In this document: positions 1-64,000 of the stretch, one piece after another | Layout: each line of letters opens with the position of its first letter | How positions within the stretch are numbered: position 1 is the first letter of the stretch | Source of the DNA: Terriglobales bacterium | GTDB lineage: Bacteria; Acidobacteriota; Terriglobia; Terriglobales; SCQP01 | Assembly: GCA_050747905.1 (NCBI GenBank) | Contig: JBOGKQ010000003.1 | Span: 60,801-124,800 of the forward strand | Direction of reading: 5' to 3' | DNA length: 64,000 nt | Translations under genes and position numbers: made by a program | Notes under the pieces: generated by a model | Told to the model about the DNA's origin: nothing | Database searches by the model: none | The model's input: only the letters and a program-made list of their open reading frames with translations

Positions 1-879
1 GATTTTCGCCAAGCCGGCCAGATCACGCGCGAGCAAGCGCGGGTGCTGGCCGGGCTGCACGAGGCCTTTGCCCGCAATCTGGCGCACGTGCTGGGGGCGC
101 AACTGCGCTCGCATCTGGACGTCAGCCTGGTGGCCATCGAGCAGTTGGGCTTCGAGGAGTTCACGCAGCGACTACCCGAGGTCTGCTATATCGCCTCGCT
201 GGCGGTCCGCCCCAGCGGCGTAAGCGCCGCCCTGCAGTTGGATCTCAGCCTGGCGCATCCGATGATTGACCTGGTGCTGGGCGGCAACGGCGTGACCGAG
301 GAAGGCCAGGCGGAAGTCACCGAGATCGAGGAACAAATTTTGGAAAGCATCATCGCAGTCATCGTACGCGAGCTGCAGTTGGTCTGGCAGCCGATGCTGG
401 ACCTGCGGTTCACGTTCGAGCACCGCCAACCCATGGCACAAATCCTGCGGCTGATGCCGCCGCTTGAAAAGGTGCTGTCCCTGGGTTTCGAGCTGCGGCT
501 GCCGCAGGCGCGGGGCATGCTCAACCTGGCGTTTCCGGCGGTGATCTCGACCGGGCTGCTGCGCAAACTTTCCGAATCGCCGGTTTACAATCGCCGTCAG
601 GAGGAGCAGCAGGATACGGGGCCACGCATCCAGCGGCGGCTGCAGGGGGCGCGCTTCGAGCTGGAGGTGGTGCTGCCGGCGAGCAAGGTGCCCATCCGGC
701 GGCTGGTGGCGCTGCAGACGGGCGAGGTAGTGCGCCTGGCACAGGCCAGCGGCCACGCGGCCGAGTTGAGAATCGCGGGCCGGGTGGCGGGGAGAGCCCA
801 ACCGGTACGGCAGGGGCGGCTGCGGGCGGCACTGTTGACGGACTTACCCCGGCTGGCGAAGCCGGAACACGGAAGCTAA
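1..879 (+). CDS. fliM: Flagellar motor switch protein FliM (5' end outside window)
   Basis: Frame open from base 1 (DFRQAGQITREQ..); CheC-like middle and C-terminal SpoA-like region (LQTGEVVRL); followed by fliN. Confidence 0.85.
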   Translation, partial: DFRQAGQITREQARVLAGLHEAFARNLAHVLGAQLRSHLDVSLVAIEQLGFEEFTQRLPEVCYIASLAVRPSGVSAALQLDLSLAHPMIDLVLGGNGVTEEGQAEVTEIEEQILESIIAVIVRELQLVWQPMLDLRFTFEHRQPMAQILRLMPPLEKVLSLGFELRLPQARGMLNLAFPAVISTGLLRKLSESPVYNRRQEEQQDTGPRIQRRLQGARFELEVVLPASKVPIRRLVALQTGEVVRLAQASGHAAELRIAGRVAGRAQPVRQGRLRAALLTDLPRLAKPEHGS

Positions 880-891
880 GAGGAACACGAC

Positions 892-1758
892 ATGGCAGAA
901 AACGATACCCCGGCGGGCCCGATTCCGCAAACCGGATATGCCGAAGTCTGGACAGCGGCGGCGCTGGAGGTTATCCAGAGCCTGAGCGGTGACACGCGCT
1001 GGGCGGTTGCCGCGCCGGAAGGCGACGGCGGTGATCCGGTGATTGAAATGGTGGCGTTTCTGGAGCTGCGCGGCGAACTGACAGGGATTCAGCAGATCCG
1101 GCTGCACCGCGGCGAAGGGCGCGCCTGGGCGCAACTGGGCGTGCCACCGTCGGAAGATGCGCCCCGTATCCGCTCGACCCCGCTCGATGATGCCGAGCGC
1201 GACGCGCTGGCCGAAGTGCTGCGCCAAGTGCTGACGGCGGCGGCGGCGGGGTTGGGAGCGGGCGGCTGGGGCGCAGTGGAAATCGAGCTGCGGCACCTGG
1301 GCCCTTTGCGGCGCACGGTGGAGAATGGCGAGGGAACGGGCAAGCTGTGCTTTGCCCATGCCGATGGGGCGCGCCTGGAGTTTGGCATTGCCATGGACAG
1401 TGCGCTGCGCGACCAGATACGTTTCAAGCTCAACCCCGGCTCGGCGCCACCGCGCACGCCGGTGGGCGAACGCGGAGTGGTCACCAGCAGCACGAAGTTT
1501 GACATGCTCCTGGATGTCGAGCTGGACGTCACCTTACGCTTTGGCAATCGTCAGATGCTGCTGCATGATGTCGCCGAGCTGGCACCAGGGTCGGTGCTGG
1601 AGCTGGACCGGCAGATTGACGACCCGGTGGAGCTGCTGGTGGGCGGCAAGATCGTGGCCTGGGGCGAGGTGGTGGTGGTGGATGGCAATTACGGTTTGCG
1701 CCTCAACCGTCTGGTGCACCGGCGGGAGCGCATGGCCGCGCTGGAGGCGGCACGATGA
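892..1758 (+). CDS. fliN: FliN/FliY-type motor switch protein with long N-terminal domain
   Basis: C-terminal FDMLLDVELDVTLRFG..GEVVVVDGNYGLR SpoA domain. Confidence 0.85.
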   Translation: MAENDTPAGPIPQTGYAEVWTAAALEVIQSLSGDTRWAVAAPEGDGGDPVIEMVAFLELRGELTGIQQIRLHRGEGRAWAQLGVPPSEDAPRIRSTPLDDAERDALAEVLRQVLTAAAAGLGAGGWGAVEIELRHLGPLRRTVENGEGTGKLCFAHADGARLEFGIAMDSALRDQIRFKLNPGSAPPRTPVGERGVVTSSTKFDMLLDVELDVTLRFGNRQMLLHDVAELAPGSVLELDRQIDDPVELLVGGKIVAWGEVVVVDGNYGLRLNRLVHRRERMAALEAAR

Positions 1759-2684
1759 CCCGCGGACCCGCGGCCGCAGCGCTACCACCGCCGCCGGCGG
1801 TGGCCCTGGAAGTAACGGCACCCCGTGCGGCGTTCGGCGGGAGCCTGAGTGGAGGGTGGCAGGCATTGCGCCGACGCTGGGCCTGCCTGGGACCGGACTG
1901 CGGCGAGCGCTATGGCATCCGCGCCTGGTGCAAACTGCCGGCGCGGGTGCAATTGCAGGAGGGTTGGTGCTGCAGCCCGGAATGTTTCGAAGCTGCCTTC
2001 GAGCTGCAAGCGCGCCGTCTCATCCACGCGGCGGGGCCGCGGCCCGTAAGGACACACCGCATTCCGCTGGGGCTGCTGCTGCTGTCGCACGGCTTGATCT
2101 CTCAGGCGCAATTACGCGACGGGCTGGAGGCTCAAAAAGAGCGGGGCGGCCGGCTGGGGGAATGGCTGGTACGCCAGGGAGCGGTGGGGGAAAACGAAAT
2201 CGCCGCCACCATCGGCATGCAATGGGCACGGCCCACGTTTCCTCTCGCCGATTCGCCGGGCTGGCAGGCGTGCCGCGACTGGGTGCCGTTGGCGGCGAAT
2301 GAAGTGCTCGGTATGCTGCCGCTGTATTTCGCGGCGGCGCAGCGGCGCTTGTACGTTGGCTTCACGCAGGTGGTGGACTTCAACGCGCTGGCCGCGGTCG
2401 GCGACATGCTGGGATGCGCCACCGAGGCGTGCATCGTGGCCGATGGCGCCTGGGAGGCGGCGATCGAGCACCTGCGCACGGTGCCCGGGCCGGCGGGTGT
2501 GGAGAGCATCGATCTCGAAGAGATGGATTCGGCGGCGGAAATCGCCGGGGTCGCACGCCAATACGCCCGCTATGCCGAAGCGCGGCAGGTGCGCATGGCG
2601 GCCATCGGACCCTTCCTCTGGGTACGCATTCGCGGCCAGCGGGTGATCCACCTCACATTCCGGCCGCGGCGACGCGCGCACTAA
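1755..2684 (+). CDS. Cys-rich N-terminus + MshEN-type tandem motif + GspE-N-like region, no ATPase
   Basis: PLGLLLLSHGLISQAQLRDGLEAQ-KERGG-RLGEWLVRQGAVGENEIAATIGMQ; ATGA overlap with fliN. Confidence 0.7.
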   Translation: MTRGPAAAALPPPPAVALEVTAPRAAFGGSLSGGWQALRRRWACLGPDCGERYGIRAWCKLPARVQLQEGWCCSPECFEAAFELQARRLIHAAGPRPVRTHRIPLGLLLLSHGLISQAQLRDGLEAQKERGGRLGEWLVRQGAVGENEIAATIGMQWARPTFPLADSPGWQACRDWVPLAANEVLGMLPLYFAAAQRRLYVGFTQVVDFNALAAVGDMLGCATEACIVADGAWEAAIEHLRTVPGPAGVESIDLEEMDSAAEIAGVARQYARYAEARQVRMAAIGPFLWVRIRGQRVIHLTFRPRRRAH

Positions 2685-2692
2685 AATTGTTC

Positions 2693-3562
2693 ATGCGGTT
2701 GCGCACGCTCTGGGAGACGTCCGTGAGGAGGCACCCGCCGGAGCTGCCGGACGCGTTGCGCGCTCTGTACGGCAGCGACCTCGTCTTCCCGGCCCAGCGC
2801 ACGCCCTACGTGTACGCCAATTTTGTGGCCAGCGCCGACGGCGTGGTCAGTTTTGGGGTGCGCGGCCAGGCGGGCGGAGGCACGATCAGCGGCGGCAACC
2901 TCGGCGACCGGCTGGGCATGGCGCTGCTGCGGGCGCGCGCCGACGCCGTGCTGGTGGGCGCCCGCACGTTGCGCGCGGCGGGAAGGCCGGCGCTGTGGGA
3001 TCCGGCCTACACCTTTCCGGCCGCCACAACGGCACTCCGTGCCTGGCGGCGGGCCCGCGGACTCACGGATTCGCCGCTGCTGACGGTGGTCACTGCCAGC
3101 GGACGGTTGCCGCTCGACTACGAAGTCTTTCACGCGCGCGGAGCGCGCGTGCTCGTGCTCAGCTCGGACGGGGGTGCGGCCCGGTTGCGGGCCGAGGCGC
3201 GGCGGCGCGGATTGAAGCTGGAGCTGCGGGTGCTGGCGCCGGTGGCGGGGCGCATGCCGGTCCGAGCCATGCTGCGGCTGCTGGCGCGCGAGTTCGGGGT
3301 GCGGATGCTGCTGTGTGAGGGTGGGCCGACCCTGTTCGGAGAGCTGGCGCGCGCAGGGCTGGTGCAGGAGCTGTTTTTGTCGGTGGCGCCGGTGCTGGCC
3401 GGCCGCAATGGGCGGGCACCGCGCCCGGGCCCCATCGTCGGCGCCGCCTTCGCGCCCGCAAGGGCGCCACGCATGCGGCTGCTCAGCGTCAAGGCACACG
3501 GCGACCTGCTGCTGCTGCGTTACCGGATTACCGGTTCCGGCGCAAGGCCGAGTTCGCGCTGA
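2693..3562 (+). CDS. RibD C-terminal/dihydrofolate reductase family protein
   Basis: YVYANFVASADG, LRARADAVLVGARTLR, LLCEGGPTLFG, ELFLSVAPVL motifs. Confidence 0.8.
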   Translation: MRLRTLWETSVRRHPPELPDALRALYGSDLVFPAQRTPYVYANFVASADGVVSFGVRGQAGGGTISGGNLGDRLGMALLRARADAVLVGARTLRAAGRPALWDPAYTFPAATTALRAWRRARGLTDSPLLTVVTASGRLPLDYEVFHARGARVLVLSSDGGAARLRAEARRRGLKLELRVLAPVAGRMPVRAMLRLLAREFGVRMLLCEGGPTLFGELARAGLVQELFLSVAPVLAGRNGRAPRPGPIVGAAFAPARAPRMRLLSVKAHGDLLLLRYRITGSGARPSSR

Positions 3563-3702
3563 AGAATGCGCGCAGCGCAGGGGCTGCACGTGAAGGTGTG
3601 GCCGTCGAGATCCAAGGTGGGCACTTTGTACTTGCCTTGATGGTGCGCTGCCACCCATTCCGCCGCCCTCTCGATCTGCTCGATGTTGATTTCCTCGAAT
3701 GT
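3520..3702 (-). pseudogene. C-terminal remnant of a glutaredoxin/NrdH-like protein; 5' part absent at repeat copy A
   Basis: Manual translation TFEEINIEQIERAAEWVAAHHQGKYKVPTLDLDGHTFTCSPCAARILQRELGL..; no start codon or CxxC before repeat. Confidence 0.6.
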
Positions 3703-4020
3703 TGGCGCGGGCCCCAGCGCGGCTGCGCCGCGCGCCCCGCTTATGCTCGCGTCGGGTTGCCCGCCCTGCTGTGAGTGCGCAGGGCGGGTTGGGGGCCCCT
3801 GGCCCCAACCCGACGCTGCGCCTCGCTCCCACCCCTAGGCGCAGGCGCCTTGGGGGCCCCGGGGCTCCCACCCCAAGGCGCAGGCGCCTTGGGGGCCCCG
3901 GGGCTGGGGCCGCGCCGGCATGTTTCCCCGGGGGCGCTCGCTGGGACGCTCGCCCATTCCGAATTTCGCAGCCCTTCGCGTCGATTTTGCCCACGGTGCA
4001 AAGCGGAGCGACCCCTGCGA
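3698..4020 (-). repeat. Modular palindromic element, copy A (longest; tandem 39-nt hairpin module)
   Basis: Long near-identical stretches shared with 33301-33540 and 38378-38656. Confidence 0.92.
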
Positions 4021-4086
4021 TATGACTTTTCTTGGGGAAAAGTCGTATCCGGTACACTCCGCCAGGCTGGCCAGGCTGATTTCGCT

Positions 4087-4803
4087 TCAATAGCCGGAGA
4101 ATTCCTCGGTACGGATATCGTCGTCATCCACGCCGGTGCCGTGCAGGGTCACGCGGAGGGCGGTGACCATGCCCGGTGGCCCGGCGATGAAGTAGAGTGG
4201 CTCGTGAGCCTGCTTCAGATGCTCGCTCATCAGCTTGCCGTCAATCAGGCCGTGGAGGCCCGTCCATGGGCGCGAAGACGTTTCCATCTCCGACATCACC
4301 GGCACGCAGGTGAAGCGCGGGTTGCCGCTCTGGAGAGCCATGAGGTCGCCCAGGAAGGCGGCGTCCTCGGGCCGGCGGTTGCCATAAAACATCACGATGC
4401 GGTGGCCCAGCTTGCGGTGCGCGGCGTCGCAGGCCATGGAGCGGAACGGCGTAATGCCGATGCCGCCGGCGAGCAGCACGATCGTGCGGGTATCACGGTT
4501 GGGCAGGGTAAAGTCGCCAAACGGACCCTCGAAGTCGAGCGCGCCGCCCAGCGGCATGGCGGCGAATTCGTTTTTGAAGGCGCTGCCACGCATGCGCGTG
4601 GCCACGAGCAGAGCCGCGGCGCTGGGGTCATCGGCAAGCGAGAAGGTACGGAGGTTGCCGCCTGGAGTAGAGTCGGGCAACTGCGGCAACTTGAGATCAA
4701 TGGTTTGGCCGGCGCGGAAGTCAAACCCGGCGGGTTTTTCCAGGTGGAAGGCCATGGTGCCTTCGGCAATGGTCCGGCGTTCGAGCAGGCGCGAGGCGCT
4801 CAT
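4087..4803 (-). CDS. FAD/NAD(P)-binding oxidoreductase (ferredoxin-NADP reductase-like)
   Basis: RTFSLA, AGGIGITPFRSM, AGPPGMV, C-terminal EEFSGY. Confidence 0.85.
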   Translation of the reverse strand: MSASRLLERRTIAEGTMAFHLEKPAGFDFRAGQTIDLKLPQLPDSTPGGNLRTFSLADDPSAAALLVATRMRGSAFKNEFAAMPLGGALDFEGPFGDFTLPNRDTRTIVLLAGGIGITPFRSMACDAAHRKLGHRIVMFYGNRRPEDAAFLGDLMALQSGNPRFTCVPVMSEMETSSRPWTGLHGLIDGKLMSEHLKQAHEPLYFIAGPPGMVTALRVTLHGTGVDDDDIRTEEFSGY

Positions 4804-5177
4804 GCGGCCTTGCCTGCTTTCTCTTTCAATTTACCCTCCAGAAAATACTTCAACACCACGGCGTTGTTGTGCTCGGCATCGTGCGAGCTGTAGATCAGGG
4901 TGAGCGTGCCGCCGCGTGCGGCTGCGAGCAGCGGCGCGAGCTCGGCCGCGTGGGTGCGCAGCTCGGCCGTGTAGCGGCGCTGGAACTCGAGCCATTTGGA
5001 AGGATCGTGGCTGAACCATTGCCGCAATCCGGTGGTTGGCGCCACCTCCTTGGCCCAAGCAGCCAACGGCAAGCTGGTTTTCTTGACGCCCCGCGGCCAC
5101 AACCGCTCGATCAGGATGCGGGCGCCGTCGCTTTTGGCGGCGGCCTCGTAGGCGCGTTTCAGTCGGATGACGGGCAA
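4800..5177 (-). CDS. DUF488/YeaO family protein
   Basis: IRLKRAYE..DGARILIERLWPRGVKK..EVAPT..WF.HDP..HNNAVVL; SD AGGAGG before TTG. Confidence 0.85.
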   Translation of the reverse strand: MPVIRLKRAYEAAAKSDGARILIERLWPRGVKKTSLPLAAWAKEVAPTTGLRQWFSHDPSKWLEFQRRYTAELRTHAAELAPLLAAARGGTLTLIYSSHDAEHNNAVVLKYFLEGKLKEKAGKAA

Positions 5178-5593
5178 TGTTCCTCCTTAGGCCAGCAAAG
5201 GGTCAGCAGAAACGCACTGTCCTCGAGCGCTTCGACATCGTGGCGGAGCTCGCGATCCAGCATCAGCACGTGGCCGGCGGGCAGGTCCTGCGTCCCGGCC
5301 GGCAAAAGCAGGCGGATGTGGCCGTTGAGGCAGTGTACGGTGATGCGCGCCGCAGTGCGGTGCTCGGGCAGGCGCTCCCCGCGGCGGATGGCCACCAGCA
5401 CGACCCGCAAGTCGGGGTGCTTGACCAGCGTGGTCGAACTGGGACCGGTGCCGCCTGACCAGGCCGGTTGCCGCTGTAAGTGTTGGACTTCAGCCTGAAG
5501 ATCGAAGTGCAGGACGGCCGTGTCCAGTTTGCCCTGCAGTTGTTCATGTCCAACTGGACGGGCCGGCGGTTCATCTGCTTGCCTTATGCCCAC
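5159..5593 (-). CDS. Cupin-domain protein
   Basis: LPEHRT..ITVHCLNG..RHDVEALEDSAFLLT. Confidence 0.75.
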   Translation of the reverse strand: MGIRQADEPPARPVGHEQLQGKLDTAVLHFDLQAEVQHLQRQPAWSGGTGPSSTTLVKHPDLRVVLVAIRRGERLPEHRTAARITVHCLNGHIRLLLPAGTQDLPAGHVLMLDRELRHDVEALEDSAFLLTLCWPKEEHCPSSD

Positions 5594-5627
5594 ATCGCTA
5601 TTGTAATCGTAGCGAATGTGACGGACA

Positions 5628-6284
5628 TCACATCGGGCGCGAATGCAGCGGGCGCACCAGCAGCCAGGCGCCTAGCAGCGCCAAAGGCAGGAATTCGAGC
5701 GGCAGCAGCGCCTGACCCAGTGTTAGGGGTTGTGCCATGACGGGCGGCAGCCCATGAACGGGCTCACCCAAAGCGAAGCCAATGCCGCCAATGAAGCCGT
5801 AGTAGCTTGCCGCAATACCGGGAAGGAGCAGGAGAAACCCGAGCGTCGCGCGGGCAGCAGCGTGACGGCGTGCCGCCAATATACAGCCCAATGCAGCACC
5901 TGGAATCAGCCAAATGGCGCCGCCCGCCAACCCGGGCAACGTACCCGCCAGCATAAACACCACACCCAGCACTGGAGCACGCTCCAAAAGCAGCACTCCC
6001 ACGACAGCCATCGCCGCCAGAATGGGAACGAGCACGTGCAGAAAGCTGGCCAGGCCGGGTTCGGGAGTGGGAACCACTCCCACGGGACGGGCTAGAAACC
6101 AAGCGTAAAGCAGCGTCATCACCGCGCCCAGTAACATTGCAAATATGGCCACGCGCAGCCACAAATCCCGGGGAGGCGGCACGCGGGCGCGCACCGCCGC
6201 AGTGGGGAGCGCAACCGCAACTTCGGCGGGAACCGAATAGCTTCGCTTCAGCGGGTTGTGGTCAGGTTCAACCGGGTCGCGCAT
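5628..6284 (-). CDS. Hypothetical multi-pass membrane protein
   Basis: About 5 hydrophobic segments. Confidence 0.6.
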   Translation of the reverse strand: MRDPVEPDHNPLKRSYSVPAEVAVALPTAAVRARVPPPRDLWLRVAIFAMLLGAVMTLLYAWFLARPVGVVPTPEPGLASFLHVLVPILAAMAVVGVLLLERAPVLGVVFMLAGTLPGLAGGAIWLIPGAALGCILAARRHAAARATLGFLLLLPGIAASYYGFIGGIGFALGEPVHGLPPVMAQPLTLGQALLPLEFLPLALLGAWLLVRPLHSRPM

Positions 6285-6305
6285 ACCTGCTGAAAAGTGT
6301 AAACC

Positions 6306-6402
6306 AATGTTGGCACGGGCCCCCGCGCGGCTGCTTCGCCCTGCTGTGGGTGCGCAGGGCGGGTTGGGGCTCTTGGCCCAAGCTGACGCTGCGCCTCGCC
6401 GG
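6306..6402 (-). repeat. Modular palindromic element, copy B (partial, diverged)
   Basis: AATGTTGGCACGGGCCCCC..CGCCCTGCTGTGGGTGCGCAGGGCGGGTTGGGG..TGACGCTGCGCCTCGCC. Confidence 0.85.
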
Positions 6403-6434
6403 GGCCACGGTGTTCGAAGCTACAATGGAGTCCC

Positions 6435-7757
6435 ATGGCACGAATTCGACCGTTTGCCGCCTACCGCTATGACCTGAGCCGGGTGCGCGCCGGCGATGTG
6501 CTGACTCAGCCCTACGATAAGATCAGTCCGGAAATGCGCCAGCGCTACCTCGCGGCGAGCCCTTACAACCTGGTGCGCGTCATCCTCGGCGAAAAGCAGG
6601 CAAACGACTCCGAGAGCAACAACGTGTACGTGCGGGCAGCCGACTTCCTGAATCAGTGGATCGAGCAAGGCGTGCTGCGACCAGACCCGGAGCCGTCGCT
6701 TTATCCCTATACGCAGACGTTTCGCGCGCCGGACTCGGGCAAGAGCTATACACGGCGCAGCTTTATTGGGCTGGGGGGTATGGAGGATTACAGCAAGCAC
6801 GTCATTTATCGCCATGAACAAACCCTGAGCGGGCCCAAGCTTGACCGTCAGGCGCTGCTGCGGGCCACCCGCACCCACTTCGGTCTGCTGTTTATGCTCT
6901 ACAGCGATCCTAGCCAGAGTGTGGAGAGGGAATTATTGGAGCGGGCACAGAATCCGGTCCTGGAGGCCACGGACGAATACGGAACCGAGCACCGCCTGTT
7001 CCGCGAGACCGATGCCGGCGTGATTGAGCGGCTGCAGCGAGCCATGGCGCCGCTGCCACTGGTGATCGCGGATGGCCACCACCGTTACGAAACCGCACTT
7101 GCCTGGCGCAATGAGCAAAATGCGCAAGCCCCGCACCGGCCCGATCACCCCTGGGACTGGACGATGATGACGTTCGTCAACCTGGATGCCCCCGGGCTCG
7201 TGGTGCTACCCACGCATCGGTTGATCTACGGCCTGCCGGGCTGGAACACGGCAGCGGCGCTGGGCAAGTTGGAGCAGTACTTCGCGGTTTCTCCCACCGG
7301 CATCCACGTCAACGAGAGCGATGCCGCGGCCCGCGTACGAAAGCTGCTGGCACAAGCCGCACCCGCGGGCCCGGTGATCGCCACGGCGCTCGCAGGCGAA
7401 CCGGAGCTCCTGCTGCTCCGCCCAAAGCCGGAGCTGGATTTGGCGGCGCTGCTGCCCGGGGAGCTGCCGCAACAGCAAAAACTAGATGTGGTATTGCTCC
7501 ATCGCCTCGCGCTTGAGCTGGCTTTGGGCGTGACGCCGGAGATGGTGCGTGCGGAGCAGCACCTGCGCTACGTCAAGGAGCCCGCCGAAGCACTGCGCTC
7601 GGTGAGCGCCAAGGCCGCCCAAGCAGTCTTCCTGCTGCATCCGGTGGCGCCGGCGCTGGTGCGCGACATCGCACTCGCCGACGGCGTCATGCCGCAAAAG
7701 TCAACCGACTTTTTCCCCAAGCTGCTGACCGGGTTGACGATGCAGCGAGTGGACTAA
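6435..7757 (+). CDS. DUF1015 family protein
   Basis: MARIRPF..QPYDKIS..HEQTL..IADGHHRYETA..MPQKSTDFFPKLLTGL. Confidence 0.85.
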   Translation: MARIRPFAAYRYDLSRVRAGDVLTQPYDKISPEMRQRYLAASPYNLVRVILGEKQANDSESNNVYVRAADFLNQWIEQGVLRPDPEPSLYPYTQTFRAPDSGKSYTRRSFIGLGGMEDYSKHVIYRHEQTLSGPKLDRQALLRATRTHFGLLFMLYSDPSQSVERELLERAQNPVLEATDEYGTEHRLFRETDAGVIERLQRAMAPLPLVIADGHHRYETALAWRNEQNAQAPHRPDHPWDWTMMTFVNLDAPGLVVLPTHRLIYGLPGWNTAAALGKLEQYFAVSPTGIHVNESDAAARVRKLLAQAAPAGPVIATALAGEPELLLLRPKPELDLAALLPGELPQQQKLDVVLLHRLALELALGVTPEMVRAEQHLRYVKEPAEALRSVSAKAAQAVFLLHPVAPALVRDIALADGVMPQKSTDFFPKLLTGLTMQRVD

Positions 7758-7833
7758 ACAAGCTTGGAGTGCGGACGCGGGGGTGCGGCGGAGGGATAGC
7801 GCGGCGGCGAGCCGCGTACTGCTCGACGCCAGC

Positions 7834-8181
7834 TTATTTCTTAAAGCTGGCGACGGCGGCCGCCTCATCGTCGAAGACGTCGAAGACGGTAAGCAGCTTG
7901 GTGATCATCAGCAGCTCGTGGAAGCGCTTGGTGATGGCAGCCAGCCTGATGCGCGCACCTTTGGAATTGGCAGTGCTGTAAAGGCCGACCAGCGCACCCA
8001 AGCCGCTGCTATCAATGAAATCCACGTTGGCCAGGTTAATGACGATTTTGGTCGTGCCATTGTTGACCAGACCTTTAACGCTTTCACGCAGATCGTTGGT
8101 TTCCTGCCCCAGGATAATGCGCCCGGTGGCTTCGACCACGGTGACTCCGTCGACAGTACGGGTGGTGAGTTTCAGTGCCAC
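7834..8181 (-). CDS. STAS-domain anti-sigma factor antagonist
   Basis: INLANVDFIDSSGLGALV (conserved Ser), VFDVFDDEAAAVASF. Confidence 0.9.
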   Translation of the reverse strand: MALKLTTRTVDGVTVVEATGRIILGQETNDLRESVKGLVNNGTTKIVINLANVDFIDSSGLGALVGLYSTANSKGARIRLAAITKRFHELLMITKLLTVFDVFDDEAAAVASFKK

Positions 8182-8250
8182 GCTAGTCTCCCTCTTGCGG
8201 ATCCAATCCAGCGAACCAAGCTGTCATTAGACACCACCCGAAGCGCTGGG

Positions 8251-8808
8251 TCAACTGATTTTCCGCCGGGCAGCCATCTCGGCCCGGATGTCGGCCAGGT
8301 CCTTCAGGCTGAGGTGGGCGCGCAAGGCTGGAAAGATCAGCCGTTCCTCCAATTCCAGATGTTCACTCCAAGCTCGATCCAGTTCAGCGACGGAGGCGGC
8401 AGTGGCGGGTGCCGATTCGGGATGCTGCTCCAACGCCTGCCAGAGAGGCAGCAAGGCGACAATAATGCGATCAATAGTAGCGTGCTGATCCAGCATGGCT
8501 TGGTTGGCCAAAGCCAACGCCGGAGGTGGAGCGGAAGCGCGCAGGCGGGGATAGACGGATTCATTTTCGTCCGCCTCGTGCAGGGGTAGAGCCACGCTGT
8601 AGTAGCGAAACACGGCGCGGGCGGCGGCAGGAATTTGCTCCTGGGGCGCATCCAGCGCCGCCAGGTGGCGCGCCATGGCGGTGAAGTGGCGAATGCGCTG
8701 GTGGCAGCCCAGCAACATGTCCACCGCATCGCTGGAATCGCCGGCCCGCCATGCGTCCGTGAGGCTGGCGGTAGGAACAGAGGCTGGCGTGCGGATTTGC
8801 TTCAGCAT
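8251..8808 (-). CDS. Hemerythrin-domain protein
   Basis: CHQRIR, LHEADENESVYP, HATID, HLELEERLIFP. Confidence 0.8.
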   Translation of the reverse strand: MLKQIRTPASVPTASLTDAWRAGDSSDAVDMLLGCHQRIRHFTAMARHLAALDAPQEQIPAAARAVFRYYSVALPLHEADENESVYPRLRASAPPPALALANQAMLDQHATIDRIIVALLPLWQALEQHPESAPATAASVAELDRAWSEHLELEERLIFPALRAHLSLKDLADIRAEMAARRKIS

Positions 8809-9272
8809 GCTTCCATAGTAGACCGCTGCGGGTGGCGGGCAGTGGCCCACACCAGCAAGCTGTAACGGTAAGGAGAAGGAAAATCGGCACCAGGGCGGCG
8901 GGTGACAATGAGACTCATCGCGTCTTCGGGACGAAAGCCCAGAGCACAAAGAATCGCCGCTGCCGCAAGGGGACCGCGATGGATGCCGGCGGCGCAATGC
9001 ACGTACACCTGGGCAAGCGGATCCGACAGAGCGCGCGCGGCGAAGGCGACCGCCCGGTCGAAGAATACGGCGGGCTTGGGCTGGCCGTCATCTTCGACCG
9101 GATTCCAGAGCACCTCCAAGCCGACTTCGGACGCCAACTCCGTGTCATCGAATTCGGCCTGAACGTCGACGATGTGAGTGAAGCCGCGACGCGACAACTC
9201 GGCCATGGCCTCGAGCGTCCATAAGCCACCTCCCACAGCCAGGCGGCGGTCGAGAATGAAGTCGAAGTCCAC
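8802..9272 (-). CDS. Dual-specificity/protein-tyrosine phosphatase family protein
   Basis: VHCAAGIHRG (HCX5R) and upstream VEDDGQ acid loop; start inferred at GTG 9272. Confidence 0.8.
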   Translation of the reverse strand: MDFDFILDRRLAVGGGLWTLEAMAELSRRGFTHIVDVQAEFDDTELASEVGLEVLWNPVEDDGQPKPAVFFDRAVAFAARALSDPLAQVYVHCAAGIHRGPLAAAAILCALGFRPEDAMSLIVTRRPGADFPSPYRYSLLVWATARHPQRSTMEAC

Positions 9273-9363
9273 GCAGAGGGGAAGCAGGAGCAGCCACGCA
9301 CCCGGCACACGAACGCCTGCGCCCGTATGGATGCAGTCTAAAGAGGTGCGGCTGTCCGCCCGA

Positions 9364-9834
9364 TCAGCGCTTACTACGCTTTCGGGCAGAGGTCTTCTTG
9401 CCGGAACGGCCCGCCTTAGAACGCTTACCCGGCGGCAGCGTCCGCGACGACCGGCGCGGAGAGGTCTTGGACCTCTTGCCTGCCTTGGCTGCTTTACGCG
9501 CGGGCGCACGCTTGGCGGCGGGTTTCTTGGCCGCCTTTTTGGCCTTCGCCTTTTTGGCCGCGGGCTTTTTAGCCGCGGATTTTTTGGCGGCTGGCTTCCG
9601 CGCTGCGGTCCTGGCAGGGGGCGCTTTCCGAGCCGGCCTCGTGGGCGCCGGTTTGAGCGGTGCTGGCTCCGGCAACGACACGACGGTTTCCGTCAGCGTG
9701 GCAAAGGTGTCCAGCTCGTCGCCCTCATCGTCGTCGTCGAAACTGTGCACCACGTCGTCGCCGAAATTGAATGGATCCTCGGGATCGTTGGCTGCCGCGG
9801 ACCAGGGATGATGAACTTCCTCGTCGAATCTCAT
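9364..9834 (-). CDS. Disordered protein: acidic N-half, histone H1-like Lys/Ala/Pro C-half
   Basis: DDDDEGDE then PAAKK/AKKAAKK repeats; SD AGGAG upstream. Confidence 0.7.
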   Translation of the reverse strand: MRFDEEVHHPWSAAANDPEDPFNFGDDVVHSFDDDDEGDELDTFATLTETVVSLPEPAPLKPAPTRPARKAPPARTAARKPAAKKSAAKKPAAKKAKAKKAAKKPAAKRAPARKAAKAGKRSKTSPRRSSRTLPPGKRSKAGRSGKKTSARKRSKR

Positions 9835-10055
9835 GCTTGCCTCCTTACTTCAGTTCCCAACACAAAACTCAGCTCCCGATTTGGCGTGGCACGCTTTGCC
9901 CCACGTGCGTGCGACTTTTCTTGGAGAAAAGCCGCATTCGAAATGGCCGCCTGATTACAACAGGTCTGGACCCGCCCTAGAGCTGCCGATGTTGTATACG
10001 CTCCCACATTCTGGCAAGTCCGCAGCAGCGCCGCAAGCGCAAACCCCTCTTTATT

Positions 10056-11588
10056 TTAGCGCCCGGCCTTCCGCCTCGGTCGCGGTACCGGGTAGGGCAG
10101 TGCCAAGGGTGTACCGGCGGGCGGAGCGTGAGCACCGCTGAGGTGATTGACCTCCCACAGGCGCTTCTCGCCGATATGATAGCGGCGAGCCAGCTCGCGC
10201 CAGCTCTCCTCCCTCTTGACCCAATGCAGCCGCCAATAGACGCGGTCGGGAGGGGGAACCGCCTTCATGCCGCGCTGATAACGAGCCAAGGTACCTTGGG
10301 GCAGTTTCAGCACGTAGCCCTTGGGTACGAGATATTGCAGCAGGGCCGGGTTTAAGTGTTGCAGATCTGCCACAGTCACCCGAGCGGATTCGGCCGCCAG
10401 ACGCAGGTCTTCCGGGTCGGTACTGGTAACCGAGTCGTAGGCAATGGCAGGGTCAGGATCAGGATCGGTCACGCCGTATTGCCTCGGGTTCTGAGCAATC
10501 AGCGCGATGGCCAGGATCACCGGCACATAATTGCGCCAACTGCGCGGTAAAGCGCCCATGTCATAGAGCTTGAAGTAGTTGGCATAGCCGGTACGGGCGA
10601 CGATTTCCTCAATGATGCGGGGACCGGTATTGTAGGCGGCCATCGCCAAGTACCAGCTGCCAAACTCGGCATAGAGTGACTTGAGGTGCTGGGCGGCAGC
10701 CTGGGTGGCCATTTTCGGGTCATAACGTTCGTCAATCCAGTGATTGCGCTTGAGGCCATATTCGGCGGCGCGCTCGGGCATGAACTGCCACATGCCGCGG
10801 GCGCCGGCGCTAGAAGTCAACTTGGGATCAAAGCCGCTTTCCAGCTGGGCCAAGTAAATCAGGTCGGTGGGGATGCCTGCCGCGGTGAAGATCTTGTCCA
10901 CCATGCCGCGATAGCGGCCCGAGCGCTGGAACCCTCGCAGCAGATCGCCACGCCCGCGCGTGGTGAAGTAGTGGACATAGCGAAGAACGGGGTCATTGAT
11001 GACCAAGGGGAGTTGGCCGACGGACTGGCGGGCGAGGGAGACGCGGCTGGCCGCTTCCAGCTTGGCTTTGGTTGCCGAATCGAGGGGAAAGGTGAGTTGA
11101 AGAATCTGACTTAAAGGCGACGCTTGCGGTACGGCAGCGGAAAGACCGCCTTCAGCAAGAGCATCGCTCTCCAGCGCCTGAATGCGATCAAGCAGCGAGT
11201 CCAGTTCGATTTGCAGGCGCGGCGTGGCCGGGATATCGAAATTGCTGCCCAGGAGGTGATCCAAGGCGGCATCGAAGCCATGGCGGGCCTCGTCGAGCTG
11301 CCCCTGATGATCAAGTTGGAGCGCGTTCTGATACTGCTGCTCGACGGCAGAAATGAGGGCCGCTATCGGGTCGGGGCGTTCTGGAGCGGGCGAGGCGGGC
11401 GCAAGCCTGGGAGGAGTGGGGAGGGCGGGAGTGGGGCGATGCGGTGTAAGCACTCGCACTGGCGGCGCGGTTGAATGAGGTGCGGCCTGAGGAGCGGACG
11501 GCGGCTGCGGTGCCTGGACGCGGCAGGCCAACCCGCCGCCGAGCAACACGGTCACCATAGCACTCCAACGCCTCACATGGATTGACAT
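10056..11588 (-). CDS. mltD: MltD-like lytic transglycosylase (SLT + LysM)
   Basis: LAQLESGF, ARGMWQFM, LAMAAYN motifs; C-terminal LysM-like region. Confidence 0.85.
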   Translation of the reverse strand: MSIHVRRWSAMVTVLLGGGLACRVQAPQPPSAPQAAPHSTAPPVRVLTPHRPTPALPTPPRLAPASPAPERPDPIAALISAVEQQYQNALQLDHQGQLDEARHGFDAALDHLLGSNFDIPATPRLQIELDSLLDRIQALESDALAEGGLSAAVPQASPLSQILQLTFPLDSATKAKLEAASRVSLARQSVGQLPLVINDPVLRYVHYFTTRGRGDLLRGFQRSGRYRGMVDKIFTAAGIPTDLIYLAQLESGFDPKLTSSAGARGMWQFMPERAAEYGLKRNHWIDERYDPKMATQAAAQHLKSLYAEFGSWYLAMAAYNTGPRIIEEIVARTGYANYFKLYDMGALPRSWRNYVPVILAIALIAQNPRQYGVTDPDPDPAIAYDSVTSTDPEDLRLAAESARVTVADLQHLNPALLQYLVPKGYVLKLPQGTLARYQRGMKAVPPPDRVYWRLHWVKREESWRELARRYHIGEKRLWEVNHLSGAHAPPAGTPLALPYPVPRPRRKAGR

Positions 11589-11614
11589 CCGAGATTCAGA
11601 TTACCGGAACCGCG

Positions 11615-12667
11615 TCAGGCCCGCAGGGGAAGCATGCCGGCTTCCTTTCTGCGTGCGAGGCGGTTGGGTTTGCGCCCCGACGCTGATACGGATAAGGGCA
11701 ATTGGCGGCGCAGCAAGGGTGGCAAGTCCGAACGCTGGCGCAGCGTGGCCTCCGCCTGTTCGAGCGAAGCCCGGACCAGCTCCTCGCTGCGGCCGGAAAA
11801 CTGCGCCAGCTCCTGCGGACGGAAGCCTTCGAGCAGGTAGAGAACCAAGTCGTGTCGCTGGACAGGAGGCAGCGGCGCCAGCGCAGCCGCCAAGCGCGCC
11901 ATCGCTTCGACCTCGGCAGCGTTTTCTTCCGGATCGGCGTTGGCCGAAGCCACGCGGTCTTCCAGCCGCAGGGTTTCTTCCGTTTCATCGCCGCTACGGG
12001 CCGCTGGCCCATCTGCTTGATCCAGCGACCGGTGCAGTTGGCCGTGGTGCCGCTCCCCGTAGGTGCGGCTGAGATTGCGGATAGCCGCGGCACACAGCAG
12101 TAGAAGCCAGCGCCCACGGTTTAACTGTAGTTCGGCGGGACCGGCATCAAGCGCCGCGACCACGACTTCGTTGAGCACCTCGCTCGGCTCCAGCCAGTCA
12201 GAGGGAAGTTCGCCCAAGTGTTCGCGCAGGGCAATCTGGCGGCGGACAAACGCGAGCAGATGGGCGTAATGGGCTCCAAAGTAAGCGGCCAAATCGGAGG
12301 ACTGCACCGCCGGTGACGGGACCGGCGCCACACGGGCCGGGCGGGTGCGAACATGAAAGCGGGGCCGCGTCTCGCGCAGCCGCTGCTTATGACGATGGAG
12401 CTGGCGCACCAGGTCCTCACTGGCGGCGCGCATCGCCACAGCCGCGGTCGGCGCATTACTTTCGCTGCTCAATTGGCCGGTGGGCAGGTGCAGATTGAGG
12501 CGGCAGCAGACGCCTTCGCGGCTGGTGTGGCGAACCAGCCGGCCCTGCAAGTGCACTAGCTCGGGTTGAAACACCATCAACAACGTCTCCAACTTGTGCT
12601 GGAGGCGACCCACGACCTGATTGATCTCGGGCGAACGCGGAACTTGCACGGTCATGTGAAGGTTCAT
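11615..12667 (-). CDS. HPF/RaiA-like domain fused to ECF-sigma-like regions 2 and 4
   Basis: CRLNLHLPTGQL..SEDLVRQLHRHKQRLR; LPPVQRHDLVLYLLEGFRPQELAQFSGRS. Confidence 0.7.
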   Translation of the reverse strand: MNLHMTVQVPRSPEINQVVGRLQHKLETLLMVFQPELVHLQGRLVRHTSREGVCCRLNLHLPTGQLSSESNAPTAAVAMRAASEDLVRQLHRHKQRLRETRPRFHVRTRPARVAPVPSPAVQSSDLAAYFGAHYAHLLAFVRRQIALREHLGELPSDWLEPSEVLNEVVVAALDAGPAELQLNRGRWLLLLCAAAIRNLSRTYGERHHGQLHRSLDQADGPAARSGDETEETLRLEDRVASANADPEENAAEVEAMARLAAALAPLPPVQRHDLVLYLLEGFRPQELAQFSGRSEELVRASLEQAEATLRQRSDLPPLLRRQLPLSVSASGRKPNRLARRKEAGMLPLRA

Positions 12668-13485
12668 CGAGGTGACCTTTCCGTCTGTCTATGCGGTTTG
12701 ACGCTCGCCAGAGCCGGACGGCTGCGGGGAAATTTTACGCCGGCACGGGCACGCGCGTGATAGTGCCACAACGCGGTGCCTACCGCCAGGGTGCCTGAAT
12801 AGGCGATACCGGATTTGGCGGCTAAGCCATACCCGGCAGGAATCAGTCCAACCAGCTCGCGAGCCAGCGCACGCCACCCCAACGCGCCCACCAGGATGGC
12901 GCCGATCTGGCCAGACTGGGCGCGCCAGCCGACTTCCTGCCCACGCAACGCAGCCAACTCGAAGGCCAGCACCACCTGGTTGGCCGTGAGCAACACCGAA
13001 TCCGAACCCATTTCGCCCAGGGCCAACAGCAAGCTGAGAGGATTGGGAATCACTTCCGGGAGTGCGCTGATGGCCGCCAAGGCGGCATTGCGGGCGGCCA
13101 CGGCTTGAATCAAGTCATGCGCCAAAAGTTCCCGAAATGGAGGAAACGTACGCGCCAGCGCCAGCCGGAACCGGGGATACGAGCGCAGCAACTCGCGAAA
13201 ACCTGAGTCGGGATTAGCGGGGTCCACCCTGACTCCGGCGCCGCCCGGCACTCGAGGACCGCACACGCGCACATCGGCGACAGTGCCGTGTGCGGCCATG
13301 TGTTCAAGGGCGCGGTCGCGCTCGTGTCCGCGCAGCTCATCAGGAACGAACACTCGGATCAGGGCATCGTGTTCGGCCGCGCCGGCGCCTTGCAATTCCA
13401 GCCGGAAGGGCCGCTCGGCATCCTGGCGGATGCGTGAAGGCTTCATGGAACGTGCCTTCTGGAGGCTTTGCTTGAGCATACCCAT
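12664..13485 (-). CDS. Conserved hypothetical protein with hydrophobic C-terminal half (DUF697/EcsC-like)
   Basis: WRALARELVGLIPAGYGLAAKSGIAYSGT; ATGA overlap with next gene; start uncertain (13485 or 13530). Confidence 0.55.
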   Translation of the reverse strand: MGMLKQSLQKARSMKPSRIRQDAERPFRLELQGAGAAEHDALIRVFVPDELRGHERDRALEHMAAHGTVADVRVCGPRVPGGAGVRVDPANPDSGFRELLRSYPRFRLALARTFPPFRELLAHDLIQAVAARNAALAAISALPEVIPNPLSLLLALGEMGSDSVLLTANQVVLAFELAALRGQEVGWRAQSGQIGAILVGALGWRALARELVGLIPAGYGLAAKSGIAYSGTLAVGTALWHYHARARAGVKFPRSRPALASVKPHRQTERSPR

Positions 13486-13568
13486 AGCTCTACTTGCCCT
13501 CCCTTCTTGCAACTGACCTTTATGATGCACCCATTCCGGCAGAACGACTACAATGCCAATGGGAAGTT

Positions 13569-13841
13569 ATGGCCACGGTGTGCTTTGAGGTGTATGGAAG
13601 AGTGCAGGGCGTGGGATTTCGCTACTTTGCCCAACGCCAGGCCAATACCTTGGGATTGGGCGGATGGGTACGGAACCGCGAGGACGGATCCGTAGAAATC
13701 ATGGCTTGCGGCGATGCAGATGCCTTGGACGAAATGGAAGGACGGTTGCGGAAGGGGCCGTCCGGCGCGGCGGTGCGCAGGCTGATCCGTGGTGCAGCGG
13801 AGGAAGCGGCGGCATGGAAGGACTTCAGGATCTTGGAATGA
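13569..13841 (+). CDS. acyP: Acylphosphatase
   Basis: [21 protein letters not shown]. Confidence 0.92.
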
Positions 13842-14404
13842 AAGAAACGATATCCGACATGGCTACGGCGCCCCTTGATGCGAGCCACGAGCTGAAAAAG
13901 TTCATCCGCGAAGTGCCAGATTTCCCCAAGCCCGGCATTTTGTTTTATGACATCACTACCCTGTTAAAGCAGCCCGGACCCTTTGCGCGCTTGGTGGACC
14001 TTCTGGCGCAGCACTACGCAGGTCAGAACATTGCGGTGGTGGCGGGCATTGAGGCACGGGGATTCATTTTTGGACCGGCGCTCGCCTATCATCTGGGTGC
14101 CGGATTTGTGCCCATCCGCAAACCACACAAGCTGCCAGCGGCGACCGAGGCGGTTGAATACAGCCTGGAATACGGCGCCGATCGGATCGAAATCCACCGC
14201 GATGCGGTTGCTCCAGGGCAGCGGGTGCTGATCGTGGACGACCTGATCGCCACCGGAGGCACGGCGGTGGCGAGCGCGCAACTGGTGGAAAAACTTGGCG
14301 GCGTGGTCGCGGGGCTGGCGTTTGTGGTGGAGCTGACGTTTTTGCACGGACGCGAAAAGCTGAGCCGTTACGACGTGTTCTCACTGCTGCGATACGACCA
14401 ATGA
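13838..14404 (+). CDS. apt: Adenine phosphoribosyltransferase
   Basis: [33 protein letters not shown]. Confidence 0.95.
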
Positions 14405-15138
14405 AATCCAGCCGGACGCTTGCGGGCGTGCACGCGGTCGAGGAGGCGCTGCGCGCGGGAGCGCCGCTGCGCTACGTGGCCTTCAGCCGTGACCGCAGAG
14501 ACCGGAGGATCCTAGAACTGGTGCAGACAGCACGCCGCGCGGGCGTGCCGGTGCGTTTTGAAACTGTTGCCGCGATGGACCAACTGGCGGAAGGAGTCCG
14601 GCACCAGGGTGTGGTAGCGGTGGCGGCGGCCCGGGCCATGCTGGCGCTGGAGGATTTGCTTGCTGATGCCCCGCGCAAGCTGTTGCTGGCGTGCGACGGC
14701 ATCGAGGACGCGCACAACCTTGGCGCCATCGTGCGCGCCGCCTGCGGCGCGGGCGTAGATGGACTGTTGCTACCCGAACGCCGCGCCGCCGGGCTGACGG
14801 CCACGGTCGAGCGCGTTTCGGCGGGCGCGCTGGAGTACGTGCGGACGGCGCAAGTTGGTAATTTGGCGCAGGCACTCAAACAATGCAAGGCGGCGGGCTG
14901 GTGGATCGTGGGCCTCGAGGGCGAGGCGGCAACCGACCTCTGGGTGCACGACTTTACGCCGCCCACGGTGCTGGTGGTGGGCGCGGAGGAACGCGGCCTG
15001 CACGCGCTGACGCGCAAACTCTGCGATGCGCGTGTGCGCATTCCGCTGGCGCCGGGAGTGACCGCGCTCAATGCGTCGGTGGCGGCGGCCGTGGCGCTGT
15101 TTGAGGCGGTGCGGCAGCGCTCAAGCAAGCGGCCATAA
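14401..15138 (+). CDS. rlmB: 23S rRNA Gm2251 methyltransferase (SpoU family)
   Basis: [40 protein letters not shown]. Confidence 0.9.
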
Positions 15139-15269
15139 GGCGGGGGCGGCAACGCATCCGGCCGCTGCGCGCTCCAGCCGGTGCAGCGCCGTGCGCGAGG
15201 TTTGCTAGCCTCTGGCGGAGGCCGCGCCGCGGCTGGCATAATAGAGCTTCCCACTAGGAGTGAATCCGC

Positions 15270-15833
15270 ATGGCCATGTCCGCCAACCAGATGCGCCCGG
15301 GGATGGTGATCATCCACAACGGCGAATTGTATTCCGTTTTCAGCATCACCCACCGCACGCCGGGCAACCTGCGCGCCTTCGTGCAGGCAAAAATCCGCAA
15401 CCTGCGCACCGGCGGGCTGATCGAGTACCGCTTCCGCTCCGACGACCGGGTCGAACGGGCGACGCTCGATGAGGTAGAAATGGAGTATCTCTACAACGAC
15501 GGGGATGCATTTTGTTTCATGAACACCAAAAACTATGAACAGACACATCTCAACCGGGACACGCTGGGCGATGCGGTCCACTACTTGATCGCCAACCTGA
15601 AGATCAACGTGGAGTTCTACGAGGGCAAGGCGGTATCGGTGGAGCTGCCGCAAACTGTGGATCTGGAAGTTACCGAGACCGAACCCGGCCTGAAGGGCGC
15701 TACCGTGAGCAACGTGACCAAGGCGGCAACGCTAGAAACCGGGCTGGTGGTGCAGGTACCGCCGTTTGTGGAGACAGGGGAGAAAATCCGCGTGGGCACG
15801 GCCGAGGGAACGTATTTGGAGCGGGTGAAGTAA
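15270..15833 (+). CDS. efp: Elongation factor P
   Basis: HRTPGNLRAFVQ, LETGLVVQVPPF; SD AGGAG. Confidence 0.95.
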   Translation: MAMSANQMRPGMVIIHNGELYSVFSITHRTPGNLRAFVQAKIRNLRTGGLIEYRFRSDDRVERATLDEVEMEYLYNDGDAFCFMNTKNYEQTHLNRDTLGDAVHYLIANLKINVEFYEGKAVSVELPQTVDLEVTETEPGLKGATVSNVTKAATLETGLVVQVPPFVETGEKIRVGTAEGTYLERVK

Positions 15834-15897
15834 CGCGCGGGCGACTTTGGATATAAAATATTCTGGAGAAGAGAGAAGAGAAAGGACACGCTACGAT

Positions 15898-17484
15898 ATG
15901 GCTACCGCACCCGTTGAGACTATCCTGGGCTTTCCGGAACTCGACTCCGCCCGCCCGATTTCCAACCTTGCCCCGGCCGCGCTGATTGAGCAGATCCTGG
16001 CCCGCCAGGAGGCGCAATTGAGCGCCCGCGGGGCGGTGACGGCAGCCACGGGCAAATTCACCGGCCGCACGCCTCCCAACCGCTTCATCGTAATGGACGA
16101 GCTGACGGCCGACAAGGTCGCTTGGGGGAAGGTGAACCAGCGTATCAGCCCGGAGTCCTTCGAGAAGGTGCGGTCCCGGATGGGCCAGTATGTGCGGGGG
16201 CGGGAGGTGTTCGTCCAGGATCTGTACGCCGGCGGCGATCCCGCCTACCGGCTCAAGGTGCGGGTAGTGAACGAGCTGGCCTGGCATAACTTGTTTGTCC
16301 ACCAACTGTTTCTGCGGCCTACGGCGGAGGAACGGCAAACGTTCAGTCCCGACTTCACCATCGTCTCGATGCCGGGGTGTAGCGCAGTGCCGGCCGAGGA
16401 TGGCACCAAGACCGGCACATACATTCTGATCAACTTCACCCGCCGCATGATCCTGATTGGCGGCACCTACTACGCCGGAGAGATGAAAAAATCCATCTTC
16501 GGAGTAATGAACTTTCTGCTGCCGCAACGCGGCGTGATGGGCATGCACTGCTCGGCCAATGTAGGACCGGACGGCGACACAGCCATCTTTTTCGGCCTTT
16601 CCGGCACCGGAAAGACGACGCTGTCGGCCGATCAGGGGCGGCGGCTCATTGGCGATGACGAGCACGGCTGGGGCTCGAACGGGGTGTTCAACTTCGAGGG
16701 CGGTTGTTACGCCAAGTGCATCCATTTGTCAGAAAAGGGCGAGCCGGAGATATGGAACGCGATCCGCTTCGGGACGGTGCTCGAGAACGTGATCCTCGAT
16801 CCGCAGACGCGTGTGCCCGATTTTGACGATCAGAGACTGACGGAAAATACGCGAGCGGCCTATCCGATCAACTACATTGACAATGCCATCCTCAGCTCGC
16901 GCGGCACGCATCCCCGCAATGTCGTGCTGCTGACCGCCGACGCTTTTGGCGTGCTGCCGCCGATTGCGCGCCTGAGCGTGCCGCAGGCCATGTACCACTT
17001 CCTGTCCGGCTATACCGCCAAGCTGGCGGGCACTGAGGCCGGCGTGACCGAGCCCAAGGCAACGTTCAGCACCTGCTTCGCCGAACCCTTCTTACCGCTG
17101 CCGCCGAGCACCTACGCCACCATGCTGGGTGAGCGGGTGCGCCAACACAAAGCGCAATGTTGGCTGATTAATACGGGTTGGACGGGCGGCGCCTACGGCA
17201 CCGGCAAGCGCATGTCGCTGGAATACACCCGCACCATGGTGCGCGCCGCGCTGGCGGGCAAGCTGGACCAGGCCACCTACACACCCGACCCGATTTTTGG
17301 CTTGCCGATTCCCGACGCCGTGCCGGGCGTGCCCTCGAGCGTGCTCAACCCGCGCAACACCTGGAAAGACGGCGCCGAGTACGAAAAGTCAGCCCGCAAG
17401 CTAGCGACGCTGTTCCGCGAGAACTTTGCACAGTTTGAAAATGTACCCGAAGAGATCGTCGCGGCGGGGCCGAAGGCGCAATAG
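15898..17484 (+). CDS. pckA: Phosphoenolpyruvate carboxykinase (ATP)
   Basis: GEMKKS, FFGLSGTGKTTLS, LIGDDEHGW, NFEGGCYAK. Confidence 0.95.
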   Translation: MATAPVETILGFPELDSARPISNLAPAALIEQILARQEAQLSARGAVTAATGKFTGRTPPNRFIVMDELTADKVAWGKVNQRISPESFEKVRSRMGQYVRGREVFVQDLYAGGDPAYRLKVRVVNELAWHNLFVHQLFLRPTAEERQTFSPDFTIVSMPGCSAVPAEDGTKTGTYILINFTRRMILIGGTYYAGEMKKSIFGVMNFLLPQRGVMGMHCSANVGPDGDTAIFFGLSGTGKTTLSADQGRRLIGDDEHGWGSNGVFNFEGGCYAKCIHLSEKGEPEIWNAIRFGTVLENVILDPQTRVPDFDDQRLTENTRAAYPINYIDNAILSSRGTHPRNVVLLTADAFGVLPPIARLSVPQAMYHFLSGYTAKLAGTEAGVTEPKATFSTCFAEPFLPLPPSTYATMLGERVRQHKAQCWLINTGWTGGAYGTGKRMSLEYTRTMVRAALAGKLDQATYTPDPIFGLPIPDAVPGVPSSVLNPRNTWKDGAEYEKSARKLATLFRENFAQFENVPEEIVAAGPKAQ

Positions 17485-17533
17485 CCCGGCGTGAGAGCAA
17501 ACCCAGCGTTGGTGTAGCGCGCTGGGGGCAAGC

Positions 17534-17567
17534 GCTTGCGGCTTTTCCTGATGTCAAAGCCGCAAGC
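17534..17567. terminator. 12-bp perfect hairpin between convergent pckA and kinase genes; likely bidirectional terminator
   Basis: GCTTGCGGCTTT-N10-AAAGCCGCAAGC. Confidence 0.65.
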
Positions 17568-17597
17568 CGAGCGTTCCGCCGTGCTCCTGGTTTTGCT

Positions 17598-18938
17598 CTA
17601 GATGCCCGCGTCGGCGGTGATCTGGGTGGAGTCGGGAGCGGCGGATTCGAGGCGCGGCAAAACGAAACGCACGAGCGTGCCCTCGCCGGCCCGGCTGCGG
17701 ATTTCCAGCTCGGCCGCATCGCCATAGAGGACCTGGAGCCGCTCGCGCACGTTGCTCAAGCCAATGCCGTGGCCGGGCTGGGAGGCGGCCGCGTGCAGGC
17801 CGACGCCATTATCTTCGACCTCCAGCTCCAGCACCTGGCGCTGGCGGCGCCAGGCTTGGCGCGCGCGCACACGCACCCAGCCACCTTCGACTTTAGGTGC
17901 GATGCCGTGCCGGATGGAGTTTTCCACCACGGGTTGCAAGAGCATGCTGGGCACCAGGTGTTCCAGCGCCTCGGGCTCGATGATTTTTTCAAAGCGCAGC
18001 TTGTCCGGCCCAAAGCGCACGATCTCGATGTCCAAATAATCGTCCATGAAGGCCACCTCCTCGCGCAATGGCAGAAAACTTTCGTGTTTGCGCAGCATGC
18101 GGCGCAAAATGTTGGAGAGTTTGACGATCAACACCCTTGCCGTGTCCGGATCCACGCGCACGAGGGAGGCGACCGAGTTCAGTGTATTGAACAAAAAATG
18201 GGGATTGATCTGACTGGTGAGCGCGTCAAGACGCGCCTGCACCAGCAGACGGCGCTGGGCTTCGAGCTTGCGCTCGATGCGCGTGTTGTCCCAGATTTTG
18301 ATGGGGACGGCAAGGGCAAGAATGTTGGTCACGACCACCGCGACCACCGTCCAAAAGCCGTGCGGCTGGGGAGCATATAAGCGTGTCGGTTGCAGCCGCT
18401 TCAACTCCAGCTCAAGCAGCGTGCAGGCCACCACTAGCGCAAACACCAGCGCCTGCCAGTCGCGGAAGGGACGATCGAGGCGGTTGCGCAGCCAGCGCCA
18501 CAACTCCAGGTCAATAAACGGGGAAAAGGCCCAGATCTCCTCCTGATTGGGCGCGGCGTGACGCAACAACCCGCCCACCCATCCGCCCAGCAGCAGCATG
18601 GGCAGGGTGAGCCATTCGCCTCCTGCCACGACGGCGGGCAACGCGATAATCGCGCCGCCCAGCAACCCGGCGCGATAGCCACCCATGAGGCCTATCAGCA
18701 GCGCGCCCGCCAGGCTGACGTCGGCGGCCTGGAAGGAGGGGACGGCGAGGCGGATCCACACCCCGCCCATAAGCGGCAGCGCCACAAACAGCATGAAGGC
18801 GAAGCGCTGGCGCCAGCGTTGGTGGTCGGCAAACAGGCAGCGCTGGAAGGCCACCGAGCGCACCAATACGGCGGCGATGGCGGCAATCACCGCCAGGTTG
18901 AGCAGTAGCGAGATCAGTAGCAGACGCTCGCCGGGCAT
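17598..18938 (-). CDS. LytS/YehU-type membrane sensor histidine kinase
   Basis: SQINPHFLFNTLN, LQPVVENSIRHG, GIGLSNVRERL. Confidence 0.9.
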   Translation of the reverse strand: MPGERLLLISLLLNLAVIAAIAAVLVRSVAFQRCLFADHQRWRQRFAFMLFVALPLMGGVWIRLAVPSFQAADVSLAGALLIGLMGGYRAGLLGGAIIALPAVVAGGEWLTLPMLLLGGWVGGLLRHAAPNQEEIWAFSPFIDLELWRWLRNRLDRPFRDWQALVFALVVACTLLELELKRLQPTRLYAPQPHGFWTVVAVVVTNILALAVPIKIWDNTRIERKLEAQRRLLVQARLDALTSQINPHFLFNTLNSVASLVRVDPDTARVLIVKLSNILRRMLRKHESFLPLREEVAFMDDYLDIEIVRFGPDKLRFEKIIEPEALEHLVPSMLLQPVVENSIRHGIAPKVEGGWVRVRARQAWRRQRQVLELEVEDNGVGLHAAASQPGHGIGLSNVRERLQVLYGDAAELEIRSRAGEGTLVRFVLPRLESAAPDSTQITADAGI

Positions 18939-18970
18939 AGGCGCAAGTTCCCTATAATTACAACAGAACT

Positions 18971-19561
18971 GTGACCGAACTCACCCTGCAACTTGCCGCC
19001 GAGGCGGATTTCCCCACGCGCTGGGCACACTTCCGTATTTTTGGATTTTCCCTCGGCTCCGATAGCGCCGTGGCCCTGCGGCTAGCTGAGCGACCGGTGC
19101 CGGCGCCGCTGGTGCGCATTCATTCGCAATGCCTGACGGGCGACGTATTCGCTTCTCTGCGCTGCGATTGCCGCCAGCAGTTGGAAATGGCGCTCGGGGC
19201 TATCGCGTCGGAGGGCGCGGGCGTGCTTATCTACGAGGACAAGGAGGGGCGCGGTATCGGATTGCTGAACAAGCTGCGTGCGTATGCGCTGCAGGATGCC
19301 GGCGCGGATACGGTCGAGGCGAACGAAAAGCTGGGATTTGCCCCCGACGCGCGCGATTACGCTCTGCCCGCCGCCATCCTGCGCCATCTCGGGTTGCAGC
19401 GCGTACGTTTGCTGTCGAACAATCCTGACAAGGTGCGGGCGCTCGAGGCGGGCGGGATTGAAGTGGCCGAGCGCGTGCCGTGTCATGCCGAGGCGCTCTC
19501 GCCGCAGGCGCGCGAGTACCTGGAGGTGAAGCGCGAAAAACTCGGCCACTTTGCCAGCTAG
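18971..19561 (+). CDS. ribA: GTP cyclohydrolase II
   Basis: VRIHSQCLTGDVF.SLRCDC, EGRGIGLLNK, LLSNNPDK. Confidence 0.95.
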   Translation: MTELTLQLAAEADFPTRWAHFRIFGFSLGSDSAVALRLAERPVPAPLVRIHSQCLTGDVFASLRCDCRQQLEMALGAIASEGAGVLIYEDKEGRGIGLLNKLRAYALQDAGADTVEANEKLGFAPDARDYALPAAILRHLGLQRVRLLSNNPDKVRALEAGGIEVAERVPCHAEALSPQAREYLEVKREKLGHFAS

Positions 19562-19565
19562 AGCG

Positions 19566-19584
19566 CCCCTGGCCCCAACCCGAC
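19566..19584 (-). repeat. 19-nt fragment (G) of the element central hairpin between convergent stop codons
   Basis: CCCCTGGCCCCAACCCGAC, exact match to copy A. Confidence 0.6.
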
Positions 19585-19586
19585 AG

Positions 19587-20864
19587 CTACAAAAACAATC
19601 GCAGGTCGCGCAAATTGTTGCCGGTCGGGCCGGTGCGCACCAGCGCCCCGGCCGCCGCCAGTGCGGGGTGGGCATCCTGGCGGCCCAGGTGATCCGCCGG
19701 ATCGAGGCCGGCGGCACGGATGCGCGCGGCGGTCTGGCCATCCACGCAGGCGCCGGCGGCGGCGCTGGAGCCATCCACACCGTCGGTGCCGGCGGAAAGG
19801 AAACAATTCGTGCTGCCTTCCAGCGCCAGCGCCAGGCGTAGCGCCAAGTTCTGGTTTCGACCGCCGCGGCCGTGGCCCTCTTGCAGGTGCACGCGCACCT
19901 CGCCCCCGGCCACGAGCGCCGCGCGCGGGTGGGCTGCGCGCAGTTTTCGCCATCGTCCCAATAGGTAGTCCGCCGCGGCGGGTTCGTCCAGCTCGTCGGC
20001 CGCGTGGTCCACGACCACCGGATCGCGGCCGGCGGCACGCGCGGCCGCTGCCAGCGCCTCACATGCATCGCGGTTGTCGGCGAGGCAGTGCCAGTGGGCG
20101 CAGGCAAAGGCGGCGTCGCCGGGCTTCGGCGTTTCCGGATACCGCTCTGGCTCGCCCGGCAGCCAACGTCGCCAGACAGCCTCAAAGTCCGCCTGCGTGG
20201 TCGCGTCCGGACAGGTGGGCCCCGAGGCGACATCGCTCCATGCGCCCGGCGGGACATCGGAGAGAATCCAGGTCTGTTGCGCGGCGGCGCCGGCAGCGGC
20301 AGCCAGCCGCCCGCCCTTGATGGCCGAACGGTGCTTGCGGATGCAGTTGATGTCGCCGATGCCGGCGCCGCTCGCCACCAACTGCCGGTTCAGCCAGCGC
20401 AATCGCTCCAGATCACCCGCGAGTGGAACTTCCATCAATGCCGACCCGCCGCCGGAAATCAGCGCCACCAAGCGGCGCTGACCCGGCTCGGCAGCGCACC
20501 AGTGCGCCGCCGCTAGCGCCGCCGCTCCAGCCTCCAGGCTTGAGGCATCGGGCTCCGGATGCGCGGCGACGATGACGTACAAGTGTTTGTCCCAGCGCGC
20601 CAGCACGTCCAGCGGCAGTCCGGGCGCGCCGTGAGGTCGCACCAGCAAGACCGAAGAGACGGGGCCTGGCGGCGCCTCTAGCCAAGCAGTTAGCATGGAT
20701 CCTGCCGCTTTGCCCAAGGCGATCACCGCGTCCTGAGTGAGCGAACGCGGCGCGGCATCAAGACGCGTGCGCAACAGCGGCTGGGGGTTCAAAGCGGCCA
20801 GGGCTTGCGCAAAACACTGCCGCGCCAGCGTGCAGCCGCCTCCACGCTCAACCGGCGCCGCCAA
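19587..20864 (-). CDS. Glycerate 2-kinase (DUF4147/MOFRL)
   Basis: ISGGGSAL, KHRSAIKGG, GGRNQ, GTDGVDG, TGPTGNNLRDL; start uncertain. Confidence 0.88.
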   Translation of the reverse strand: MAAPVERGGGCTLARQCFAQALAALNPQPLLRTRLDAAPRSLTQDAVIALGKAAGSMLTAWLEAPPGPVSSVLLVRPHGAPGLPLDVLARWDKHLYVIVAAHPEPDASSLEAGAAALAAAHWCAAEPGQRRLVALISGGGSALMEVPLAGDLERLRWLNRQLVASGAGIGDINCIRKHRSAIKGGRLAAAAGAAAQQTWILSDVPPGAWSDVASGPTCPDATTQADFEAVWRRWLPGEPERYPETPKPGDAAFACAHWHCLADNRDACEALAAAARAAGRDPVVVDHAADELDEPAAADYLLGRWRKLRAAHPRAALVAGGEVRVHLQEGHGRGGRNQNLALRLALALEGSTNCFLSAGTDGVDGSSAAAGACVDGQTAARIRAAGLDPADHLGRQDAHPALAAAGALVRTGPTGNNLRDLRLFL

Positions 20865-21147
20865 CGAGGGAATCCACTTCAGCCAGCAACTGCCGTACCA
20901 GCTCGGCAATGCGGCTCCAGTTGTCGTCTTTTTCCGCCGCCTCAATCTGCGCCAGCAGCCGCTTGAGCAGGGCGACCGCGCTGGCGTGCTCGGCACCCAA
21001 GGTGGCGAGGGCACGTCGGCTGGCGCGCAAGCGCGCCGCCCGCTTCAGCTTTCCTGGCGTGGAGGTGCCTTCACGCTCATAGTCGGCAATTTGCGTGCGC
21101 ACGGCAATGAGCGTGGGTTTCCACTCAGGGGCGACGTGCAGGGGCAC
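20848..21147 (-). CDS. Hypothetical ~99-aa helical protein
   Basis: Coding-like ORF, CATAAT 7 nt before GTG, overlaps glycerate kinase start. Confidence 0.55.
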   Translation of the reverse strand: MPLHVAPEWKPTLIAVRTQIADYEREGTSTPGKLKRAARLRASRRALATLGAEHASAVALLKRLLAQIEAAEKDDNWSRIAELVRQLLAEVDSLVGGAG

Positions 21148-21184
21148 TGTTGCTATTATGGGCGAAATGGGAGCCCCGCGCAGC

Positions 21185-21526
21185 ATTGACTGGCGCGGGC
21201 CCCAGCGCGGCTGCGCCGCGCGCCCCGCTTATGCTCGCGTGGGGTTGGGGGCCCCTGGCCCCAACCCCACGCTGCGCCTCGCCGGGCGAGGGGTCGCGCC
21301 GTTTGCACCGTGGGCAAAATCGACGCGAAAGCCGCGGCACCGAGTGAGGCGGCCCGCCCCCGGTGGGTAAGCCGCGCGGCCCCCCACCGGCAGCCGCCTG
21401 GCCGCCCGAGCCCCGCGCCTATCATTGGAAGCGCCTGCGTTTTTCCCCGGGGGCGCTCGCCCGTTCCGAATTGCGCAACCCTTCGCGCCGATTTTGCCGG
21501 CGGTGCAAGGCGGTGCGCCCCCCGCA
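21185..21526 (-). repeat. Modular palindromic element, copy C (terminal module present twice, inverted)
   Basis: Inverted terminal module ~21288-21330 and direct one ~21455-21526. Confidence 0.9.
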
Positions 21527-21567
21527 TCCGGTATACCCCGTGAGGCTACGGCGAGGCTGGTATCGCT

Positions 21568-22170
21568 TTAGCGGAGGCTGGAGGCAGGCGTATGCTCGCC
21601 GCTACTGGCGGCCACAAGCAAACGGACACTGTCAGCCAACTCGGCAATGCAATGCAGCCGCTGCACCAGCACGGGCGGCAGGCGCCGCAACTCCGCACTC
21701 TGGTCGGCGGCGAGTTGGGCATTGCCAAGCAGGCCGGTGAGGGCATTGTTGAGCGCCGCCCGCAGTTGCCCAGGCGCCGGCGGGGGCGGGGCAGCGGTAC
21801 GCCGAGCGCGCAAATAGGCGGCGGCGAGGTGTTGCTGGAGAATAAACGCCAGGGCGGATGCGGGCAGCGAACGATCGAGAAAGTCGACCACAGGGCCGGG
21901 CAAGCTGGTCACCGGTGGGAGTCCGGCCGGCAGCAGCGGAGGCTCGCCCAGCCACAACACCGGAACTGGAACACCGTCTTGGACCGGATGAACACTGACG
22001 GCGGGGAACTCGCGCGCGTCCAGCAACAATAGGCGCCAGATGCGCAACGGCCAGATCGCGTCCGCGGTGGCAACGGACAACTCCAGCCGCGCCGCTGGCA
22101 GCGGCAGCGCGCGGCGGAGGCGGGCCGCCAGTTCGGTGTCACGGCTGATCAACAGCAGGTCGTGCCTCAC
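21568..22170 (-). CDS. Degenerate receiver-like + HisKA-like protein lacking the phospho-His
   Basis: LLLLDARE..VPVLWL..DFLD; AALNNALTGLLGNAQL vs canonical HELNNPLT. Confidence 0.55.
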   Translation of the reverse strand: MRHDLLLISRDTELAARLRRALPLPAARLELSVATADAIWPLRIWRLLLLDAREFPAVSVHPVQDGVPVPVLWLGEPPLLPAGLPPVTSLPGPVVDFLDRSLPASALAFILQQHLAAAYLRARRTAAPPPPAPGQLRAALNNALTGLLGNAQLAADQSAELRRLPPVLVQRLHCIAELADSVRLLVAASSGEHTPASSLR

Positions 22171-23579
22171 TGCATGCCTCCGGTTCCGCCTGCAGCACGA
22201 CTGGCCTGGGCGGCGTCGTAAGCGTATTCCTTCAACTTGCGATAGAGCGTCGTTTTGCCGATACCGAGCAGCCGAGCGGCTTGGATTTTATCTCCCCGCA
22301 CATGCGACAGTGCGGCGTAGATGGCATCGCGTTCCATCGCTGCGATCGGCCGCACGGGGGTGTCGTTCGCGACGGGCACAGGCAGCGGCCGGATAGTTTG
22401 CAGATAGCTGGGCAGATCGGCCACCTCGAGACGGTTGCCACCTGCCAACGCCAGCGTCCGCTCGACGCAATTTTCCAGCTCGCGCACGTTGCCGGGCCAT
22501 TCATAGCTGAGCAAACGTTGCATCGCGTCCTCGCTGAATACCTTCGGCAGCGCTCCCGGTGGGGCGGCTCGTTCCAGAAAATGGTCCACCAGCATCGGGA
22601 TATCCAGGGTGCGCTCACGCAGGGGCGGGAGCCTGATGCTGATGACGTTCAGGCGGAAGAACAAATCCTTGCGGAACGTGCCGTTGGCAACCGCCGCCTG
22701 CAGATCACGATTGGTGGCGGCAATGATGCGGACATCAATCTTGATCCGTCGCGTACCCCCGACCGGCCGGATCTCCTTCTCCTGGAGCGCCCGCAGCAGC
22801 TTCACTTGCATGTCGGTGGGTAATTCGCCAATTTCATCTAGAAACACCGTCCCATCGTGTGCCACCTCGAGCAGGCCTTGGTGATTCTGACTGGCGCCGG
22901 TGAAGGCGCCTTTGACATGGCCAAACAACTCACTTTCCATGAGAGAGGGCACCCAAGCTCCGCAATCCACAGGCAGGAAAGGGCGATCGCGCTCCGGGCC
23001 AGTATAGTGCAGGGCGCGCGCCACCACCTCTTTGCCGGTGCCGCTCTCTCCCAGAATCAATACCGAATAGCGGCTTTGTGCCACCTTGCCGATCAGACGA
23101 AAGACTCGCTGCATCACGGACGATGCGCCAATCAAGTTGCCTGCGGCATAGGGCCCGCGCGCCGCCAGGCGCTGGCCCCGCGCCCCACGGTCGAGCAGTG
23201 CCTGCCGCACGCAGCTTTGCAGCAGCAGGCGGAGCTCTTCCACCTCGAACGGCTTGGCCAGGTAGTCGGAAGCCCCCAACTTCATCGCCTCGACCGCCAT
23301 GCCCACCGTTGCATACGCGGTCATGAGCAGGACAGGGACCGATGGCCAAGCCTGACGCACGCGCTGGAGTAACTCGACCCCGGTTAAGTCGGGCAACTGC
23401 ACGTCGCTTACCACCACATCGGGCGGATCCTGTTCAAACGCACGCAGCACCTCCTCGCCGCTGCTCACGCTTGTGGCCCGATAGCCCAGTTGGGTAGCAA
23501 CGCTCTGGCAGATTTCCCGCACGACCTCCTGCGTGTCGGCAATCAAGATGTGGGGTACGACGGCAACGGGCGTGGGCAT
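22167..23579 (-). CDS. Sigma54-dependent response regulator (NtrC/Fis family)
   Basis: Receiver SDVQLP, GESGTGKE, GAFTGA, HTH LLGIGKTTLYRKL. Confidence 0.93.
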   Translation of the reverse strand: MPTPVAVVPHILIADTQEVVREICQSVATQLGYRATSVSSGEEVLRAFEQDPPDVVVSDVQLPDLTGVELLQRVRQAWPSVPVLLMTAYATVGMAVEAMKLGASDYLAKPFEVEELRLLLQSCVRQALLDRGARGQRLAARGPYAAGNLIGASSVMQRVFRLIGKVAQSRYSVLILGESGTGKEVVARALHYTGPERDRPFLPVDCGAWVPSLMESELFGHVKGAFTGASQNHQGLLEVAHDGTVFLDEIGELPTDMQVKLLRALQEKEIRPVGGTRRIKIDVRIIAATNRDLQAAVANGTFRKDLFFRLNVISIRLPPLRERTLDIPMLVDHFLERAAPPGALPKVFSEDAMQRLLSYEWPGNVRELENCVERTLALAGGNRLEVADLPSYLQTIRPLPVPVANDTPVRPIAAMERDAIYAALSHVRGDKIQAARLLGIGKTTLYRKLKEYAYDAAQASRAAGGTGGMQ

Positions 23580-23606
23580 GGGGTGCTTCCTTTCCAACCC
23601 CGTACC

Positions 23607-23622
23607 TGCAGGCGCCGTGCCA
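23607..23622 (-). promoter_or_regulatory. Sigma54 -24/-12 promoter of the sigma54 regulator
   Basis: TGGCACGGCGCCTGCA vs TGGCACG-N4-TTGCW; SD-like AGGAAG then ATG downstream. Confidence 0.7.
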
Positions 23623-23758
23623 AACCCGAGGGGCATCGGAAACCGTGGCGCATGCGGTTGTAAATGCAGCCTTTGGGCGCGCTCGCTCGCACCAGGCACG
23701 ATACCGACCCCGTCGCCGCCGGGTCCAAATTGGGAACCGTGTTCCCTAAATGGAGCGC

Positions 23759-25801
23759 CTAGGGTTCCGGATTGGAACCTCCGGCGGATTGATGGCGGCG
23801 GCTCGGACCCTCCGGTTGCGTTTGCGGCAGTGTTGGAGCCAGGCGGGCTTCGGACTCGACGGCAGGAGACAGATGGACCGCTTGCCAGTGGTCGCCGCCG
23901 TCGCGGGAGCAGAAGGTCAGACCAACGGTGGCGGCGAAAGCATAGATGCCGTCGGGACGGATCTGAACTGAGCGGATATTGAGAGCGGGCAACCCATGAC
24001 CACTGCGGATCCAGTGCGCACCCTCGTCATGGGACTGATACAGGCCGGCGGTCGTGGCGGCCAGCAGCAGCGAAGGAGAGCCGGCCAGGGGGGCCAAGGC
24101 GAGCTGGTTAATGCGGGCGCTCTGGGCGCCGTCAAGCGAGAGGCGTCCGGAAAGGAAATGCCGCCCGCCATCGTCGCTGCGTAACACGTAGCCATCGCCG
24201 GCGATCCACAGCCAAGTGGAGCCGGCAGCCGGCTGCGGCGCTGCCAGTACGCGATAGAGCGGAGCCGGCGCGTTGCGCAGCAGAGACCACTGCAAGCCTC
24301 CGTCCCCACTGTAGTAGAGGCCCAGCTGCCCCGACGCCCACACTTGGGGCGAGCCCGGAGCTAGGCTGGCGATGGCATAGAGGGCACCGCGGGGCCACCG
24401 ATGATGCGGCTGTTGCCAACCCTTGGCGCGGCGCCGCGGGCCGCCGGAGGCGGGCAGCAAGTACAGACCCGCACGGGTGGCGGCGAGCAGGCCCTGTGAC
24501 GACCAGCACAGGCCCAAAGCCTCGGCGCGGTCGGGCAAAGGAGGCAATTGGTGCCAGGCAGCGTCCGAGGTTTGGAGGAAAACACCGCCCCACGTCTGGT
24601 CGCCGGTGACAGCCAGGTAGCGCCCGGCTGGCCCGATAGCAACGGCGGCCACGTGGCGGCTGGAAAAGCCCTGGTTGGAAGGTTGGAAGCTGGCGCCGCC
24701 GTCCTCGGAGGCGATCACACCAGCGAAGTTAGTACCCAGCAGAAGCCGGTGCGGTAGCGGCAGGACGGCGTTGATGCTCAATTGCGGCGAGGTGATGCGG
24801 CGCCAGTTGGCGCCACGGTTGTGGCTCACCCACAGGCCCTGGGTGGTGCCGGCGTAGATGGTGGCGGGGGCGTACGGGTCTTGCACGATGGCGGGCGTGC
24901 GCCGTGCCGAATAGGGAATACCCTGAATCTTCAGGAAATGGTTGCCGCGGTCCTGGCTGCGGTAAATGCCCGAACAGGCGCTCAGGTAGAGGGTCGCCGG
25001 ATTCTGCCGGTCCACGGTGATCGAGAACACGTCCGAGTCGTCAATCACACCTTGGCGCATTTGCCACCAGTCGTGGCCGCCGTTGACGGTTTTCCAAGGC
25101 AGATGCCACGTGCCGACGTAGATCTCCTGGGGGTTATGCGGCGAAATGGCCACCGACTCGACATTTTCGAGCTCGGGGTCGTGAGGTGGCGAGATGCGGT
25201 TCCAGGTTTGGCCTCCGTTCAGGCTGCGATAGACGCCGTCGAGGGCGGCGGCGATGAGGATACGGGGGTCGGAGGGCGCCAGCGCCAGCGCCCGGACGGC
25301 GTGGCCCAGCCACAGCGGCTGCCAGTTGCGCCCCTCATCGGCGGAGGCGAACACACCTCCGTTGCGGTCGGTCCAGCTCCACAGCGAGGCGTACCAGTGA
25401 CCCGGCCGAGCAGGGTCGGCTGTCAGCGAGGAGATGACCCAGTCCTCATGGTTGCCGATATGGCTGAAAAACTTCCAGCGCATACCAGCATCGGTGGAAC
25501 GGAACACGGCGCCCGTGGCGGTGCCGAGCAGCACGGTTTGAGGATGGGCGGAATCGGCGGCCAGAACGCGCACGGTACCGCCGGGTGGGGTGGCCGACAG
25601 GACCGGCGCCTGCGCAACCAGCGAGCTGGCGGCCGCGACGACAGTCAGGAGTGCCCGGGCGAGGTGGCCCAGCTGGCCCCGGGGCTGGGGCCGCGTTAAT
25701 TTCGCAGCCCTTCGCGCCGATTTTGCCCACGGAGCAAGGCGGTGCGACACCCGCGAGCGGACGCGCCAGGCGTCTCCGGGTTGCCGCGCCGAACGAATCA
25801 T
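23759..25801 (-). CDS. Secreted BNR/Asp-box (YCF48-like) beta-propeller protein
   Basis: Repeated S-x-D-x-G-x-x-W boxes; TACAAT 9 nt before ATG 25801. Confidence 0.8.
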   Translation of the reverse strand: MIRSARQPGDAWRVRSRVSHRLAPWAKSARRAAKLTRPQPRGQLGHLARALLTVVAAASSLVAQAPVLSATPPGGTVRVLAADSAHPQTVLLGTATGAVFRSTDAGMRWKFFSHIGNHEDWVISSLTADPARPGHWYASLWSWTDRNGGVFASADEGRNWQPLWLGHAVRALALAPSDPRILIAAALDGVYRSLNGGQTWNRISPPHDPELENVESVAISPHNPQEIYVGTWHLPWKTVNGGHDWWQMRQGVIDDSDVFSITVDRQNPATLYLSACSGIYRSQDRGNHFLKIQGIPYSARRTPAIVQDPYAPATIYAGTTQGLWVSHNRGANWRRITSPQLSINAVLPLPHRLLLGTNFAGVIASEDGGASFQPSNQGFSSRHVAAVAIGPAGRYLAVTGDQTWGGVFLQTSDAAWHQLPPLPDRAEALGLCWSSQGLLAATRAGLYLLPASGGPRRRAKGWQQPHHRWPRGALYAIASLAPGSPQVWASGQLGLYYSGDGGLQWSLLRNAPAPLYRVLAAPQPAAGSTWLWIAGDGYVLRSDDGGRHFLSGRLSLDGAQSARINQLALAPLAGSPSLLLAATTAGLYQSHDEGAHWIRSGHGLPALNIRSVQIRPDGIYAFAATVGLTFCSRDGGDHWQAVHLSPAVESEARLAPTLPQTQPEGPSRRHQSAGGSNPEP
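25675..25756 (-). repeat. Modular palindromic element, copy D, inside the 5' coding region
   Basis: GGCCCCGGGGCTGGGGCCGCG..AATTTCGCAGCCCTTCGCGCCGATTTTGCCCACGGAGCAAGGCGGTGCGAC; encodes RLAPWAKSARRAAKLTRPQPRG. Confidence 0.88.
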
Positions 25802-25899
25802 GACGGGGACATTGTAGCCAGTTGCAGAGAGGAAAAGCTCCAGCGGCGGCCTGAAGACCGCGGCTGGGTTTCCCCAATCGGGCGCGGTGGCGCCCTACG

Positions 25900-27957
25900 C
25901 TAGTGCTTTACGACGCTCTCATCGAACGGAACGCCGGCACCAGTATAGCTGGCGCCCTGGGGCACGATCCACACCTCGGCCTGATGCGGGCCGTCGGCCT
26001 GGCGTACCTCGATGCGGTCGCTGGCGATGCCTTTTTCGTTAACCAAATACTGTTTGGCATGCACCGCACGCTCTTCGGCCAGCCGCACCGTGGCCTCAGC
26101 CGACAGCGGCCGCCGGCGCTGCACTTCCGACGAGGTGGCGTAGCCGACGATCACCGCCTTGGCGGAGGCATCCTGCTGTAGCCGCAGGGCGACATCGTCG
26201 AGGGCGGCTTTGGCGACATTGTCCACACGCGAGCTGTTGGGCTTGAACTGGAATGTGGTTGCCAGCGACGCTTGCGGCGGCGGTGGTGGGGTTTGGATGG
26301 TTGCGCCGGCCGAACAACTGGCGGAAAGGCCGCGGTCGTCGGTGACGGTCAGGCGCCCGGTAACCGAACCCGGCGTGGCACCGGTGGTGTCCAGATGTAC
26401 GGTGGCCTGCGAGGTGCTGTCGAGGTGACCGGCGCTGGCGGGTTCCACCGTCCAGGCGTAGGTCAGGGGGCGGTTATCGGGACTGGATGCCTCGCCTGTG
26501 AGGGTCAGCGATCCGCCCGGCAGCACCGAGTCCGGGCTGACCGAGCAGGAGGCAGTGGGCGGGTGCCGCACGGGCTCGCGCACTTCCACCGAAGTCGAGC
26601 AGGAAGCGGTCTGGCCGGCAGCGTTGCTCAGCTTGCCCGTGATGGTGTACAGGCCGGGATTCAAGCCGGTGGTATCCAACGTCGCGGAGCCGCCATTGGG
26701 CGTCAGTTGGCCGCCGGTCGTGATCCAAGTGTAGGTATAAGTCTGGCCCTCGGGACTGACCGTAGAGGAGATCTGCACGCTGGTGCCCGGCTGCACGGGG
26801 CTCTGGTCGACCTGGCAGGCCAGCGTCGGCGGCGGCGGCGGCGGGGCCGGATGCGCAACCGGCGGACCAAAGCTCAAGCCGAACACAAAGCCGCTGGCAT
26901 TGGAGGCGGGCGAATTGCCGGCGAAGCGGTAGCCAGCGTTGATGCCCATCCAGGAAAGCGGGTTAAAGCGGATGCCGCCGGTAAGGTCGAGCGGCGCGGG
27001 CTGACCCAGGAACGGATCCGTGCTAACCGGGTTGGCACCAGCGCCAAAGTATTTGCTGCCGGCCAGCTCTACGATGCCCTGCAAGCGGCTGCGCAGCGGG
27101 AAGATTTCGCCGAAGCCCCAGTTGAATTGGTCTTGCAGAGGCAGGTACACGCCGTTCTTGTTTACCGTGCCGTTGTGCTGATACCCAAAATTGCCAACCA
27201 TCTCGCCGCCCGTGCCGATGCGCTTATCGAGCAACACGTTATATTCAAACCAGGGCTCCGTGGTGGTGACGCCATATAAAAGCGCGCCCTGGGTGAACCC
27301 CGTATGGTAAGGAACGTGCTCGCCGAACTGCAGGCCCAAGCCAAATTTATCGCCGCGGTCCTGGGAGAGCAGTCCGACGGTAGCGCCCAGGCTCCAATCA
27401 GCGGCGCCATGCAGTAAGGCGTTGCGCGCGAAGGGTGCCTCAGGATTGAAGCTGCCGAGGGTGCCCATAGGGCCGAAGGTCAACTGCTCGGGGTGGGTGA
27501 GGCGCACGCGCCGATAGGGCGTGGTGGCGAACGTCAACTCCAGCCAACGGGTGATACCGACGGTCCAGCCGGTATTCACGTCAGTGAATACCAGACCACC
27601 GGGTGAGCGCGAATAGCGCTGCAAGTACGCGCCCGAGCTGACTTGGCCGGGCGCCAGCGTCTCGGCGAATTGCGTGCCCCACAAACCCGGGGTGCCCGCC
27701 AGTGAGCCCTGCATCTGGCTGGGAATAAAGCTGCCGCTGTCGGCGGTGGCGGCCTGCGCCGCGGCGGCAAAGGCCTCAAAGGGGTTGGGCAGCGGCGTGG
27801 CCGCAACCGTATCCAGATGTAATCCGGCGGCGGGCAGGGCCGCTCCCGGCCCGCCATCGGGCGGGGTCGCCCACAGCGCCGTCCCGGCCACCGAAACCAT
27901 CACGGCAAGAGCAAAGCTCCTGCCAATCGGCATCCATGATCCTGCACGTACGTTCAT
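25900..27957 (-). CDS. OmpA-family outer-membrane protein with two Ig/PKD-like domains
   Basis: Signal peptide, barrel-like region, polyPro linker, two Cys-bounded Ig repeats, C-terminal NSSRVDNVAKAALDDVA. Confidence 0.85.
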   Translation of the reverse strand: MNVRAGSWMPIGRSFALAVMVSVAGTALWATPPDGGPGAALPAAGLHLDTVAATPLPNPFEAFAAAAQAATADSGSFIPSQMQGSLAGTPGLWGTQFAETLAPGQVSSGAYLQRYSRSPGGLVFTDVNTGWTVGITRWLELTFATTPYRRVRLTHPEQLTFGPMGTLGSFNPEAPFARNALLHGAADWSLGATVGLLSQDRGDKFGLGLQFGEHVPYHTGFTQGALLYGVTTTEPWFEYNVLLDKRIGTGGEMVGNFGYQHNGTVNKNGVYLPLQDQFNWGFGEIFPLRSRLQGIVELAGSKYFGAGANPVSTDPFLGQPAPLDLTGGIRFNPLSWMGINAGYRFAGNSPASNASGFVFGLSFGPPVAHPAPPPPPPTLACQVDQSPVQPGTSVQISSTVSPEGQTYTYTWITTGGQLTPNGGSATLDTTGLNPGLYTITGKLSNAAGQTASCSTSVEVREPVRHPPTASCSVSPDSVLPGGSLTLTGEASSPDNRPLTYAWTVEPASAGHLDSTSQATVHLDTTGATPGSVTGRLTVTDDRGLSASCSAGATIQTPPPPPQASLATTFQFKPNSSRVDNVAKAALDDVALRLQQDASAKAVIVGYATSSEVQRRRPLSAEATVRLAEERAVHAKQYLVNEKGIASDRIEVRQADGPHQAEVWIVPQGASYTGAGVPFDESVVKH

Positions 27958-28226
27958 CGTTCTCATGCCTCCTTGCAAGGGGGAGCCTGCAAGACACATC
28001 CACCGAAAAGCGGGAGTTGTCCCGTAGAGCGGGGGCTGCGCGGTAATGCTCCACTGTGACTTACGTTGGTTTTATTGTACATGACCGTGGAATATTTTGC
28101 CCATAACCTCCTCCAGAATTACTGTTATTCGAGAGATTCCGTTCCCCTATTCCGATTCCTGCACGGCTTGTGTCAGCGTGGTGGCGGCGGTCCTGCAGTC
28201 CAGCTCAGGGCTGCTAAAGTGGAGGC

Positions 28227-29567
<1,341 letters not shown>

Positions 29568-29582
29568 GCGCGCGGTTCGCCG

Positions 29583-31448
29583 TTGAAACTGAAGACCAAA
29601 CTCACGCTCAGCATCGCGTCGCTGGTGCTGCTGGTGGTGCTGGCGGTGACGCTGGTGTACCTGGCGGGCAACATGCGGCAGCAGTTGCAGCAGGTGGATA
29701 CCCACGCCAATTTTCTGGCGCACGCGATCTACAACCAGATGAGCCAGGAATGGTCGCAGGCGGGGGGCGGGAACGGAGGCAGCGGCAGCGGTCAAGCAGC
29801 CCTCGATGCGTTCTTGCGAGGCTTGCCGGACAGTTCTGCGCTGGAGAACTTGTTCAGCTCTGCCATTGGCTACAACGGCAGCATCCGCGATGTGGCCCTG
29901 GTAGCGCCGAGCGGGGTTGTGATTCTGGATTCCAATCCCCTGCTGGAGGGGCACCCGCAGCCGCAGCGGCCGGCGATGGCCAACATAGCGGGCGACGCCG
30001 CGGGCTTGTGGCGGCAAGTACTTGCGGTGCTGGGTCCGGAGGCCATTTACAGCGTCAACCTGGGCGTGCAGGCCGGTGGCGAACCGCTGGGCACCATCGC
30101 CGTGGGCGTGGACACGGTCCTGTTGCGGCAGCAAATGCTGGGGCGGATGCGCAGCCTGCTGTTCTATGGAGTCCTGATCGTGCTATTAGCCACGATCCTG
30201 GCGTGGAGCCTGGCGGAGCTGGCACTGGCGCCGCTGGCCGCCATCAGCGCCCAATTGGACCGGCTCGTGGCAGTACCGGAGCCGGGAGGTCAGGGCGGCG
30301 ATGAGCTTGGGCGGGTGCAGTCCAAAATCGAGCGCCTAGGGCAGGAAATTCAAGACACTCGGCAGATTTACACTACCCTGCAGGAAAACGTTGGTCATGT
30401 GCTCAGCGGGCTGGATTTGGGACTGATGCTGTTCGATGCCCGAGGACAAAGTGCGATGGCGAGCGCCGCCATGCCCGAGCTGCTGGGAATACCGGCGGGC
30501 GAGCTCGTGGGCCGGCCGGTGGAGGAGTTATTTCCCGGCGGCAGCGGACTGGATGCGGTGGTGCGCCAGGCGGTGCGGCAGAACCAATCCCTTCAGGCGC
30601 ACGAAAGCGAGCGCCACGCGGGCGGGCGGCGCTTGCTGGCACGCCTGGATCTGATCCGCGACCGCGGGGGAGAGGCGGGGGCGCTGCTCACGCTGCGCGA
30701 CGCCGAGCCGCTGCAGCGGCTGGAGGGAGAGCTGGAAGTGGCAAGGCGACTATCGGCGGTGGGGCGGCTCACGCGCGGCGTGGCGCACGAAGTGAAAAAC
30801 CCGCTCAACGCCATGGCGATTCATCTCGATCTGCTGCGCACCAAGGCGACCTCCGGCGGGGACGGACTGGGGCCGCACATCGAGGTCTTGGGGCGCGAAA
30901 TCGAGCGCCTCGACCGGGTAGTGCGGACCTTTCTGGACTTCACCCGGCCGGTGGAGCTGCGCTTGGCACCGGCCGACCTGAGCGAGGTGGCTGCAGGGGT
31001 TGAGCAACTGGTGCAGGCGGAAGCCGAGGCCAAGGGGGTGAGGATCGAGCTCGATGCACACCGGCCGGGGCCGCGGGTCTGGCTGGACCGGGACCTGATC
31101 GAGCAGGCGTTGTTAAACCTGGTGAACAATGGACTGCAGGCGATGGAGCAGAGCGAGGCGGGCCGGCGGCGCCTGCGCCTCGAGGTGCGGGAGCGGCCGC
31201 AGCAGGGCCTGATTCGGGTGCGCGATTTTGGACCCGGGGTAGCCGCCGAGCACCGGGACAAGATCTTTGACTTGTACTTCACCACCCGCGGCGAAGGCAG
31301 CGGGATCGGTCTGGCGCTGGCTGCCCGTATCATGCAACTGCATCAGGGCTCCATTGAACTCGAGGCCGAGGCCGGCGATGGGCCGGGAGCGAGTTTTGTC
31401 CTCCACTTTCCGGTGCGGGCGGAGGAGGCGGCACGTGGGGAGCATTGA
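29583..31448 (+). CDS. Sensor histidine kinase (2 TM, HAMP/PAS-like, HisKA, HATPase)
   Basis: AHEVKNPL, NLVNNG, DFGPG, GSGIGL. Confidence 0.9.
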   Translation: MKLKTKLTLSIASLVLLVVLAVTLVYLAGNMRQQLQQVDTHANFLAHAIYNQMSQEWSQAGGGNGGSGSGQAALDAFLRGLPDSSALENLFSSAIGYNGSIRDVALVAPSGVVILDSNPLLEGHPQPQRPAMANIAGDAAGLWRQVLAVLGPEAIYSVNLGVQAGGEPLGTIAVGVDTVLLRQQMLGRMRSLLFYGVLIVLLATILAWSLAELALAPLAAISAQLDRLVAVPEPGGQGGDELGRVQSKIERLGQEIQDTRQIYTTLQENVGHVLSGLDLGLMLFDARGQSAMASAAMPELLGIPAGELVGRPVEELFPGGSGLDAVVRQAVRQNQSLQAHESERHAGGRRLLARLDLIRDRGGEAGALLTLRDAEPLQRLEGELEVARRLSAVGRLTRGVAHEVKNPLNAMAIHLDLLRTKATSGGDGLGPHIEVLGREIERLDRVVRTFLDFTRPVELRLAPADLSEVAAGVEQLVQAEAEAKGVRIELDAHRPGPRVWLDRDLIEQALLNLVNNGLQAMEQSEAGRRRLRLEVRERPQQGLIRVRDFGPGVAAEHRDKIFDLYFTTRGEGSGIGLALAARIMQLHQGSIELEAEAGDGPGASFVLHFPVRAEEAARGEH

Positions 31449-31995
31449 GCGCGCCCTTGGCGTGGGAGCGCTGGCGCTGGGCACGCTGGCGGCGGGTGGC
31501 TGCACGCTGTTGCATCGCAACCCGCCCCTGCCCCCAGTGGTGATTGTGCAGCCACCGCTGATTTTTCCGGCGCCGCCGCCCGCGCCCATGATGGAGCCGG
31601 CGGAGCTCACGCCCGTGGATGGCCCGGCGCCGGTTTGGGAGCCGGTGGTGGTTGCGCCGCCGCCGGTGGAGCGCCCTCGGCGCGCGCCCGAGCCGGCGCG
31701 TGCGGAACATCCCACCCCGCCTCCCGACATGCCTCCGCCCCCGCTGAACGCGGGGTTGAGCCCGCGGGAGCAATTCACCTATCGCGGGCAGACGCTGGCC
31801 GCGCTGCAGCGTGTCCAGCGGGACCTCACACTGCTGTCGCGGCGCTCGCTCGCGCCCGCGGCCGCCGCCACTCGTGCGCAGGCGGGCGAATACGTGCGCC
31901 AGGCCCAGTCGGCGCTGGCGCAGGGCGACCTAGTGCGGGCGCAGACGCTGGCCAACAAGGCGGAAACGCTCGCACGTTTTCTGTTGGGGCAATGA
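31435..31995 (+). CDS. Proline-rich putative lipoprotein
   Basis: LAAGGC lipobox-like, polyPro linker, helical C-terminus; overlaps kinase stop. Confidence 0.65.
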
Positions 31996-32675
31996 AGACA
32001 GGCTCCGACAACCTCGACCGTTTGCGGCGCGACATCGAGGCCTGCGCGCTCTGTCCGCGGCTGCGCCGCTATGCTGCCGAAGTCTGTCAGGTGAAGCGCA
32101 AGGCGTTCGCGAACGACACCTATTGGGGCAAGCCGGTGGCCGGATTTGGCGATCCCAAGGCGCGGCTGCTGCTGGTCGGACTGGCACCGGCTGCGCATGG
32201 CGCGTTGCGCACGGGACGCATGTTCACCGGCGATCGCAGCGGGGATTTTCTGTTTGCCGCCCTCCACCGCGCCGGTTTCTGCAACCAGCCCACCAGCACG
32301 CATAGCGCCGACGGTCTGCGGCTGCGCGATTGCTGGCTGAGCGCCGCGGCGCGCTGCGCGCCTCCCGCGAACCGTCCCACGCCCGCTGAGCTTGGCCGCT
32401 GCTGTAACTACCTCGAGCGAGAGTTGGCGCTGCTGCGGCACGTACGCGTGATGGTCACCCTGGGCGCGCTAGGACACGACCAATTGCTGCGCACTTTGGG
32501 CGCGCCCCGGCCCTTTACGGCTTTTCGCTTTGCCCATGGCGCGGAATACAGGCTGGACCGCCGCACTCTGCTGTGCTGCTACCACCCCAGCCAGCAGAAC
32601 ACGTTTACCGGCCGCCTCACGCCAGCGATGCTCGATGCGGTGCTGGCGCGGGCATGCGCCCGGTTGGCTGAGTAG
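31992..32675 (+). CDS. Uracil-DNA glycosylase family 5 (UdgB-like)
   Basis: C-x2-[29 protein letters not shown]. Confidence 0.9.
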
Positions 32676-32684
32676 GCCGTCCGA

Positions 32685-33137
32685 TCAGCCGGCGCGCTTC
32701 CCTGCGGCCGGAGGCACCAGCTTGGCCGTCAGCGTCACCGCAGTTGCCCGCAGCGCCTTGGACACGGGACAGTTCTCCTTGGCTGCTGCCGCGAGCTGCT
32801 GAAACCGCACTTCGTCAATACCGGCGATGTCCGCCTCAGTTGTCAAATCAATACCGGAGATCGAGAATCCGCCCGCGTCTTTGCCAAAATGTACCGCGGC
32901 GCGGGTACGGATGTACTTGGGCGTGAACCCCGCCTGGCCCACCGCCGCCGCCAGCGCCATGGAGAAGCAGCCGGCGTGCGCCGCACCCAGCAGTTCCTCG
33001 GGGTTGGTCCCCGGACCCTCCTCCATCCGCGAGCGAAACGAAAAAGGACCGTCGTAAGCGTCAAATTGCATGTTCCCGCGGCCTTGGGCGAGATCGCCCT
33101 GCCAAACCGCCTCCGCATTTCGAACTGGCATGAACAC
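32685..33137 (-). CDS. osmC: OsmC family peroxiredoxin
   Basis: TNPEELLGAAHAGCFSMAL, AKENCPVSKAL. Confidence 0.92.
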   Translation of the reverse strand: MFMPVRNAEAVWQGDLAQGRGNMQFDAYDGPFSFRSRMEEGPGTNPEELLGAAHAGCFSMALAAAVGQAGFTPKYIRTRAAVHFGKDAGGFSISGIDLTTEADIAGIDEVRFQQLAAAAKENCPVSKALRATAVTLTAKLVPPAAGKRAG

Positions 33138-33181
33138 CTCCTGCAGTCAGACTAGAACAAAACGCGAGCGCACGCCGCATT

Positions 33182-33300
33182 CTAGAGCAGCATTAAAGAT
33201 GCTGTAGCCCGATCCTGCAAGTGCGGAACCAGCCGTGAGCGTCGGCAGGGGTGAGGGCGGGCAGATGCTGTGCGACAGCGGTTTCCAGGGCATCTTGGGA
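33182..33300 (-). mobile_element. 3' remnant and right end of an IS630-family element, cut by repeat copy E
   Basis: DALETAVAQHLPALTPADAHGWFRTCRIGLQHL* resembles IS630 transposase C-termini; ends GCTGCTCTAG (TA-type end). Confidence 0.55.
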
Positions 33301-33540
33301 AATGTTGGCGCGGGCCCCAGCGCGGCTACGCCGCGCGCCCCGCTTATGCTCGCGTCGGGTTGGGGGCCCCTGGCCCCAACCTGACGCTGCGCCTCGCTCC
33401 CACCCCAAGGCGCAGGCGCCTTGGGGGCCCCGGGGCTGGGGCCGCGCCTGCATGTTTCCCCGGGGGCGGGCCGCCGTTCCGAATTTCGCAGCCCTTCGCG
33501 TCGATTTTGCCCACGGTGCAAAGCGGCGCGACCCCCGCGA
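33301..33540 (-). repeat. Modular palindromic element, copy E (simplest full-length form)
   Basis: 240 nt, near-identical to A minus its extra modules. Confidence 0.92.
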
Positions 33541-33675
33541 TCGGAATCTCGCGCCGACACTGGTTGAAGTGGTTGACGGTGTGGGCGGGGCCGGTGGGGC
33601 TTCTCCCGATCTCAAAACCCCATACGGAGCGGGCGACAGAGACGGTGCACCATTTATGAGACAGGTAGACTGGTT

Positions 33676-33936
33676 CTAGCGGCCGAAGTAGGTGGCGTTG
33701 ATGGCGGCGTAATCCTTCCACTTTTCCGGCAGGTCGTCGAGAGCAAAAATCGCCGTGACCGGACACACGGGAATACAGGCGCCGCAGTCAATGCACTCGA
33801 CTGGATCAATGAAAAGCTGCTTCGCTGCGGCGAAATCGCCCTCGTCGTTTTTAGGGTGAATACAGTCAACCGGGCAAGCGTCCACGCAGGCAGCATCCTT
33901 GGTTCCAATGCACGGTTCGGCAATCACGTAGGCCAT
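33676..33936 (-). CDS. fdxA: 7Fe-type ferredoxin
   Basis: AEPCIGTKDAACVDACPVDCI..ECIDCGACIPVCP. Confidence 0.9.
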   Translation of the reverse strand: MAYVIAEPCIGTKDAACVDACPVDCIHPKNDEGDFAAAKQLFIDPVECIDCGACIPVCPVTAIFALDDLPEKWKDYAAINATYFGR

Positions 33937-34015
33937 GGGAAGGTAGTATAGCGGACCTACGAGACATCGGGTGTGCAAACGTTTGCACACGCCTTCGGGC
34001 AACTTGCTTCCCGTG

Positions 34016-34936
34016 TCATCGCTTGATGCTTTGGAGCCGGCGCGGGAGGCTGGCGGGGGCGTGGCGGGCGCCGTCGCTCACGAAGCGGTAACTGGGGTGG
34101 CGGGCGAAATAGGCCATCCATTTGTTGAATTCGGGTGAAAAGACCTGGATGCGGGGCAGGTGGGTGGCGGGCAGGCCGGCCACCAGCGGCGAGGGCGCGG
34201 GGCCGGCGCCGACCAGCACCACGGCGGAGTAGCTCCATTTCACCGTGACCGGCACGGCGCGGGGGGCGGGATCGCCGCTCCAGGAAGAAGCGACCACCAA
34301 CTGATCGTTTCGGGGCGCGACGCCGTACGGTAGCGCCAGTGAGGTTACGACATAGCCAGGCAGCCAGCGGTCAATCTTGTACTGCGCCAAGCCCACCTCG
34401 CGCGCGATCGCAGCCGGTGCGATGTGCGCCAGGTTGGGGTGGTCCCAAGTGTGATTGCCGATCTCCGAGCCCAGCTCCACGAGCATCCGGAGTTTTTTCT
34501 GGATGAATGCGCGCTGCCCGAACACGTCCGTGCCCGGATTGATGAAAAACGTTCCATGGACGGGAAATTCGGGATGGGTTTTGGCAAACTCGGTCCAGTG
34601 GGTGACGGCGCTGTCGGGCGCGAGCTGACCGTCGGGGGTAAGGCGCATCTGAAATTTGGAGCTGTCGTCGAAGGTGAGCACGACCGGGGAGGTGCCTGCG
34701 GGCAGGTCGAAGTTGCCGGTGATGTACTGGCGCAGGGTGATGGGGCGATAGTCGGCGGCATCGAGACGCGCCAGGTCTTGGTCGAAGCTTGAGAAGGCGC
34801 GCGTCCAGCGCGCGTCCAGCGCGCCGAAATTGTGATAAACGAGGATCATTACCTGGCCGCGCAGGTTGGGCCGCAGGCGCGGCGGGGCGGCGGCGGCGGC
34901 GAGCGACAGCAAGAGGGCGAGGAGGGTGGTGCGCAT
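34016..34936 (-). CDS. Secreted polysaccharide deacetylase
   Basis: Signal peptide, LTFDDS, IGNHTWDHPNL, ALPYG. Confidence 0.85.
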   Translation of the reverse strand: MRTTLLALLLSLAAAAAPPRLRPNLRGQVMILVYHNFGALDARWTRAFSSFDQDLARLDAADYRPITLRQYITGNFDLPAGTSPVVLTFDDSSKFQMRLTPDGQLAPDSAVTHWTEFAKTHPEFPVHGTFFINPGTDVFGQRAFIQKKLRMLVELGSEIGNHTWDHPNLAHIAPAAIAREVGLAQYKIDRWLPGYVVTSLALPYGVAPRNDQLVVASSWSGDPAPRAVPVTVKWSYSAVVLVGAGPAPSPLVAGLPATHLPRIQVFSPEFNKWMAYFARHPSYRFVSDGARHAPASLPRRLQSIKR

Positions 34937-34989
34937 TGAACGAGGCAAACCTCTGCTCTGAATATACGGCATGCTAAGCTCTGTTTCGT

Positions 34990-35766
34990 ATGGCAGACGA
35001 GATGCGGGGCAAATCCGTACTGGTGATGGGCATTGCCAACCGCTGGAGTCTGGCGTATGCCATCGCCCAAGCACTGGCGCAGGTGGAGGTACGGCTGCTG
35101 CTGACCTACCAGGCAGAGCGGGCGAGGAAGGCAGTCGAGGATTTGGGCCAGGCACTCGGCGCGGCCCATATCTATCCCTGCGACGTCGGCCAGGACGGCT
35201 CGATCGCAGAGCTGTTCGCGGCGATTGGCCGTGACCTGTCGGGCGCGCCGCTGGATGGCGTGGTGCATAGCATTGCCTTTGCCCAAAAGGAGGATCTGGA
35301 CCGGCCGTTTCACGCCACCAGCCGTGCTGGCTTTACCCAAGCGCTCGATATCAGCGCTTTTTCACTGGCGGCGGTGGCGCATCAGGCGGCGCCGCTGATG
35401 ACCGCCGGTGGGGGCATCGTTACGTTGAGCTACCTGGGCGCGCAACGGGTGGTGACGAACTACAACGTTATGGGGGTGGCCAAGGCGGCGCTGGAGGCGG
35501 CAGTGCGGTATCTGGCCAGTGAACTGGGGCCGCAGCACATCCGCGTGAACGCAATTTCGGCGGGGCCGGTAAAGACGGTCTCGGCGCGGGCCATCAAGGA
35601 TTTCAATTCGATGCTCGACCACGTGGCTCAGCGCGCGCCCCTGCGGCGCGTCACCGATCCGGCCGAAGTTGCCTCGACGGCGATGTTTCTGCTCTCCCCG
35701 GGAGGGCGCGGCATCACCGGCGACACGTTGTTCGTGGACAGCGGCTACCATATTCTGGGGTTTTAG
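34990..35766 (+). CDS. fabI: Enoyl-ACP reductase
   Basis: GIANRWSLA, HSIAFA, YNVMGVAKAALE. Confidence 0.93.
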   Translation: MADEMRGKSVLVMGIANRWSLAYAIAQALAQVEVRLLLTYQAERARKAVEDLGQALGAAHIYPCDVGQDGSIAELFAAIGRDLSGAPLDGVVHSIAFAQKEDLDRPFHATSRAGFTQALDISAFSLAAVAHQAAPLMTAGGGIVTLSYLGAQRVVTNYNVMGVAKAALEAAVRYLASELGPQHIRVNAISAGPVKTVSARAIKDFNSMLDHVAQRAPLRRVTDPAEVASTAMFLLSPGGRGITGDTLFVDSGYHILGF

Positions 35767-35767
35767 T

Positions 35768-37099
35768 GTGAGCCGCGTGGCAGTAATCGGCGGTGGACTG
35801 GCGGGGCCAGAGGCGGCCTGGCAGCTCGCCCAGCGAGGCCTCGAGGTCGAGTTGTGGGAAATGCGGCCGCGGGTGTCCACGCCGGCGCACCAGACGGGGG
35901 CGCTGGGCGAGTTGGTGTGCTCGAACTCGCTCAAGTCGGAGGCGAAAAACTCAGCTCCGTGGCTGCTCAAAGAAGAACTGCGGCGGGGCGGATCGCTACT
36001 GCTGGATTGCGCTCGCGCCAGCGCCGTGCCCGGCGGACAGGCATTGACCGTGGACCGGGCGCGTTTTTCGGCGGAGATCGAGGCCGCGCTGACACGACAC
36101 CCGTGCGTGCAGCTGCGGCGCGAGGAGGCCACCGCTCTGCCCGTGCCAGGGGCGGCCGCGACCATCCTGGCCAGCGGTCCGCTTACTTCGGCCCCGCTTA
36201 TGCAGACCTTGGCGGCGGTGACCGGGCGCCAACACTTGTACTTTTACGACGCCATCAGCCCGATCGTTGAGTCCGACAGCCTGAACTACGGCCGAATGTA
36301 CGCCGGCTCGCGTTGGGGCCACGGCGGCGCGCAGGACTTTTGGAACTGCCCGCTCGATCGGGTGGAATACGAGCGTTTTTATGCAGCGTTGCAGGCTGCC
36401 GACAGTTACCCGTGGCACGGGTTCGAGGAGCCACGCTATTTTGAGGCGTGCCTGCCGCTGGAGGAGCTGGCGCGGCGCGGGCCCGACACGCTGCGCTTCG
36501 GCCCAATGAAACCGGTTGGGCTACCGGACCCCCACACCGGGCGGACGCCACACGCGGTAGTGCAGTTGCGGCGCGAGAACCTGCGTGCCGACAGCTTCAA
36601 CTTGGTAGGCTTTCAAAACCATCTGCGTTTTGGCGCGCAGGCGGAAGTCTTGCGGCTCATCCCTGGCTTGGAGTCGGCACGGTTTTTGCGCTTCGGACAG
36701 GTGCACCGAAACAGCTATGTGGCCGGGCCCGCGGTGCTCGACCAGCGCCTGCGGCTGCGCCGGAACACGCAAATTTGGGTGGCGGGACAGTTGTGCGGCA
36801 CCGAAGGCTACATCGAGGCCATCGCCACCGGGTGGCTGGCAGGCCGATTCGCCGCCGCGGCGCTGGCCGGCCAGGAACTCGAACCGCCGCCCCGGGAAAC
36901 GGCGCTGGGGGCGTTAGTGCATTACATAGCGCACTCCGCCGCTGAAGGTTACACGCCCGCCAACATCACCTTTGATCTGCTGCCGCCGCTGGCACAACAG
37001 GAGCGGGACCGGATGGACCGGCGCGCGCGCCAGTGCGCGCGCGCGCTGGCGGCGATGGAGGAATGGCTGGCGCAATCCCCGGAAGTGGTGCCCGCATGA
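35768..37099 (+). CDS. trmFO: tRNA (uracil-5-)-methyltransferase, folate/FAD-dependent
   Basis: GGGLAG.EAAWQ, ELVCSNS, FYDAISPI, GPMKPVGL. Confidence 0.93.
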   Translation: MSRVAVIGGGLAGPEAAWQLAQRGLEVELWEMRPRVSTPAHQTGALGELVCSNSLKSEAKNSAPWLLKEELRRGGSLLLDCARASAVPGGQALTVDRARFSAEIEAALTRHPCVQLRREEATALPVPGAAATILASGPLTSAPLMQTLAAVTGRQHLYFYDAISPIVESDSLNYGRMYAGSRWGHGGAQDFWNCPLDRVEYERFYAALQAADSYPWHGFEEPRYFEACLPLEELARRGPDTLRFGPMKPVGLPDPHTGRTPHAVVQLRRENLRADSFNLVGFQNHLRFGAQAEVLRLIPGLESARFLRFGQVHRNSYVAGPAVLDQRLRLRRNTQIWVAGQLCGTEGYIEAIATGWLAGRFAAAALAGQELEPPPRETALGALVHYIAHSAAEGYTPANITFDLLPPLAQQERDRMDRRARQCARALAAMEEWLAQSPEVVPA

Positions 37100-38097
37100 C
37101 GTTGCAGGCTGCGATTCAGGATTTTATCGAGCGCTATCAGGAGGGCGAGCGCAACGCCAGTCCCCACACGTTGCGCAATTACGCCACCGACTGCCGCCAA
37201 TTTGCCAGCTTTGCGGGCGCGACGGCGGAGCTGGGAACCATCCAGCGGACGCACATCCGCACCTTTCTCGCCGCCGGACATGAGCGTGGCGCGAGTCGGG
37301 CGACACAGGCCCGCCACCTCGCCAGCCTGCGCTCGCTGTTCCGCTACTGCGCCCGCCAGGGCTGGATCCGCGACAATCCCGCGCGGTTGCTGAGCGCGCC
37401 GCGGCAAGCCAACCGCTTGCCTGACGTTCCGACCACGGAACAGGTGAACCGCTGGCTGGACCGCGAAGCGGCGCCGGCAGAAGCGGCGCCGTTCCCCGAG
37501 CGCGAGCGCGCCTTGCTGGAGTTGCTCTATGGCTGCGGCCTGCGGGTGAGCGAGGCGGTGGGCCTAGGTCTGCGCGACGTGGATTCGATCCGGGGGCGGC
37601 TGCGGGTACTGGGCAAGGGCCGCAAGCAGCGCCTGGTACCGTTTGGCCGCAAAGCGCAGGCGGCGCTTGAACGCTACCTAATGGCGCGCGCAGCGCTGCC
37701 ACCGCGGCCGGCGGACAATCCGGCACTGTTTTTGAACCGCCGCGGAACGCGGCTGACCACGCGCTCGGTGGCGCGCATTGTCAAGGCGAGCGCGCGGGCT
37801 TTCGGGCTGCCGTCCGATCTGCATCCCCACACCCTGCGTCACGCCTTCGCCTCGCATCTGCTGAGCGAGGGTGCCGATTTGCGCGCCATCCAGGAAATGC
37901 TCGGCCACCGCTCTCTGGCGACCACGCAGCGCTACACGCGCACCGATATGCGGCAGCTTGCCGAGGTATACGACCGGACGCATCCGTTCGAGGCGGGGGC
38001 GCCCGGCTCCGCACTGATCCGCCGCCCGCTTCTCCCGGCCCGGCGCGGTTCCGAGGCTCAGGCCGGGCGCGCGGACTCGGATAAACTTAAACAATGA
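37096..38097 (+). CDS. xerC: Tyrosine recombinase XerC
   Basis: R..G.R, HPHTLRHAFASHLL, LGH..TTQRY; trmFO-xerC context. Confidence 0.85.
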   Translation: MTLQAAIQDFIERYQEGERNASPHTLRNYATDCRQFASFAGATAELGTIQRTHIRTFLAAGHERGASRATQARHLASLRSLFRYCARQGWIRDNPARLLSAPRQANRLPDVPTTEQVNRWLDREAAPAEAAPFPERERALLELLYGCGLRVSEAVGLGLRDVDSIRGRLRVLGKGRKQRLVPFGRKAQAALERYLMARAALPPRPADNPALFLNRRGTRLTTRSVARIVKASARAFGLPSDLHPHTLRHAFASHLLSEGADLRAIQEMLGHRSLATTQRYTRTDMRQLAEVYDRTHPFEAGAPGSALIRRPLLPARRGSEAQAGRADSDKLKQ

Positions 38098-38285
38098 GTG
38101 GCTCGATACTTTCCGTCCAGTGTCCCGAGTGCCAGCGGGTGTACACCATCTATCCGGGACCGGACGATTACATGCGATGCCTGATTACGCGCAAGTACGA
38201 AATGGAGTGCGACTACTGCGAGAAGGATCTGGTATTTCAAGTCGTCGGCGGAGCCAAGGCTCCGTTCACTACCGGCGGCACCTAG
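38094..38285 (+). CDS. 63-aa Zn-ribbon-like protein
   Basis: CPEC and CDYC pairs; ATGA overlap with xerC. Confidence 0.6.
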   Translation: MSGSILSVQCPECQRVYTIYPGPDDYMRCLITRKYEMECDYCEKDLVFQVVGGAKAPFTTGGT

Positions 38286-38377
38286 AACAGTTCCAGACTT
38301 GGTGTAACCCGCTCTGGGCGACCGTGGTACGGCTTTGGGGGGAGAAAAGCCGCATGCGCTTTTGTCCGCAGGGCCAC

Positions 38378-38656
38378 TCGCGGGGGGCGCGCCGCTTTGC
38401 GCCGTGGGCAAAATCGGCGCGAAGGGCTGCGAAATTCGGAACGGGCGAGCGTCCCAGCGAGCGCCCCCGGGGAAATACGCAGGCGCGGCCCCCGCGAGGC
38501 GCCGCGTCGGGTTGGGGCCAGGGGCCCCCAACCCCGCCCTGCGCACTCACAGCAGGGCGGGCAACCCGACGCGAGCATAAGCGGGGCGCGCGGCGCAATT
38601 CACCCGGTGCAGTTCCAGCAGGGCGGCGCAGCCGCGCTGGGGCCCGCGCCAACATC
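38378..38656 (+). repeat. Modular palindromic element, copy F (279 nt, opposite strand)
   Basis: Reverse complement of A/E with an extra 25-nt insert between GCGGCGCA direct repeats. Confidence 0.92.
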
Positions 38657-38677
38657 GGTTGGTCTGGAACTGCTCTA

Positions 38678-39370
38678 ATGCCGAGGCTGGCAGGCACGCT
38701 GCTGGCGTTGGGCCTGCTGGCGGCGGCGCAGTCGCCGTGGAAGCCGATCCGCGGCATCGGCGCGCGCCTGTGGCACGGAACCCGAGCGCTGCCGCGGGCG
38801 GCGGTGCGCGACTGGCGGCTTACGGTTCCGCTCGTGGCGGCCACGGGCGCCCTGATCGCCTGGGGTGACGCGCCCCTGTCCGGGCGGATTCAGTCTCCGG
38901 CGCTGGAGCGCACCAGCAGGGTTTGGTCGGACCGGGGGCTGCTGGAAATCGAGCCCGCCTTCGCGCTATTGTCGGTGGCGCTGGAGGATCATTGCCTGAT
39001 TTGCCCCTCCACCAGCCGCTTTGCCCTTGCGGCGATGATCACCGAGGGCTACACCACGGCGGCGGTCCAGGCGGTGAAGTACGTTGCCGGCCGGGAACGT
39101 CCCTACACTTCGCACGACGGTGACGGTGGATTCAATGAAGGCGGGCGCTCGTTTCCCTCGGGCCACGCGGCGGGCGCGTTTGCCCTGGCGGAGCTGCTGT
39201 ACCTTCACGATCCCGGCGCCAGCTGGGCCAACCGCGTCACCTTCGCGCTGGCAGGTGGAGTCACGGCGGCGCGCTTCACCGCCAAGGAACACTTCCCTTC
39301 CGACCTTCTGGCGGGCGCGACCCTGGGACTGCTCCTCGGCCGCTGCGCCCAGGCCTGTCCTAAAAGCTGA
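38678..39370 (+). CDS. PAP2-family phosphatase (alternative in-frame start at 38354 upstream of copy F)
   Basis: GRERP, SFPSGHA, RFTAKEHFPSD. Confidence 0.85.
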   Translation: MPRLAGTLLALGLLAAAQSPWKPIRGIGARLWHGTRALPRAAVRDWRLTVPLVAATGALIAWGDAPLSGRIQSPALERTSRVWSDRGLLEIEPAFALLSVALEDHCLICPSTSRFALAAMITEGYTTAAVQAVKYVAGRERPYTSHDGDGGFNEGGRSFPSGHAAGAFALAELLYLHDPGASWANRVTFALAGGVTAARFTAKEHFPSDLLAGATLGLLLGRCAQACPKS

Positions 39371-40130
39371 AATTGCGCGACAGCAGCAACTTGAGCGTCA
39401 TTTTGTCGGAGGCGGAGGTCACGCCCACTCCCACGCCGGTTTCGACGTCCACAAAATCGCTGTAATGGTCCACCACCGCCCAGACTTGCTGGAATTGCTG
39501 GTTGATGGGCACCAGGTGCGCCAGCGTGCCGCGTTGCGCGTATTCTTCACCCGCCACCGCCCAGTGCTTGTTTAAGTTGTAAGCGATGCGGGCGCAGGGG
39601 TTGAACTGCAGCGCGGGAAGCCCGCCCTTCCAGTCATTGTCAAGCACGGGGTTGAAGATGAAGTCCCACGGGTGCAGGTGCAAACCGATGATCGGGCGGA
39701 TTTCCTGGGTGTAACGATTCGGATCCCAGTGGCGGGCGTTGTAACTAAACTCGAAGTTCATGCCGTAGAAGAAGGTGTGGTCCGCAGCATGGGGGCGGAC
39801 GAAGAGTAAGCGCAACTTGCCGCCGTCGATCGAGGGAGCGGGGCCGCGACCGCCGCCGAAGCTGTAGAGCGGCAGGTAGAGGCCGAGTTCGAGCCAGGGC
39901 TTGTAGCCGTAGGCCCATTCGAACGAACCGTTGGTGGAGTGGTTGGATAGAATCACGCCCGGAGCGAACGGGGTGGTGGCGCCGTCGGGGGTGAAATTGA
40001 CGTGATAGGTGAGGTTGAATTGGTGCAGGGGAGCGATGCTGGCGTCGTACACCTGGATTTCGTCGGTTTGGGCACGGGCGGCAAGGCACAACGCAGCCGC
40101 CGCGAGGCACAGTAAAAGCTTGCGAATCAT
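39360..40130 (-). CDS. Secreted/outer-membrane beta-strand-rich hypothetical protein
   Basis: Signal peptide, TDEIQVY start, amphipathic strands, terminal Phe. Confidence 0.65.
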   Translation of the reverse strand: MIRKLLLCLAAAALCLAARAQTDEIQVYDASIAPLHQFNLTYHVNFTPDGATTPFAPGVILSNHSTNGSFEWAYGYKPWLELGLYLPLYSFGGGRGPAPSIDGGKLRLLFVRPHAADHTFFYGMNFEFSYNARHWDPNRYTQEIRPIIGLHLHPWDFIFNPVLDNDWKGGLPALQFNPCARIAYNLNKHWAVAGEEYAQRGTLAHLVPINQQFQQVWAVVDHYSDFVDVETGVGVGVTSASDKMTLKLLLSRNFSF

Positions 40131-40181
40131 GATGTCGGGATTATAGGGCAGTTTCAGGCTCCCAACCCGCCCTGTGAATCG

Positions 40182-41084
40182 CTATTGGAGATAGTTGAGC
40201 AGGCTGAGATTGTTGATCTGGGCTCCGGCGCCGAGGATGGCCTGGCGGGCGGTTTCGGTCTGGGAGAGATTGGTGATGGCGGCGGCGAGATCGGCCCCGA
40301 TGAGCGAACTCTGCTGCTGGGTGAGGTCAGATTGCTCGTTGGTGAGAAAGTTGGTGGTGTCGCTCAGGCGGTTGACGGTCGCACCGTAGAACACACGCTG
40401 TTCGTCGAGGGCGGTGAGGCCGCTGCCGAGCTCCGTCACCGCGCTCTGGGCGGCAGTGGAGTTATTGCTGTTGAGCGCGTTTTGCAGGTCCTGAAGCGCC
40501 TGAAAGACGCCGCCGCTGGCATTTTGGAAAATCTGGCTGCCGGGAACGTTGGTGTTGACGGAAGCGCCGGGAGCGACCTGCACCTGATTGACCGCCGTAT
40601 TGCCGTTGTACTTCACCCCGTCGGGCTGGGTGGCATCGGCGGTGAAGGCGGGACTGCCGCTGGCGGTGCCGGCAAAGATATAGGTCCCGTTGTAGGTCGT
40701 GTTGCCGAGGTTAACCATTTCCTGCTGGATTTGACCAATCTCCTGACTGATGTTGGAGCGCTGGGCATCGGAAAGCCCGCCGTTGGCGCCCTCGGTGCCC
40801 AGGGTGACGGCGCGGGTGAGAATGGTGACTGCGGAGGCCAGGGCGGAGTCGCCCACCTGCAGCTCGCCGTTGAGGCTGCTGATGTTTTGCAAGTACTGGG
40901 TGACCTGGGAAGCTTGCGAGCTGTTGGCGCTGGCGAGAGAGGCGGCCACGGGGTCGTCGGAGGGGGAATTGACGCGGCGGCCGGTTTCCACCTGCGTGAG
41001 CGCGGTGTTCTGGCTCTGCTGGGTTTGGTCGAGCGCCTGCAGCAGGTTGGTGTAGAGCAGGGCGTTGGTGACGCGAGAGGCCAT
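40182..41084 (-). CDS. flgL: Hook-associated protein 3
   Basis: TGRRVNSPSDDP, YIFAG, LSLLNYL. Confidence 0.92.
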   Translation of the reverse strand: MASRVTNALLYTNLLQALDQTQQSQNTALTQVETGRRVNSPSDDPVAASLASANSSQASQVTQYLQNISSLNGELQVGDSALASAVTILTRAVTLGTEGANGGLSDAQRSNISQEIGQIQQEMVNLGNTTYNGTYIFAGTASGSPAFTADATQPDGVKYNGNTAVNQVQVAPGASVNTNVPGSQIFQNASGGVFQALQDLQNALNSNNSTAAQSAVTELGSGLTALDEQRVFYGATVNRLSDTTNFLTNEQSDLTQQQSSLIGADLAAAITNLSQTETARQAILGAGAQINNLSLLNYLQ

Positions 41085-41087
41085 AGT

Positions 41088-42458
41088 TTAGTCCTGTCCC
41101 AAATTGATGGCCAGGGTGGTGAGCGTGTTGACGGTGGTCACCACGCGCGCGGCGGCCTGGTAGGCTTGCTGAAACTGGGTGAGATTAATGCTTTCCTCAT
41201 CGATGGACACGCCAGAGTAGGCGGAGCGCTGGTTCTGCAATTGTGTCAGCACGGTTAGCGAGGCCTGCTGTTGCGTATCGGCACTCTGCACCACGGTCCC
41301 TACGCTCGACACGATGCCGGCGTAGGCATCGTCTGGGGTGAGACCGCTAGCGTTGGGCTGGTTCTGCAGGCTAGCCATGGCGAGGACGTTGGTGTTGTCC
41401 CCCGTATTGGCCGCGCTGGCGCTGGCTGCGATTTTGGCTGGATCGGTGGTCGCCATCGCCATATTGGCGGCGGCGTTGGCGGCGGTGGGCGGAGCAAAAA
41501 GATTCCCTCCGGCAGCGCCATTGAGATCGAAGCCGAGCGCGTTTTGCTGGTTGATTCCGTTGGCAACGGTGGTGGCGAGGGCATCAACCTGGCTGGCCAA
41601 GTTGGGCAGGTCGGTGTCGCGCGCCTGAATCAGGCCCGCCAAGCTGCCACCGGTGATGGTGGAGGTGATGTCGGTCGCGCCCGAGTAGACGTCCTGCACG
41701 TTGCCGTTGGCCTGGGTGGTCAGAGCGGTGGCGTTAGTGCCCACCACAAGCGCCTGGCCGCCGCTGGTGGTCAGAGTGACCTCCCCGTTGCCGCCATCGC
41801 TCTGGGTGAAGTCCATAAGCTGCGACAAGTTGTTGAGCAGCGTGCCGCGCTGATCCACCAGGGCAGCAGCATTCTGGTTCAGATTTTGCAGCGCGGCGAC
41901 CTGGCCGTTGAGGGTGGCAATCTGGCTGGTGAGGGTGTTGACCTGACTTACGTCTTGCACGACGTACTGGTTGGCGCCGGCGACCTGCTGGCTGATGCCG
42001 TTGGCGACCTGGTTGAACGTCTCGGTGAGCGTCTGTGCCGAGGTGATCACGCTTTGGCGCTGGGCGCCGTTTGCGGGATTGGTGGAGAGCTGCTGCAGGG
42101 CAGCGTAGAAGTTGTCCATCGCGGTGCCCAGCCCGGCACCCCCCTGGGCATTGAACAGCGCCTCGACCGGTTGCATTTGTTGCTGCAGCGAGGTGAGGCT
42201 GTTCTGATTCGAGGTCTCCTGGTTCAGCCGGATTTCCAGGACCGAATCCCGGATGTCCTGCACTTTTTGCAAGGTCACGCCGCCGCCGCCGGCGCTGCCG
42301 GTGAAGGGCGAAAACGGCGCCTGCTCCGCCAACTCCGCCACCCGGCGAGAGTAGCCGGGAGTGTTGACGTTGGCGATGTTGTTGGCGGTGACCTGGAGGC
42401 CGGATTGTTGCGCCTCGAGCGACTGCTCCGCAATGCTCATGATGCCGAACAAACCCAT
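41088..42458 (-). CDS. flgK: Hook-associated protein 1
   Basis: NNIANVNTPGYSR, SGVSIDEE..QQAYQAAARV. Confidence 0.93.
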   Translation of the reverse strand: MGLFGIMSIAEQSLEAQQSGLQVTANNIANVNTPGYSRRVAELAEQAPFSPFTGSAGGGGVTLQKVQDIRDSVLEIRLNQETSNQNSLTSLQQQMQPVEALFNAQGGAGLGTAMDNFYAALQQLSTNPANGAQRQSVITSAQTLTETFNQVANGISQQVAGANQYVVQDVSQVNTLTSQIATLNGQVAALQNLNQNAAALVDQRGTLLNNLSQLMDFTQSDGGNGEVTLTTSGGQALVVGTNATALTTQANGNVQDVYSGATDITSTITGGSLAGLIQARDTDLPNLASQVDALATTVANGINQQNALGFDLNGAAGGNLFAPPTAANAAANMAMATTDPAKIAASASAANTGDNTNVLAMASLQNQPNASGLTPDDAYAGIVSSVGTVVQSADTQQQASLTVLTQLQNQRSAYSGVSIDEESINLTQFQQAYQAAARVVTTVNTLTTLAINLGQD

Positions 42459-42462
42459 GGCG

Positions 42463-42966
42463 CTATTTCTCCTTCGCCTCAGGGCGGGCCGGGACCGCGG
42501 CCGCGGGCGGACGCCTGTCGTCGGAATCGAGTTCGTAACTGGCCGCGCCCAGCGCCCACACGCGCTGGAAGCAGCGCACCGACCGGCCTCCCAGTTCAAT
42601 CAGCGCTGCCTGGATGTCGGCCAGGCGGCGCAGTTCCGCGTTCATGCCGCGCAGCTCGGAGGCGGCGGCAAGACGGCGGGCGCCCGAGCCGGCCTCGGGA
42701 ATACGGTGATCGTGCTCGACAATGCGCTGCGCGAGAGTTTCCTGCCGCTCGACACTGTCCAGATATTCGCCAGCGCGGAAGGCGGCCACGGCCTGAAACC
42801 CGGTGCGCAGTTCGGCGGCCAATTCATCCACCAGTGCGCGCCGCTGTTGCAGCCAATCTTTCATACCTGCTGCCGACGCCCGCGCGGGCGTTGCCAGCCA
42901 GGCCAGCACGGGGTGAGGGACGGTTTCGGCCGTGGCGCCGCCGGGGCGCAGCGTCTGACTATCCAT
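42463..42966 (-). CDS. flgN: Putative FlgN chaperone
   Basis: Position between flgM and flgK; helical. Confidence 0.55.
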   Translation of the reverse strand: MDSQTLRPGGATAETVPHPVLAWLATPARASAAGMKDWLQQRRALVDELAAELRTGFQAVAAFRAGEYLDSVERQETLAQRIVEHDHRIPEAGSGARRLAAASELRGMNAELRRLADIQAALIELGGRSVRCFQRVWALGAASYELDSDDRRPPAAAVPARPEAKEK

Positions 42967-43282
42967 GGCCGCTCGTCCCCAAACCGGTCTGCGGATCTGC
43001 CAGCATCGCCTCAGCCACGTTGGTGGGGTCCACCGCGTAGCTGCCGCTGGCAACCTGGGCGCGCAGTTGTTGGACCAAGCCGGAGCGAACCTCGGGCTGC
43101 GCCATCGCCAGGGCAGTCAGTTGGACTGCCGAGGAAGCGAGCGTAGCCTGGTCGCCGGTGACTTGGTGGGCGCCGGAGCCGGAGGAGACAAGGGAGGAGT
43201 TCGCCGTGGTGACCCGGTTCGTGTTCTCTGGTCGGTTTTGCGCGGCCAAAGAGGGGTCGAGGCTGGGATTGTTAATTCTCAC
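42959..43282 (-). CDS. flgM: Anti-sigma28 factor
   Basis: VRSGLVQQLRAQVASGSYAVDP..VAEAM. Confidence 0.85.
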   Translation of the reverse strand: MRINNPSLDPSLAAQNRPENTNRVTTANSSLVSSGSGAHQVTGDQATLASSAVQLTALAMAQPEVRSGLVQQLRAQVASGSYAVDPTNVAEAMLADPQTGLGTSGHG

Positions 43283-43689
43283 CGTGGCATCTCCATTGAC
43301 GCAGCGGGTTTGGTCCCCGCTACCTCCAGCTTATCGGCAATCGCGGACTGGGACTTTAGCTTGCTCAGGTCCGCGGAATCGGCAGCGGTGGCCGCCGGGG
43401 TTGGTTCGAGCTGATGTTCGATCATTGCGGCAAAACCGAAGCTGCCGCGGGCGGCTAGAGCTCCCGACATCGCTTGCAGCCCTAAGCCTTTCAGGCTCTG
43501 GGCGCCGGGATCGGAAAAACTGCCAGGATCGCTCGCCAGCGGATCGTTTTGAAATTCACTCCAGAGGGTATCTATCAAGACACCTGCGAACTCCTGCGCC
43601 GATTTATTGAGTTTAGCCCGCTGAGCCGTGGGCGTCGGTGTGGTTATGGCCGGAGCGATGAGATTGGGAACCGGGGCGAGATGGCTCAT
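43279..43689 (-). CDS. flgJ: Short FlgJ (rod-binding domain only)
   Basis: AQEFAGVLI..GSFGFAAMIEHQL; follows flgI. Confidence 0.65.
   Translation of the reverse strand: MSHLAPVPNLIAPAITTPTPTAQRAKLNKSAQEFAGVLIDTLWSEFQNDPLASDPGSFSDPGAQSLKGLGLQAMSGALAARGSFGFAAMIEHQLEPTPAATAADSADLSKLKSQSAIADKLEVAGTKPAASMEMPR
43331..43358 (-). promoter_or_regulatory. Sigma28 promoter for flgM inside flgJ
   Basis: TAAA-N16-GCCGATAA. Confidence 0.75.
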
Positions 43690-44852
43690 CAGATCACCTC
43701 CAGCTTCGCCTCGAGAGCGCCAGCGGCTGCGATGGCGCGCAAAATGCCGACGATGTCGCGCGCGGTGGCCCCAATGGACTGCAGGCCATTGACCAGATCC
43801 TGCACGGTGGCGCCCGGCTGCAGCACCAGTTTGGCGGCGGGCGTTTCCTTGGCCGTGACCGTGGTGTTGGGCACCAACGCCGTCTGCCCTTGCGAGAATG
43901 CACCCGGCTGACTGGCGGTGAGGGAGGTGGTGACTTGGATGGCGAGGTTGCCGTGCAGGATCGAGACCGGGCCCAATTGCACGTCGCCGCCGATCACAAT
44001 GGTGCCCGTGCGCTCGTCCACCACCACGCGTGCAGGCGGCGTCACCGGGACTGGCAGGGCCTCGATCTGGCTCAAAAATGCGGGAATCGCGGCGATGTTG
44101 GCCGGCCAGGCGACATCCACACGCCGACTGTCCACCGCATGCGCGGGTCCGGCCGCGCCGCTGGCGCCGGGCGCAGAGGGGCGGGTTTGGCCGCCGCCCG
44201 CGAGTGTCTGGTTGATGGCAGTGGCAATCGCGTTGGCAGTAATAAAACTGGGCTCGCGCAGCAGCAGCGTGAGCTGCTTCATGCTCTCCAGATCCACGGC
44301 CGTGTCCCGCTCGACAATGCCGCCACCGGGTATGATACCGACGTTGGTCTGATTCACACGCACGTGGCTTTGTGAGTTGCCGGCACTGTAGCCGCCTACG
44401 GTCAGAGCCCCCTGGGCCTCGGCGTAGACGTTGCCGTCGGGGCCGTGCAAGGCGGTGAGCAGCAACAGGCCGCCCTGCAGGCTACGGGCATCACCGGTGG
44501 AGGAGACGGTGACATCAATCTGCACGCCGGGACGGGAAAACGGCGGCAACGTGGCGGTCACAAATACCGCGGCCACGTTGTGCACCATCATTTGCTGGGG
44601 CGACACCTGCACCCCCATGCGCTGCAGGATGTTGCTCAGCGTCTGGGTCGTGAATTGGGTCTGGCGCTGATCGCCGGTGCCGTTGAGGCCGACCACCAGA
44701 CCATAGCCGACCAGCATGTTGTCGCGCACCCCCATCACTGTCGTGATGTCACCGATCGGCACGCGGAGCGTAGCGGCCGGCGCCGCGGCCGCCGCGAGAG
44801 CGGTGAGCCACAGCGGCAGCAGCAGAGCGGATATGAAACGAAGGCGCGACAT
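43689..44852 (-). CDS. flgI: P-ring protein
   Basis: GYGLVVGLNGTGD, NVAAVFVTA.LPPF, GTIVIG. Confidence 0.95.
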   Translation of the reverse strand: MSRLRFISALLLPLWLTALAAAAAPAATLRVPIGDITTVMGVRDNMLVGYGLVVGLNGTGDQRQTQFTTQTLSNILQRMGVQVSPQQMMVHNVAAVFVTATLPPFSRPGVQIDVTVSSTGDARSLQGGLLLLTALHGPDGNVYAEAQGALTVGGYSAGNSQSHVRVNQTNVGIIPGGGIVERDTAVDLESMKQLTLLLREPSFITANAIATAINQTLAGGGQTRPSAPGASGAAGPAHAVDSRRVDVAWPANIAAIPAFLSQIEALPVPVTPPARVVVDERTGTIVIGGDVQLGPVSILHGNLAIQVTTSLTASQPGAFSQGQTALVPNTTVTAKETPAAKLVLQPGATVQDLVNGLQSIGATARDIVGILRAIAAAGALEAKLEVI

Positions 44853-44856
44853 GGGA

Positions 44857-45555
44857 TCAGAAGGTCAGGAATTTGAGCAGCATACGCAGCCAGCCAGTAA
44901 CCGGACGGGTGGTGTCGCTGATCACACCCTTGCCCTGCAAGTCAACTTCCAGCTCTCCCACTTGCGTGGAGAGCACGGAATTATCCGGCGCGATATCGGC
45001 AGGCCGAATGACGCCGTGCACGACCACGGTCTGTTGCTGATTGTTCATGGAAATGGTGCGCACCGCTTCGACCACGAGAAAGCCGTTGGGCAGCACGTCC
45101 ACGACGCGGCCGGTAAGGCTGGTGGTGAGGGCGCTGGTGGAGGCGGTTGCAGCCTGACCCTCGAGGTCGGTGTTCGAGGTAGGCGCCAGCAGTGTCGTCA
45201 GGCGGCTGGAGGTGCTGCCAAACAGGCTGATCCCGCTATTACCGGTAAAGCCGCGTTTCGCCTGCACCGTACCTGTGCCCGCCGCCTGCGTGGCTTCGAC
45301 GATGTGAATGGTGATCAGGTCGTTGACGCGCTGCGCCTTGAAATCGCTGGAGAGATTGATGAAGCGGCCCTCGGGCGTCCACAGGCTGCCGGTGGTGTTC
45401 GAGGTGGCGCCAGCGACCTGGCGCACCTTGGCGAGGTAGGCCTGCAGCGCCTGCTCGGCCGGGGTGAGGGTTATAGCGCCTTTTTTCTGCGCGCCTGCCG
45501 CCACCACAAGCGCCACCAGGATCCCTAACGCGGCGGCGCGCTTAGCGCGGGGCAT
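44857..45555 (-). CDS. flgH: L-ring protein
   Basis: DLITIHIVE, VLPNGFL, GVIRPADI..N.V.S. Confidence 0.9.
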   Translation of the reverse strand: MPRAKRAAALGILVALVVAAGAQKKGAITLTPAEQALQAYLAKVRQVAGATSNTTGSLWTPEGRFINLSSDFKAQRVNDLITIHIVEATQAAGTGTVQAKRGFTGNSGISLFGSTSSRLTTLLAPTSNTDLEGQAATASTSALTTSLTGRVVDVLPNGFLVVEAVRTISMNNQQQTVVVHGVIRPADIAPDNSVLSTQVGELEVDLQGKGVISDTTRPVTGWLRMLLKFLTF

Positions 45556-46405
45556 GAGGACTCTCCTGCGGCGGCGTGGCGAGGGCATTGGGAAGCGAAG
45601 AGACCTGATCGGGGCCTGTGACCCGGACGCGCAGCACGGCATGGGTGGCCAGGCTGCGGACGCGGATGATGTCGCCGGCGCGGCCCGGCTGCAGGGGCTC
45701 GACCAGTGTGACCAGGGCAAAGCCAGGGTCGGAAATGCTCAGACGGGCAATCTGGCCGGGGCGGACAACCATCGGCGCGGGCGCCGGTCTCGCCGCCAGC
45801 GGCATGGTTGGGCGTGCGGCGACCATCCGGCTGCGCAACCAGCGCTGGCGCGTCTGTTGGGTCAGCTCGGCCGTAGGTACACGCACGGAGACTGAAAAGG
45901 GGAGCAAGGCCGGGTCGTTCTGGGCGCGGCAGATCACCTCCAGGCGCCCGTGAGCGATGTCGGGCCGCGTCCGCAACACTTTCACCTCCGGCTGGGCCGC
46001 GGTGGTCAGGGGAGCCAGGAAACTCACATCGCGCGCGGTCAGGGGACGATGCAGTACCGTGCGCAGCGCAGCGAGCACAGCCGCCACCGGAACCGGCGCG
46101 GCCCGGCGTTCAATTTCGATGGCGGCGGGAATCACGAAATCCCGCGGCGGCACGCCGGCACTCCGCAGGCGGGCCTCCAGTTGTGCGCGGCTCCAGCGCA
46201 GCGGCATGCCCGGCTGGGGCGCCGCTGCGAGCGCCAGATGGCGCAACTCGGGTGGCAGCGCGGCCCCTTCGCCGGGCGCCAGCAGGTCGCCCAGGCGTAG
46301 CACCGTGGCGTTGATCTCGGCGTGCGCGCGCACGCGCCACGCTGGCGCGGCGGCGGCGGCGGCGGCGAGCATCAGGCATGCGGCAATGGGAAGCAGTCGG
46401 CGCAT
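45542..46405 (-). CDS. flgA: P-ring assembly chaperone
   Basis: Signal peptide, C-terminal G..GD.IRVR; flgG-flgA-flgH order. Confidence 0.8.
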   Translation of the reverse strand: MRRLLPIAACLMLAAAAAAAPAWRVRAHAEINATVLRLGDLLAPGEGAALPPELRHLALAAAPQPGMPLRWSRAQLEARLRSAGVPPRDFVIPAAIEIERRAAPVPVAAVLAALRTVLHRPLTARDVSFLAPLTTAAQPEVKVLRTRPDIAHGRLEVICRAQNDPALLPFSVSVRVPTAELTQQTRQRWLRSRMVAARPTMPLAARPAPAPMVVRPGQIARLSISDPGFALVTLVEPLQPGRAGDIIRVRSLATHAVLRVRVTGPDQVSSLPNALATPPQESPHAPR

Positions 46406-46410
46406 GGAAG

Positions 46411-47202
46411 CTACTGCTGCAGCCCGTTAAGTTCCTGTTGCATCTGGTCGGCAGCCTGGACTACGCGCGAGTTGGCTTCGTAGGAACGCTGCGCCTCGAT
46501 CATCTGCACGAACTGATCCACGACATCCACGTTGGATTCCTCCAGCTCGCCCTGCTGGACCGTGCCCAGGCCCTCGGTACCACCGGGTGTGCCGACGATG
46601 GCATCGCCGGAGGCGGTGGTCGGGGTGAACAGATTGGAGCCCAAGCTTTCCAGGCCACCCACATTGGCAAAGGTTGCGAGGGTGATGGTGCCCACCTGTT
46701 GCGCCTGCGTGGAGCCAGGAACGGTGGCGGTGACGGTGCCATCGGTGCCGATGCTCAGGTTGGTGGCGTTAAGCGGCACGGCGACCGGCGGTTGCAGCGG
46801 ATTCCCGTCCGCAGTGACGACGTTGCCGTTGGCGTCGAGATGGAACGCGCCCGAACGGGTGTAAGCCAGCGAACCATCGGGCATTTGAATCTGGAAAAAA
46901 CCGGCCCCCTGGATGGCCACATCCAGAGGGTTGTTGGTGGCGTCGAGCGTGCCTTGTGTGGCCACCATTTCGGTGGACGAAGGGCGTGTGCCCATGCCGA
47001 CCTCGAGACCGCTGGACACCGTGGTCTGCTGGGTGGCCGCGGAGCCAGGTGCCACCAGGTTCTGATAGAGCAAGTCTTCAAACTGCAGACGGCGGCGGCG
47101 GAAGCCGGCGGTGGAGGCGTTAGCGAGGTTGTTGGCAATGTTGTCCAGGTTCATTTCCTGGGCCAACATGCCGCTGGCGGCGGTTTGCAGAGCTTGCAGC
47201 AT
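46411..47202 (-). CDS. flgG: Distal rod protein
   Basis: ANNLANAST.GF, DLLYQ, LEESNV. Confidence 0.95.
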   Translation of the reverse strand: MLQALQTAASGMLAQEMNLDNIANNLANASTAGFRRRRLQFEDLLYQNLVAPGSAATQQTTVSSGLEVGMGTRPSSTEMVATQGTLDATNNPLDVAIQGAGFFQIQMPDGSLAYTRSGAFHLDANGNVVTADGNPLQPPVAVPLNATNLSIGTDGTVTATVPGSTQAQQVGTITLATFANVGGLESLGSNLFTPTTASGDAIVGTPGGTEGLGTVQQGELEESNVDVVDQFVQMIEAQRSYEANSRVVQAADQMQQELNGLQQ

Positions 47203-47216
47203 ACGTTTCTCCGGGG

Positions 47217-47969
47217 CTACTTCACCAGCGGCAACTCGGAGGTCGCCGGTGTGTTGAAATCTTGATTGAAAATTTGCAGGGCGCGTTCGAGCATGTCGAA
47301 GTGACGCTGCAGGCTGATGAGATCGGTCTCAGCTTGGATGGGGTTGACGTTAGAATTTTCTAATTCTCCGGCGCTCAGCGTCGTCTCCTGGCTGGTGTGG
47401 ACGTTGGCGGCGGGCGTGGTGAAGTAGGTTGCGCCGAGAGGAGTGACCTGCGCCGGGGCGGTGAACTCGACCAGGTGCAGCTTGCCCGCCAGTGCCCCAT
47501 CCACGGAAATGGTGCCGTTGGAGCTGATGGAGACTTTGCCGCTGGGCAGAGTAATGGGCTGGAGTTTGCCCTTGGGTCCTTCGCCCAAGACGGGATCCCC
47601 CTGGTTGCTGAGCAGTATGCCCTTTTCTCCCACCTGCAGGTCGCCGGCGCGAGTAAAGGCTACGCCTGCTTTGGTTTGCACCTCGAGGAAGCCGGGCCCC
47701 TGCAGGGCCACATCGAGCGGGTTGCCGGTGTTTTGAAATGAGCCTGCCTGGAAGTTCAACTGCTGTCCGCCGAGCACGCCGAAGTCGTTCACGGCCTGGT
47801 CGAGAGCGCCGGGGGCCGCATTGCCGCTCGCGGCCTGTAGGGCCTGGAAGAACTGGCTCTCGCCTTTGTAGCCGGTAGTGTTGGCGTTGGCGAGATTGTT
47901 GGCCAGAATGTCCAGTTGATGCAACCGGGCAATCATGGCCGAACAGGCTGCGTAGATACCGCTCTCCAT
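47217..47969 (-). CDS. flgF: Proximal rod protein
   Basis: ANNLANANTTGYK, TGNPLDVAL, ELENSNV. Confidence 0.88.
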   Translation of the reverse strand: MESGIYAACSAMIARLHQLDILANNLANANTTGYKGESQFFQALQAASGNAAPGALDQAVNDFGVLGGQQLNFQAGSFQNTGNPLDVALQGPGFLEVQTKAGVAFTRAGDLQVGEKGILLSNQGDPVLGEGPKGKLQPITLPSGKVSISSNGTISVDGALAGKLHLVEFTAPAQVTPLGATYFTTPAANVHTSQETTLSAGELENSNVNPIQAETDLISLQRHFDMLERALQIFNQDFNTPATSELPLVK

Positions 47970-48087
47970 CCGCGGTAATACCTGCACGTGGAGGGCCAGA
48001 AAGCAGGGGCCAAGGTCTAGCTGTGGTGTCAGGTCGTCAGGCTGGACGTGCTCTTAGCTGGTGGAGGAGGGATTGACACCATCACAG

Positions 48088-48462
48088 CTAGGCCAGCAGG
48101 GGCGCCACGTAGTCCTTGATCTGATCCACGGTGAAGGGCTTGCGGATGAAGCCCTGGGCCCCGAGTTGGAGGGCCTCGTTGACCTGAGTTTCCAACGCCG
48201 CACCGGCGATGAAAACCACGGGGATGGCGCGGGTGGCTTCCGAGGCGCGCAGTTGGCGCAGGAACTCGATGCCGTCCATGCCGACCAGGGAAATTTCGGA
48301 AAGGATCAGGTTGGGACGGGTGGTCTCGATCAGGTGCAGCGCTTCCTGACCTTCGGCGGCTTCGAGAACCTGCTGCACCTCCATGCCGGCCAGGCGAAGC
48401 GAGCGCTCAACCACACGCCGCATGATCGGCAATCCTTCGACAATCAGTACGGTGCGGTTCAT
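48088..48462 (-). CDS. Atypical single-domain CheY-like receiver
   Basis: LIVEG, LILSEISLVGMDG (Asp to Glu), RKPF. Confidence 0.75.
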   Translation of the reverse strand: MNRTVLIVEGLPIMRRVVERSLRLAGMEVQQVLEAAEGQEALHLIETTRPNLILSEISLVGMDGIEFLRQLRASEATRAIPVVFIAGAALETQVNEALQLGAQGFIRKPFTVDQIKDYVAPLLA

Positions 48463-48470
48463 GGGTATTT

Positions 48471-48830
48471 CTACGTGGCACCACGGCCGGTGTTCTGACT
48501 GTGCGCCCATTCGCGGGCGGCGTGGATTTGCTGACGCTGGTGCAGCAGTTGTTCGGCGGTTTCGCTGAATGCCCGCTGCAGGTCATGCAGCACAGGTTCG
48601 AGGCGGCGCAAGTGGCAGGCGTACAAGCCTTGTTCCTCGTGGGTGTGGGCCGCCTCGCGCCGCCATTGCGCGCCGCGTTGGAGCAGGCGCTGCAACTGGC
48701 TGGTGTGGGCTGGGGTAAACCAGACCGCGGGGTCGTGGGCGTGGGCTTCCACCGCCGTCCAGAACTCGGACCATTCCCTGTCAAGCTCGGCCCAGGCGAC
48801 CGTCGCCGTGTTTGTGTCTACGCACTCCAT
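48471..48830 (-). CDS. Putative FliT-like chaperone
   Basis: Helical 119 aa directly after fliS. Confidence 0.45.
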   Translation of the reverse strand: MECVDTNTATVAWAELDREWSEFWTAVEAHAHDPAVWFTPAHTSQLQRLLQRGAQWRREAAHTHEEQGLYACHLRRLEPVLHDLQRAFSETAEQLLHQRQQIHAAREWAHSQNTGRGAT

Positions 48831-49231
48831 GCCGCTTGCGCCACTGGCGCCGCTGGACGCGCCTCCACCTGGCGCCACGCCGCCAGAATCAAGGTATATT
48901 GCTCCAGCAAATCGTGCAGCGGCTGCGCATCGCGGTCACGGCTGGCTTGCAGCACCAAGCGCTCGGTCAGAACATACAGACGCTGAAAGTTGCGCGCCAC
49001 CTCGCCGCCGCGCTCAAAATCCAGAGCCCGCTTCAACTCCCCCACGATGGCGAGCAGATGGTTCAGCGCGTGTGTGCGCGCCTCGATCTCGCGCGCGGTA
49101 TTGGGGGCGGTATTCATGGCCGCGATGGCCTTGCGAAAATCCACTACGGCGGCTTGGTACATGAGCACGATCAGGCCGACGGGCGTCGTGCCCTCGACCG
49201 AACGACGTTGATAGGCGGCGGCTGCATTCAT
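48818..49231 (-). CDS. fliS: Flagellin chaperone
   Basis: AYQ..TP.GLIVLMY, ALDFERGGEVARN. Confidence 0.9.
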   Translation of the reverse strand: MNAAAAYQRRSVEGTTPVGLIVLMYQAAVVDFRKAIAAMNTAPNTAREIEARTHALNHLLAIVGELKRALDFERGGEVARNFQRLYVLTERLVLQASRDRDAQPLHDLLEQYTLILAAWRQVEARPAAPVAQAAWSA

Positions 49232-49235
49232 GGGT

Positions 49236-50585
49236 CTACCCTAAGGAAGACAACTCGGATTGCGTTTGGCTGAGCAGGGTGGGCATGTTTTGAATCGTCA
49301 CCGCGACCTGGCTGTAAACCTGCATGAGCTGGGCCTCCTGCGCATTTAGATTGGTCTGAAAGTCAGTTATCTGCTGATTGAGATCGTTGGTTTGCTGCTG
49401 GATGCCCTGCTGATCCAGGGCAACGAGGCCCTTGGAGGGATCGGTGAGGTTGAGCAGATCGTTGCTGAAGTTCTGGGCAAAACCGGCCGGGCTGACGGAC
49501 TGGAACAGGTTCTGCACCGCTCCATAGTTGGACGCCATGGACGCCGAAAGTGTCGCATTGTCGATCGTCAGTGTGCCGTCCTCGTTCATAGCAATGCCGA
49601 TTGAGGCCAGATTGGTCATGCCGCTGTTGCCGCTGATGGAGAAGGCGGCATCGCCGAGCAGATTCTGTTGAAGTTGCATCACCGTCTGATCGCTGCCCAG
49701 CGCACCGGTGCTCTGCGTCTGGGGATTGTAGGTGAACTGGGTGTCCAGGCTCTGGATCACAGTGTTGTAGGCGGTAACGAAGCTCTGGATGGCGGTGGTC
49801 GCCTGAGTGGTATCGGGAGCAATCGTCACCGTGGCCCCGGCGGCGCTGCTGACCCCTTGCAGGTCCAGCGTCACCCCCTGCAGCACGCCCGTCACCGCGT
49901 TGGACGCGCTGGCAAGGTTGATGCCGTCGAGGGTGAAATTGGCATTAGCTCCGCCCACAGCCTGAGTAAACGTCAGTCCGGTGGTGTTGTTGGAAATGGC
50001 GATCTGACCGGACGCGCCGCTCGTGTTGCTGATCAGACCGAGGCGCGAGCCGCTCGCATCCGTGATGACACTGGCGGTAACCCCGGCATTCGCGTTATTG
50101 ATCGCGGTTGCGAGGGTGCTGAGGGTGTCGTCGGTGGAATCCACGGTGAGGGAGGTGGGGGTGCCGGAGCCAACTTGAATATCCACGCTGCCGGTCGCAA
50201 AGGTGGTATTGCCGTCGGTCAAGGTGTTGGAGTACTGCGAGCTGGTAGTGGCAAGATTGGACACGACGACGGTGTGCGTGCCAGCGGTGGCGCCGCTGCC
50301 GGCGGTGGCGGTCACCACGCCCGTGTCGGAGCTGGTGGCCACCTGGGCATTGAGGGCACCCTGAAAGTCATTCAGCGCGAAGACGGCGGTTTGCAGCGCG
50401 TTGAGCTGGGTGCTGATGGTGCCGAGGGCGGTGGCCTGAGTGGAAAGCGTGGACACCTGCTGCTGCATCTGCTGCTCGGGCGCCGACTCGGAGGCGATGA
50501 TGGACTGCACGTACTGGCTGGCGCTGAAATTGCCAGCCGTGGTGGGATTGGTGATGCCGCTGAGCGCTGACGTGGGTGAAGCCAT
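49236..50585 (-). CDS. fliD: Filament cap protein
   Basis: ATSSDT, ANFTLDGI, FVTAYN, GTLTID. Confidence 0.9.
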   Translation of the reverse strand: MASPTSALSGITNPTTAGNFSASQYVQSIIASESAPEQQMQQQVSTLSTQATALGTISTQLNALQTAVFALNDFQGALNAQVATSSDTGVVTATAGSGATAGTHTVVVSNLATTSSQYSNTLTDGNTTFATGSVDIQVGSGTPTSLTVDSTDDTLSTLATAINNANAGVTASVITDASGSRLGLISNTSGASGQIAISNNTTGLTFTQAVGGANANFTLDGINLASASNAVTGVLQGVTLDLQGVSSAAGATVTIAPDTTQATTAIQSFVTAYNTVIQSLDTQFTYNPQTQSTGALGSDQTVMQLQQNLLGDAAFSISGNSGMTNLASIGIAMNEDGTLTIDNATLSASMASNYGAVQNLFQSVSPAGFAQNFSNDLLNLTDPSKGLVALDQQGIQQQTNDLNQQITDFQTNLNAQEAQLMQVYSQVAVTIQNMPTLLSQTQSELSSLG

Positions 50586-50732
50586 GCTTGCCTCCTGCTG
50601 AACGTGGCGGCGGCCGGTCGCTCTTCCCTACCCAGGAGAAAGTGCCACCGGCCTCCGTTGTGCGCGCGGCTTGGTTGAACCGCGGGCTTGTGCGGCCGCG
50701 TTGCCCCGAAAGCATCTCGGCCAAGGTTACGA

Positions 50733-51578
50733 TTACAGCAGTTTCAACACCAACTGCTGCTGCGAGTTCGCCTGCGCCAGGGACGAGATGCCGGTCTGCG
50801 CCAGGATGCTCTGTTGATTGAGATTGCCGATCACCTGAGGAATGTCGGCGTCCATGATGCCGCTCTCGGCCGAGGTCAGGTTTTGAATCTGCGTGCCGAC
50901 CACGTTGCTGGCCGCCTGCAGTTGGTTGATGGTGGCCCCCACCGCGCCGCGATTGCTGGCAACATTGGTGATGGCGCTATTGATGTCCGTCAGCGCCGTG
51001 ACAGCGTTGGCGGCACTGGTAAGGGAGTCGGCGGTCAAGCTGACGGTCGTCAGGCCTGATCCCGAGCCGCCTGCGATGTTACTGGCGCTTAGCACCCCCG
51101 CAGTCACGCCAATGGTGTAGTTGCTGCTGGCGTCGCTGAGGAAGATCGAGGTGGTGCCGGCGGTGAAGACGCTACCCCCGTTGAAGTTGGTGTTGCCGCC
51201 GATGTTATTGATTTCGTTCTTGATCGAGGTGAATTCGTCATCCAGCGCGTTCTGCTGAGTGGCGGTTTCGGTGCCGTTGGCGGCTTCAGTCGCCAAGGTG
51301 ACGGCGCGGTTGAGCAGGTTAGTGACCTGGCCGAGGGCGCCATCCACAACCTGCAGTTGGCCAATACCGTCGTTGACGTTCTGCGTGGTTTGGGTTAGGG
51401 CGGTGATGTTGGCTTGCAACCCGTTGGCGATAGCCAGACCCGCGGCGTCATCAGCACCGCTGTTGATGCGCTGACCAGTAGACAACTGGAACAGAGTCTT
51501 TTGCATATTCGCCTGGTTAGTAGTCAAGGCGTTCTGCGCGGCTAAAGCGGGAATATCACTCAAAATACTCAATGACAT
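50733..51578 (-). CDS. fliC: Flagellin (281 aa)
   Basis: LSTGQRINSGADDAAGLAIA; ESGIMDAD..SLAQAN. Confidence 0.95.
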   Translation of the reverse strand: MSLSILSDIPALAAQNALTTNQANMQKTLFQLSTGQRINSGADDAAGLAIANGLQANITALTQTTQNVNDGIGQLQVVDGALGQVTNLLNRAVTLATEAANGTETATQQNALDDEFTSIKNEINNIGGNTNFNGGSVFTAGTTSIFLSDASSNYTIGVTAGVLSASNIAGGSGSGLTTVSLTADSLTSAANAVTALTDINSAITNVASNRGAVGATINQLQAASNVVGTQIQNLTSAESGIMDADIPQVIGNLNQQSILAQTGISSLAQANSQQQLVLKLL

Positions 51579-51645
51579 GCGATACGCTCCTTTGGTGGTG
51601 GATTGCTCCCGGCTTTAGCCGACGCGGCTTCCGGAATTGTTCCAC

Positions 51646-52998
51646 TCATGCACTCCTATCGGCGTGTGCCGAGGTGGGCTTTAGCGACTGGCCCACCGCA
51701 TGCTGAAGCTCGCGCCACGCCTGGCGCAGGGCGGCGTCGGCGGGGAGCTGACGCAGGCCGCGGCGCAGCCACCATTGCGCGCTTTCGTGTTGTTGGGTTT
51801 GCACCAGCAAGGCGGCGAGGCGCAAATAGCCGTGGGGATCGGCGGGCCAGCGCTGCACGCGCTCTTCGAGCGCGGCGACGGCGGCGGGCCAATCCTCGAG
51901 CCACACCAAGGCGGTAATCAGGCGATCAAGATTTTCGGTGAGGTCGGGAGCGGCGGCGGCGGCGGCGCGCAGACGCGCCAGGCCGGGCTGGCGCCGACCG
52001 GCGCGCAGCTCGGCGAGGCCGCGTTTGCTGTCCAAGTCCGGCCGACGCGCCTGGAGTTCGGCACGGCGGTAGGTTTGCGCGGCCGCGGAGAACTGGCCAA
52101 GCTGGTACTGGGCATCGGCGGACAATTCGTCCAATTGCGGCGCGCTGCTGCCACGAGCACGGGCTTGGTCGAAAAAGCCCAGCGCCTCTTGCGGATGGCC
52201 CAACCGGGCGAGACAGGCTCCGGCAAAAAACCAGGCTGGGGCAAAGCCGGGCTGTAGGCGCAGGGCGCGCTCGAAGCAGCGAAGCGCCTCGCCATCATTA
52301 TGAAAATTGTCGTATTCCACCACCCCCAACTCGAAATGCGCCTGGGGATCATTGGGGAGCTCGGCACGCTTGCGGCGCCCGAGCTCGCGGTAGAGATGAT
52401 TCTTGGCGGCGATGACGGCCGGTGGCTTGACCATGCCGAAATGATGGATGCGGCCCGCCGCCTCCCCCAGCCGGAGTCCCGCCGGCGCCACCCGCGCACC
52501 CACGCTTTCATGAACCCGGCCGAGGAAGTAGAGTTCCGGATGACGGCGGAACAGCCGCACATTCTGGTGCTCGATAAAGCCGGGATAGGCCTTGGCCTGG
52601 GGCCAGGCACCGTCGTTGGGGCGAGCGGGGCGGTCCCAGATGTACGCCTCGAGCGAGTTGACATAGTTGCGGATGGTAACCTGAAAGGCATCGGCGCTGC
52701 CTGCCATTTGCGCCTGCCAGCGGCGGCGGGGACAGGGCTCGAGGCACTCGTCCGCGTCCAGCACCAGAATCCAGTCGCTGCGCATGGCCGCAAGCGCACG
52801 GTTGCGGGCGGCGGCGAAATCGTTCTCCCAGGAAATGTCCAGTACCCGCGCGCCCAGAGCGCGGGCACAGGCGCGGGTGGCGTCGTGCGAACCGGTGTCC
52901 GCCACCACGATTTCATCCACCCAGCCGCGTACGCTGGCCAGGCAGGCGGGCAAATCCGCCTCGGCGTCGCGTACGATCATGGAAAGGCCCAGGGTCAT
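51646..52998 (-). CDS. GT2 glycosyltransferase with TPR repeats (probable flagellin glycosyltransferase)
   Basis: MIVRDAE, DTGSHD, DFAAARN, LDADE; TPR C-terminus. Confidence 0.85.
   Translation of the reverse strand: MTLGLSMIVRDAEADLPACLASVRGWVDEIVVADTGSHDATRACARALGARVLDISWENDFAAARNRALAAMRSDWILVLDADECLEPCPRRRWQAQMAGSADAFQVTIRNYVNSLEAYIWDRPARPNDGAWPQAKAYPGFIEHQNVRLFRRHPELYFLGRVHESVGARVAPAGLRLGEAAGRIHHFGMVKPPAVIAAKNHLYRELGRRKRAELPNDPQAHFELGVVEYDNFHNDGEALRCFERALRLQPGFAPAWFFAGACLARLGHPQEALGFFDQARARGSSAPQLDELSADAQYQLGQFSAAAQTYRRAELQARRPDLDSKRGLAELRAGRRQPGLARLRAAAAAAPDLTENLDRLITALVWLEDWPAAVAALEERVQRWPADPHGYLRLAALLVQTQQHESAQWWLRRGLRQLPADAALRQAWRELQHAVGQSLKPTSAHADRSA
51656..51683 (-). promoter_or_regulatory. 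Sigma28 promoter for fliC inside the glycosyltransferase 3' end
   Basis: TAAA-N16-GCCGATAG. Confidence 0.7.
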
Positions 52999-53080
52999 CA
53001 AAGATCGCACTTGCACCTGAAGGGCCGCCGTCCGCGGCATGGCGGATTGGAAATCTCTTAGATTCCGCGGCGAAATGGCT

Positions 53081-53107
53081 TCAAGTCCACTAGGCGGAAG
53101 CCGATAA
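53081..53107 (+). promoter_or_regulatory. Sigma28 promoter for flbD-motAB
   Basis: TCAA-N15-GCCGATAA. Confidence 0.7.
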
Positions 53108-53124
53108 GCGAGGGGAAGACCGCC

Positions 53125-53364
53125 ATGATTCCCCTCACGCGCCTGAACCACCAAGAACTGATCCTGAATGCCGACCTGATCAAGTGTATTGAACAGCCGC
53201 ACGACACGGTGATCACGCTGATCAACGGCGAAAAGCTGACGGTGGAAGAGACGCCGGCGGAAATCCTGCGCCGCGTCCGGGAGTACCGGCGTGGGTACGG
53301 GCGGGAAGGCGGTCCGCGGCCGGTAATCATTCTGCCCGAGCGCAGGGAGGGGCATGGATCGTAG
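53125..53364 (+). CDS. flbD: FlbD family protein
   Basis: MIPLTRLN..LNADLIK.IE..DTVITL.NG. Confidence 0.9.
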   Translation: MIPLTRLNHQELILNADLIKCIEQPHDTVITLINGEKLTVEETPAEILRRVREYRRGYGREGGPRPVIILPERREGHGS

Positions 53365-54190
53365 CAGCGCCATCGGCGTTTGCGTCGCCGCCGGGGGCAT
53401 TCTTGCCGGCCTGATGATTGACGGCGGCAACATTGGCCAGATCCTGCAGCCGACCGCGGCGCTGATCGTGTTTGGGGGCACGATTGGAGCGGTGATGCTG
53501 CAGTTTCCGATGGACGTCGTGGTGCGCGCCGCCAAAAACGTGAAAAAGGCGTTCCTCTATGAGGAGCCGGATATCCCTGCGCTGATCGAACGCATAGTGG
53601 GGTTTGCGCACAAGGCGCGCAAGGAAGGCATCGTGTCTCTGGACAAGGATCTGGATGCCATTCCCGAGCCATTTCTACGCAAGACACTGATGTTGGCGGT
53701 AGACGGGACGCAGCCAGCGGAGCTGCGCGACAACATGGAGCTGGCGCTGGGCAATCAGTCGGAAGCCGAGGAGCGCTGCGTTCAGGTGTTCGACGCTGCC
53801 GGCGGTTACGCCCCCACGGTTGGCATTATTGGCGCCATCCTGGGGCTGATTCAGGTCATGCAAAAGCTGAACAATATCGACGAGGTGGGGCGCGGGATCG
53901 CCGTGGCGTTTGTAGCCACTGTGTACGGGGTGGCGAGCGCAAACTTGTGCTTCCTGCCGATCGCCGGCAAACTGCGGGTCCGGCGGCGGCAGGAAGACCT
54001 CATGCGGGAGATTATGCTGGAAGGCGTGATTGGCATCCTGGAAGGCATGAACCCGCGCATGCTGCAGACCAAGCTGCGCGGCTATCTGGAGGATCAGCCG
54101 GCGGGGGGCAAGGCGAAGGAAGCGGCGGCAGCGGACAACGACGCTGAGGCGCCTCCGGCCCCGGCACGCGCCGGCTCAGGTGCGTCATGA
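53354..54190 (+). CDS. motA: Stator protein MotA
   Basis: APTVGIIGAILGLI, AFVATVYG. Confidence 0.93.
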   Translation: MDRSSAIGVCVAAGGILAGLMIDGGNIGQILQPTAALIVFGGTIGAVMLQFPMDVVVRAAKNVKKAFLYEEPDIPALIERIVGFAHKARKEGIVSLDKDLDAIPEPFLRKTLMLAVDGTQPAELRDNMELALGNQSEAEERCVQVFDAAGGYAPTVGIIGAILGLIQVMQKLNNIDEVGRGIAVAFVATVYGVASANLCFLPIAGKLRVRRRQEDLMREIMLEGVIGILEGMNPRMLQTKLRGYLEDQPAGGKAKEAAAADNDAEAPPAPARAGSGAS

Positions 54191-54936
54191 ACCGCCGCAA
54201 TCGCCGCACGTCCGACCATCCCCACATCAATCATGAGCGCTGGCTGGTCTCGTACGCGGACTTCATTACCCTGCTGTTTGCGTTTTTCGTGGTGATGTAT
54301 GCTGCCTCGCGCGGCGACCGGACCAAGGTCCTAAAGCTGGCGCAGGCGATCCAGACCGCGTTCAGCCAAATGGGAATTTTCACGCCCCACGCGGCGCAAC
54401 TGGAGATGGTGCCTGCGCCGCCGGCGGCGGTCAATGCGCCGACCATGGCCATGCCCAATCCCCTGATGGCGCTGCGGGACAAATTGCATTCCGAATTGAA
54501 GCAGGAGATTCAGCGCCAGGCGGTGTCGCTGCACCTGACGCCGCAGGGGCTGGTCGTGCGGATGGAGGAGCTGGGATTTTTTGACAGCGGATCGGACCAG
54601 ATCCGGCCGGAGGCGATGGCCGTGCTGGCGCGCATTGCGGCTTCGGTGGCCCCGTTGTCCAACTCCCTTCGTATTGAGGGCTACACCGACGACGTGCCCA
54701 TCCACAACGCGCAGTTCGCCTCCAATTGGCAGCTTTCCACGGCGCGCGCCACTGAGCTCGTGCAGGTCTTCATCAACGACTTCCACGTTGACCCCGCACG
54801 CCTGGCGGCTGCCGGCTATGCCCAGTATCATCCCATCGCCAGCAACGCCACACCCCAGGGGCGGCAAATGAACCGGCGGGTGGATCTGGTGGTAGTAGCA
54901 CAGAAACCGCCCCCCGGCCCGCCCCCACCCAACTGA
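54187..54936 (+). CDS. motB: Stator protein MotB
   Basis: WLVSYADFITLLFAFF, NWQLSTARA, NRRVD. Confidence 0.93.
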   Translation: MNRRNRRTSDHPHINHERWLVSYADFITLLFAFFVVMYAASRGDRTKVLKLAQAIQTAFSQMGIFTPHAAQLEMVPAPPAAVNAPTMAMPNPLMALRDKLHSELKQEIQRQAVSLHLTPQGLVVRMEELGFFDSGSDQIRPEAMAVLARIAASVAPLSNSLRIEGYTDDVPIHNAQFASNWQLSTARATELVQVFINDFHVDPARLAAAGYAQYHPIASNATPQGRQMNRRVDLVVVAQKPPPGPPPPN

Positions 54937-54939
54937 AGC

Positions 54940-54960
54940 GGCACGGATGCAGGCCGTGCC
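54940..54960 (+). terminator. GC hairpin after motB
   Basis: GGCACGG-N7-CCGTGCC, no U-tract. Confidence 0.4.
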
Positions 54961-55061
54961 CCACCCAGCGAGTCCATAGAGTGACTTGAACGTTACTTGC
55001 ACGCCGCGGCGCGCCTGCGCTAGGCTGACTTACGGTTGTCAGTCTGGCTGCATGTGCGCCT

Positions 55062-55751
55062 ATGAGAATCCTCATCGCCGAAGATGACGCCTCCCTGGCG
55101 AAGTTCCTACGCAAGGGCCTGGAAACGGAACACTACGCCGTGGACTGCATGGGCGACGGGCTGGAAGCGGAGGCGCTGGCCCAGGGAACCGATTTTGATC
55201 TCGTTCTGCTGGACGTGAACCTGCCGGGCCGCAACGGCTTCGATGTGCTGCGCAACCTGCGGCAGCGCAAACCCTCTCTGCCCGTACTGCTGCTGACGGC
55301 GCAGGGAAAAGTCGAGGACCGGGTGCGTGGCCTCGATCTGGGGGCGGATGATTACATCGTCAAGCCGTTTGCGTTTTCCGAGCTGTGCGCGCGCATCCGG
55401 GCGCTGTTGCGGCGGGGTCAGCGCACCAGCGACGCCACCCTCAAAGTGGACACGCTGGAATTGAACCGCATGGAGCGCAGCGTGCAGCGCGCAGGCAAAC
55501 CCATCGAACTCACCCCCAAGGAATTTGCGCTGCTGGAATACCTGATGCTCAACCGTAGCCGGCGGGTGACGCGGGCGATGATCATCGAGCACGTCTGGAA
55601 TCTGAACTTCGACAGCTCCACCAATGTAGTGGATGTGTACATCAATTATCTGCGCGCCAAAGTCGACGGCGGCTTTGAACCCAAGCTGATCAAGACGGTG
55701 CGCGGCGTCGGCTACCAGATGGGCGCGGCGCCGGGAGCCGAGGCGGAATGA
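55062..55751 (+). CDS. OmpR-family response regulator
   Basis: AEDD, LDVNLP, GADDYIVKPF, winged helix YINYLRAK. Confidence 0.92.
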   Translation: MRILIAEDDASLAKFLRKGLETEHYAVDCMGDGLEAEALAQGTDFDLVLLDVNLPGRNGFDVLRNLRQRKPSLPVLLLTAQGKVEDRVRGLDLGADDYIVKPFAFSELCARIRALLRRGQRTSDATLKVDTLELNRMERSVQRAGKPIELTPKEFALLEYLMLNRSRRVTRAMIIEHVWNLNFDSSTNVVDVYINYLRAKVDGGFEPKLIKTVRGVGYQMGAAPGAEAE

Positions 55752-55969
55752 GCGCTGGCGCCGAGCCGGTTACCGTCCGGCAACTCTGTCACGACCTGAG
55801 CCAGCCGTTGATGGCGGCGCACGGCAGCCTCGAAGTGGCGCTGCAGCTCGCGCCCCAAGACCCTGCGCGGACGGAATTTTTGCGCGACGCGCTGGCGGCG
55901 CTGGAGCGTATGACCGCTGAGATCGAGCGTGCCCGCAACGCCGTACTTCCCGCAGCGGGTGCCCCTTAG
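55748..55969 (+). CDS. 73-aa HisKA-only protein
   Basis: LCHDLSQPL H-box, no ATPase domain; ATGA overlap. Confidence 0.7.
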   Translation: MSAGAEPVTVRQLCHDLSQPLMAAHGSLEVALQLAPQDPARTEFLRDALAALERMTAEIERARNAVLPAAGAP

Positions 55970-56859
55970 GGTCCGGAGTCGAAATCCCGTGCGGCCCGCG
56001 CCAGCTCAGCGAAGGCGCGGGCGGCGTGCGCGAGCTGGCGCTGGCGCGGCCGCAGGAGCCGCAAGGGCCGTTCTACCCTGAACTGACGGATAGCGATCTC
56101 GCGCAAGGTGCCGGCGGCCAGCTCCTGCGCCACAGAAATGCGCGGCACAAACGCCACCCCCAACCCGCGCGTCACCAGGTATTTGATGCTCTCGATGGTG
56201 GGCATTTCCAGCGCAATGTTGAGCGGTACGCGCCAGCGCTGAAACGTAGCCACCGTGAAATCACGGTAGGGTGATTCCACATTGTGGGCGATGAAGGACT
56301 CCGCGCCCAGCCGGCGCAAGTCGATGGGCCGCCGCGCCGCCGCCAGCGGGTGGGCCGGATATACGATGAACGCCAGGCCGTCGCGAAACACCACCTCGGC
56401 GTGCAGCTCGCGCAGGCCGGGATCGTAGGCCACCACCCCCAGATCGAGCAGACCGGCGAGCACCGCGGCGGGGATGTCGCGCGACAAGCTGCGCCGCACC
56501 TCGATTTTGACTTGTGGCCAGCGGGCATGAAACGCGGTCACTACCGGCAGCAGAAAAAATGCCGTGCTTTCGTTCGCCCCGACGCTGACTTTGCCGCGAT
56601 GCAGGCCGCGCAGTTCCGCCAGTTCGTGCTGCAGGCGTGAGCGCTGGCGCAGCATGTGCTCGGCGCTGGCGGTGACCAGCGCGCCGGCGGGCGTGAGGCG
56701 ACGGCTGGCGCGGTCGAGCAGGGTCTCGCCGCAGTCGCCCTCGAGGCGGCGCACGGCGAGGGAGATGGCGGGCTGAGTGCGGTGCAGCTTCTCCGCAGCC
56801 CGCGAAAAGCTGTGCTCGCGCGCCACCGTGAGCAGGGTCTCGAGATCCGCCAAGTTCAT
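55966..56859 (-). CDS. LysR-family regulator
   Basis: SFSRAAEKLHRTQPAIS HTH. Confidence 0.92.
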   Translation of the reverse strand: MNLADLETLLTVAREHSFSRAAEKLHRTQPAISLAVRRLEGDCGETLLDRASRRLTPAGALVTASAEHMLRQRSRLQHELAELRGLHRGKVSVGANESTAFFLLPVVTAFHARWPQVKIEVRRSLSRDIPAAVLAGLLDLGVVAYDPGLRELHAEVVFRDGLAFIVYPAHPLAAARRPIDLRRLGAESFIAHNVESPYRDFTVATFQRWRVPLNIALEMPTIESIKYLVTRGLGVAFVPRISVAQELAAGTLREIAIRQFRVERPLRLLRPRQRQLAHAARAFAELARAARDFDSGP

Positions 56860-56864
56860 CCATC

Positions 56865-56881
56865 CATAATATTGCCTTATG
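56865..56881. promoter_or_regulatory. LysR-type T-N11-A inverted repeat between divergent lysR and leuA
   Basis: CATAA-N7-TTATG. Confidence 0.65.
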
Positions 56882-56936
56882 AGGCCACAAGTATTATGAA
56901 TTGGACTTACATTCCGCACCCTGCCCAAACTCGAAC

Positions 56937-58154
56937 ATGGCCGACACCATCCGTATTTTTGACACCACGCTGCGCGACGGCGAGCAGGCTCCGGGCTTCA
57001 GCATGACTCCCGAGGAGAAGCTGGACCTGGCGCGGCAACTGGAGGCGCTGGGGGTGGATGTCATCGAAGCCGGCTTCCCCATCGCTAGCGACGGCGACTT
57101 CGCCGGGGTGGAGAGGGTGGCCCAAGCCTGCCGCGCGGTGACGGTGGCAGCGCTGGCGCGGACGCTGGCAGCGGACGTGCGCCGTGCCGCCCATGCGCTC
57201 GCGGCCGCCGCCCGGCCGCGCCTGCACCTGTTTCTGGCCACCAGCGATATCCATCTGGAGCAGAAGCTGCGCAAGACCCGCGCCCAGGCGTTGGAGGACA
57301 CGCGCAGCATGGTGGCGCTGGCCCGCACCTACACCGCCGACGTCGAATTTTCCGCCGAGGATGCCACGCGCAGCGACCGCGCCTTTCTGGCATCGGTGTG
57401 CGCCACGGCCATTGCTGCCGGTGCCTCGACCCTTAACATTCCCGACACCGTTGGCTACACCGTGCCGGGCGATTATGCCGCCCTGATCGGTTGGCTGCGC
57501 GCGCACGTGGAGGGCGCCGATACCGTAGTCTGGAGCGTGCACTGCCACAACGATCTCGGCCTGGCCGTCGCCAACTCGCTGGCGGCACTGAGCGCGGGCG
57601 CGCGCCAGGTCGAATGCACGCTCAACGGCATCGGGGAGCGCGCCGGCAATGCCGCACTCGAGGAAATTGCCATGGCGCTCTACGTCCGCGGCGATGCCCT
57701 GCCGTTCGCCACCGGACTGCGCTTGGACCAACTGCACCCGGCCAGCGCGCTGCTGAGCCGCATTACCGGCGTGCCCGTACAGCCCAACAAGGCGATTGTC
57801 GGCGCCAACGCGTTTGCCCACGAGGCCGGCATCCATCAGGACGGCATGCTGAAGTCGCCGCTCACCTACGCCATCATGAAGCCGGAAACAGTGGGCCGGC
57901 GCGGCCACGAGCTGGTGCTGGGCAGGCACAGCGGCCGGCATGCACTGGCCGAACGCCTGCAGCGATTAGGCTACGCCCTCGACCGCGAGCGCCTCAACCT
58001 CGCCTACGCCGAATTTCTGGCTCTCGCCGACCGTCGCAAACATATCGGCGAGGGTGACCTGCACCGGATTGGGCGCGGTGCGGGGGCGGCAGGCGCAGCG
58101 CCGGGTTGGCGCGCACCGGGCTCGCCGGCGCCCAGCAACGAGCTGGCCTCGTGA
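56937..58154 (+). CDS. leuA: 2-isopropylmalate synthase, short form without regulatory domain
   Basis: [32 protein letters not shown]; 405 aa. Confidence 0.85.
58091..58131 (+). repeat. Diverged fragment (H) of the element hairpin inside the leuA 3' end
   Basis: AGGCGCAGCGCCGGGTTGG..CCGGCGC vs AGGCGCAGCGTCGGGTTGG..CCGACGC. Confidence 0.5.
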
Positions 58155-59218
58155 GCGGCCGCAGGCTTGCTGTCGTCTGCCTGCCCGGCGATGGCATCGG
58201 TCCGGAGGTGGTGGAGGCGGCCTGCGCCGTCGTTGCCGCCGCGGGGCGGCACTGCGGCTTCAGCGTGCAGCGCGAAGTCCATTTGATCGGCGGCGCGGCG
58301 GTGCGGGCCACCGGTGATCCGCTGCCGCCGGCTACGCGTGCCGCAGTGACCGGCGCGGGCGCGGTGTTGCTGGGCGCGGTGGGCGACCCTACGTTCGACG
58401 GCGAGCCCCCGGCGCGCAAACCCGAGACCGGGCTGCTGGCGCTGCGCAAGCTGCTGGGTTGCTGGGCGAATCTGCGCCCGGTGCGCCGCCTGGCGGGTGC
58501 GGGCACGACGCCACTGCGCGAGGAGATCGCGGTGGGGACGGACCTGGTGGTGGTGCGGGAGCTCACCGGCGGTCTGTATTTTGGCGAGCCGCGCGGGTTT
58601 GCGCCCGATGGGCGGGCGGCCCACAACACCATGCGCTACAGCACGCCTGAAATCGAACGGCTGGCGCGGTTTGCCTTTACGCTCGCGCGCCGGCGCCGCG
58701 GCCGCGTGACCAGCGTGGACAAAGCCAACGTGCTCGAGGTGAGCCAGCTCTGGCGCAGGGTGGTGACGGGCGTGGCGGCGGAATTTTCGGACGTGCACGT
58801 GGAGCATCTCTACGTGGACAACGCGGCGATGCAGCTGCTGCTGCGCCCGTCGAGCTTCGATGTGATTCTGACCGGCAACCTTTTTGGCGATATTCTCAGC
58901 GACGAAGCGGCGGTGCTGGCGGGTTCGCTGGGTCTGCTGCCCTCGGCCTCGCTGGGCGGCGCGGTGGGACTGTATGAGCCGGTGCACGGCTCGGCGCCCG
59001 ATTTGGCCGGCAACAATGTTGCGAACCCGGCGGGGGCGATATTATCGGCGGCGCTGATGCTGCGGCACTCGTATCAGCTCGAATCCGCCGCCACGGCCAT
59101 CGAAGCTGCCGTGGAGCAGGCGCTGGGGCAAGGTCCGCCGCCCCGCGATCTGGCTGCGCCGGGCGCGCCGTTTGCGCTAACCACAGAATTCACGGCCCGG
59201 GTGATCAGCGGCCTATGA
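58151..59218 (+). CDS. leuB: 3-isopropylmalate dehydrogenase
   Basis: PGDGIGPEV, NLRP, VRELTGGLYFG, VDKANVL, EPVHGSAPD. Confidence 0.92.
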   Translation: MSGRRLAVVCLPGDGIGPEVVEAACAVVAAAGRHCGFSVQREVHLIGGAAVRATGDPLPPATRAAVTGAGAVLLGAVGDPTFDGEPPARKPETGLLALRKLLGCWANLRPVRRLAGAGTTPLREEIAVGTDLVVVRELTGGLYFGEPRGFAPDGRAAHNTMRYSTPEIERLARFAFTLARRRRGRVTSVDKANVLEVSQLWRRVVTGVAAEFSDVHVEHLYVDNAAMQLLLRPSSFDVILTGNLFGDILSDEAAVLAGSLGLLPSASLGGAVGLYEPVHGSAPDLAGNNVANPAGAILSAALMLRHSYQLESAATAIEAAVEQALGQGPPPRDLAAPGAPFALTTEFTARVISGL

Positions 59219-60704
59219 GCTGGCCGCGGCCACGCGCCGGGCCCTCGGGCGGATAGGAGCCCACCCTTTTGCCGGTGGCATCGAAAATGGGCAGGGTGGT
59301 GCCGGGCACGAGATTCGCCAGGCTGGCTTCAATTTTGTTTACGTCACCGACCACCACGATGACCAGGTGCGCGGGCTGGATGATCTGCTGCGCGGCAGCG
59401 AGCGCCGCCGCTGCAGTCACGGATCTGATGTTGCCTACATAGCTGACCAGCCAGTCGCGGGGCACGCCATACAGACCGGGTGTGAGCATGGCATCGGCGA
59501 GGGCGGCCTGGGTCTGCAAGCCGAGCACGAAGATGCCGCTCAAGTAATTTTGGGCCTGGGACAACTCACCCGCGCTGACTGGCCCGGAGCGGATCTTGTC
59601 CAGTTGGGCCAGGATCTGTTTGACTGCCGGAGCGGTGACGGCGGTGCGCACCTGGGTGGAAACCATCCAGGCGCCGAGGTCGCGGTAGGGCGCATTGAAA
59701 CTGCTGATCCCGTAGACCCAGCCGCGCGCCTCGCGCAGGTCGGCGATCAGGCGCGAGTTGAAGCTGCCGCCCAGCACTTCATTGGCAACGCGGAAGGGAA
59801 AGTACCCCGGGGAAGTACGCGTGAGCCCCAGATTGCCCAGCAGAATCGTGGACTGGTCGGAGTCCGGACGCTCGACCAGGTAAATCCGCGTAGCGGGCGG
59901 ATTGGCCACCAGCGGAGACGGTGGCGGAGACGGTGAGCCCAGCCGCCAATCACCGAAATATTGCTGCACCAGGTTGTGGGCCCGCGCCGCGGGAATGTCA
60001 CCCACGACGACGACTTCTGCCTGATTATTCGGGAGGAAGTACTGGCGGTGGAAATCTTCGAAAGCCGCGCGGCTGAGCCGGGCGATGGAGTCGGGCGTGG
60101 GCGCGGTGATGGCGTACGGACTTTCCCCGAATAAGAGATGGTTGAACTGCACCGCGGCCAGAAAGCCGGCATCGGCGCGATGGGCCCGCAGCGCCTGCAG
60201 CAGGTTAGCCTTTTCGAGCGCGACTTCGGATTCCGGAAACGAGGGATGCAGAACGACGTCGGAAAGCAGCTCGAACAGGTCGCGGGCATGATTGCTGAGA
60301 GCGTAGGCATTGAAAGTCAGAAAATCCTGATCCACATGCGCCGACAGATCGCCGCCCATGGCATCAAGTTGCTCGGCAATTTCGAGAGCGCTGCGCGATG
60401 AGGTACCGGCTGTGAGCAGGTCGGCCTCGGCGCTGGCAAGACCGGCGCTTGCGGGGGTAAGACGGCTCACGCCGGCGCGCAGAGCCAGGCGGACGGTGAT
60501 CAGGGGAAAACGCGCATCCTGCACGACAACCACGCGCAGTCCGTTGGGGAGCTGATCCACCTGGCTCGACGGCGGCGTGTAGAAAGGGGCGGGACCAGGC
60601 ACCGGCGGCTGGTCCATGAAGGCGGGCGAGACCGCCGATTGCTGCGCGCGCAGACCCAACGGCAGGAGGGTGGCTAAGGTAACGATGGCCAGGCCACGCT
60701 TCAT
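59205..60704 (-). CDS. M16 peptidase family, inactive partner subunit
   Basis: M16 fold, no HxxEH; SRL..LRE..GW.YG. Confidence 0.85.
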   Translation of the reverse strand: MKRGLAIVTLATLLPLGLRAQQSAVSPAFMDQPPVPGPAPFYTPPSSQVDQLPNGLRVVVVQDARFPLITVRLALRAGVSRLTPASAGLASAEADLLTAGTSSRSALEIAEQLDAMGGDLSAHVDQDFLTFNAYALSNHARDLFELLSDVVLHPSFPESEVALEKANLLQALRAHRADAGFLAAVQFNHLLFGESPYAITAPTPDSIARLSRAAFEDFHRQYFLPNNQAEVVVVGDIPAARAHNLVQQYFGDWRLGSPSPPPSPLVANPPATRIYLVERPDSDQSTILLGNLGLTRTSPGYFPFRVANEVLGGSFNSRLIADLREARGWVYGISSFNAPYRDLGAWMVSTQVRTAVTAPAVKQILAQLDKIRSGPVSAGELSQAQNYLSGIFVLGLQTQAALADAMLTPGLYGVPRDWLVSYVGNIRSVTAAAALAAAQQIIQPAHLVIVVVGDVNKIEASLANLVPGTTLPIFDATGKRVGSYPPEGPARGRGQLIGR

Positions 60705-62071
60705 TGCGCGCCTGCCGGGGCAGCCGCCCCGGGTTGATCCACGATTACATTCATCCGCGCACTCGTCAGGAAGGTGCGGGCCACGCGCTCGAGGTCGTCG
60801 GAGCTGACGTCAAGAAAATGGGCGAGCTCGGAATTGGCGGCTTCCGGCTTGCCGTCAAACAGCGCCGCGAGCGCCAGCATCTGGTTGCGCCCCAGCGTGG
60901 TTTGCTGCTTGCGGATCCAATCCGAGCTGAACTTGGTCTGCAGGCGCTGTAATACCTCGGAGGAGACACCGGTGGCTTCGATCTGATAGACCTGCTGCAT
61001 GAGCAACTGCTGGACTTGCTTGGCGGTAGCATTGGGCTTGTAGACCACGAGGCTGGAGAATAGACCGGGGGCGCGGTAGTCGGTATAGTCGCCCGAGGGG
61101 AACCCCAGGCCACCGCCCACCTGGAGGGCGACTTTGTGATCTTTGACCAGCGACTGATAGAGCCGCGAGCCCTGGCCGGCGAACAGGAGCTGGCCCAGCA
61201 TGGTCAGGGCGTAATAATCGTTGCTGCCGCGCTTGGGACCTTGCCAACTCATGCTCAGCGCCGGCAGTTTGGCGAGCGGGTCGGTAAGGGTGAGCGAGCG
61301 TGCCTTGGTCTGCTGGGGCTCCTGGGTGTCCACCGGGGTGATCGTGCCGCGGTTGGGAATCCAGCCGAAGTAGTGCTCGACCTGCTGCTTCACGGCGGCG
61401 CTGTTGAAGTCGCCGACTATGGTGAGAATGCAGTTGCGCGGGGCGTAGTACTCATCGAAGAACTGCTGAACTTCCGGCAGCGTGGCGGCGTCGAGATCCT
61501 TGAACGAGCCGATCACCGGATGCGCATTCTGCCAATTGGCGAAGGCCTGCAGCTGCAACTCGACGTACATCAGCTGGCCGTAGGGTGCATTGTTCACGCG
61601 CATGCGCTTTTCCTCCTCGACCACCAGGATTTGATTTTTCATCGCCGCAGCGGTGACGTTCAGGGCCGAGAGACGGTCGGCATCCAGCCAGAGCACGGTG
61701 GCTAGAGCGTTGCTGGGCACGCTGGCGTAATAGAAGGTGTAGTCCTCGTGGGTGGAGGCGTTGTCGGTGCCGCCGTAGCCTTCGACGAGGTGGTCGAACC
61801 TGCCCTTGGGCGCGTGCGCGGAGCCCTCGAACATCAGGTGCTCGAACAGATGCGCAAAGCCAGAGCGGCCGGGATGCTCGTCGCGCCCTCCGACGGCGAA
61901 CAACAGGCTTTCGGTGACCACCGGCAGCGAATGATCCTCGGACAGAATCACGCGCATTCCGTTGGAGAGTTTGAACGCGGTGAAGGGGATCGGGGGAATG
62001 GCGAAGCGCTGGGCGGCTGCGCCCGCGAGCAGACCCAGCACGACTGGAAGCACCCAAACCCGGCGAGGCAT
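60701..62071 (-). CDS. M16 zinc peptidase, catalytic subunit
   Basis: GFAHLFEHLMF inverted zinc motif, downstream EEK. Confidence 0.9.
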   Translation of the reverse strand: MPRRVWVLPVVLGLLAGAAAQRFAIPPIPFTAFKLSNGMRVILSEDHSLPVVTESLLFAVGGRDEHPGRSGFAHLFEHLMFEGSAHAPKGRFDHLVEGYGGTDNASTHEDYTFYYASVPSNALATVLWLDADRLSALNVTAAAMKNQILVVEEEKRMRVNNAPYGQLMYVELQLQAFANWQNAHPVIGSFKDLDAATLPEVQQFFDEYYAPRNCILTIVGDFNSAAVKQQVEHYFGWIPNRGTITPVDTQEPQQTKARSLTLTDPLAKLPALSMSWQGPKRGSNDYYALTMLGQLLFAGQGSRLYQSLVKDHKVALQVGGGLGFPSGDYTDYRAPGLFSSLVVYKPNATAKQVQQLLMQQVYQIEATGVSSEVLQRLQTKFSSDWIRKQQTTLGRNQMLALAALFDGKPEAANSELAHFLDVSSDDLERVARTFLTSARMNVIVDQPGAAAPAGAQ

Positions 62072-62088
62072 CTTGCAGTCAGCATGCC

Positions 62089-63339
62089 ATGATAAAAGCC
62101 ATGGCGCCAGTGCGGGAATCCGACCTTGCGGCCTGGCTGCCGCGGCAGCGCTGGTACGGGGCCAAAAATGTTCGCATCGAGAGCGTGCGCGTAGTCGAAC
62201 ACCGGGATGTGCTGGCACTGGTGGAGGTGGTGCCAGCAGGGCAGGGGCCGCAAGTTTATGCAGTTCCAGAGCTCGCGGGTGAGGGGCTGGGGAGCGAAGC
62301 GGTGCGGCAGCGCTGGTGGGAGTTGCTGCGGCAACAGCAAACGGCGGGAAAGTTCCGCTTTGAGACTTTGGGCGCTCTGGGGGCGATTGGCGGCAGCCGC
62401 CTGCTGGGCGCTGAGCAGAGCAACACGTCGGTGCTCTACAGCGATTTGGCGGGAGCGCCGCGCTGGATCCTGAAACTGTTCCGGCGGGTGCAGGAAGGGG
62501 AAAATCCTGATTTTGAGATTCCGCGCGCGCTGTTGCGGCACACGAAGTTTGGCAATGTGCCGGCGGCGGCGGGGCGCTTGCTGTACGGCGGCGCGGCGAC
62601 GCTGGCCGTGGCGCAGGAATTTGTTTCCAATCAGGGCGATGGCTGGGACTATGTGCTCGGCCGCTTACGCGCGGGCGCGGGCGCGGCGCTACTGCCGGAG
62701 ATGGAGCAACTGGGACGGCGTACCGCCGAGTTGCACACCGCGCTGGCGTCGATTGCAGGCGAGGCGGATTTTGCGCCGGAGGCAATTACGGAGGAGGACG
62801 TGGAACGATGGCGGCAGCGCGCGCTGGCAGGCGCTAACGCCGCCGCCGCCGAGGACCAGGCCCTGATCGAGCCCTGGCGGCAACGGATCGAGTCGGGACC
62901 TGCGGGCCTGGATGGACTGCTGGGCTGCCAGAAAATCCGTATCCACGGTGACTACCACTTGGGACAGACGCTCAAGACTGCGGGCGATTTCTATCTGCTC
63001 GATTTTGAGGGCGAACCGGCGCGGCCGCTGGCCGAGCGCCGCCGCAAGGGAACGGTCTTGCAGGACGTTGCCGGGATGCTGCGCTCGCTGGGCTATGTCG
63101 CCCACACTGCCGACCAGGGTTCGTGGGAGGCCCCGGCGCGCGAGGCCTTCCTGGCCGGCTATCGCGCCGTGATTGAGACGGCGCCGGTTTCGCTGGTAGC
63201 CCGTGGCGCAGCGGCCTTCACCGCCGCCTGTTCGTTCTTCGAATGTGAGAAAGCGGCCTACGAGCTGGCCTACGAGCGCAACCACCGGCCGGACTGGGTG
63301 AGGCTACCAATCGCCGCGCTACGCCACCTGCTCGCCTAG
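62089..63339 (+). CDS. Maltokinase-like phosphotransferase
   Basis: AEQSNTS, LKLFRR..GENPD, RIHGDYHLGQ, DFEGEP, DVAGMLRS. Confidence 0.85.
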   Translation: MIKAMAPVRESDLAAWLPRQRWYGAKNVRIESVRVVEHRDVLALVEVVPAGQGPQVYAVPELAGEGLGSEAVRQRWWELLRQQQTAGKFRFETLGALGAIGGSRLLGAEQSNTSVLYSDLAGAPRWILKLFRRVQEGENPDFEIPRALLRHTKFGNVPAAAGRLLYGGAATLAVAQEFVSNQGDGWDYVLGRLRAGAGAALLPEMEQLGRRTAELHTALASIAGEADFAPEAITEEDVERWRQRALAGANAAAAEDQALIEPWRQRIESGPAGLDGLLGCQKIRIHGDYHLGQTLKTAGDFYLLDFEGEPARPLAERRRKGTVLQDVAGMLRSLGYVAHTADQGSWEAPAREAFLAGYRAVIETAPVSLVARGAAAFTAACSFFECEKAAYELAYERNHRPDWVRLPIAALRHLLA

Positions 63340-64000
63340 CTAGTGGTTCCAATAGACGAGCAGATGGAAGCTGCCGGGGACCATTTTCCGGCGGTAGCGG
63401 GGCTGGCCGGGCGCCGGCGGCTCAAACTTTGCCGTGACGGTGAACAGTTTGTGGGTTTCCGGATCCACTTCCATGGTGCGCGCGCCGGGCTCGGTGGGAA
63501 TGTTGCCCACCAGGGTGAAGTGATCGGGGCTGTCTTCGTGAATCACGGTAATGGTGCCGCCATCGCCGCCGTTGGAGCTGAAGGCGAGCTTGGTTTTGGG
63601 ATCGAAGCGAGTGGCATCCACGCCGCCTCCGATCACGATGGTCGTGATGACCCTGCCGTCGTTGGCGTCCAAGATCGCCATCATATGGTTGTGGCAGCCG
63701 ACGAACAGACGCATGGTGTAGGGGTCAATGGCCAGGCCGGACGGATGCTCGCAGGGCGCGAGCGGCCAGGTGTGGAGAATTTTCAGGGTGTGCGCGTCAA
63801 TCTCGATTTCCTGGCTGGAGTCCTCGAGGTTGTCGAAGACATGGCCGCGGCCGTCGGCGGCGGCGAACTCGGCATCTTTACTGGGCAGCAGGATCGAGCC
63901 CAGCACGGCGCCGGTCTTGGCGTCAATGGCGGCGGCGTGGCTGTCGTGGTTGAAAAAAAAGACGCGGTTGGTGGCGGGGTCGTAGACGAAACCGTCGGGA
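63340..64000 (-). CDS. YncE-like beta-propeller protein (5' end outside window)
   Basis: DGFVYDP, ADGRGHVF, PCEHPSGLAID, GARTM. Confidence 0.75.
   Translation of the reverse strand, partial: PDGFVYDPATNRVFFFNHDSHAAAIDAKTGAVLGSILLPSKDAEFAAADGRGHVFDNLEDSSQEIEIDAHTLKILHTWPLAPCEHPSGLAIDPYTMRLFVGCHNHMMAILDANDGRVITTIVIGGGVDATRFDPKTKLAFSSNGGDGGTITVIHEDSPDHFTLVGNIPTEPGARTMEVDPETHKLFTVTAKFEPPAPGQPRYRRKMVPGSFHLLVYWNH

What the first reader, a model, noticed from the sequence alone, without database searches (positions are those of the whole stretch)
11615..13485. Ribosome hibernation factor-like domain fused to an ECF-sigma-like module, coupled to a membrane-type partner
Seen: ~100-aa HPF/RaiA-like N-terminus, then sigma region-2-like and region-4-like segments; ATGA overlap with an upstream hydrophobic hypothetical gene. 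Known: HPF binds idle ribosomes; ECF sigmas are controlled by co-encoded anti-sigmas. Inference: ribosome occupancy could sequester or release a sigma factor, linking translation state to transcription. The architecture may already be in databases; I know of no characterisation.
Basis: partly seen in the sequence, partly recalled or inferred. Interest (0 to 1): 0.6.

Follow-up and report, generated by a model that had tools for sequence, protein, structure and literature searches.

The report
Hibernation factor fused to sigma-like module
This is a real, conserved gene of soil Acidobacteria that joins a ribosome-silencing (HPF/RaiA) domain to a degenerate sigma-factor-like module; the architecture was already noted in a 2025 preprint, but in this lineage it is the only HPF-type gene left, and what the sigma-like part does is still untested.

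Summary
Window 11615-12667 (-) encodes a 350-aa protein. Residues 1-100 fold as an HPF/RaiA domain (Z 14.1, 1.6 A to ribosome-bound RaiA). Residues 119-321 fold as a two-domain ECF-sigma module. Its ATG overlaps (ATGA) the stop of a 273-aa upstream gene.

The fusion is a conserved family: 100 clusters at E<=1e-10, patchy across Acidobacteriota, with distant relatives on proteobacterial plasmids. It matches the uncharacterised 'HPF-SigE' chimeras of a 2025 preprint. This scan had already noted this kind of fusion 19 times, in at least 17 other genomes.

Added here:
- **Sigma-like module.** It lacks hallmarks of a working sigma. Its sigma4 recognition helix has net charge -1, against +4 in the genome's own ECFs. 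The region-2.2 Gln is present in 0/61 fusions against 14/15 ECFs. It scores below the TIGR02937 cut-off.
- **Sole HPF homologue.** Canonical hpf is missing from the rpoN locus. The chimera is the only HPF homologue in this genome, in its GTDB family and in several other families. The preprint says chimeras always coexist with canonical HPF.
- **Upstream partner.** It is DUF697-like, shows no anti-sigma features, and is confined to part of this family.

Most likely this is a hibernation factor carrying a sigma-derived interaction module, not a ribosome-gated sigma factor. No function has been tested.

The parts
11615..12667 (-). HPF-sigma-like fusion gene, 350 aa. The true start is ATG 12667 (MNLH...), conserved across the family.
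12368..12667 (-). HPF/RaiA-fold domain, residues 1-100 (beta-alpha-beta-beta-beta-alpha). It carries a conserved 6-residue insertion (FQPELV) after helix 1 and the canonical RQLxKHKQRLRE end of helix 2.
12314..12367 (-). Poorly conserved, low-confidence linker, residues 101-118.
12053..12313 (-). Sigma2-like domain, residues 119-205. It has a 10-residue insertion between regions 2.1 and 2.2. The Trp of region 2.3 is kept; the region-2.2 Gln and the region-2.4 Asn are lost.
11933..12052 (-). Variable acidic loop between the sigma2- and sigma4-like domains, residues 206-245, low pLDDT.
11732..11932 (-). Sigma4-like helix-turn-helix domain, residues 246-312.
11738..11782 (-). Sigma4 'recognition helix' ELVRASLEQAEATLR, residues 296-310. 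Its net charge is negative, where real ECFs are strongly basic.
11615..11731 (-). Basic C-terminal tail, residues 313-350. In most close homologues it ends in a conserved ...PQ(R/Q)A; in the window it ends ...LPLRA.
12664..12667 (-). ATGA overlap: the stop of the upstream gene overlaps the start of the fusion gene.
12664..13485 (-). Upstream partner gene, 273 aa. Small alpha/beta N-domain (residues ~25-110) plus a conserved helical, DUF697-like C-domain (residues ~113-250). AlphaFold2 pLDDT 86.7.
13497..13503 (-). GGGAGGG ribosome-binding site ahead of the partner's ATG at 13485. It supports this start rather than GTG 13530.
13520..13530 (-). gtgcatcataa. The GCATC core is kept in 12 of 13 orthologous loci (CATC in all 13), upstream of the partner gene. 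Possible promoter element; function unknown.
10056..11588 (-). Downstream SLT + LysM lytic transglycosylase gene, 26 nt after the fusion's stop. It follows the fusion in all loci seen from the window's family.

Best explanation
The gene encodes a member of the 'HPF-SigE' class of chimeric ribosome hibernation factors. The N-terminal HPF/RaiA domain most likely binds the 30S decoding region of idle ribosomes, as canonical HPF and RaiA do. This is inferred from fold, conserved helix-2 basic residues and analogy; it is not shown. The usual C-terminal dimerisation domain of long HPF is replaced by a complete but degenerate ECF-sigma-derived module. That module keeps the sigma2/sigma4 scaffold and is under purifying selection, but it has lost the residues real ECF sigmas use to read the -35 element and part of the region-2.2 core-binding signature. 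It therefore most likely acts as a protein-protein interaction part, not as a promoter-specific sigma factor; its binding partner is unknown. In this genome and its whole GTDB family the canonical hpf has been deleted from the rpoN locus. No Balon-like or RMF gene was found, so the chimera is the only recognisable hibernation factor and probably carries that function. The upstream DUF697-like gene and the downstream SLT/LysM gene are lineage-specific operon neighbours, not anti-sigma factors.
For: **Shown here**
- HPF fold at Z 14.1, rmsd 1.6 A to ribosome-bound RaiA (8rd8_D), with dozens of other HPF, RaiA and pY chains at Z 11-13.6.
- Basic positions conserved in canonical acidobacterial HPFs are kept at K25, R50 and the end of helix 2.
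- The ECF-like fold of residues 119-321.
- Sigma4 recognition-helix net charge: +4.27 (minimum +3) in 15 ECFs of the same genome, -1.07 (maximum +1) in 27 close fusions, +0.32 in 34 distant fusions.
- Region-2.2 Gln: 14/15 in own ECFs, 0/61 in fusions.
- TIGR02937 scores 36-37 bits against a 42.9 cut-off, while 17 other sigma genes in the genome pass.
- Both modules are conserved well above the linkers.
- Own genome (96.8% complete): the only PF02482 match is this gene. There is no PF16321, Balon-like or RMF match.
- At the own rpoN locus the order is lptB-rpoN-rapZ with no hpf, on a 69-kb contig. The sister family has rpoN followed by long hpf.
- In the window's family, 17/18 genomes have exactly one weak PF02482 match, inside a 320-590-aa open frame (the fusion). 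A canonical long HPF query finds 0/27.
- The sister family has canonical HPF in 12/12 genomes.
- In genomes of five other families the fusion is also the sole PF02482 match, including assemblies of one and two contigs (G157, G178).

**From the literature**
- HPF chimeras with 'SigE' are noted as hibernation-factor isoforms, often beside Balon (bioRxiv 10.1101/2025.11.04.686544).
- The sibling chimera HPFcold was seen by cryo-EM with its HPF domain in the 30S decoding centre (PMC13392368).
- Relatives of this gene sit directly upstream of a baeRF/Balon-like gene.
Against: - No experiment exists for any member of the family.
- The Pfam score of the HPF part is borderline (23.4 against 23.7 bits).
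- Several basic positions conserved in canonical acidobacterial HPFs are lost, and there is a 6-residue insertion after helix 1, so ribosome binding is not guaranteed.
- Loss of canonical HPF occurs in over 10% of bacteria anyway (preprint), so 'sole HPF homologue' does not prove the chimera took over the function.
- ECF sigmas are very diverse. An unusual -35 reading mode cannot be excluded from sequence, and distant family members keep more basic residues in sigma4.
- Some genomes in the tallies are MAGs.
Confidence: 0.55

Rival explanations
1. One reading: a genuine ECF sigma factor. Its N-terminal HPF-like extension tethers it to, or releases it from, idle ribosomes, so that translation state switches on a regulon. 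The upstream gene acts as its anti-sigma factor.
For: - Complete sigma2 + sigma4 architecture with region 2.1-2.4 and 4.1-4.2 equivalents.
- The Trp of region 2.3 and the acidic residues of region 2.2 are conserved.
- N-terminal regulatory extensions of ECFs are known for ECF121/BldN and SigC (PMC7826278).
- The gene is translationally coupled to a neighbour in this window.
Against: - The sigma4 recognition helix is acidic or neutral, where all 15 own ECFs are at +3 or more.
- The region-2.2 Gln is absent in 61/61 fusions.
- The score is below the curated ECF cut-off.
- No neighbour is conserved across the family.
- The partner has no anti-sigma domain and is absent or unlinked in part of the same family.
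- No ECF group with such an extension appears in the main text of the ECF reclassification paper.
Confidence: 0.18
2. PhyR-like sigma mimic. The degenerate sigma-like module does not bind DNA. Instead it titrates an anti-sigma-type protein (NepR-like or other), freeing a real sigma factor. The HPF domain makes this partner switch depend on ribosome state.
For: - Pfam PhyR_sigma-like match (E 6e-4), also precomputed for several homologues.
- Whole-module structural matches include EcfG-type RpoE-NepR (5uxx_C, Z 11.9) and PhyR-SL-NepR (2lfw, Z 10.1), in the closed conformation.
- Loss of DNA-contact residues together with retention of the scaffold is what a mimic would show.
Against: - No receiver domain.
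- No NepR-like small gene or conserved anti-sigma neighbour in any of the three context types.
- Z differences to ordinary ECF-anti-sigma complexes are within about 1-2 units, which is effectively a tie.
- The PhyR/NepR/EcfG system is known from Alphaproteobacteria (own knowledge).
Confidence: 0.12
3. RNAP decoy or tether. The sigma-like module still binds RNAP core but cannot recognise promoters. The protein therefore silences RNAP and/or parks it on hibernating ribosomes, shutting down transcription and translation together.
For: - The sigma2/sigma4 scaffold, the region-2.2 acidic residues (E163, E167) and the Trp of region 2.3 are conserved, while DNA-reading residues are lost.
- Both modules are under selection.
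- The chimera persists where canonical HPF is lost.
Against: - The region-2.2 Gln, important for core binding in sigma70-family proteins (own knowledge), is replaced by Asp or Asn in 55 of 61 fusions.
- No structural or experimental data exist.
- This reading is purely inferential.
Confidence: 0.1

Closest known systems
Chimeric 'HPF-SigE' hibernation-factor isoforms (bioRxiv 10.1101/2025.11.04.686544; named again in PMC13392368)
   Same: An HPF N-terminal domain whose long-HPF dimerisation domain is replaced by a SigE/ECF-like part. Variable genomic location. Relatives lie beside Balon-like genes. Relatives occur on plasmids. Uncharacterised.
   Different: The preprint states that chimeras always coexist with a canonical HPF. 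Here, and in genomes of five further acidobacterial families, the chimera is the only PF02482 homologue, and hpf is gone from the rpoN locus. No Balon-like gene was found in this genome. Acidobacteria are not mentioned in the preprint.
Long HPF (S. aureus, B. subtilis, T. thermophilus) and short HPF / RaiA / pY
   Same: The N-domain fold (Z 11-14, rmsd 1.6-2.5 A) and the basic end of helix 2, RQLxKHKxRLR.
   Different: No PF16321 C-terminal dimerisation domain. A 6-residue insertion after helix 1. Several basic positions conserved in canonical acidobacterial HPFs are lost. A 230-residue sigma-like module takes the place of the C-terminal domain.
HPFcold (Coxiella burnetii CBU_0020; PMC13392368)
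   Same: The same evolutionary principle: an HPF domain fused to a domain borrowed from a stress protein. Cryo-EM shows its HPF part in the 30S decoding centre and the added domain making an extra contact.
   Different: [quoted passage not shown] Here it is a sigma-like module with no known ribosomal target.
ECF (group 4) sigma factors, e.g. EcfG-type RpoE, SigW, CnrH, SigG1
   Same: Two-domain sigma2 + sigma4 fold. The best whole-module match is 5uxx_C, Z 11.9 over 155 residues. The PDB profile search gives E 3e-7 to 7qh5.
   Different: Below the TIGR02937 cut-off. A 10-residue insertion in sigma2. The region-2.2 Gln and the basic sigma4 recognition residues are lost. No conserved anti-sigma neighbour.
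PhyR sigma-like domain (anti-anti-sigma of the alphaproteobacterial general stress response)
   Same: A sigma-derived module that has lost DNA reading and serves as a protein-binding mimic. Weak Pfam PF22233 match and Z 10.1 to 2lfw.
   Different: No receiver domain. No NepR-like partner identified. A different phylum.
DUF697 (PF05128) and GTPase-DUF697 proteins (for the upstream partner)
   Same: The partner's C-domain aligns by hhalign (probability 99.3%) with a protein carrying a sub-threshold DUF697 match. ESM Atlas structural neighbours include GTPase + DUF697 clusters (TM 0.64-0.65).
   Different: No direct Pfam match. The N-domain lacks a P-loop: consensus AADE where a GKS/T motif would sit (inference). 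No solved structure matches above helical-bundle background.

Membership tests
HPF/RaiA (Pfam PF02482, Ribosomal_S30AE) | beta-alpha-beta-beta-beta-alpha fold of about 95 residues | tested here: met
   AlphaFold2 model E2-8, H13-29, E39-46, E53-61, E64-72, H75-99. 8rd8_D Z 14.1, rmsd 1.6 A over 98 residues; 4hei Z 13.6.
HPF/RaiA (Pfam PF02482, Ribosomal_S30AE) | Profile score over the curated cut-off (23.7 bits) | tested here: inconclusive
   23.4 bits on the protein. 26.2 bits in the six-frame genome search. About half of the close homologues carry a precomputed PF02482 match.
HPF/RaiA (Pfam PF02482, Ribosomal_S30AE) | Conserved basic surface of helices 1 and 2 that contacts 16S rRNA | tested here: inconclusive
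   Compared with 12 canonical acidobacterial HPFs. Basic residues are kept at K25, R50 and the end of helix 2. They are lost at five other positions conserved in canonical HPFs.
HPF/RaiA (Pfam PF02482, Ribosomal_S30AE) | Binds the 30S decoding region and inhibits translation | not testable with these tools
   Needs ribosome co-sedimentation or cryo-EM.
Long HPF | C-terminal dimerisation domain (PF16321) | tested here: not met
   No PF16321 match in the protein or anywhere in the genome at E<=1.
ECF (group 4) sigma-70 factors | Sigma2 + sigma4 two-domain architecture | tested here: met
ECF (group 4) sigma-70 factors | Score over the curated cut-off of TIGR02937 (42.9 bits), or Pfam Sigma70_r2/r4 over gathering score | tested here: not met
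   36.2-37.2 bits, covering only model positions 59-164. Sigma70_r4_2 scores 19.3 against 25.7. No Sigma70_r2 match. 17 other sigma genes of the genome pass.
ECF (group 4) sigma-70 factors | Basic sigma4.2 recognition helix (VK-SR-x-RAR type) for the -35 element | tested here: not met
   Net charge -1.07 (27 close fusions) and +0.32 (34 distant fusions), against +4.27 (15 own ECFs). K/R at the four key positions: 44, 0, 7 and 15% in the close fusions, against 93, 67, 87 and 60% in own ECFs.
ECF (group 4) sigma-70 factors | Region 2.2 D-x-x-D-L-V-Q-E core-binding signature | tested here: inconclusive
   The acidic residues and hydrophobics are kept (E163, V164, L165, E167). The Gln is 0/61 in fusions (Asp 43, Asn 12) against 14/15 in own ECFs.
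ECF (group 4) sigma-70 factors | Co-encoded cognate anti-sigma factor or other conserved regulator | tested here: not met
   Three unrelated context types, with no neighbour conserved across the family. The partner has no Pfam or NCBIfam anti-sigma match.
HPF-SigE chimeras (bioRxiv 10.1101/2025.11.04.686544) | HPF N-domain fused to a SigE/ECF-like part in place of the long-HPF C-terminal domain | tested here: met
HPF-SigE chimeras (bioRxiv 10.1101/2025.11.04.686544) | Coexists with a canonical HPF kept in the hpf operon | tested here: not met
   The sole PF02482 match in the genome is the chimera. The rpoN locus lacks hpf. The same holds in 17/18 family genomes, and the canonical long HPF query finds 0/27.
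PhyR-type sigma mimic | Sigma-like domain plus receiver domain, binding NepR | tested here: not met
   No Response_reg match. No NepR-like neighbour seen. Only the sigma-like part resembles PhyR (PF22233 E 6e-4; 2lfw Z 10.1).
DUF697 (PF05128), upstream partner | Profile match over the cut-off | tested here: inconclusive
   No match for the partner or for 34 homologues. The only link is transitive, through P0281 (25.8 against 27.7 bits; hhalign 99.3%). An ESM Atlas cluster with DUF697 in 93% of members scores 0.86.

The most novel reading that the evidence does not exclude
In lineages that have lost canonical HPF, the chimera is the main hibernation factor, and its sigma-derived module still binds RNA polymerase core without reading promoters. 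One protein would then physically couple the shut-down or storage of ribosomes and RNA polymerase, a co-hibernation of the transcription-translation machinery.
Probability: 0.1. Interest if true: 0.85.

Novelty: new member of a known kind. Interest (0 to 1): 0.42.

Why it matters
Ribosome hibernation decides how bacteria survive starvation. HPF chimeras are a recently recognised and untested branch of that machinery. This locus adds two points:

- The chimera can be the only HPF-type protein of a genome. That goes against the published generalisation, and it makes these Acidobacteria a clean system for asking whether the chimera alone supports hibernation.
- The sigma-like part looks like a decoy or interaction module rather than a working sigma. 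That narrows the experiments needed.

If the module binds RNA polymerase or an anti-sigma, it would be a direct molecular link between translation arrest and transcription. If it only replaces the dimerisation domain, it is an ordinary case of domain swapping.

Tried and rejected
- **Wider locus search.** The search for related loci with the diverse alignment A2 failed because no conserved stretch was available. With A1 it found only close Terriglobales relatives, plus one N-domain-only hit in Methylomirabilota.
- **Plasmids.** tblastn of the window protein against plasmids found nothing. A distant family member (P0135) was needed to reach proteobacterial plasmids. I did not test the link to the E. 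coli pEc78 or heat-resistance-island gene.
- **Partner gene, families.** No Pfam or NCBIfam match.
- **Partner gene, structure.** Foldseek against PDB gave nothing at E<=0.001. VIA-align wide gave only helical-bundle-level matches (MxB stalk Z 9.3, bacterial dynamin, IniA), which I do not accept as homology. The anti-sigma reading of the partner is rejected.
- **Balon-like neighbour as a universal partner.** Rejected. It is present only in a subset of the sister family and in one metagenome locus, and no Balon-like gene was found in this genome.
- **Promoters and terminators.** The sigma-70 promoter scan found none in 9900-13900. The only terminator-like sites are on the other strand.
- **ECF reclassification paper (PMC7826278).** It has no HPF-type extension in its main text, and its supplements are not held.
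- **Tool closure.** The contexts of distant partner homologues (P0235, P0255, P0276) could therefore not be read.
- **Inter-domain packing.** No PAE is available from the structure tool, so the packing of the HPF domain against the sigma-like module (pTM 0.48) could not be judged.
Full report
**1. What is there**

The minus strand of the window carries three close-packed genes:
- a 273-aa ORF at 12664-13485. Its ATG is preceded by GGGAGGG at 13497-13503;
- a 350-aa ORF at 11615-12667. Its ATG overlaps the upstream stop as ATGA;
- 26 nt further on, a 510-aa SLT + LysM lytic transglycosylase gene at 10056-11588.

A divergent acylphosphatase gene lies upstream. No terminator-like site lies on the minus strand between the three genes.

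**2. The 350-aa protein is a two-part fusion**

Sequence profiles alone are borderline:
- Ribosomal_S30AE scores 23.4 bits against a 23.7 cut-off, at residues 24-98.
- Sigma70_r4_2 and PhyR_sigma-like match at E about 1e-3, at residues 258-308.
- TIGR02937 scores 36.2 bits against a 42.9 cut-off.

Structure settles it. An AlphaFold2 model built on 27 homologues has an N-domain with pLDDT above 90 and beta-alpha-beta-beta-beta-alpha topology. It is followed by a disordered linker (101-118), a helical sigma2-like domain (119-205), a variable acidic loop, and a sigma4-like helix-turn-helix domain (246-312).
- The N-domain superposes on ribosome-bound RaiA and HPF: 8rd8_D Z 14.1, rmsd 1.6 A, 98 residues; 4hei Z 13.6; dozens more at Z 11-13.
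- Residues 119-321 superpose as a whole on ECF sigmas in their closed, anti-sigma-bound form: 5uxx_C Z 11.9 over 155 residues, then 7qh5, CnrH, SigW and PhyR-SL.
- A family profile hits ECF sigmas in the PDB (E 3e-7) and, weakly, HPFs.

**3. It is a conserved family, and already noticed**
- 44 full-length homologues (316-373 aa, 34-77% identity) come from Terriglobales and Acidobacteria metagenome bins. Annotators call them variously 'RNA polymerase sigma factor', 'HPF/RaiA family protein' or 'hypothetical'.
- An exhaustive search finds 332 clusters at 50% identity, 100 of them at E<=1e-10. Most of the best 150 listed are full length.
- In 401 sampled Acidobacteriota genomes, 41 match at E<=1e-10. 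About two dozen of these, from more than ten families, match over the full length or only in the sigma part of a fusion-sized frame.
- A distant member reaches full-length relatives on 98 proteobacterial plasmids.
- Mean pairwise identity is 69% in the HPF part and 54% and 56% in the sigma2- and sigma4-like parts, against 28-33% in the linkers. Both halves are therefore under selection.

This scan had already noted this kind of fusion 19 times, in at least 17 other genomes, and those notes led me to the literature. A November 2025 preprint on 46,015 complete genomes describes 'chimeric HPF isoforms' in which the long-HPF C-terminal domain is replaced by Csp, SigE or CBS domains. It reports them often next to Balon and also on plasmids, with no experiments on the SigE type. 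A 2026 paper names 'HPF-SigE' in passing. It shows by cryo-EM that the sibling chimera HPFcold sits with its HPF domain in the 30S decoding centre. The ECF reclassification paper does not mention such an extension.

**4. The sigma-like half does not look like a working sigma**

I aligned the sigma modules of 61 fusions with the 15 ECF sigmas of the same genome that pass TIGR02937.

| Feature | 15 own ECFs | 27 close fusions | 34 distant fusions |
|---|---|---|---|
| Net charge of the 15-residue sigma4.2 recognition helix | +4.27 (minimum +3) | -1.07 (maximum +1) | +0.32 |
| K/R at the four classic DNA-contact positions (VK, SR, RAR) | 93, 67, 87, 60% | 44, 0, 7, 15% | not tabulated |

In sigma2:
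- the Gln of the region-2.2 'VQE' signature is present in 14/15 ECFs and 0/61 fusions (Asp or Asn instead);
- the 'IAxN' Asn is lost;
- a conserved 10-residue insertion separates regions 2.1 and 2.2;
- the scaffold residues (Trp of region 2.3, E163, E167, the hydrophobic core) are kept.

This is the pattern of a sigma-derived binding module, as in PhyR, rather than a promoter-reading sigma. What it binds cannot be told from sequence.

**5. No conserved anti-sigma partner**

Gene neighbourhoods fall into three unrelated types:
- in the window's GTDB family: acyP | 270-aa gene > fusion > SLT/LysM;
- in part of the sister family and one metagenome contig: M20 peptidase < fusion > baeRF family-10 (Balon-like) > asparaginase;
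- in several other families: GNAT < fusion > aminotransferase > SpoU.

The upstream gene of the window has 91 homologues, and a few are labelled DUF697 by JGI. Other results for it:
- There is no Pfam match for it or for 34 relatives.
- Its conserved helical C-domain links transitively to DUF697 (hhalign 99.3% to a protein with a sub-threshold PF05128 match).
- ESM Atlas structural neighbours include GTPase + DUF697 proteins.
- No solved structure matches above helical-bundle background.
- No 19-residue window reaches the usual transmembrane hydropathy level.
- It was found in 22/27 genomes of the window's family and 0/53 of the sister family.
- It is adjacent to the fusion in the two genera where I compared coordinates (the window's genus and one other). 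In a third genus it is absent and acyP abuts the fusion. In a fourth it lies on another contig.

It is a lineage-specific neighbour, not an obligatory regulator. The SLT/LysM gene follows the fusion in every locus seen from this family.

**6. The chimera is the only HPF homologue here**
- In the window's genome (96.8% complete), PF02482 matches only this gene.
- PF16321, a Balon-like protein and family, and RMF give nothing.
- The ancestral hpf site is intact but empty. On a 69-kb contig the order is lptB, rpoN, rapZ. The sister family has rpoN followed by a 218-aa long HPF.
- In the window's family, 17 of 18 other genomes give exactly one weak PF02482 match, inside a 320-590-aa open frame, which is the fusion. 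A canonical long HPF query finds nothing in 27 genomes.
- The sister family has canonical HPF in 12/12 genomes, with the fusion as a second copy in some.
- Across the phylum, 372/401 genomes have PF02482.
- In G062, G178, G157 (one contig), G345, G248, G363 and G146, which span five further families, the single match lies inside the fusion gene. G207 (4 contigs, 99% complete) has the fusion and no PF02482 match at all.

This contradicts the preprint's statement that chimeras never replace canonical HPF. It is the strongest argument, though an indirect one, that the HPF half does real hibernation work.

A caveat on data. The tallies include unpublished genomes: G003, G004, G010, G012, G421 and G425 in the family counts, and G054, G077 and G172 in the phylum counts. 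Without them the family figures are 13/14, 0/21 and 16/21, and the conclusion is unchanged.

**7. Does the HPF half keep its ribosome-binding surface?**

I compared it with 12 canonical acidobacterial HPFs. Basic residues are retained at K25 (helix 1), R50 (beta2-beta3) and the helix-2 end (R/H-x-K-x-R). Five other positions that are basic in canonical HPFs are not basic here. A conserved FQPELV insertion follows helix 1. Ribosome binding is plausible but not shown.

**8. Verdict**

- **Best reading (about 0.55).** An HPF-SigE-class hibernation factor that is the sole HPF homologue of this lineage. Its sigma-derived module serves as an interaction part of unknown target.
- **Rivals.** A true ECF sigma with an HPF extension (0.18), a PhyR-like mimic (0.12), and an RNAP decoy or tether (0.10).

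The class is already named in the literature and has been met repeatedly by this scan, so this is a new member of a known but uncharacterised kind. The loss of canonical HPF and the degenerate sigma4 helix are the useful additions.

Noticed in passing
window 13520-13530 (- strand), and the equivalent sites in L001, L003, L021-L029 and L032: A motif G(Y)GCATC(A/C)TA lies 15-45 nt upstream of the partner gene's ATG. The GCATC core is kept in 12 of 13 orthologous Terriglobales loci (CATC in all 13). It may be the -10-like element of the operon promoter. The sigma-70 consensus scan does not pick it up.
   Followed up: partly
window 11615-11640 and 12664-12690 (C-termini of the fusion and the partner); alignments A1 and A3: Most homologues of both proteins end in a similar conserved C-terminus: fusion ...PQ(R/Q)A, partner ...RQ(T/S)A. 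In the window the fusion ends ...LPLRA, and the partner's end is changed to ...HRQTERSPR by the ATGA overlap. This could be a shared degron or PDZ ligand, or coincidence.
   Followed up: no
G353:C2:23775-24840 (locus L042): In one sister-family genome the fusion is split into two adjacent frames, HPF part 1-110 and sigma-like part 115-334. This is either a natural split form or a frameshift.
   Followed up: no
G000:C13:13500-21500 (locus L058): The rpoN locus of the window's genome reads lptB-rpoN-rapZ-ABC transporter-folD-coaE, with no hpf or ptsN-like gene between rpoN and rapZ.
   Followed up: partly
window 12736-13149 and 13150-13485 (partner gene): The partner's N-domain has the beta-alpha layout of a small G-domain. 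Its structural neighbours in the ESM Atlas are GTPase + DUF697 proteins, but the P-loop position reads AADE/GAGAAE instead of GKS/T. It may be a pseudo-GTPase.
   Followed up: partly
L086 (G017:C20:3000-11000), and L084 and L085 (G018): Within the window's family, one genus has acyP directly beside the fusion and no partner gene in the genome. Another genus keeps the partner on a different contig. The fusion > SLT/LysM adjacency holds in all of them.
   Followed up: yes
plasmid records H1-H8 (e.g. NZ_AP023183.1 at 655701-656705): Full-length distant relatives of the fusion family sit on 98 proteobacterial plasmids (Rhizobium, Burkholderia and Paraburkholderia, Sphingomonas). They are annotated as 'sigma-28', 'sigma factor-like HTH protein' or hypothetical.
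   Followed up: no

What the first reader, a model, noticed from the sequence alone, without database searches (positions are those of the whole stretch)
25675..25801. Repeat copy D sits in frame inside the N-terminus of a secreted beta-propeller protein
Seen: ATG 25801 has TACAAT 9 nt upstream, and no ATG/GTG/TTG lies in frame between the element and the hydrophobic segment ARALLTVVAAASSLVAQA. The element therefore encodes RLAPWAKSARRAAKLTRPQPRG within the signal-peptide n-region. Precedent: Rickettsia palindromic elements inserted in frame in proteins. Inference: the element is tolerated in, or even supplies basic residues to, signal peptides.
Basis: partly seen in the sequence, partly recalled or inferred. 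Interest (0 to 1): 0.75.

Follow-up and report, generated by a model that had tools for sequence, protein, structure and literature searches.

The report
Repeat inserted in a signal peptide
A 111-base fragment of this soil-type bacterium's commonest junk-like repeat sits in frame between the start codon and the export signal of a secreted propeller protein. It probably does no harm there because that part of the protein is cut off after export, so this is a tidy example of a known phenomenon, not a new mechanism.

Summary
The 680-aa BNR/Sortilin-type beta-propeller gene (23759-25801, minus strand) starts at an ATG preceded by TACAAT-N9. Ten orthologous loci share this arrangement. After M-x-R their 22-30-aa signal peptides run straight into the hydrophobic core.

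The window has 37 extra codons (25676-25786) between codon 5 and QLGHLAR-ALLTVVAAASSLV-AQA. The insert is a truncated mosaic of the genome's GC-rich palindromic repeats:
- Z' module, 25758-25787
- 60-nt core, 25698-25757 (92 genomic copies)
- 21-nt hairpin unit, 25675-25695

It is a multiple of three long, stop-free and identical in two assemblies. No ATG/GTG/TTG lies between it and the hydrophobic core. A signal-bearing product therefore needs translation through the insert, giving a 49-aa n-region of about +12 charge. Translation and export are inferred, not shown.

The open frame is not remarkable, because all six frames of these repeats are stop-poor. "Supplies basic residues" has no support: about 97% of 457 repeat regions are outside genes, and copy F has its own ATG.

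The same repeats do sit in frame in two conserved proteins elsewhere in the genome: 70 aa in a YjbQ protein and about 36 aa in an ABC ATPase domain. In-frame tolerance like that of Rickettsia palindromic elements (RPEs) is therefore real here. This is a new member of a known kind.

The parts
25811..25816 (-). -10-like hexamer TACAAT, 9 nt upstream of the ATG. It implies a leaderless or near-leaderless mRNA.
   Evidence: Sequence. TACAAT, TAGAAT, TATCAT or TACTAT lies 8-12 nt before the ATG in 10 orthologous loci. Such hexamers 5-12 nt before starts occur at 106 of 989 genes, against 14 of 1854 control sites.
25787..25801 (-). Ancestral start codon ATG (25799-25801) and codons 1-5 (MIRSA) of the signal-peptide n-region.
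   Evidence: The closest relative L011 has ggCTACAAT-N9-ATGAGATTTCGTTGCC; the window has ggCTACAAT-N9-ATGATTCGTTCGGC. Orthologues begin MRFR, MRR, MRW, MLRF or MWRS.
25676..25786 (-). Repeat-derived in-frame insert of 111 nt (37 codons, R6-G42). Boundaries are ambiguous by 1-2 nt.
   Evidence: It is absent from all orthologues. It is stop-free in the gene's frame. Joining the flanks gives MIRSAQLGHLARALLTVVAAASSLVAQA.
25758..25787 (-). Z' module: GCGGCAACCCGGAGACGCCTGGCGCGTCCG. This is a truncated 5' unit of a second palindromic repeat family, missing 10 nt relative to its 40-nt consensus.
   Evidence: Pattern and BLAST searches find 58 hits to the 40-mer consensus. The same Z-to-core junction occurs at C6:115461, C21:19369 and C28:778.
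25698..25757 (+). 60-nt core unit of the main repeat family. It is antisense to the gene and forms an imperfect palindrome.
   Evidence: 92 copies in the genome. Copy D has 5 of 60 mismatches to the consensus. It folds at -24.2 kcal/mol, z = -3.0, in this orientation. It is present in 15 of 16 genomes of the genus.
25675..25695 (+). 21-nt hairpin unit GGCCCCGGGGCTGGGGCCGCG of the repeat. It joins the core through TT. The 47-nt unit that normally lies between them is missing.
   Evidence: 100% matches to more than 15 other copies.
25748..25750 (-). In-frame GTG (codon 18) inside the core. A copy-specific C>A change at core position 52 created it. No Shine-Dalgarno motif lies upstream.
   Evidence: Only 1 of 91 copies has A at that position.
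25655..25675 (-). QLGHLAR: the native distal part of the n-region. It includes CTG codon 44 (25670-25672), the only near-cognate start candidate just after the insert.
25607..25654 (-). Hydrophobic core ALLTVVAAASSLV (25616-25654) and c-region AQA (25607-25615). Signal peptidase I is predicted to cleave after A65.
   Evidence: Kyte-Doolittle 11-residue means are 1.5-2.1 over residues 46-55. Orthologues carry equivalent h and c regions ending just before TPPGG.
23759..25606 (-). Mature BNR/Sortilin-Vps10-type beta-propeller, plus the stop codon.
   Evidence: Pfam PF15902 (7e-20), PF02012 and PF14870. It retains every one of about 190 alignment columns that are invariant among 20 homologues.
25838..25856 (-). 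Terminator-like hairpin of the upstream PKD/OmpA gene (25900-27999). It lies between that gene's stop and the TACAAT box.
   Evidence: Equivalent hairpins occur in the orthologous intergenic regions.

Best explanation
A truncated 111-nt mosaic of the genome's GC-rich palindromic repeats became inserted between codon 5 and the distal n-region of the signal peptide of a secreted BNR/Sortilin-type beta-propeller. The mosaic consists of the Z' module, the 60-nt core and a 21-nt hairpin unit.

The insert is a multiple of three in length and has no stop codon. The gene keeps its ancestral promoter and ATG, which give a leaderless or very short-leader mRNA. Ribosomes starting at ATG 25801 therefore read through the insert and make a precursor whose n-region is 49 aa instead of 12 (11 Arg, 2 Lys, 1 Asp).

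The hydrophobic core and the AQA cleavage site are untouched. After Sec export, signal peptidase I would remove the whole extension, so the mature protein would be unchanged. That is why the insertion is tolerated: it is a neutral or slightly deleterious passenger, not an adaptation.

Shown: the insertion, its composition, its frame, and the conservation of the start and promoter. Inferred: use of ATG 25801, export and cleavage.
For: 1. **Ancestral start.** Ten orthologous loci have a -10-like box 8-12 nt before the ATG, followed by a 22-30-aa signal peptide. The window has the same ggCTACAAT-N9-ATG as its closest relative.
2. **No alternative start.** No ATG/GTG/TTG lies in frame between the insert and residue 77.
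3. **Empty site.** Joining the flanks gives an orthologue-like 28-aa signal peptide.
4. **Leaderless layout is common.** -10-like boxes just upstream of starts are about 14-fold enriched genome-wide, and only 34% of starts have an SD-like motif.
5. **The gene is intact.** It keeps every alignment column that is invariant across 20 homologues.
6. **The copy is fixed.** It is identical in two assemblies and supported in two or three cave samples with no empty-site allele. Five substitutions and two internal deletions relative to the family show it is not brand new.
7. **Tolerance elsewhere.** The same repeats sit in frame inside YjbQ/UPF0047 (70 aa; 10 relatives are uninterrupted) and an ABC ATPase domain (about 36 aa).
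Against: - There are no transcript, ribosome or protein data. Only DNA runs exist.
- A 49-aa n-region of about +12 charge is far outside typical Sec signal peptides, and no signal-peptide predictor was available. Export could be impaired.
- In-frame and stop-free status has a chance probability of roughly 0.2-0.25, so it is only moderate evidence that selection kept the frame.
- The Logan unitigs overlap by just 25 nt inside the repeat. Contiguity rests on the two assembled contigs, which may come from the same study.
Confidence: 0.7

Rival explanations
1. The insertion is real and translated, but it cripples targeting or export. The allele would then be a loss-of-function or strongly hypomorphic variant that has not yet accumulated further damage.
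For: The n-region is about four times the usual length and has 13 basic residues. None of about 20 homologues has anything similar. Chance alone gives an in-frame, stop-free insert in about a fifth to a quarter of events.
Against: The 680-codon frame is intact and every family-invariant residue is kept. The h and c regions are intact. The copy has diverged and been trimmed since insertion, which implies time during which the gene stayed open. It is fixed in all samples seen.
Confidence: 0.15
2. Translation starts at the in-frame GTG (25750-25748) that a copy-specific substitution created inside the core. This would give a 48-aa signal peptide in which two thirds of the repeat are still translated.
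For: The C>A change that makes the GTG is unique among 91 copies. My crude codon-score gene finder preferred this start.
Against: No purine-rich Shine-Dalgarno motif lies upstream (gcgcgtccgctcgcgg). The conserved promoter puts the 5' end at or next to ATG 25801, which ribosomes would use first. One unique substitution among five is not unexpected.
Confidence: 0.07
3. Translation starts at a near-cognate codon just after the repeat (CTG 25672-25670). This would give an orthologue-like signal peptide, MGHLARALLTVV..., and the repeat would serve only as 5' leader.
For: It would restore a normal n-region. A weak GGGG lies 5 nt upstream of the CTG.
Against: CTG initiation is rare in bacteria (general knowledge). 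The upstream ATG is in frame with no stop, so ribosomes starting there read through regardless. This model does not explain why the insert is a multiple of three and stop-free.
Confidence: 0.05
4. The junction is an assembly artefact: a repeat-induced chimera, or a collapse of a longer element that would break the frame.
For: The genome is a 136-contig metagenome bin whose contigs often end in this repeat. Logan unitigs break inside the core and overlap by only 25 nt.
Against: Both flanks belong together by synteny conserved in all relatives: PKD/OmpA gene, then propeller, then sigma-54 regulator. Both copy-specific junctions are covered at equal depth without mismatch. A second assembly has an identical 316 nt in a 69.6-kb contig.
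Confidence: 0.03

Closest known systems
Rickettsia palindromic elements (RPE)
   Same: Both are short palindromic repeats found in frame inside otherwise conserved protein genes, adding hydrophilic peptide segments without destroying the ORF. Three verified cases exist here: the signal peptide, YjbQ and the ABC ATPase domain.
   Different: The organism is a free-living Terriglobales (Acidobacteriota). No sequence relationship was tested or is claimed. Only about 3% of 457 repeat regions are intragenic, against nearly half for some RPE families (PMC10969869). There is no single conserved translated frame, since all six frames are similarly open.
[quoted passage not shown]
   Same: A small intergenic-type repeat is fused in frame at the 5' end of a gene for an exported protein and forms part of its predicted signal peptide.
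   Different: In that case the repeat supplies the hydrophobic part of the signal, and the homologues' signal peptides are unrelated. Here the native start and hydrophobic core are both kept, and the repeat is wedged between them in the n-region.
REP/BIME mosaics of Gammaproteobacteria
   Same: Both are high-copy, GC-rich imperfect palindromic units combined in variable mosaics. Here A-module-to-core spans range from 111 to 525 nt. Most copies are extragenic and often lie a few nt after stop codons. Sequence is conserved across a genus.
   Different: The units are longer (up to 60 nt). No cognate Y1 (RAYT) transposase gene was found in this genome, and only 3 of 16 genus genomes have one, with no relation to copy number.
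MITEs and IS200/IS605-derived palindrome-associated elements (PATEs)
   Same: They are non-autonomous, short and numerous. The precisely mapped YjbQ insertion shows no target duplication and sharply defined ends, as PATEs do (PMC3119063).
   Different: There are no convincing terminal inverted repeats (at most 7 of 12) and no target duplication, so this is not a classical MITE. No transposase is linked to it. Copy D lacks the A-module end altogether.
Extended signal peptide regions (ESPR) of autotransporters
   Same: These are Sec signal peptides with long N-terminal extensions ahead of a normal n-h-c core that are still exported (my own knowledge).
   Different: ESPR is a conserved, functional motif. 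This extension is a unique repeat-derived sequence in one species.

Membership tests
Rickettsia palindromic elements (RPE-like in-frame repeats) | Found in frame inside conserved protein genes, with the flanking protein sequence uninterrupted. | tested here: met
   The signal-peptide insert is missing from 10 orthologous loci. YjbQ residues 1-101 and 172-208 align to residues 1-101 and 101-137 of PDB 2p6c, and relatives are uninterrupted. The ABC ATPase domain has about 36 extra residues against ABCB1.
Rickettsia palindromic elements (RPE-like in-frame repeats) | A large share of copies lies inside ORFs. | tested here: not met
   76 of 91 core copies are intergenic by a crude gene finder. Most of the rest are ORF run-ins with a proper start or stop nearby. 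About 15 of 457 repeat regions are intragenic candidates.
Rickettsia palindromic elements (RPE-like in-frame repeats) | One conserved, selectively maintained reading frame that encodes a family peptide. | tested here: not met
   Each of the six frames is open in 58-74% of 72 long copies. Copy D, the YjbQ insert and copy F do share the same frame (SR.S.R.APWAKS.RRAAK).
Classical MITE | Terminal inverted repeats and target-site duplication. | tested here: not met
   The ends are TGTTGGCGCGGGCC... and ...GGCGCGACCCCCGCGA(G), with no flanking duplication in 86 paired copies. The YjbQ junctions GTTAT|CTCGCGG...CCAACAT|CGTCC restore the orthologous sequence with nothing duplicated.
REP/BIME | High-copy extragenic palindromic units arranged in mosaics. 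| tested here: met
   Core: 92 copies. A-module: 290. Z: 58. In total 457 regions make up 1.66% of the genome. The core folds as an imperfect hairpin with z = -3.0.
REP/BIME | Cognate REP-associated tyrosine (Y1/HUH) transposase in the genome. | tested here: inconclusive
   PF01797 is absent from this 97%-complete bin and present in only 3 of 16 genus genomes. Transposases are often lost from metagenome bins.
Sec (signal peptidase I) signal peptide | Basic n-region, 10-15-residue hydrophobic core, and small residues at -3 and -1 (AxA). | tested here: met
   ALLTVVAAASSLV followed by AQA, with hydropathy 1.5-2.1. It aligns with the orthologues' signal peptides. The 49-aa n-region is atypical in length.
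Sec (signal peptidase I) signal peptide | Actual export and cleavage. | not testable with these tools
   No predictor, RNA or proteome data were available.
Tat signal peptide | The S/T-R-R-x-F-L-K motif immediately before the hydrophobic core. | tested here: not met
   SARRAAKL (residues 28-35) lacks the hydrophobic positions and lies well upstream of the core, which starts at residue 50. Orthologues have no RR motif.

The most novel reading that the evidence does not exclude
The GC-rich palindromic mosaics of this uncultured Terriglobales genus act as a recurrent source of new protein segments, an RPE-like protein-remodelling process in a free-living soil/cave bacterium. Under this reading, the 37-residue Arg-rich extension of this signal peptide has acquired a role of its own, such as tuning SecA/SRP targeting, delaying export, or serving as a cytoplasmic handle before cleavage.
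Probability: 0.07. Interest if true: 0.7.

Novelty: new member of a known kind. Interest (0 to 1): 0.42.

Why it matters
- It gives a clean, comparatively anchored example of a small repeat landing inside a gene without killing it. The landing site is the n-region of a signal peptide, which is discarded after export, so its length and sequence are weakly constrained.
- In-frame repeat insertions, best known from Rickettsia, also occur in a free-living acidobacterium. At least three proteins in one 3.3-Mb genome carry them.
- There is a practical consequence for annotation. In this genus the repeats are so poor in stop codons that gene callers extend ORFs through them, at both 5' and 3' ends. 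Each such call needs comparison with orthologues.

Tried and rejected
- **Rfam:** a scan of the whole window at gathering thresholds gave no family.
- **RNA data:** only three DNA cave metagenomes hold the sequence, so no start mapping was possible. No reads or contigs skipped the insert, so no empty-site allele was seen.
- **Automatic alignment:** MAFFT misplaced the window's promoter in the intergenic alignment because of the insert. I aligned by hand on the TACAAT/ATG anchor instead.
- **Sigma-70 scan:** it found nothing in 25400-26000 because no -35 match exists. The -10 call rests on cross-species conservation.
- **An internal promoter or terminator in the insert (gene orientation):** none was seen. 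The only terminator-like hit in the repeat is on the antisense strand. The 5' 164 nt fold no better than shuffles (z = -0.25).
- **Tat signal:** rejected.
- **MITE features (TIR/TSD):** rejected.
- **RAYT association:** not found.
- **Frame-specific ORF design of the repeat:** rejected.
- **Other 5'-end overlaps from my crude gene finder:** C28, C25, C49, C53 and C26, plus copy F, all have a canonical start downstream of the repeat. They are ORF run-ins, not insertions.
- **Scan for further D-like cases:** the output was mostly shadow ORFs. One possible case (C10:72317-72484, upstream of a sugar-kinase-like gene) has a TTG inside the repeat end and was not resolved.
Full report
**The gene and its context.**
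The minus-strand ORF 23759-25801 encodes a 680-aa protein with Sortilin-Vps10, BNR and PSII_BNR matches. Its homologues are WD40/YVTN/BNR-like or "photosystem II stability/assembly factor-like" proteins of Terriglobales. The window is part of a 3.3-Mb, 136-contig, 65.6% GC genome bin whose sequence is held by cave metagenomes. In all relatives examined, a PKD/OmpA gene lies upstream and a sigma-54 response regulator downstream.

**Checking the observation.**
- TACAAT (25816-25811), a 9-nt spacer and ATG (25801-25799) are as described.
- In the gene's frame the only canonical starts before residue 77 are ATG (codon 1) and GTG (codon 18). CTG occurs at codons 44, 52, 61 and 68.
- The protein begins MIRSARQPGDAWRVRSRVSHRLAPWAKSARRAAKLTRPQPRGQLGHLARALLTVVAAASSLVAQA|PVLSATPPGG.
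- The repeat is real. The 60-nt core at 25698-25757 (plus strand, antisense to the gene) has 92 copies in the genome. Other copies in the window lie at about 3699-4020, 21191-21535, 33302-33540 and 38374-38655.

**Anatomy of copy D.**
In the gene's orientation the repeat-derived stretch has three parts.
- **Z' module, 25787-25758:** GCGGCAACCCGGAGACGCCTGGCGCGTCCG. This is a shortened first unit of a second repeat family with consensus GCGGCAACTTGGAGACGCCCTGAGCGCCAGCGGGCGTCCG. That consensus has 58 BLAST hits. Copy D matches 28 of its 30 retained positions and lacks 10 nt. The same Z-to-core junction is seen in other copies.
- **Core, reverse complement, 25757-25698:** five differences from the family consensus, one of which is a common polymorphism.
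- **Hairpin unit, 25695-25675:** the 21-nt unit GGCCCCGGGGCTGGGGCCGCG follows a two-base join.

The 47-nt unit that normally separates the hairpin from the core is missing, and so is the A-module end of the element. Copy D is therefore a trimmed fragment, unique in structure among the copies listed.

**Comparison with orthologues.**
The twenty closest homologues (55-75% identity) align from TPPGG onward. Most of them have 16-35-residue N-termini with a short basic n-region and a hydrophobic core. The window protein has 40-odd extra residues.

At the DNA level, ten orthologous loci show a terminator-like hairpin after the upstream gene. A -10-like hexamer follows 8-12 nt before an ATG, and the signal peptide comes straight after:

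| Locus | Promoter and start | N-terminus |
|---|---|---|
| L011 (75% identical protein) | ggCTACAAT-N9-ATG | MRFRCLMPLWAALLFAAGLVAQ |
| L002, L006, L014 | TACAAT-N10-ATG | |
| L004 | TACAAT-N8-ATG | MLRFSAVVLLACLGG |
| L005 | TATCAT-N8-ATG | |
| L003 | TAGAAT-N12-ATG | MWRSFGVGLLAMG |
| L007, L008 | AACAAT / TACTAT-N8-ATG | |

The window has ggCTACAAT-N9-ATGATTCGTTCGGC, against ATGAGATTTCGTTGCC in L011. ATG 25801 is therefore the ancestral start, and MIRSA the ancestral beginning of the n-region.

Removing 25676-25786 (111 nt, 37 codons; boundaries ambiguous by 1-2 nt) gives MIRSAQLGHLARALLTVVAAASSLVAQA. This 28-residue signal peptide resembles those of the relatives. The second refutation condition (an unrelated N-terminus) is not met.

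**Is it more than chance, and is it real DNA?**
- The insert is open in two of its three sense frames.
- Across 72 long copies, each of the six frames is open in 58-74%.
- A random insertion of such a repeat would therefore preserve an ORF in roughly a fifth to a quarter of cases. The open frame is compatible with selection but does not prove it.
- Logan contigs at about 70x depth from the best-matching run cover 25300-25727 and 25703-26300 without mismatch. A second sample covers 25699-25861. No contig skips the insert.
- A second public assembly carries exactly the same 680-aa product on a 69.6-kb contig and is identical over 316 nt spanning the insert.

**Which start is used?**
This step is inferred. 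Hexamers of the form TAnn[AT]T ending 5-12 nt before start codons occur at 106 of 989 confident gene starts, against 14 of 1854 control sites. Only 34% of starts have an SD-like motif. Leaderless or near-leaderless mRNAs therefore appear common here, and this gene family conserves that layout.

Such mRNAs are translated from the 5'-proximal AUG (established knowledge). That AUG is in frame with the hydrophobic core, with no stop between. The GTG at codon 18 arose from a substitution unique to this copy but has no SD motif. CTG at codon 44 would give an orthologue-like peptide, but CTG is a poor initiator, and that model would leave the 3n, stop-free state unexplained.

I therefore put about 0.7 on translation from ATG 25801 through the insert. 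This yields a 49-residue n-region (11 Arg, 2 Lys, 1 Asp) ahead of an intact h-region and AQA site.

**Why it would be tolerated.**
Signal peptidase I removes everything upstream of the cleavage site, so the mature propeller is unchanged. Extra positive charge on the cytoplasmic side agrees with the positive-inside orientation of signal peptides (established knowledge).

The gene shows no decay: it retains every column that is invariant among 20 homologues. The copy carries several private substitutions and deletions, which suggests it has been there for some time. Export efficiency remains untested, and a hypomorphic allele is the main rival (0.15).

**What the repeat is.**
- The library of window copies marks 457 regions, or 1.66% of the genome.
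- The main element has sharply defined ends: (A)ATGTTGGCGCGGGCCCC... and ...GCGGCGCGACCCCCGCGA(G), often followed by CGGAC from a Z unit.
- Between the ends lies a variable set of hairpin units. A-module-to-core spans range from 111 to 525 nt.
- No target duplication and no convincing terminal inverted repeat were found.
- The core is an imperfect palindrome.
- Most copies are intergenic, and many lie 2-40 nt after stop codons.
- The core occurs in 15 of 16 genomes of the genus, at 1 to more than 200 first-look candidates. A species whose orthologous propeller is only 69% identical holds copies 100% identical to this genome's consensus.
- No Y1 transposase is present in this genome, and only 3 of 16 relatives have one.

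These features fit a REP/BIME-like or PATE-like mosaic family. The mobilising enzyme is unknown.

**The wider pattern.**
The other cases where my crude gene finder ran an ORF into a core at a gene's 5' end all have a proper start downstream of the repeat. Copy F, upstream of the PAP2 gene, also has its own start: ATG 38678, MPRLAGTLLALGLLAAAQS. Several genes acquire 20-55-residue C-terminal tails from the repeat.

Two internal insertions are solid.
- **YjbQ/UPF0047 gene (contig C39:5704-6330):** it carries a complete 210-nt element, in the same orientation and reading frame as copy D. Residues 1-101 and 172-208 align to residues 1-101 and 101-137 of PDB 2p6c. Ten genus relatives encode the uninterrupted 137-aa protein at 79-87% identity.
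- **ABC exporter ATPase domain (contig C28):** it has about 36 extra residues containing a Z unit, between the AYG and VSxxE positions of ABCB1.

Further candidates were not verified: a second BNR propeller, a GH15-like enzyme and a NadD-like protein.

In-frame residence in proteins is thus a recurrent though minority fate of these repeats (about 3% of regions). It resembles the Rickettsia palindromic elements in outcome but not in frequency, and there is no dedicated reading frame (PMC10969869).

**Comparison with the literature.**
In-frame insertions of small repeats are documented for RPEs, ERIC/RU elements, BOX, Coxiella QMITEs and cyanobacterial MITEs (PMC10969869, PMC5896051). [quoted passage not shown]

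I found no report of a repeat wedged between a conserved start codon and an intact hydrophobic core. I also found no description of this acidobacterial repeat family. Those searches cover open-access text only.

**Verdict.**

Noticed in passing
G000:C39:5704-6330 (same genome, outside the window): A YjbQ/UPF0047 gene carries a complete 210-nt copy of the repeat (70 aa, residues 102-171) in frame, in the same orientation and reading frame as copy D. No target duplication is present. Ten genus relatives have the uninterrupted 137-aa protein.
   Followed up: yes
G000:C28, ORF around 7117-7161 (outside the window): An ABC exporter ATPase domain has about 36 extra residues containing a reversed Z unit, between the AYG and VSxxE positions of ABCB1-type domains.
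   Followed up: yes
G000:C9:2267-2349, C27:37708-37797, C6:112726-112822, C22:7951-7992, C31:25758-25802, C48:1404-1456, C17:42547-42638: Further repeat fragments of 42-97 nt lie in open frames with coding-like sequence on both sides. The host genes include a second BNR propeller, a GH15-like enzyme and a NadD-like protein. They are candidates for more in-frame insertions.
   Followed up: partly
G000:C48:16565-16623, C22:6243-6301, C57:6185-6243, C39:22301-22359: Four genes run out of their conserved sequence into the repeat and end inside it. This gives 20-55-residue C-terminal tails that all begin LAGVA.(L/F).T.GK. The original stop codons were apparently displaced.
   Followed up: partly
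window 38374-38678: Copy F lies upstream of the PAP2-family gene in the same orientation and open frame as copy D. A canonical ATG at 38678 directly precedes a normal signal peptide (MPRLAGTLLALGLLAAAQS), so the 416-aa ORF from 38120 is most likely an ORF run-in, not an insertion.
   Followed up: partly
window 25758-25787 and 58 other places in G000: A second abundant repeat family starts (AC)GCGGCAACTTGGAGACGCCCTGAGCGCCAGCGGGCGTCCGTTGCCGG..., a long nested hairpin. It often begins 2-20 nt after stop codons and is sometimes fused to the core of the first family.
   Followed up: partly
genus genomes G001-G015: The 60-nt core is found in 15 of 16 species of the genus, with very uneven copy numbers (1 to more than 200 candidates). 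Species G004 has copies 100% identical to this genome's consensus although its orthologous proteins are only about 69% identical. This suggests recent exchange or strong constraint on the unit.
   Followed up: no
whole genome G000: -10-like hexamers ending 5-12 nt before start codons (peak at 6 nt) occur at about 11% of confident gene starts, against 0.8% of control sites. Only about a third of starts have an SD-like motif. Leaderless mRNAs therefore seem common in this organism.
   Followed up: partly
G000:C10:72317-72484: A Z-family copy abuts the conserved N-terminus of a sugar-kinase-like gene (...LNLVVWGDLVADEFVDG...). No canonical start lies after the repeat. A TTG inside the repeat's last bases may now serve as the start codon.
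   Followed up: no

What the first reader, a model, noticed from the sequence alone, without database searches (positions are those of the whole stretch)
38341..38680. Copy F is a 279-nt (93-codon) stop-free in-frame insert ahead of the PAP2 signal peptide
Seen: GGAG at 38341 lies 9 nt before ATG 38354; the frame runs MRFCPQGH-[element: RRFAPWAKS..RAGARANI]-GWSGTALMPRLAGTLLAL without a stop into the PAP2 gene. Removing the element gives a short plausible N-terminus. Inference: second in-frame insertion giving a ~108-aa Arg/Gly/Pro-rich extension, or a shift of start to 38678.
Basis: partly seen in the sequence, partly recalled or inferred. Interest (0 to 1): 0.68.

Follow-up and report, generated by a model that had tools for sequence, protein, structure and literature searches.

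The report
Nested repeats split a coupled gene junction
The "in-frame insert" is one junk-like repeat nested inside a second small mobile repeat, and the pair landed exactly where a small gene's stop codon overlapped the PAP2 phosphatase gene's start. The PAP2 protein most likely still begins at its old start codon (38678), so this is an ordinary, if tidy, case of repeat insertion.

Summary
GGAG lies at 38341-44 and ATG at 38354. A 279-nt repeat copy occupies 38378-38656, and the frame stays open into the PAP2 gene.

The interpretation mostly fails.
- Openness is not special. Three of six frames across this 73% GC stretch are stop-free, with a chance probability of 0.16-0.39.
- What remains after removing copy F is not a native N-terminus. 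It is a second repeat, a TA-flanked MITE with terminal inverted repeats (38285-38675, about 31-40 loci in the genome). Its hairpin supplies both the GGAG and the ATG.
- Removing both repeats restores ...ACC TAATG CCG. In that junction the stop codon of the small zinc-ribbon gene overlaps PAP2 ATG 38678.
- Relatives show the same coupling. The closest one has a TAGTG overlap and another has GTGA. Orthologue signal peptides align with MPRLAGTLLAL.
- The 108-codon extension has non-coding codon usage (-0.37 against +0.28 bits per codon).
- Genome-wide, the element shows no bias in orientation, length mod 3, or reading register.

The verdict is an intercistronic nested repeat insertion with the PAP2 start at 38678. 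Translation from 38354 cannot be excluded without expression data. A relative does carry a 90-nt form of the same element in frame inside its PAP2 gene.

The parts
37033..38097 (+). XerC/D-like tyrosine recombinase gene. It is an upstream member of the operon and overlaps the next gene by 4 nt.
   Evidence: Pfam Phage_integrase, E 5e-43. The same gene order occurs in relatives.
38094..38285 (+). 63-aa zinc-ribbon-like small ORF, conserved in the genus. Its present stop codon TAG (38283-85) is TA from the target duplication plus the first base (G) of the MITE.
   Evidence: ORF. Orthologues end at the same ...TTGGT* residue. It is called as a 63-aa gene in relatives and in the NCBI record of this genome.
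38283..38284 (.). Left TA of the inferred TA target-site duplication of MITE-2.
   Evidence: TA flanks both ends of most MITE-2 copies.
38285..38377 (+). Left part of MITE-2. The terminal inverted repeat GAACAGTTCCAGAC is at 38285-98. The ATG 38354 lies 2 nt after the stem.
   Evidence: nhmmer against the MITE-2 profile: C3:99086-99178, model positions 2-94, E 1.3e-17. Exact 25-nt matches to the TIR region occur at five other loci.
38378..38656 (+). Copy F of the abundant modular hairpin repeat ('element-1'), 279 nt, nested inside MITE-2.
   Evidence: 536 blastn HSPs in 344 loci in the 3.3-Mb assembly. Boundaries come from the 17-copy alignment. The empty site is seen in an intact MITE-2 copy.
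38657..38675 (+). Right end of MITE-2, with the terminal inverted repeat GTCTGGAACTGCTC at 38662-75.
   Evidence: Alignment with other copies. In the RNA fold, 38283-98 pairs with 38662-77 at 15 of 16 positions.
38676..38677 (.). Right TA of the target-site duplication, directly before ATG 38678.
38678..39370 (+). PAP2-family phosphatase gene (230 aa). The signal peptide MPRLAGTLLALGLLAAAQ is encoded at 38678-38731.
   Evidence: Pfam PAP2, E 1.4e-14 and 54 bits against a cut-off of 27. The 230-aa product is the one on record for this genome. The N-terminus aligns with orthologue signal peptides. Codon LLR is +0.28 per codon.

Best explanation
The 392-nt spacer between the small zinc-ribbon gene and the PAP2 gene is built entirely from two nested non-coding repeats. 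First, a TA-targeting MITE of about 112 nt with terminal inverted repeats (MITE-2) inserted at the TA of an overlapping stop/start junction (...ACC TAATG CCG...). This split the stop of the zinc-ribbon gene from the ATG of PAP2. Later, a 279-nt copy (F) of the genus-wide modular hairpin repeat (element-1) inserted into that MITE. PAP2 keeps its ancestral start codon at 38678 and its ordinary short signal peptide. The repeats are transcribed as an intercistronic, strongly folded RNA within the trmFO-xerC-ZnR-PAP2 operon. The open frame from ATG 38354 is a by-product of high G+C content and of a hairpin motif carried by the MITE. It is not a protein extension. Shown here: the nesting, the boundaries, the TA flanks, the orthologue starts, the non-coding codon usage, and the absence of genome-wide frame or orientation bias. 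Inferred: the order of the two insertions, the TAATG ancestor, co-transcription, and use of ATG 38678.
For: (1) MITE-2 identity. nhmmer gives E 1.3e-17 for 38286-38378. The TIRs GAACAGTTCCAGAC and GTCTGGAACTGCTC are each flanked by TA, as in most other copies. (2) An intact MITE-2 copy (C1:60708-60812) reads GGGCCAC|GGCTGG where copy F sits. Seven of 31 TIR-bearing MITE-2 loci abut or contain element-1, against about 2.5% expected by chance. (3) Removing both repeats and one TA gives TAATG. The closest relative (72% identical PAP2, four contigs) has ZnR at 2810..3001 and PAP2 starting at 3001, an overlap of TAGTG. G014 has a GTGA overlap. L005 has a stop two codons before M-RRFISSLLLL, and L004 starts MIRLRRAAAALAL. 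(4) In the alignment of 15 orthologues, the signal peptides align with MPRLAGTLLAL and no complete orthologue carries an extension of this kind (the partial record P0013 has an unrelated open upstream stretch). (5) Codon log-likelihood is -0.37 per codon for 38354-38677 against +0.28 for PAP2. GC2 exceeds GC3 in the extension, the reverse of the coding pattern. (6) A stop-free frame is expected by chance with P 0.16-0.39, and 3 of 6 frames are open. (7) Genome-wide, paired copies have lengths mod 3 of 27/21/21, and 44 of 68 have non-coding DNA on both sides. Flank orientation is 41 against 54 at the right end and 37 against 29 at the left end. The reading register with downstream genes is 8/11/16, which by my own chi-square calculation from these counts is about 2.8 (df 2), not significant. 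(8) The GGAG and the ATG are repeat-borne. Other MITE-2 copies have CACGCG, CAAGCC or CATTCG at this site, and the sister MITE family has GCCGCATGCG as its consensus. (9) The database and NCBI records of this genome call the 230-aa protein. (10) The simple scan finds no promoter-like or terminator-like site in the spacer.
Against: ATG 38678 has no clear Shine-Dalgarno sequence (only GGAA at -12 to -9). In the predicted fold it lies immediately 3' of a 16-bp stem formed by the MITE's inverted repeats. ATG 38354 has a better GGAG at the right distance, and its frame does run unbroken into PAP2, so some initiation there is possible. Orthologues also lack a Shine-Dalgarno sequence because they rely on stop/start overlap, and that overlap is lost here. 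The TAATG ancestor is a reconstruction, and no sister strain with the empty site was found. The gene callers' choice of 38678 is not independent biological evidence.
Confidence: 0.8

Rival explanations
1. Translation starts at ATG 38354 and gives a 338-aa precursor. Its 108-aa Arg-rich N-terminal tail, encoded by MITE-2 and element-1, stays in the cytoplasm ahead of the signal or anchor segment. The tail is either removed with the signal peptide or tolerated. This would be an RPE-like, harmless in-frame fusion.
For: GGAG lies 9 nt before the ATG, and the frame is unbroken into PAP2. In-frame residence of this element in coding sequence does occur in a relative: a 90-nt short form sits inside a PAP2 orthologue (L013/P0012) and is absent from a 95%-identical allele (L018). 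It is read in the same register, EHKRGARR..SRAGARA. An earlier follow-up in this scan reported a copy between a start codon and an export signal (not checked by me). An Arg-rich tail fits the positive-inside rule (established knowledge, used here as inference).
Against: The ATG and the GGAG belong to a MITE hairpin motif found elsewhere in the genome. The extension has non-coding codon usage. Openness is expected by chance. The ancestral start at 38678 is intact and homologous to orthologue starts. There is no genome-wide register or length bias.
Confidence: 0.12
2. The double insertion uncoupled PAP2 from its operon and has effectively silenced it. The gene would be an expression-dead gene on its way to decay, so the question of its start is moot.
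For: The stop/start overlap seen in relatives is lost. There is no Shine-Dalgarno sequence before 38678. The start lies next to a strong stem in a -240 kcal/mol structured spacer. No promoter-like site was found.
Against: The ORF is intact, with positive coding potential (+0.28 per codon). The Pfam match is above threshold. The KX6RP, PSGH and RX5HX3D motifs are conserved in the alignment. A recent insertion would also leave these intact, so this argument is weak.
Confidence: 0.08

Closest known systems
Correia elements (CREE) of Neisseria and other TA-duplicating MITEs of the IS630/Tc1-mariner type
   Same: MITE-2 is about 110 nt, has terminal inverted repeats, is flanked by TA on both sides, has no ORF, and is present in tens of copies near gene ends. 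It would be co-transcribed with neighbouring genes, and its TIRs form a long RNA stem. Correia TIR stems in transcripts are known RNase III substrates (PMC10969869).
   Different: The sequences are unrelated and the host phylum is different (Acidobacteriota, Terriglobales). No promoter-like site was found in it. No partner transposase was identified. RNase III processing was not tested.
REP/BIME mosaics of Enterobacteria, and clustered pneumococcal repeats (BOX/RUP/SPRITE) that insert into one another
   Same: Element-1 is a mosaic of optional hairpin cassettes between conserved ends. It is mostly extragenic, has hundreds of copies, is restricted to one genus and a few neighbours, and tends to sit in or next to other repeats. 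The clustering and nesting of pneumococcal repeats is described in PMC10969869.
   Different: The units are longer (109-482 nt between paired ends), the ends are asymmetric, and there is no evident TIR or target duplication. No RAYT or IS200-type Y1 transposase (PF01797) is detectable in this 97%-complete assembly.
Rickettsia palindromic elements (RPE)
   Same: These are palindromic repeats that can stay open in frame. A relative carries a 90-nt form inside its PAP2 coding sequence without breaking it. RPEs are the classic case of in-frame residence in genes (PMC10969869).
   Different: Copy F is not inside coding sequence. It lies between a stop codon and the ancestral start. The family as a whole is extragenic and shows no length or frame bias, whereas RPEs are frequently intragenic and encode a conserved peptide.

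Membership tests
RPE-like in-frame coding insertion (for copy F) | The insert lies within sequence that is coding in orthologues. | tested here: not met
   The insert lies between the ZnR stop and the ancestral PAP2 start. Relatives have overlapping stop/start at this junction.
RPE-like in-frame coding insertion (for copy F) | The element family shows frame-preserving lengths or a preferred reading register. | tested here: not met
   Length mod 3 is 27/21/21 for 69 paired copies. The register with downstream genes is 8/11/16, not significant. A median of 4 of 6 frames are stop-free.
RPE-like in-frame coding insertion (for copy F) | The inserted segment is translated. | not testable with these tools
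No proteomics or Ribo-seq data are available. Codon usage of the segment is non-coding.
MITE (for the host element MITE-2, 38285-38675) | Terminal inverted repeats. | tested here: met
   GAACAGTTCCAGAC pairs with GTCTGGAACTGCTC. The family consensus is GAGCAAAACCAGC...GCTGGTTTTGCTC.
MITE (for the host element MITE-2, 38285-38675) | Target-site duplication. | tested here: met
   TA lies on both sides in the window copy and in most copies with intact ends. A few copies have degenerate flanks.
MITE (for the host element MITE-2, 38285-38675) | Short, without an ORF, and multi-copy. | tested here: met
   About 105-112 nt. There are 40 distinct nhmmer loci, 31 of them with a TIR.
MITE (for the host element MITE-2, 38285-38675) | A cognate autonomous transposon with matching TIRs. 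| not tested
   I did not search for one. IS copies are often missing from draft assemblies from metagenomes.
REP/BIME-RAYT or IS200/IS605-derived element (for element-1) | An associated Y1 (HUH) transposase in the genome. | tested here: not met
   PF01797 gave 0 matches in this genome, while the control genomes were positive.
REP/BIME-RAYT or IS200/IS605-derived element (for element-1) | Extragenic, palindromic modules in mosaic arrangements. | tested here: met
   The alignment shows optional hairpin cassettes. In 44 of 68 copies both flanks are non-coding.
PAP2 phosphatase superfamily (the downstream gene) | Pfam PF01569 match above the gathering score, and the KX6RP / PSGH / SRX5HX3D motifs. 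| tested here: met
   54.4 bits against a cut-off of 27.2. KYVAGRERP, FPSGH and RFTAKEHFPSD are invariant or nearly invariant in the orthologue alignment.

The most novel reading that the evidence does not exclude
The MITE's inverted repeats may act as an RNA bridge that preserves translational coupling across the 392-nt insert. In the transcript, the 5' arm begins with the ZnR stop codon (UAG-AACAGUUCCAGAC). It pairs at 15 of 16 positions with the 3' arm, which ends two bases before the PAP2 AUG (GUCUGGAACUGCUCUA-AUG). A ribosome terminating at UAG would melt this stem. That would unmask the AUG while the compact folded insert keeps it nearby, so PAP2 translation would stay dependent on ZnR translation. 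This would resemble long-range coupling in RNA phages or a prokaryotic shunt. If so, TIR-bearing MITEs could land in overlapping stop/start junctions with little cost.
Probability: 0.1. Interest if true: 0.6.

Novelty: new member of a known kind. Interest (0 to 1): 0.25.

Why it matters
The main value is for annotation. In G+C-rich genomes full of hairpin repeats, open frames run through repeats by chance, and repeat-borne ATG/GGAG motifs can mimic gene starts. The 230-aa PAP2 model is the right one here. The locus is also a clean natural example of two repeat families nesting at a translationally coupled junction. It offers a simple system to ask how an operon's last gene stays expressed after being separated from its coupling partner by 392 nt of structured RNA. 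The in-frame 90-nt copy inside a relative's PAP2 gene shows that this family can occasionally reside in coding sequence.

Tried and rejected
- **Rfam.** A search of 38000-39000 at E <= 1 found nothing.
- **Promoter and terminator scan.** The consensus scan of 37900-38800 found nothing.
- **Partner transposase.** No Y1 transposase (PF01797) is present in this genome. Long left-end/right-end pairs of 0.9-5.5 kb exist, but I did not examine them for transposase genes.
- **MRF resemblance, considered and rejected.** 'MRF' at 38354 resembles the MRF or MMRF N-termini of orthologues P0002 and P0010. The 9-nt resemblance (ATGCGCTTT against GTGCGCTTC) lies inside sequence that aligns along its whole length with other MITE-2 copies (GCCGC-ATGCGCT-TTTGTCCGC-AGGGCCAC against GCCGC-CTGCGCT-CCGATCCGC-CGGGCCAC). 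The orthologues' MRF aligns positionally with MPR at 38678, directly after the ZnR stop.
- **Systematic placement upstream of genes, considered and rejected.** The idea was that the element sits upstream of genes in a fixed orientation and register. Genome-wide counts show no such bias.
- **Hairpin as terminator, considered and rejected.** The T-run after the 38330-52 hairpin is 7 nt from the stem, and the scan does not call it.
- **Second contig.** The second contig carrying the identical PAP2 protein is the same genome (0 mismatches over the 2193 nt compared). A Logan contig breaks inside the repeat. No empty-site allele was found.

Full report
**What is in the sequence.** GGAG is at 38341-38344 and ATG at 38354-38356, 9 nt later. 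A single open frame runs from 38120 to the stop of the PAP2 gene at 39370. Between 38354 and 38677 there is no stop in that frame. The protein from 38678 onward is a PAP2-family phosphatase (Pfam PF01569, 54 bits against a cut-off of 27). Upstream lie a XerC-like recombinase gene (37033-38097) and a 63-aa zinc-ribbon-like ORF (38094-38285) that overlaps it by 4 nt.

**Is the open frame meaningful?** No. The stretch is 73% G+C. Three of its six frames are free of stops, and only four stop triplets occur on both strands together. Sequences of the same composition give a stop-free frame with probability 0.16 (shuffle) to 0.39 (first-order Markov). A codon-usage log-likelihood trained on this genome's long ORFs gives -0.37 bits per codon for 38354-38677 in the PAP2 frame. 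The PAP2 gene itself scores +0.28 and the small ORF +0.25. In the extension GC2 (0.80) exceeds GC3 (0.68), the reverse of the coding pattern seen in PAP2 (0.59 and 0.83). Between the upstream stop and 38678 the frame holds only two candidate starts, GTG 38324 and ATG 38354, and none inside the 279-nt element.

**The repeat family (element-1).** Copy F belongs to a very abundant family. There are 536 blastn HSPs in 344 loci, about 42 kb of a 3.3-Mb, 136-contig assembly, and 53 of these loci lie at contig ends. Profile searches find 176 left ends and 231 right ends. An alignment of 17 long copies fixes the boundaries. The left end reads (C)TC-GCGGGGGTCGCGCCGCTTTGCACCGTGGGCAAAATCG and the right end reads GCCGCGCTGGGGCCCGCGCCAACAT(T/C). 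Optional hairpin cassettes lie between them, and there is no evident terminal inverted repeat or target duplication. The family occurs in all 15 other genomes of the same genus and in three genomes of two other genera of the family. It is absent from the 16 genomes sampled from the sister family of the order. NCBI names relatives' proteins as from 'Terriglobales bacterium'. No Rfam family matches, and no Y1/HUH transposase (PF01797) is detectable in this genome.

**A second repeat surrounds copy F.** The DNA to the left of copy F (38286-38377) is not unique sequence. Its first 25 nt recur exactly at five other loci. An iterated nhmmer profile finds 40 loci, and the window's left part scores E 1.3e-17 over model positions 2-94. 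Intact copies are about 105-112 nt. They have terminal inverted repeats, with the consensus GAGCAAAACCAGC...GCTGGTTTTGCTC and a subfamily (G/A)AGCAGTTCCAGAC...GTCTGGAACTGCT. They also have a central hairpin, GCGGCTTTTC...GAAAAGCCGC, and TA on both sides. In the window, the left TIR is 38285-38298 and the right TIR is 38662-38675. TA lies at 38283-84 and again at 38676-77. An intact copy (C1:60708-60812) reads GGGCCAC|GGCTGG exactly where the window reads GGGCCAC-[279 nt]-GGTTGG. Copy F is therefore nested inside this MITE ('MITE-2'). Nesting is common: 7 of 31 TIR-bearing MITE-2 loci abut or contain element-1 DNA, against about 2.5% expected.

**The GGAG and the ATG are repeat-borne.** At that position other MITE-2 copies read CACGCG, CAAGCC, CCTGCG or CATTCG. 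A sister MITE family with different TIRs has GCCGCATGCG as its consensus. Both signals are features of the repeat, not of a gene start.

**The ancestral junction.** Taking out MITE-2 (with copy F) and one TA leaves ...GGC ACC TAATG CCG AGG... Here the stop of the small ORF overlaps the ATG of PAP2 by one base. Relatives support this reconstruction.
- The closest PAP2 orthologue (P0002, 72% identity, on four metagenomic contigs with the same gene order trmFO-xerC-ZnR-PAP2-OMP-flgL) has ZnR at 2810..3001 and PAP2 beginning at 3001. The junction reads ACG TAGTG CGC, and the gene pairs upstream overlap by 4 nt.
- Genome G014 has ACGTGAGG, a GTGA overlap.
- Genome G004 has the ZnR stop TAG followed at once by signal-peptide codons.
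- Where synteny differs, the orthologues still start with a short signal peptide. L005 has a stop two codons before MRRFISSLLLLGLVAGLATGAQA, and L004 starts MIRLRRAAAALALCAAPLCAGA.

In the alignment of 15 orthologues, all signal peptides align with MPRLAGTLLALGLLAAAQ-SPW, and no complete orthologue has anything like the 108-residue extension. The database entry and the NCBI record for this genome both carry the 230-aa product. An independent Logan assembly confirms the junction sequence.

**Genome-wide test of the in-frame idea.** If the family were shaped by residence in coding sequence, as RPEs are, lengths and registers should be biased. They are not.
- The 69 paired copies have lengths mod 3 of 27/21/21.
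- Of the 68 of these scored for flanks, 44 have non-coding DNA on both sides.
- Only four have same-strand coding flanks, and the one in the same frame contains a stop.
- The flank beyond the right end is coding away from the element in 41 cases and toward it in 54. For the left end the counts are 37 and 29.
- Among 35 right ends followed by a co-directional gene, the three registers occur 8, 11 and 16 times, which is not significant. In F's register, fewer than half (7 of 16) are open through the junction.

This contradicts an earlier first-reader note of a strand and frame bias that was based on the six copies in this window.

**How PAP2 is probably expressed now.** The simple scan finds no promoter-like or terminator-like site in the spacer. 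The simplest reading is therefore read-through transcription from the operon. As RNA, the spacer folds strongly (-240.6 kcal/mol, z = -4.4). The two MITE arms pair (38283-98 with 38662-77, 15 of 16 positions), which places the UAG stop opposite the CUA that precedes the AUG. Initiation at 38678 must then either be independent, with only a weak GGAA at -12 to -9, or be helped by ribosomes terminating at UAG and opening the stem. The second possibility is the speculative 'bridge' reading. I cannot exclude some initiation at ATG 38354. Its product would carry an Arg-rich cytoplasmic tail ahead of the signal peptide and might be harmless. I put that at about 0.12.

**A related observation.** One relative does carry this element in frame inside coding sequence. 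Protein P0012 (ENA contig, L013) has a 30-residue insert, CAARVCGLGLPSPGEHKRGARRSRAGARAH, between the PSGH and RX5HX3D motifs of its PAP2 orthologue. The 90 inserted bases are the short form of element-1 (central hairpin plus right end). They are absent from a 95%-identical allele (L018). They are read in the same register as in copy F. By the usual PAP2 topology (inference from the family, not tested), this loop is cytoplasmic, where an Arg-rich insert is tolerable. The RPE analogy therefore holds for that copy, but not for copy F.

**Comparison with known systems.** MITE-2 behaves like the TA-duplicating MITEs, of which Correia elements are the best-studied example (PMC10969869). Element-1 resembles REP/BIME-type mosaics and the clustered, mutually nesting pneumococcal repeats described in the same review. 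RPEs are the model for in-frame residence. None of the defining RPE features is met by copy F. The locus is a new member of known kinds, not a new mechanism.

**Limits.** No empty-site allele of this species was found. My gene-context statistics rest on a home-made codon-usage classifier, not on a curated annotation. No transposase partner was identified for either repeat.

Noticed in passing
L013:817-906 (ENA contig NODE_155877, protein P0012), compared with L018: A 90-nt short form of element-1 (central hairpin plus right end) is inserted in frame inside a PAP2 orthologue, between the PSGH and RX5HX3D motifs. It is absent from a 95%-identical allele and is read in the same register as copy F (EHKRGARR..SRAGARA). 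This is a genuine RPE-like intragenic copy, on a low-coverage contig.
   Followed up: partly
window 9870-9975 and 17495-17597 (C3:70670-70775, C3:78295-78397): Two further copies of the TA-flanked MITE-2 family lie in this window. The family has about 31-40 loci genome-wide, in two TIR subfamilies (GAGCAAAACCAGC and AGCAGTTCCAGAC). Its copies tend to lie just after gene ends.
   Followed up: partly
L022-L024 (G000 C4:110480-110720, C1:112200-112450, C9:88700-88950) and at least five more loci: A third MITE-like family of about 110 nt has TIRs GTCCTGAGTCAGA...TCTGACTCAGGAC flanked by CTAG. It shares the central hairpin GCGGCTTTTCC-GGTGAAAAGCCGCATGCG with MITE-2. The only Rfam match is sub-threshold and looks like chance (Na+ riboswitch, 22.6 bits against 40.5).
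   Followed up: partly
genome-wide (G000): Seven of 31 TIR-bearing MITE-2 loci are interrupted or abutted by element-1, against about 2.5% expected. Element-1 therefore lands preferentially in or beside other hairpin repeats. In addition, 53 of 344 element-1 loci lie within 300 nt of a contig end, so this family is a main cause of assembly breaks.
   Followed up: partly
L014:580-3690, and window 35669-39370: In the closest relative, trmFO-like (GIDA), xerC-like, the 63-aa zinc-ribbon ORF and PAP2 form a chain of overlapping stop/start junctions (1899/1902, 2810/2813, 3001). A tyrosine recombinase translationally coupled to a tiny zinc-ribbon protein and a PAP2 phosphatase is an unexplained conserved association in this genus.
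   Followed up: no
L002 reverse-complemented, positions 1425-1480 of the oriented locus (G014:C4): In G014 the PAP2 n-region downstream of the GTGA overlap consists of a roughly 7-nt tandem repeat (GGGGYCA, about 7 copies). It encodes MRGQGPGVRGLGPGARGQR ahead of the hydrophobic core (protein P0004). Gene callers disagree on the start in related sequences (P0007 starts at MLLLLAP). The N-terminal region of this gene is a recurrent site of repeat-driven variation.
   Followed up: no
window 38590-38630: The segment between the GCGGCGCA direct repeats in copy F corresponds to a cassette present in most long copies, TTCGCCCTGCGCAGTTCCAGCAGGGCGAA, a hairpin. Copy F carries a degenerate version. It is an ordinary optional module and not a capture specific to F.
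   Followed up: partly
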